A stretch of 15,548 nt of DNA from Silvanigrellaceae bacterium (GCA_049423385.1 JBMSQQ010000081.1:1-15548), one strand, 5' to 3'; positions 1-15,548 are shown, counted from the first letter of the stretch. The notes: generated by a model from the sequence alone, not told the origin. Made by a program: numbers and translations.

Positions 1-576
1 ATTGCCCGCAGCAACGTTGAACAACTCAATGCGCTCAAATTCAAGAAGATCGTCACCCATTGTCCGCACTGCTTCAACACCATCAAGAACGATTTCAAGG
101 AATATGGCGGCAACTACGAGGTCATGCATCACAGCCAGTTGCTTTCCGCATTGCATCGGGATGGCAAGTTGAAAATGCCGGGCGAAGTCCGCAAACACGT
201 GACCTTTCATGATCCTTGCTTCTTGGGTCGTCACAATGGCGAGTTCGAGGCTCCACGTCAGTTGCTTGAAGGCATTGCCGGATTGCGCCTGAGTGAAATG
301 GAATACTCCAAACAGCAATCCAGCTGCTGTGGCATGGGCGGCGGCAATATGTGGTACGAATCCAAAGGTGGCGAAAAACCCGTGGTCATGCAGAGGCTTG
401 AGCACGTCGCGGCGAGCGGCGCACAAACCCTGGTGACGGGCTGTTCTTTCTGCATGATCAACTTCAAGGGCGCCTTCAAGAATCTCAAGGAGACTGAAAA
501 CCTTGAGGTGATGGACCTGGCCGAAGCGGTTGCGATGGCCATGCCAGAGCAGGCCAACGAAGCATCACGCACATAA
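1..576 (+). CDS. Fe-S oxidoreductase with cysteine-rich CCG domains (FadF/GlpC/HdrD-like), 5'-partial
   Basis: Frame 1 is open from base 1 (IARSNVEQLNALKFKKIVTHCPHCFNTIKNDF...) into ORF 124..576. It shows the end of one CCG domain (CPHC) and a complete second one (FHDPCFLGR...CCGMGGG...TGCSFC). Stop TAA at 574-576. Confidence 0.88.
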   Translation: MARSNVEQLNALKFKKIVTHCPHCFNTIKNDFKEYGGNYEVMHHSQLLSALHRDGKLKMPGEVRKHVTFHDPCFLGRHNGEFEAPRQLLEGIAGLRLSEMEYSKQQSSCCGMGGGNMWYESKGGEKPVVMQRLEHVAASGAQTLVTGCSFCMINFKGAFKNLKETENLEVMDLAEAVAMAMPEQANEASRT

Positions 577-623
577 GCTCAATGTTCAGGTTCATCGGAA
601 CTTTTCTGTGTCACTGCATCGAA

Positions 624-2114
624 TCACTGGCAGCTGGCGAGCAACGATGAGCCCGTGACCTCTTCTGGAGATGCTTCGGGCAACGCCAGGATCGATGCAC
701 CACCCGATGTGGGCTCGTCGTCGACGCTGTTGAGCACCAAAAGCGGGATTATTCCCGCAAAGGTGATCATCGACCCGCTGTCGCTCTTTCCAAAGCTGGC
801 AGCCAATTGCGAGTTGTTGACGTAAAATCTGAGCGTTCCTTTGGAACTCATTCCTCTCGACAGGCTTGGAACGGCATCCGGAGTCAGAACCCTTCCGCGC
901 AGCAGACCGAAAGACATGCTTTGTTCGCTTCCGCTTTTGAATATCTGGTTCGCCGCAATCACGTACTCGGCGGACAAAGGCAAAGCCTTTTCATTTTCGA
1001 TGCGGACGCGCTGCTTGATGTCGTTTCTGTGTGCCAAAAAAACTTCATGAAATTTGTCGAAGGCTTTCTTGGGCATCAGATTCACAAGTTCAACCGCTTT
1101 TTCCGTCATGAGGTTTTGGTTGATTCCAAAGCCCAACTCATCTGCCTTGGCCAGAATGGAACGCTTCTTGCCGTCGACGTCGATTTCCACCATGAACTTG
1201 TCAGCCAACGAAATAAGTTGACTTCGCACCGTGCACATCCCGGGATCCGAATTGCTGCCCGTGATCATCGCGCACATGTCCTTGTTCAGGAAATAGGCGA
1301 GGGGAGAATAGTTGGTCAGTCTCCACAGGCCTGTCAGGCCGTGAATGCGGTTGCTCCAAAGGTTGAAACTTTCTGCCATCCTGGGGTCGTTGCGGAACAG
1401 CGCCTTGAGCTGTGCACTGTGTTGTTCAAGAACGTTTCGCAAGGCACGGTATTGAACCGGTGGAAGCGAAGACGCCTTGATCTCAAGCGTGCGCGCTCCG
1501 GTATCGAGCGAAGACCAACAAGTTTGCTGACTGTTTTGCACCGTGAGTTTGTCTTCGCTGCTCGAAAGACAAATGTTGCGCATCAACTTGTCGCCCTGGC
1601 CCGCTGCTGCGTTTGACCGCACCTGAGAGGCATCTTCAAAGAAATACGGCAACTCAATTTTCATGATGTCGCGGATGCGTTCCGAGGCTTCTGTGTTGGC
1701 GAGTTTGTCGATCTCATCGAGCAACTGTTTTCGGCGGACAAAAAATTCGTCGGCCACGGGTATTTTCTGCAAATATCCAGAACTGATTCCCGAACGTCCC
1801 GGGACATAAACAGAGAGCGATATTTTTTCATCGTTGAGTAAATCTTCGCGAAAACAATGCAAAGCCGAATACGCGTTGACAACAATTGATGATTCACTTG
1901 AGCTGACCAGCGACAAAGTGGCAGTGCATGCCCTCGGGCCCACATTGATGAAACCACCCAACGGTGCAGCCTTGATCGAAGAATCTATTGCTCCTGCACC
2001 TCCAACAACAACTTGTGTCGAAGAGCAGGGTCCTGATGACTTTGGGCTGCAGGCTGTGATTGATGCCAGCGCAGCAAGAGAACCCAATCCGATTTTTGTC
2101 ATCTTTGAAAACAT
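624..2114 (-). CDS. Predicted lipoprotein with a chymotrypsin-like (S1/PA clan) serine protease signature and large insertions, ~496 aa
   Basis: Start re-placed at ATG 2114 (alternative 2102), which gives a signal peptide with lipobox (GSLAALASITA-C). Motifs: VVVGG, ACTATL, YSALHC, CWSSLDTG, GKSDSGS, and C-terminal TSGGASILALPE...SCQ. Colinear with 10027..11502. Confidence 0.7.
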   Translation of the reverse strand: MFSKMTKIGLGSLAALASITACSPKSSGPCSSTQVVVGGAGAIDSSIKAAPLGGFINVGPRACTATLSLVSSSESSIVVNAYSALHCFREDLLNDEKISLSVYVPGRSGISSGYLQKIPVADEFFVRRKQLLDEIDKLANTEASERIRDIMKIELPYFFEDASQVRSNAAAGQGDKLMRNICLSSSEDKLTVQNSQQTCWSSLDTGARTLEIKASSLPPVQYRALRNVLEQHSAQLKALFRNDPRMAESFNLWSNRIHGLTGLWRLTNYSPLAYFLNKDMCAMITGSNSDPGMCTVRSQLISLADKFMVEIDVDGKKRSILAKADELGFGINQNLMTEKAVELVNLMPKKAFDKFHEVFLAHRNDIKQRVRIENEKALPLSAEYVIAANQIFKSGSEQSMSFGLLRGRVLTPDAVPSLSRGMSSKGTLRFYVNNSQLAASFGKSDSGSMITFAGIIPLLVLNSVDDEPTSGGASILALPEASPEEVTGSSLLASCQ

Positions 2115-2270
2115 GCCTCGGGATCGGAAAATACTGCCGATTACTTTATCGAATTTAACTGTCGTGATTTCAGTTGGTTTCATTGGTTTTGGAACAGCTG
2201 CCATTCCGATGACCTGGCTCGAGAGTCCCGACAATATTCCGATAATTCCTGCGGAGCCAATTCATGTGAG

Positions 2271-3125
2271 TTGTCCGGAGGTCTCTTGGTTTTCGCCCGA
2301 ACATTGGTTTCAAGGTCGTTTTTTCTGTGTCTGCTGTTGAGTTGGCTCGCACAGTCAGGCGAAGCCTTGGCCAAGGGAAAATCATACACCGTACAGTTTG
2401 GAATTGGCCGCGGGCTCACATTTTACACGTCGCCAGAGCTGGAGACATTCAACAGCCGCCTTGGCAACAGTCCACGACTTGAAGTCGGCAAGGAATTCGG
2501 TCGGGCAGTGACACTCGAAGGCAGTTATGAATTTCTCAACAAAACAGAGACAATTTCCTGGGGGTTTGAAGCTCAACAATGGGCTGAAACCATTCGCGGT
2601 GTGGCGAAGTCCGGCGAGGATAACCCGAGAAGTGAGGCAACCTTGGCTTTTGCCCGCATCTGGTTGACAGGTGGAGTAAGGCTCTGGCCGTGGGTAGGTC
2701 CGATTATCGTGAAGAGGAACACCAATTTTATTGGTCGCGCGATTGTCATGAACAAGGCCCGCACACTCGGGAGCGGGTTTTTCTCACATCTTCGACTCGC
2801 AACAGGGCCATTGTTGTGGCGTCATGATTACCTTTTGTCCGACACCGCGAACCAAACCCAAATCGACTATGTGAGCCGAACCCTGTCATGGGAGGGGGGA
2901 CTCCGGTTGAGTTTGGGATGGCGTTTGGGGGAAATCTGCGATGTTGGAGTAGATATTTCCACAAGCAGGTCGGTGCCGGTGAAAACGGAACATGCCGTGG
3001 GGTCTTATTACCTGAACGGACGAGACAACAGCGACAACGGCGATGACTTGAATGTTCTCCAGCTTTCAAAGAGCGCCTGGCGGGGCAGCCAATCCGTGGT
3101 ATTTCTTCGGTTTTTCATACCATAA
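2271..3125 (+). CDS. Exported hypothetical protein, putative outer-membrane beta-barrel (start uncertain)
   Basis: Signal-like stretch ending EALA-KG. Many alternating hydrophobic/polar strands rich in G/W/F/Y (YTVQFGIGRG, VTLEGSYEF, LRLSLGWRL, DVGVDISTS) and a terminal amphipathic strand VVFLRFFIP. Confidence 0.55.
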   Translation: MSGGLLVFARTLVSRSFFLCLLLSWLAQSGEALAKGKSYTVQFGIGRGLTFYTSPELETFNSRLGNSPRLEVGKEFGRAVTLEGSYEFLNKTETISWGFEAQQWAETIRGVAKSGEDNPRSEATLAFARIWLTGGVRLWPWVGPIIVKRNTNFIGRAIVMNKARTLGSGFFSHLRLATGPLLWRHDYLLSDTANQTQIDYVSRTLSWEGGLRLSLGWRLGEICDVGVDISTSRSVPVKTEHAVGSYYLNGRDNSDNGDDLNVLQLSKSAWRGSQSVVFLRFFIP

Positions 3126-3221
3126 CCGATTGTGTGTCGAATATTTTCAAACAGTTCTCAAGTACGGCCCTGCAACACCGAAACAAAAGATGGGCAAGGA
3201 GGCCCTAAGGGTGAGGTTTGT

Positions 3222-4328
3222 ATGAAAAACTATTTTCGCCACGACGGATTGAAATCGAAGTCGGCTCTTGCTGGTCTTTCGCTTGGTTCGGTTTTGCTTG
3301 TCGCTGCATGCGGAACTCTTGAGGTGCGTGATCTCAAGGACACGTTCGGCAAAAAGAACAGCGTTTCAGGCTCCGACAATGGCGACATGGTTTCCGTCAA
3401 GCTTGGTCTCTCAGCCTCACCCGATCTGGCTTCCCAGCTCCTTCAGTTTGTCGATGGCTTTTACGCCACCACAGTTCCAAGCCAGAGTTTTTATTACAAG
3501 GTGACAGGATGCAAATCGGGCTTTTCAATTTCGACCCCTGCCGAAGTCACCTCAAACAGCGGAACCGTGAAACTTTATAAATTTGACAAGGATTGTCTGG
3601 TTGGGTTGGTTTCATTCAATTACGCCGGCAAGACCTACGTCCCGCAGACGGGTAGCGAGTTCAGCGGAACCGAAAATTCCACTGCCCTTTTCAAGGAGCA
3701 GAATGACCCGACTGATCTTCTGAAAATCAAGGTCATGAAGCAGTTGCCCAACGGAGCGAACAGCACCGGTGTGGTTGATGGTAGTGCTGCGAATTTCAGC
3801 TTCATGAAAGCGAAAAGCGGCGGAGCTGCGAATCTTGTTCGCTATTCCTCGGGTGTTGGCTTGAGTGTGAACGGGGTCGAATCGCCAAACGTCAGTGCGA
3901 TAGATTTGGAAATCACAAATATCGCAACCGACGGCAAGGCCGAATACAAGGCTGTCATGACATGTGGCAATCCTTTGGTCTCAGTCGGCGGCACCAACCA
4001 CGTTTGTCCGCACACGGCCAATGCTGCTGATGAGCAACTGATCAGCCATATGCAGATTAAAATCATAACCCGCAGCCCGACGACCAAAACAACCTATTCG
4101 GTTGCAGATTTGGACTCGATCATGGCAAGCGGAACCCAGTCCATCAGCGGCTCGGCAAAGTCTGCCGCTTCTGCATTTACGGTCACCGGTCTTGCTGGCG
4201 AGGGTGTTTTCACGAGCAACAAAAACCTGCTCGTCATAATTTCGTACACCGAGCCGAGCACAAACAGTCAGGGTACGAGTTATATTTACTACACGGCCGA
4301 CTACGGAACTCCAGATCAATCCCCGTGA
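3222..4328 (+). CDS. Hypothetical lipoprotein, 368 aa, S/T/G-rich and probably beta-rich
   Basis: GAGG Shine-Dalgarno at 3213-3216 precedes ATG 3222. Lipobox VLLVAA-C, plus four further Cys. Confidence 0.75.
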   Translation: MKNYFRHDGLKSKSALAGLSLGSVLLVAACGTLEVRDLKDTFGKKNSVSGSDNGDMVSVKLGLSASPDLASQLLQFVDGFYATTVPSQSFYYKVTGCKSGFSISTPAEVTSNSGTVKLYKFDKDCLVGLVSFNYAGKTYVPQTGSEFSGTENSTALFKEQNDPTDLLKIKVMKQLPNGANSTGVVDGSAANFSFMKAKSGGAANLVRYSSGVGLSVNGVESPNVSAIDLEITNIATDGKAEYKAVMTCGNPLVSVGGTNHVCPHTANAADEQLISHMQIKIITRSPTTKTTYSVADLDSIMASGTQSISGSAKSAASAFTVTGLAGEGVFTSNKNLLVIISYTEPSTNSQGTSYIYYTADYGTPDQSP

Positions 4329-4343
4329 CTTGTTGGCTGCAAG

Positions 4344-5006
4344 GTGGGTGCCCGGATGCCGAGTGGCGACGGTAGGTCGTTTTTCCGGATTGGCAAGACA
4401 TTGCGTTGGCTCGACTCAAGGCGGGCCAACCGTTTCGTTGTTGCGGTTGCACTGACACTTTGCATTGTCGGATGTGGATCCCGCTCTGCCACGAGTCAAA
4501 GGCTTTCTCCTGACTCCGCTTTCGACAAACTGAAAGCCAGCCCCCTGAACCCGCTGTTGTGTGAATACGTTGGGCAATACGGATGCGGATTTTTGTCTGT
4601 CTCCTCAGTTTATCTCGGTAAAAAAGTCGAGAGTTCCAATTTTCTTGTTCAGTGCGGTGCAAATGCACAGGGATACACGGTCATGCTGCGTGATCGCATC
4701 GGTGATGGGGTTGGCAGTGGATTGATTCTTCAAATGTACGGCAAGTCGACGTTCACCAACGGTTCATACACGTGTGGAGATCTGGAAACAGAAGTGGTCA
4801 ACAGTCAGCTCAAATTCAAGGCAGGAACCTGTGCACTTGGATTGCGCTTTGGTGATGCTGAAGCATGGTCGCAAAACGATGCGCCATGCAAGGTGACCCT
4901 GGAAGAACGTGATGGAAAAAATGCGGGCGTGATTGATTGTCCACAATTGGTCAATGGAAACTCAACATGGTCGTTCGACAATCCGGCGGTGTTCAAATGT
5001 CCATAA
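4344..5006 (+). CDS. Hypothetical Cys-rich lipoprotein (start uncertain)
   Basis: Basic N-region followed by VVAVALTLCIVG-C lipobox. Eight Cys in the mature part. 15-bp gap to the upstream gene and 2-bp gap to the downstream gene. Confidence 0.68.
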   Translation: MGARMPSGDGRSFFRIGKTLRWLDSRRANRFVVAVALTLCIVGCGSRSATSQRLSPDSAFDKLKASPLNPLLCEYVGQYGCGFLSVSSVYLGKKVESSNFLVQCGANAQGYTVMLRDRIGDGVGSGLILQMYGKSTFTNGSYTCGDLETEVVNSQLKFKAGTCALGLRFGDAEAWSQNDAPCKVTLEERDGKNAGVIDCPQLVNGNSTWSFDNPAVFKCP

Positions 5007-5008
5007 CC

Positions 5009-5929
5009 ATGAACACCGTGCGTTACTTTTTTTCATTTCTTTTTGTCCTCGCGGCTTGCGGTACAGGAAGCAAATCGACCGACGCGGCGGATTCCCAGCA
5101 AACACACCTGGTGTTGCATCCCACCTTTTCAATGCCCTTGCCCCAGGGATTTTCGGTTTCCGAAATTGCTATTCGAAGGGTTGATTGTGAGAATGAAGAC
5201 ACGGATGTCGAACATGTTTTGCCCGTGGTGGATAGCGAGGGAGTCTTTGTATTCAATGTTCCTGAAGTCGAAGTTCGTGAGTGTGGAATCCTTGTGCGTC
5301 GGGTCGTTTTGAAATCAAAAACCTCGGAAACAACCTTCAATCTTATCAAACAAACCAGAACTCAAAAAGGCAGCCGGGAAATATTCCTGGCTCCCACAAG
5401 CGGCACTGCTGGACTGACTCTGACGCTTCCCGAAAAAACGGCCATCAGGGTTGAACAGTCTGTCGACTGGCCGATGAACCTTGCCTACGACGATTACAGG
5501 GAGGGAAAGTTTCCGAGGGTTGCGACCTACACAGAGTCCACTTCCAGCTCGCTGAATTTGCGTCTGTCCGCCGTGGAGGATCGTGGAATTGTATCTTCGT
5601 CCTGGCGGGAATTGGGAATCACCCTCACGTGCGACACCTGGGCACAGTATCTCGAATGCTCGGGAGTCAGTTTGTTGAAGCTGCTGGGACGTTTTGTTCG
5701 CGAGGGAGATGTCAGTCTGGAAAGTCCTGCCCAAATTAAAACAGCACTTGCACAGAGCAGTTTGCAGTTTGAATCGACACTCTCTCACTTTATAGGTTCG
5801 GGTTTGCGATTCACCATGCTTTACCCTTTGGCTTGGCAAGACAAAACACTGCTGCTGCTGGTCGGCAGGGATCAGCTGTTCAACGTATTCAAGATAGACC
5901 AGAATTTAATCGCGACGATTAATCAGTGA
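5009..5929 (+). CDS. Hypothetical lipoprotein, 306 aa, probable distant paralog of 3222..4328
   Basis: ATG 5009 lies 2 nt after the previous stop. [17 protein letters not shown] lipobox, and four mature Cys in the same arrangement as 3222..4328. Confidence 0.72.
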
Positions 5930-6511
5930 CATGAATTCCGCGCGGGTCGAGCTGTTTTCGCGGAAAATTCCATGCAGAGAGCTGGTGACCATCGAGGCTC
6001 CCTGCTTTTTGATTCCTCGCACGCACATGCAACTGTGTTGGCCTTCAACAACAACAGCCACCCCCGCAGGATTGAGCTCCTGCTTGATGGCTTCAGCAAT
6101 CTGTTGAGTCATGCGTTCCTGAACCTGCAGGCGCTTGGCATAGACGTCAACGATGCGGGCCAACTTGGACAAGCCCACAATGCGACCATGAGAAGGCAAG
6201 TAGGCAACATGTGCCTTGCCAGTGAATGTGAGCAGGTGGTGTTCACAGCACGAGGTGAAGTCAATGTCCTTGAGAACAATCATTTCATCTGAATTGCCTT
6301 CGAAAGTCGTTGACAAAACATGCTCAGGACTCGTCCGGTAACCTTCGGTCATTTCTATCCAGGCTCGGCAAACACGGTCTGGCGTTTCCACCAGACCATC
6401 GCGGCTTGGGTCTTCTCCCATGTATTTCAAAAGAGTCCGCACAGCCTCACGTGCATCTTCGGCACTCACACCATTGCTGTCGCTGGCTTTGATAAAAAAT
6501 GGACTCATCAT
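5906..6511 (-). CDS. folE: GTP cyclohydrolase I
   Basis: [50 protein letters not shown] (Zn ligands). GGAGG at 6520-6516 precedes ATG 6511/6508. Confidence 0.97.
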
Positions 6512-6568
6512 GTAACCTCCTCGGCGCATCGCCTTGGGTGGGTATTGCATTACTCGGCAACTGCAAAT

Positions 6569-6934
6569 TCAACGCAGGTCCTTGAGCAGAATTTTCGCAT
6601 CTTCGGGATTTTTTTCGAGATACAAAATCACCGTTCTGCCAATTCTTCCGACAACAAATGTGTGCTGCGGAAGCTGTTCTTCAAGTTCCTCCAGGGCATC
6701 CTTCTTCTCACCGGCATCTGTTTGGCCAGGCAGCTGCAATTTGATGAGCTCGTGGGTTTCGAGCACTTGCCTGAGTTCTGCGAGGACTCCATCCGTCAGG
6801 CCGCTTTGTCCAACCTGGATCAGCGGTTTGAGATGGTGTGCGCGTGCCTTGAGTGCCGAGCGCTGCTGGCTGGTCAGTGCACTGGCAAAGGTGTGTGGCT
6901 TGGCTGGTTTCGATGGACGCGGCGCTTCTTTCAT
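6569..6934 (-). CDS. yhbY: CRM-domain RNA-binding protein YhbY (ribosome assembly)
   Basis: LTSQQRSALKARAHHLKPLIQVGQSGLTDGVLAEL...LETHELIKL...GRIGRTVILY. AGAGGA SD precedes ATG 6934. Confidence 0.93.
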   Translation of the reverse strand: MKEAPRPSKPAKPHTFASALTSQQRSALKARAHHLKPLIQVGQSGLTDGVLAELRQVLETHELIKLQLPGQTDAGEKKDALEELEEQLPQHTFVVGRIGRTVILYLEKNPEDAKILLKDLR

Positions 6935-6989
6935 TCTAATCCTCTGGGCAAGGGCTTGGCAGCAAGCCAATCGATGAGGCTCGCAATTG

Positions 6990-7067
6990 CAGATGCTTAG
7001 CTTCTTTTTGCGGTTTAGAAAAGTTGTTATTTTAGTTATTTAAATTAGGTTGTTGGAATCTTTCTTG
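6990..7067. promoter_or_regulatory. AT-rich divergent promoter region between yhbY-folE and the asparaginase operon
   Basis: Marked local AT enrichment (tttagaaaagttgttattttagttatttaaattagg) between divergent starts. Individual -10/-35 boxes were not assigned. Confidence 0.45.
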
Positions 7068-8144
7068 ATGAATACTGACCCCATTGTTATCGAGTCCATT
7101 CCAAGTGACACTCTTTCGAATCCTTGCCAGGCGAACTGCGAATTCGATGATTCGAGCGACGTTCGCCTGCTGATTCATGGCGGTGCGTGGGACATTCCCG
7201 CGGTCCTGCATGAGGCACACGCACGTGGTGTGCGTGATGCGTGGGAAGCGGCAATGGATGCCCGACGGCATGGGGCCGATGGATTGCGCATTGTCCTTTC
7301 TGCGTTGGAAGTACTGGAACGCGACCCCACGTTTGATGCAGGACGCGGAAGCTTCCTGAATGAATGCGGCGAAGTTGAGCTGGATGCCGGGATCATGGAA
7401 GGAGAGTCGCTGCGTGCGGGTGCTGTTGCCGGGATTCGCAATTTTCTGCATCCGTCGCAGATCGCTTTCGATGTGATGGAAAAAACCAACCACGCATTTT
7501 TAATTGGCGCGGGCGCTGAACAGTTTGCGCTTGCATGTGGTCACGAAAGTCTTCCGGCAGAAGAACTTGTCGACCCCCGCGAGCGCGAGGTTTTTGCGCG
7601 TTGGCTGAATGCTGGAAAACCCGACGCCAAAGTCTTTTTTGCTGCACCGGTGAATCAATCGGTGCGCTCGGGTCCAGAGCCCGAAAAGCGGGGAACAGTG
7701 GGTGTCGTTGTCGCACTGCGGAATCGTGAAGCCTCAAGTGGGCGCTGGTCGTTGTTTTCGGGAACCAGCACGGGCGGAACGCCGGGCAAGATGCAAGGCC
7801 GCGTGGGTGATGTTCCGGTGATTGGTGCAGGCGTTTATGCCGACGACGAAGGGGCGGCTGTCAGTTGCACCGGTTGGGGCGAGGGATTGTTGCGGATTGC
7901 CGCGGGACAGCGGGTTTCGGCGGCGGTTCGGGCAGGTATGCCTGTTTCTAAGGCAGTCAACCAGACACTTGCAGACCTCTGGAGGCGAATGGACGGGCGG
8001 GCCGGGATTATTGCCGTAGATGGCCTTGGGAATATGGCCGCTGCATTTTCAACACCCTACATGGCATTCGCTGGACCCGCGGGAGTTGCGCTTCACTTGC
8101 AGCGTGCGGGCGGCTGTGCCACAGTGCGGCGCCAAGACCCCTGA
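7068..8144 (+). CDS. iaaA: Isoaspartyl peptidase / L-asparaginase (plant-type, Ntn hydrolase)
   Basis: LIHGGAW, FDAGRGS..N..GEVELDAGIM, GTVG (autocleavage Thr nucleophile), TSTGG...K..GRVGDVPVIGAGVYAD, SCTGWGE. Confidence 0.9.
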   Translation: MNTDPIVIESIPSDTLSNPCQANCEFDDSSDVRLLIHGGAWDIPAVLHEAHARGVRDAWEAAMDARRHGADGLRIVLSALEVLERDPTFDAGRGSFLNECGEVELDAGIMEGESLRAGAVAGIRNFLHPSQIAFDVMEKTNHAFLIGAGAEQFALACGHESLPAEELVDPREREVFARWLNAGKPDAKVFFAAPVNQSVRSGPEPEKRGTVGVVVALRNREASSGRWSLFSGTSTGGTPGKMQGRVGDVPVIGAGVYADDEGAAVSCTGWGEGLLRIAAGQRVSAAVRAGMPVSKAVNQTLADLWRRMDGRAGIIAVDGLGNMAAAFSTPYMAFAGPAGVALHLQRAGGCATVRRQDP

Positions 8145-8163
8145 TTCGAATCGGAGACTCCCT

Positions 8164-8865
8164 ATGTCACTGGGTGCTGGTGCCCTGGCGCTTCGTCGCT
8201 TGCAGATTCTTGTCGATCCCAAAGATGTCCAGTTCAAGGACATCATCAAAAAATTAAAGAAGAAAAGCATTTCACCGCTTGGCCTGGAAGATGAACGCGA
8301 GCAGAGCACGGGATGGTGCCATCCCTATTCGGGTGAAGCCAATTTCGATGCCGCACACGACCACGTGTACGAGCAGGCATTCGTGTTCGGAATGCGCACG
8401 GATGTCAAAAGAATTCCGGGAACTTACTTTCGTCTGCAAATGAAGAATGCGCTCGAGGCGCTCAACGCAAAAAGCAAGGCCAAGGGCGAGGGGGGACGTG
8501 GACTCAACAAGAAGCTTCGCGATGCAACCCGCGACCGCCTCAAACTCGAATTGCTGCGCGGAACATTGCCTTCCGTTCGCCTTATCGAGATTGTCTGGCA
8601 CCTCGACAGCAATGAACTTTGGCTTCTCAGTTCGTCGCAGGCTGTGTATGACGAGTTCGAGAAGTTGTTCCTCGAGACTTTCGGTTGGCCTTTGGCTCTT
8701 TACAACCCGGGGACTTTGGGAGTCGACTTCGACAGGCTCTTGCGCGGGATGAATGTTTCGCTGGACGACAAGCTCAATTTGAGTCCAACCGATTTTCGTT
8801 CCGAGGCGGACCTGCAGCGCGTGGGTGGAATATCCCGCTCGACGGATGCAGAAGATTTGTTTTGA
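8164..8865 (+). CDS. RdgC-like (recombination-associated) protein, short 233-aa form
   Basis: GGAGA SD precedes ATG 8164. EQSTGWCHP, FGMRTDVKRIP, a helical arm ending RLKLELLRGTLPS, and ELWLLSSS resemble the N-terminal part of RdgC (recognised from memory, not searched). Confidence 0.65.
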   Translation: MSLGAGALALRRLQILVDPKDVQFKDIIKKLKKKSISPLGLEDEREQSTGWCHPYSGEANFDAAHDHVYEQAFVFGMRTDVKRIPGTYFRLQMKNALEALNAKSKAKGEGGRGLNKKLRDATRDRLKLELLRGTLPSVRLIEIVWHLDSNELWLLSSSQAVYDEFEKLFLETFGWPLALYNPGTLGVDFDRLLRGMNVSLDDKLNLSPTDFRSEADLQRVGGISRSTDAEDLF

Positions 8866-8892
8866 TTCATGAATGGAATGTGAGGAATACGC

Positions 8893-9543
8893 ATGATGGA
8901 CGCGCTTCCACAATTGAGCAAGGTTGAGAAACTCGGTGAAATCCTTTTTCGCTTGCGGGACTACACGCCAATCCCCCTGATCCTCTGTTCAATCCTGTTC
9001 GCCCAGCCGACGTTGGTTTCGCTTCTTGCCGGTGGTTGCGTTGCGCTCGCAGGTGAGTTTATCCGCACCTATGGCGTCGCTTACATCGGGACCATTTCAC
9101 GAACCCGCAGTTACTCCAACGGCCAGCTCGTTCAGGAAGGTCCGTTCGCATTGTTGCGCAACCCACTTTACTTCGGAAACCTGGTGTTGAGTGTTGGCTT
9201 GTCGCTGATGAGCAATGTGAACTGGTTGCCAATGCTCGTCGTGGTCGTTTTCTATGCTCAATATATTCCTGTGGTGGCTTGGGAAGAGCGCAAGCTCACC
9301 CACATCTTTGGTGCTGCCTATGAGAATTACAAAACCAGCGTGCCAAACCGTTGGTTCCCAAGCTTGTCTAGAATCCGCGCGACAAGTTTGTATGCTGCGC
9401 CGAACTCCTGGGGGCCTGCGTTGCGCAGTGAAAAGCGAACCCTCACATCCGTGGTCAGTTACTTTGTGATCATGTCATTTTTGTATTGGGCACTTTCGGC
9501 CGGCGCTGTTCAATTGCCACTCATAACCCTGATTCAGCGCTGA
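8893..9543 (+). CDS. Isoprenylcysteine carboxylmethyltransferase / PEMT-family membrane methyltransferase
   Basis: Several transmembrane segments; LVQEGPFALLRNPLYFG and EERKL..IFG..YE.YK..VP.RWFP motifs. GAGG SD. Confidence 0.88.
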   Translation: MMDALPQLSKVEKLGEILFRLRDYTPIPLILCSILFAQPTLVSLLAGGCVALAGEFIRTYGVAYIGTISRTRSYSNGQLVQEGPFALLRNPLYFGNLVLSVGLSLMSNVNWLPMLVVVVFYAQYIPVVAWEERKLTHIFGAAYENYKTSVPNRWFPSLSRIRATSLYAAPNSWGPALRSEKRTLTSVVSYFVIMSFLYWALSAGAVQLPLITLIQR

Positions 9544-9667
9544 AAGTGTAAAAAAAAAATACAATCCAGCCTTGAATTGCGTGCGCTTTTCGTCGTTCCC
9601 GACAACTTGTCCCAACCCTGCAAATTTGTCCCGTTCACAGGTTGAGACCCACTCCGAAGACATCTTC

Positions 9668-9918
9668 AGTGGGCTCTGCGGGTGGTATTGCAACACTCCA
9701 GGGACGGAGCAAAACAGCCTCGATGCGCAGGATGCGCACCTGAATCTTGGAAGAAGATTCGGGACCGCCAGGAAGGCCGATTCTCAGGAAGAGAATCAGT
9801 CAGGGGGCGAGTTGATCGGCCGCTTTTTTGCGGAGCCCACTTTGTACTCCGGGTTTGGCACAACCAGCCCGGAGTCCGTTTCAAACATGGCCGGCAGGAT
9901 GCCGGCCATTGTCTTTTC
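9668..9918 (+). ncRNA. Candidate CsrB/RsmZ-like structured sRNA with multiple GGA-loop hairpins
   Basis: 13-bp closing stem 9668-9680/9829-9841 encloses five hairpins with loops AGGGAC, AGGAU, GGAAG, AGGAA and AGGAA. A further hairpin lies at 9846-9875, and a final AGGAU-loop hairpin at 9887-9909 has a U-rich tail. G-U pairs favour the + strand. Ends are approximate. Confidence 0.62.
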
Positions 9919-9919
9919 T
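9887..9919 (+). terminator. Rho-independent terminator-like hairpin
   Basis: ATGGCCGGC-AGGAT-GCCGGCCAT perfect 9-bp GC-rich stem followed by TGTCTTTTCT. Confidence 0.55.
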
Positions 9920-10026
9920 GAATCCATTCATGGGCGACGCGTCTTTGTAAAACCCCGTAATTCCGGATTTTTAGTGAATCCCAAAAATCCTTTCAGAATT
10001 CAGCGGCCGTCGTCGATAAGTCGTTC

Positions 10027-11502
10027 ATGAGACTGGTCGTTTTTCATATTGGCGCAGTTTTATTTCTGTCAGGTTGCAGTCCGAACACTGCACAGAAAAG
10101 CATGTGTGCCAAAGTGGGTTCTGTTCCGGTTGCCGGAGGCAAACTTTCAAACATGCTCGGCAGTGGACAAGTTCCTGCTGCTTGGGGCGGGGTGATCGAC
10201 CTGATTGAAAATGCCCAGACTCCAGACACCTCAGCGAGATACCGGTGCACGATGCACATGGACCTCATCCCGGATCCAGCAGGCCAGGCACCGAATCCCG
10301 ACCGCATCGCATTTTGGACTGCAGAACATTGTTTGAGATGGCTGAACGCGAATTACGTTGAATTGAATGTCTTTGATCCCCTCATGAAAAAGTATGTCCG
10401 CTTTGAAGTGAAGCTCGACGAAGTCGAACGTTTCAAGCAAGGCAAGGAACTTTTCAGGCGACTCAAACCAGATGGGCTCGAACAGTTTGTGAATGCAGCC
10501 CAACGTCCGGCCACGGGAATTGTCGAGCGTTCTGCACCCGTCTGCAAATCCGACACCGCAACTCTGCTTACGCAGTATCCAGGTTCAGAGATTATTTGCA
10601 GTTCCGTTTTGGATCTGGCGAGGCTTGAAGGGACTTTGTCGGATGCATCCAAGGCCAGACCCGAGGTCGTCGAGACGGTTTCGCGCATGCGTGCTGAGCT
10701 TGTCAAAAACGAAGAAAGCGAAATTGCCAAAGCCAAGACTCTTGAACCCTTGATAGGCAGCACGGCTCTCCACAATATGCTTTGGTGGTATGACAATTGG
10801 CGAAAACAGGTTGGGCTCGTCACCAAATGGCGTGGCTACGAGGGACTCACGGATATCATTGAAAGTGTTCGACTGTGCGCAGCAGGCGATTTCAGCGGAA
10901 TCTGCAATCAGGAGTTCCGCGACTATTTTGCAGACAGTTTGAACGAGTACAACAGGTTGGCAACCGCCGGACAAACGTACCGTGAATTTTTGCAGTTCGA
11001 AGTCAACCGGCCCGAGACCAGCACGAGTCACAACCTGCAATGGCTTCTTAATTCACAAAAAAATGTACAAAACAGCCTTGGATTATTGGGCCTCGTTTCG
11101 ATGGGCAGCAACTTTCTTCGCAGAGTTGCGGACCATAAAGCGGAAAACGTGGGCACGACCCTGGGAACGACAGGACCCTTGTTTTATGGCGCGCTGGGTT
11201 TGAAGGATTTCGAGACCGCCGACACGGCACTGATTAGCCAAAGGATGCATTTTTTCGACAAGACAATCTTGTTTCGCTACAGTGCCGGTGATGAAAATCA
11301 CATTTACTATTTGAACCAGCCGGGCGATTCCGGAACTGTTTTTTTAACAGGAATTGTGCCTATCGGCATTGTCAGCACCGTGAATGGAAAAGAAACCTAG
11401 GGCGGAGCATCCGTCACGCCGTTGCCCGAGTACGTCGACGAAGTGGAAGACAAAAACACCAACTCAGCGCAAAAAAAAGCCCCGACACTGGACTGCAAGT
11501 GA
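10027..11502 (+). CDS. Lipoprotein with chymotrypsin-like serine protease signature, interrupted by one in-frame TAG at 11398-11400 (457 aa if terminated, 491 aa if read through)
   Basis: Lipobox VLFLSG-C; PVAGG, YRCTM, FWTAEHC, CSSVLDLARL, QPGDSGT. After the TAG the frame continues GGASVTPLPEYVDEVEDKNTNSAQKKAPTLDCK-TGA(11500-11502), matching the C-terminus of the paralog at 624..2114. Confidence 0.72.
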
Positions 11503-11531
11503 CTGCAGGGTTCGTGTCGGGGGCAACGTGA

Positions 11532-11549
11532 TGCCGAATTGCTTCGGCA
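11532..11549. terminator. Hairpin between convergent lipoprotein genes
   Basis: TGCCGAA-TTGC-TTCGGCA, with a GCAA tetraloop on the minus strand, 5 nt past the stop of the 584-aa gene. No strong U tract. Confidence 0.4.
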
Positions 11550-11554
11550 AAGAC

Positions 11555-13309
11555 TTATTGTTTGTCTGCCTTGAACAAGAACTTCATGCTCTGGCCGCCA
11601 GCTTCAAACCCCTTTTGTGAGTTGCAGGCAGGGTTCTGATCAACAGATTTCTTGATCATGTTGAGTTCGATCAGGATTTCTGTTTCCGAAAGTTTGCTGA
11701 GAGCCATGTCTGTGGACTCTGCAAACTTGCAGTTCACGAATGAATTTCCACCATCCTTGGATGCCACAGGCACACCACGGAAATAGGTTTTTTCATCGTG
11801 CACCGCTGCAGTTGCGTCGCTCGTGTAGGTGAGCAGGTTCATGACAAACTGATTGGTGGAACGTTGCGGTCCATCGGATTTCATCACGAAATCGTTTGGA
11901 TTCTGTGCTCCCCAATTGAGGTGCACGTCGGCGATACATTTGTCGCCATTTTCGCGGTTTTGGTAGTAGTGGTCCGCATAGCACTGCAGTTTTGCAAGTT
12001 CCGACGAACCTGAGTTGCAGCTGTCATTGGTTGCTATACCTTGGTCCGGCTTGAAATTGCCTCCTGATGGCATGCTGTTGAAGGCCGTGCCATCTTCGTT
12101 GAACAAACCACCAATGCCTTTGCAGGTTACGTTTTTGCCTTCATAATCGCCCGTGTTTGTGCACTGCTTGAGTCCGGCAATCCCGCCAAAGTCGGTGCAA
12201 GGTGTTCCGGAGGATGTGTTCCACGTCACCGGGCCCTTGATGTCTGCAACCGTGCCGTCGTCGTACTTGCAACCGGTGTCGCGCGAATTGATACCGATGC
12301 TGTAAACCGGAGCCACAGCTACTGTGCTGTTGCTGTTGTAAGCCTTACCCTTGCACTTCATGACATTGTAGCCGCCCAAAGTACTTGGCTCACAGTTGGG
12401 GCGGGAAAACTTTGCGGTCGCTGCAGACGATTTCCATCCTTGCTCCCAGCCTGGTTCCCATTGAAGGGCTCCATCACCGAGTCCCGATGAAGAGAAGTCG
12501 ATTCCGACTTTTGCTTTTGCATCTTCGTTTCTGAAACCCAATTTTTGTCCACAATTTTCAAATGCTGCTTTGGATTTCCAGATCGCCATGGCATAGGCAT
12601 CCGTATTGTCCGCAACTTTTTTACCGGAAATTCTCTTCAGGAAGATGTTCATGCCATTCGTTGGACCTTCACAGCCTTGTGTTCCAGGTTGGCAGTTCAG
12701 AACGGTGTTGTAACCGGTTGGCAGATTGTCGGCAGCCTTGAGTTTCCAGGTACCCGTGAAGTCGAACCCGCCGCCAGTAAAACCTTTGACCGCCGATTTG
12801 AAGGCCGTGACGTCGGCTTTTGCCTTGCCTGTGGCAGTGTCAACCTTGATGGTGCCCATGCTGGTATTGCCGCTGAAAGCAAGACGCGCATCACTTTTGG
12901 CCGTTCCATCCACACTCTTTTCGGTGGTGTCTTCGAAGACCATGGTTGCAACGGTTTCTGCTCCCTTCAGAATAAAGCAACCGATGGAAACCTGGTTTGC
13001 TTCAATCGACAAAGAGAAGTTTCCGTTGCCATCCACAGTGCCGGTGCCGGCCTTGGGCGGAAACGAGAACGAAACGCAATAGACCTGCAGATCTGCGAGC
13101 GCGACATCACTGGTCGCATTCAAACCATCGAGCGCAAGAGCTGCGGCAGTTGAAGAATTCTCCAATGCCAACTGTCCCGAGATGGTGATTGCTGCACCTT
13201 CAGCAAGTGAACCATCAGAAACGGACGATTTCTTTTTGCCACAACCTGCAACCGCCACAGCAGCAGCCAACAAACCCACAGCGCACATATTCCAACGGGC
13301 TGACTTCAT
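11555..13309 (-). CDS. Large Cys-rich hypothetical lipoprotein, 584 aa
   Basis: AAGGAG SD; GLLAAAVAVAG-C-GKKK lipobox; 16 Cys in the mature chain beyond the lipidated Cys; G/N/T/S-rich. Confidence 0.8.
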   Translation of the reverse strand: MKSARWNMCAVGLLAAAVAVAGCGKKKSSVSDGSLAEGAAITISGQLALENSSTAAALALDGLNATSDVALADLQVYCVSFSFPPKAGTGTVDGNGNFSLSIEANQVSIGCFILKGAETVATMVFEDTTEKSVDGTAKSDARLAFSGNTSMGTIKVDTATGKAKADVTAFKSAVKGFTGGGFDFTGTWKLKAADNLPTGYNTVLNCQPGTQGCEGPTNGMNIFLKRISGKKVADNTDAYAMAIWKSKAAFENCGQKLGFRNEDAKAKVGIDFSSSGLGDGALQWEPGWEQGWKSSAATAKFSRPNCEPSTLGGYNVMKCKGKAYNSNSTVAVAPVYSIGINSRDTGCKYDDGTVADIKGPVTWNTSSGTPCTDFGGIAGLKQCTNTGDYEGKNVTCKGIGGLFNEDGTAFNSMPSGGNFKPDQGIATNDSCNSGSSELAKLQCYADHYYQNRENGDKCIADVHLNWGAQNPNDFVMKSDGPQRSTNQFVMNLLTYTSDATAAVHDEKTYFRGVPVASKDGGNSFVNCKFAESTDMALSKLSETEILIELNMIKKSVDQNPACNSQKGFEAGGQSMKFLFKADKQ

Positions 13310-13463
13310 CGAAGCACTCCTTCACGGAAATGAGAAACCGAACTCAACAAAACACGAAAAAACGGAGCGTCACGCGACGCATCCGACCCCGGAAGTATCC
13401 CGCAATCGGGCAGCTCCTCGAAGATGAATGTCAATTCGGCAACCGGGCTGATTTTAAATCGAC

Positions 13464-13492
13464 AAAAATTGCACCCCGTTTTTCGGGGCAAT
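13464..13492 (-). terminator. Rho-independent terminator downstream of prfB-apt
   Basis: Minus strand ATTG-CCCCG-AAAAA-CGGGG-TG-CAAT followed by TTTT, about 45 nt after the apt stop. Confidence 0.55.
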
Positions 13493-13536
13493 AGAATGTC
13501 CATCAATTCAAAATTGGAATCAGGCTCTTGGCGATT

Positions 13537-14073
13537 TCAGAGCGTCAGCAGCGAATAGACTCCCGCAGTGGGAGCCAACTCCTGCAGAGCCTTGCGGCCA
13601 TTGAGGAAGGAAAGTTCTATAACAAAAGAAAAACCAGCAGTGATGCCGCCATTGGATTGCACCAAGCGTGCCACGGCAGACGCCGTTCCGCCCGTGGCAA
13701 TGACGTCGTCGACAATAAGGTAACGGGATCCGGGCTGGATGGCTGCCTTTTGAATTTCAACGTGGTCGATCCCGTACTCAAGCGTATAGCTTTGCTTGAG
13801 CACTTCGCCAGGCAACTTGCCGGCCTTGCGCGCAGGAATAAAAGGAAGTCCCAATTCGGCGGCGAGGGGGAGTCCAAAAAGAAAGCCACGGCTTTCCATG
13901 CCGATGATGTGCGTCGCTCCGCAATCACCCGCATGTTCTGCCATGTGACGCATGACTCTTTTGAACGACGCCGGATTGGCCAACAAGGGACAAATGTCCT
14001 TGAAGACAATTCCTGGCTTCGGGAAGTCGGGGTAATCTTTCAAAATAGAGAGCAGTTCTTGTTGAATGTTCAT
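13537..14073 (-). CDS. apt: Adenine phosphoribosyltransferase
   Basis: YPDFPKPGIVFKDI, GMESRGFLFG, ARKAGKLP, YTLEYG, and PRPP motif LIVDDVIATGGT. Confidence 0.97.
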   Translation of the reverse strand: MNIQQELLSILKDYPDFPKPGIVFKDICPLLANPASFKRVMRHMAEHAGDCGATHIIGMESRGFLFGLPLAAELGLPFIPARKAGKLPGEVLKQSYTLEYGIDHVEIQKAAIQPGSRYLIVDDVIATGGTASAVARLVQSNGGITAGFSFVIELSFLNGRKALQELAPTAGVYSLLTL

Positions 14074-14096
14074 GTCCGGGTCCTTGGCCTTGAAAA

Positions 14097-15240
14097 TTAA
14101 ATATCGTCGTCGCCGCCACCGCCGCCTTTGCCCTTGAAGCTTCCGGCTGCAGACTGGCGAAGGAATTCGATTGCGAACTCGGAAATTTCGCCATCAAGAA
14201 CCTTCTGCGGGTCGGACGACTGGCAGAGGGTGCGGGTGTCTTTGACCATCTTGTAAGGGTGCAGAACGTAGGATCGGATTTGCGAGCCAAAAGCATTGTC
14301 CATTTTAGAGTCTTCAATGGCGCGGCTTTCGGCAGTGCGTTTGTTGATCTCAATTTCATAGAGCTTGGCTTTGAGCAGCTTCATACACGTTTCACGGTTT
14401 TGAATCTGGCTGCGCTGGCTCTGCGATTGAACAACGATTCCGCTCGGCATGTGTGTCATACGCACTGCAGAGTCGGTTCGGTTGACGTGCTGTCCACCAG
14501 CACCACCGGCTCGGTACGTGTCGACCCGCAGGTCGCTTTCCTTCACCTCAATGTTGATGTCGTCGTCCACAACCGGGCTGACGAACACAGAACAGAACGA
14601 GGTGTGGCGGCGTGCATTGGAATCATAGGGCGAGATTCGCACCAGTCGATGGACGCCGATTTCCGATTTCAAAAGTCCGTAGGCAAAGTCGCCATCGATG
14701 GTGATGGTTGCGTTGCGGATGCCCGCTCCTTCGCCTTCCAGTTCGTCGACGACCTGTGCTTTCCATTTGCGAAGGTCGCAATGGCGAAGGATCATGCGCA
14801 TGACCATCAGCGCCCAGTCGCAAGCCTCTGTACCGCCTGCACCAGCGTTGATTTGCACAATGGCCGAGTTCTTGTCTGTTTCGCCTGAAAGAAGACGTTG
14901 GGTTTCGAGGTCGGTGACTTTGCTGTCGAGTTCATCGAGCGCAGCGTCGGCTTCTTTCTCTGTGGCCTCATCGCCGGCTTCGCCGAATTCAATCAGCACC
15001 AGGGCGTCGTCACCCATGCGTTGAATGGTTGCGACGTTGTTGAAACCGTCCTCAAGGGCTTTCTTCTCTTTCAGAATCTTTGATGACTTGCGCCGGTCGT
15101 TCCAGAAATTTGGATCGCTCTGGCTTTCGGCATCGATTTCCATCATTCGCTTGCGCCTGAGTGGCGTGTCAAAGCGACCTCCGGATGGGCTCGTACTTAT
15201 TCAGAATCTCTTGCAAGCGATTGCGTTGAATTTCGCTCAT
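14097..15240 (-). CDS. prfB: Peptide chain release factor 2, 380 aa, expressed via programmed +1 frameshift: join(15240..15172,15170..14097)
   Basis: GAGGTEACDW, GVHRLVRISPYD, GAGGQHVNRTDSAVR, GSQIRSYVLHPY. An upstream 23-codon frame MSEIQRNRLQEILNKYEPIRRSL-TGA joins the main ORF in +1. GGAG SD precedes ATG 15240. Confidence 0.97.
15168..15182 (-). promoter_or_regulatory. prfB +1 ribosomal frameshift cassette
   Basis: Minus strand GGAGG-TCG-CTT-TGA-C: internal SD, 3-nt spacer, slippery CUU and UGA-C. Confidence 0.96.
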
Positions 15241-15322
15241 GATGGTACTCCAATATCCAACTCTTCAATGTCTCTCTGTTTACGTTTCAGTCTTGTCTAC
15301 TTCAGTGATTCATTCGAACTTA

Positions 15323-15548
15323 CTACCGAACCATAACCGATAGCATCTCTTGGAATTGATGAGGCGAAAGGCCCAAGCCAATTCGAAAGCCCTGCGACAA
15401 AACGCCGTCCGTCATACCAGTTTCCATGAAGGAGGAAAGAGGCAGTAAAAATATCCCTTGTTCCCGTAGCTTGAGAAATGTCTTTGTACTCTCGGATGCA
15501 TCAACCGGAGTAATACATGAGACCAATCCACCCAGGGGAGGCATACCC
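15323..15548 (-). CDS. C-terminal fragment of a probable class I/II PLP-dependent aminotransferase, 5'-partial
   Basis: The frame is open to the window edge. P.GG...LREQGIFLLPLSSF...FRIGLG resembles the fold-type-I small domain with its substrate-binding Arg. Ends with tandem TAG TAA. Confidence 0.6.
   Translation of the reverse strand, partial: GMPPLGGLVSCITPVDASESTKTFLKLREQGIFLLPLSSFMETGMTDGVLSQGFRIGLGLSPHQFQEMLSVMVR

Follow-up and report, generated by a model that had tools for sequence, protein, structure and literature searches.

A conserved structured RNA with GGA-tipped hairpins in Silvanigrellaceae, a candidate CsrA sponge in bacteria that also encode FliW

A predicted RNA gene in an intergenic gap

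The window analyzed here is a 15,548-nucleotide stretch of bacterial DNA in which a gene for a PEMT-like methyltransferase (8893–9543; Pfam PF04191) is followed by a gap that runs from its stop at 9543 to the start of the next open reading frame (ORF) at 10027. The ORF map gives this gap a length of 483 bp, as had been stated in the original prediction. The ORF 3′ of the gap (10027–11400) had been labeled protease-like; a Pfam search returned no match for it, and the label is dropped. We find that the gap holds what comparative sequence analysis identifies as a conserved structured noncoding RNA gene, situated on the plus strand at ~9652–9919 (~270 nt) and ending in a terminator of its own.

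The submitters’ labels of same-genus genomes, with one label disagreeing, point to a host genus that belongs to the Silvanigrellaceae and not to the Gammaproteobacteria. This family is placed by NCBI within the Oligoflexia, Bdellovibrionota, in keeping with an earlier suggestion that the host lies outside the Gammaproteobacteria. The host bacteria are described as freshwater.

Across species, the usual upstream neighbors of the RNA are RdgC-like and PEMT-like genes, and the downstream neighbor varies. Of 12 same-genus loci, 11 matched the PEMT-like gene, and in each of these the RNA follows it in the same orientation. This position speaks for a cis element, either a 3′ untranslated region of the PEMT-like gene or a leader of the downstream gene, a possibility that we nevertheless regard as very improbable. 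Downstream genes differ or are convergent: the 457-aa ORF of the window has no match in the 12 same-genus loci, and a homolog of a 584-aa ORF lies downstream on the opposite strand (convergent) in 4 of the 12. In one genome (G011), the RNA and its conserved upstream block are retained behind an unrelated ORF, on a different contig from the PEMT gene. Conversely, PEMT is retained in five other genera of the family, where a different gene follows directly and nothing RNA-like is seen behind it. Furthermore, the form of the RNA found in a sister genus (see below) sits between unrelated genes and has its own promoter and terminator. The variable context, the arrangement in G011, and the occurrence of PEMT without the RNA in related genera together suggest that the RNA is an independent gene.

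Nested stems and short hairpins

The stretch 9640–9925 has a predicted folding energy of −130.7 kcal/mol on the plus strand (z = −5.6 relative to 200 shuffles) and z = −5.2 on the minus strand; since both strands fold well, folding energy alone does not pick the strand. The plus strand is assigned because many G-U pairs and the conserved terminator fit that strand only. In the RNAalifold structure of the full RNA, compensatory changes are seen at 20 of the 63 predicted pairs. The predicted architecture comprises nested closing stems (P1 to P3), an inner stem (P4), five hairpins (H1 to H5), a 3′ hairpin (H6), and a terminator.

Covariation had been named as a check in the original prediction, and it is found among the relatives. 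Over 15 distinct genus sequences, standard pairs make up 99.2% of cells, versus 38 to 44% after the partners are slid by one to three columns, and both sides have changed in a compensatory manner at 16 of 53 pairs, versus 0 to 3 in the slid controls; these pairing counts are somewhat favored by an alignment that was fitted to the model. None of 500 shuffles matches the observed values.

No frame is open throughout the homologs, and indels of 1 or 2 nt are frequent, which indicates that the RNA is noncoding. A small protein-coding gene could be suspected from three ORFs that overlap the region (9572–10030, 9682–9921, and 9666–9884), with frames open for ~90 codons in this genome. Its probability is negligible, however: stops occur in the same frames in other species, substitutions in the stems are compensatory, and a Pfam search of 9572–10030 returned no match.

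The RNA is predicted to begin with a 5′ leader (9652–9667) that contains a conserved CUCCGAAG, of which CCGA is invariant in 13 sequences. The sister-genus counterpart of this leader is ACGAAAG, located just 3′ of a sigma-70 −10 box. The 5′ strands of the nested closing stems, as drawn by RNAalifold, occupy 9668–9694 (P1, 9668–9678; P2, 9681–9686; P3, 9691–9694), and P1 shows double changes at 3 of its 11 pairs with 100% of cells paired. They are followed by H1 (9696–9709; CUCC-AGGGAC-GGAG; loop consensus A(G/U)GGA(C/A)). All 15 distinct genus sequences have A(G/U)GGA in the H1 loop, and GGA is present there in 25 of 25 sequences over three genera. Between H1 and H2, positions 9710–9721 hold CAAAACA, an A-rich linker, followed by the 5′ strand of P4 (9717–9721, paired with 9804–9808). 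The linker reads (A/C)AAAA(A/C)A in 15 of 15 sequences, and P4 has double changes at three of five pairs.

The second hairpin, H2 (9724–9738; UGCGC-AGGAU-GCGCA, giving CAGGAUG; loop consensus AGGA(U/A/G)), carries AGGA in 15 of 15 genus sequences and double changes at three of five stem pairs. It is limited to the host genus and not present in the sister-genus RNA. H3 (9739–9763; loop GGAAG) has a covarying stem, and its loop contains GGA in 3 of 15 distinct genus sequences. H4 (9767–9777; GCC-AGGAA-GGC, giving CAGGAAG) stands on a 3-bp stem, with AGGA in 9 of 15 genus sequences and GGA in 19 of 25 over the genera (7 of 13 in the host genus, 11 of 11 in the sister genus, and 1 of 1 in a third). 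H5 (9779–9797; GAUUCUC-AGGAA-GAGAAUC, again CAGGAAG) retains AGGA in 15 of 15 genus sequences, and its last loop base can be any of the four letters. Over three genera, H5 has GGA in 24 of 25 sequences, with all six modeled pairs doubly changed and 100% of cells paired.

An unpaired G-rich stretch then leads into the 3′ strands of the stems (9798–9841; P4, 9804–9808; P3, 9811–9814; P2, 9819–9824; P1, 9831–9841). Junction bases are conserved, with GA in 15 of 15 sequences and AUCG in 14 of 15; UUUG is also among the conserved junction bases. H6 (9846–9875; ACUCCGGG...CCCGGAGU) is a 3′ extension confined to the host genus, within which relatives have other, complementary sequences in its place; the sister-genus RNA stops at P1 and a U-run, without H6. 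Last comes a predicted intrinsic terminator (9887–9919), composed of AUGGCCGGC-AGGAU-GCCGGCCAU and a U-rich tail. An independent hairpin script places the terminator hairpin at 9887–9909, with the loop AGGAT and then TGTCTTTTCT. It is the sole terminator-like site found within 9400–10100. Hairpin and T-run recur in 12 of 12 aligned homologs, and the loop reads CAGGA(U/A) in 6 of the 12.

All six hairpins of the original prediction (H1 to H5 and the terminator) lie where it had placed them, five as returned by the independent script and H4, with its 3 bp, as read from the sequence. CAGGA(T/A)G likewise occurs at the four sites claimed for the window. Conservation of the GGA loops among relatives, which had been put forward as a test, holds within the genus for H1, H2, and H5, holds partly for H4, and fails for H3 and the terminator. 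Constraint on the GGA sites is thus strict at three hairpins, partial at one, and lineage-specific at the remaining two.

The local density of GGA hairpins depends on how such a hairpin is defined. Under a permissive definition (any GGA in a 4- to 8-nt loop on a stem of ≥4), the genome has 20,866 hairpins, with up to seven in a window, and the locus is no outlier. Under a CsrA-type definition (A(N)GGA opening a 5- to 6-nt loop on a stem of ≥4 bp), there are 883 hairpins in 3.47 Mb, and the locus is the sole 250-nt window with four. This second definition was chosen after the locus was seen, so that the comparative evidence weighs more than the density.

An RNA family in at least three genera

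BLASTN finds the region in 11 of 12 other host-genus genomes. R1, a covariance model trained on 12 sequences, finds exactly one copy in each of 13 host-genus genomes, including one missed by BLAST. Outside the host genus, BLASTN gives no match, and R1 gives none at E ≤ 0.01 in 20 other genomes of the family and noise only in 118 other genomes of the class. These blanks reflect a limit of sensitivity, not absence, because a joint model (R2, below) finds homologs.

Searches with patterns gave a mixture of members and chance matches. A pattern derived from the RNA hit 19 loci in species-representative genomes, of which R1 confirmed 11 and rejected 8 as non-members. In a metagenome pattern scan, 4 of 11 loci are true members; three identical AT-rich metagenome contigs scoring 14 bits are attributable to chance, with a fold no better than shuffles (z = 0.16). 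A family-wide search for three CAGGAHG motifs within short gaps matched coding tandem repeats in other genera.

A complete genome of the sister genus (G041; 32% G+C) was scanned for hairpins over 86% of its length. Among windows with two hairpins, one stands out, between a carboxypeptidase-like gene and prs. The RNA predicted there is preceded by TTGACA, a spacer, and TATAAA, and its long closing stem doubles as terminator. Its inner hairpins are CCCC-AAGGAA-GGGG, CCUA-UGGA-UGGG, and ACUCC-AAGGAA-GGAGU, and its fold has z = −4.7. BLAST finds this type of RNA in 10 of 13 sister-genus genomes, with compensatory changes at 19 of 46 predicted pairs. When aligned, it is collinear with the window RNA. 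Both share an outer stem AGCG...CGCU followed by U’s, a UGCAA stem, H1, the A-rich linker, a plain hairpin, H4, and H5, the last reading GAUUCUAAGGAUGGAAUC in the sister genus and GAUUCUCAGGAAGAGAAUC in the window.

R2, which models the host- and sister-genus RNAs jointly, finds the RNA in 25 of 33 genomes of the family: 13 of 13 in the host genus, 11 of 13 in the sister genus (including one sequence outside the training set, at 91.7 bits), and the single genome of a third genus (27 bits, E = 1e-4). Five further genera of the family (6 genomes) and 18 other families of the class (98 genomes) gave no match to R2. Weak R2 matches in G016 (20.5 bits) and G048 (17.1 bits) do not have the appearance of members. 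Upstream of the third-genus copy lies TGCAATTTTGTTCCGTTCAG...CTTCCGAAA, the same block as in the window; homology is thus backed independently of the RNA body.

Over the 25 sequences, double changes affect 28 of 31 modeled pairs, and 89.9% of cells are paired, versus 42 to 50% when slid. The comparison indicates that what stays constant over the three genera is GGA at the tips of short hairpins, while the stems drift, and that the RNA family spans at least three genera of the Silvanigrellaceae.

Similar design to Csr/Rsm RNAs without detectable homology

No Rfam family reaches its gathering score in the window, or in four loci of related RNAs that cover all three genus versions. As the original prediction anticipated, the RNA is therefore claimed by no Rfam family. 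The best weak match is to rsmX (21.5 bits against a cutoff of 56), and it does align GGA hairpins. It is nevertheless at noise level, because plain terminators elsewhere in these genomes score equally or higher, as do sequences in 8 of 14 control genomes, and membership is rejected. None of ten other weak rsmX matches that we inspected has A(N)GGA hairpins; they fall on terminators or next to tRNAs. A 6S RNA is rejected as well: RF00013 has no match in the window, and the 6S RNA of this genome is on another contig (C12:9843–10031, 53.5 bits).

The Csr/Rsm clan (CL00106) consists of CsrB, CsrC, RsmX, RsmY, and PrrB_RsmZ. In these RNAs, CAGGA(U/A/C)G and A(N)GGA in short hairpin loops are the signature of CsrA/RsmA binding. 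RsmX, RsmY, and RsmZ of Pseudomonas and relatives (RF02144, RF00195, and RF00166) resemble the window RNA in size (110 to 270 nt), in several short hairpins with an apical A(N)GGA plus unpaired GGA, in a terminator hairpin able to carry GGA, in what is probably a free-standing gene, and in the presence of csrA/rsmA in the same genome. The window RNA differs from them in that its hairpins are set inside three nested closing stems, whereas those of the Rsm RNAs are strung along the molecule. It also differs in lacking detectable homology and a site like the GacA box, in its Bdellovibrionota host, and in the presence of FliW.

CsrB and CsrC of Enterobacteria (RF00018 and RF00084) are known for repeated CAGGA(U/A/C)G loops, of which the window has four copies. 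Unlike CsrB, with its ~18 to 22 sites, the window RNA offers 3 to 5, and it has another architecture and no homology. The earlier description of the RNA as CsrB/RsmZ-like is thus apt for the design, in which GGA loops are kept and stems vary, but not for descent.

Promoter and expression

Upstream of the RNA in the host genus lies a conserved block at 9598–9638 on the plus strand, with GACAA (9601–9605), TGCAAA (9619–9624), and CCGTTCA (9631–9637). Across 13 genus sequences, its GACAA, GCAA, and C-T--A columns do not vary. The 41-nt block occurs once in the genome, and its 18-nt core has no convincing second copy there. No sigma-70 consensus was found upstream of the host RNA, and by eye the block fits none of the sigma-54, sigma-28, or ECF spacings. 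It (GACAA / TGCAAATTTGTCCCGTTCA) is presumed to be a promoter or a regulator site. A search for the GacA box (TGTAAG-N6-CTTACA, up to three mismatches) found none near the RNA and two matches elsewhere in the window, which is chance level. The sister-genus RNA, with its TTGACA, spacer, and TATAAA, has a near-consensus sigma-70 promoter in addition to its terminator.

As a hint of expression, a metatranscriptome contig of 171 nt covers 9675–9808 (+) with 2 differences in 134 positions and has sequencing adapters at both ends; such a contig shows neither the ends nor the level of an RNA, and RNA libraries can contain DNA. In the same contig search, which spanned 9400–10100, the flanking genes are without cover. 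A search of sequencing runs gave two metatranscriptome entries, equal in size, each with a 0.13 share of words and the same contig; they are probably one library filed twice. The plus strand of the contig is preceded by what we take to be the second-read Illumina adapter, an order that would mean plus-strand RNA if the library is of the dUTP type. The adapter order is a weak hint in favor of plus-strand RNA, possibly from a single molecule.

CsrA, FliW, and flagellins in the same genomes

A csrA homolog in the genome, named as a check in the earlier work, was found as a single copy (74 bits). The gene is present, also as a single copy, in 32 of 33 genomes of the family, and the genome without a match is 70% complete. 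The host genome also has one fliW (143.6 bits), on a different contig from csrA, and fliW occurs in 31 of the 33 genomes, always as a single copy. The two genes are unlinked, lying megabases apart in complete genomes of the family, and the neighbors of either include no flagellar Pfam family. The genome thus lacks the FliW-CsrA module in which fliW adjoins csrA in a flagellar operon; fliW is present but distant.

Residues 1 to 55 of the CsrA protein, including VHREEIY, align with solved RsmA/CsrA chains at 60 to 61 bits, and the core aligns with FliW-bound Geobacillus CsrA at 57.8 bits, values that do not separate CsrA types. The C-terminal tail (~85 residues) has no solved relative in the PDB. 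At least six flagellin genes are present in the genome. Some of their leaders have a GGA hairpin 5′ of the ribosome-binding site, as would be expected if CsrA controls flagellin here too, and a similar GGA hairpin is also found in one flagellin terminator.

Csr-family sRNAs are described for Gammaproteobacteria, and FliW as a protein antagonist, in PMC7652899. Sponge sRNAs and FliW are described as mutually exclusive or anticorrelated in two papers (PMC7366521, PMC4894983). The second portrays many bacteria as being without such sRNAs and the presence of CsrB/C as anticorrelated with FliW, and it terms the cooperation of FliW with RNA-mediated control “unknown” (PMC4894983). The original prediction had likewise set sponge RNAs against FliW by lineage. 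That contrast fails here, where a candidate sponge RNA and fliW occur in one genome. For Bdellovibrio, PMC13443453 reports a CsrA that is functional in a heterologous assay and calls its regulation little known. Our search of the literature on CsrA in Bdellovibrio and Silvanigrella, outside of subscription journals, found no title on a sponge RNA in Bdellovibrionota.

The flaA and hag leaders of Campylobacter jejuni and Bacillus subtilis offer a further comparison, since CsrA, FliW, and flagellins occur together and GGA sits in adjacent hairpin loops. The flaA leader is described in PMC4894983 as titrating CsrA, a documented case of RNA-based titration beside FliW. These leaders are, however, parts of target mRNAs, whereas the window RNA is predicted to be a dedicated noncoding gene unlinked to flagellar genes.

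This setting also bears on a role for CsrA binding other than titration. CsrA might protect, process, or localize the RNA, or the RNA might join CsrA with FliW or flagellin mRNAs, leaving free CsrA unchanged. The few binding sites per molecule, the coexistence with FliW, and the resemblance to hairpins in some flagellin leaders and one flagellin terminator all agree with such a role. We still consider it improbable: no observation here requires a scaffold, and the near-consensus sigma-70 promoter in the sister genus would allow the high copy number of a sponge.

A candidate CsrA sponge beside FliW

We propose that the RNA is a CsrA-titrating sponge of a new family that Rfam lacks, a reading to which we assign a probability of roughly 0.6. 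It is suggested by GGA loops that have been kept over three genera while the stems drifted, together with a near-universal csrA. The nested stems hold a multibranch loop from which project short hairpins with loops of 5 to 6 nt that read A(N)GGA, the motif recognized by CsrA. In the proposed mechanism, the single CsrA of the genome would be bound through these loops in the form of dimers. CsrA dimers bind pairs of GGA sites at a preferred spacing, and H4 and H5, ~16 nt apart, would suit one dimer by that preference. H1 and H2, which are further off, or else the terminator loop might accommodate additional dimers. As it accumulates, the RNA would then withdraw CsrA from mRNA leaders, in the manner of the gammaproteobacterial RsmX/Y/Z and CsrB/C RNAs.

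Several observations weigh against a sponge. Each genus RNA has few sites, namely three invariant GGA loops and one that is partly conserved. No copy of the RNA was found in the six genomes from five other genera of the family, all of which have csrA. FliW is encoded across most of the family, homology to Csr/Rsm RNAs is lacking, and the conserved junctions (GA, AUCG, UUUG, and the A-rich linker) suggest constraints beyond those on a plain sponge.

The same junctions favor a structured sRNA with another partner. Its Shine-Dalgarno-like AGGA loops might pair with UCC(U) in other RNAs or with the anti-Shine-Dalgarno sequence of 16S rRNA, or they might be recognized by some protein besides CsrA. 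Such a partner could also make use of the junctions and the A-rich linker (e.g., as an Hfq-type A-rich site). The junction bases are conserved as strongly as the GGA loops, and the overall GGA count is modestly above expectation, with 4 to 9 per RNA core against 2.9 to 4.9 expected by composition (1- to 2.4-fold) and no excess in 2 of 13 host-genus members. The absence of homology to known sponges, and an antagonist of CsrA already present in FliW, point the same way. We hold this alternative to be unlikely, though credible. The element that survives across three genera, GGA in apical loops on drifting stems, is the established geometry of a CsrA site, csrA is near-universal in the family, and none of the genes around the RNA suggests another partner by Pfam or neighbor comparison.

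If the RNA is a sponge, FliW would still link CsrA to the export of flagellin, and the RNA would provide a second, flagellum-independent input to CsrA, responding to a signal of its own. The Silvanigrellaceae would then have a dual-antagonist Csr circuit, composed of FliW and a dedicated sponge with an origin separate from that of the gammaproteobacterial Csr/Rsm RNAs. We give even odds to this wider proposal. If true, the RNA would represent the first case of a dedicated CsrA sponge beyond the Gammaproteobacteria, and sponge RNAs and FliW would not be mutually exclusive.

The data present a comparatively well supported RNA family, built like a sponge, in a Bdellovibrionota family that carries both csrA and fliW. 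Because the sister genus offers closed or nearly closed genomes and a textbook promoter and terminator, joint action of a sponge and FliW on one CsrA is testable there by ordinary methods. For the catalog of structured bacterial RNAs, this is one more family, absent from Rfam.

Homologs in related genera

A homologous GGA-hairpin RNA is present in a sister genus for which closed genomes are available; we located it at 1576415-1576610 of contig C1 in the complete genome G041 and at L277:1530-1714, on the minus strand in both cases. The joint covariance model detects it in 11 of the 13 sister-genus genomes. The copy in G041 carries a near-consensus sigma-70 promoter, and the sister-genus RNA is flanked by a carboxypeptidase-like gene and prs. 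In three of these genomes (G042, G043, and G023; loci L298, L300, and L301), the RNA has an additional 24-nt hairpin 3′ of the A-rich linker.

The two genera differ at the 3′ end. In the sister genus, a full U-run follows the outermost closing stem, P1, and the RNA ends there; the closing stem itself doubles as the terminator. In the host genus, by contrast, the same stem is followed by CUUUGU(U/A)C (window 9831-9847). The 3′ hairpin H6 and the present terminator may be a later 3′ extension of the host-genus RNA.

The single third-genus genome, G017, also has a copy (contig C239, L307:1440-1655, plus strand; 27 bits), with no obvious terminator past its closing stem. Upstream lies the same TGCAA-TTTGT-CCGTTCAG / CCGAA block as in the window. 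The GCAAATTTTCTCCCGTTC block also occurs within the first 60 bases 3′ of the PEMT-like methyltransferase gene in this genome (contig C337, L153), which suggests a shared putative promoter or operator. A glycogen-phosphorylase-like gene lies downstream of the block at L153.

CsrA and flagellin genes of the host genome

The csrA locus of the window's own genome (contig C103, L001:1228-1659, minus strand) encodes a protein with a low-complexity C-terminal tail of ~85 residues, which has no relative of solved structure. The length of the open frame around csrA varies across the family, between 90 and 271 aa.

A hairpin with a GGA loop (gggtc-AGGAA-gaccc in one case) occurs in flagellin leaders of the same genome (C21:2447, minus; C13:22988 and C13:22046, plus), together with additional GGA close to the ribosome-binding site. 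In both features these leaders resemble the CsrA-bound hag/flaA leaders. Also on C21 (about 1440-1475, minus strand), the match to the flagellin N terminus is followed after roughly 0.5 kb by a terminator-like hairpin, GGGCCGGC-AGGAU-GCUGGCCC followed by nine T, to which the sRNA terminator GGCCGGC-AGGAU-GCCGGCC is almost identical.

Other genes

Five long ORFs in succession (window 624-5929; 536, 284, 398, 220, and 330 aa) have no Pfam matches. The 457-aa ORF at window 10027-11400 (plus strand) likewise lacks a Pfam family, and none of 12 same-genus loci contains a match to it. This ORF appears to be a species-specific insertion separating the RNA from the 584-aa ORF. The genome's 6S RNA lies elsewhere, at C12:9843-10031 on the plus strand (RF00013, 53.5 bits).
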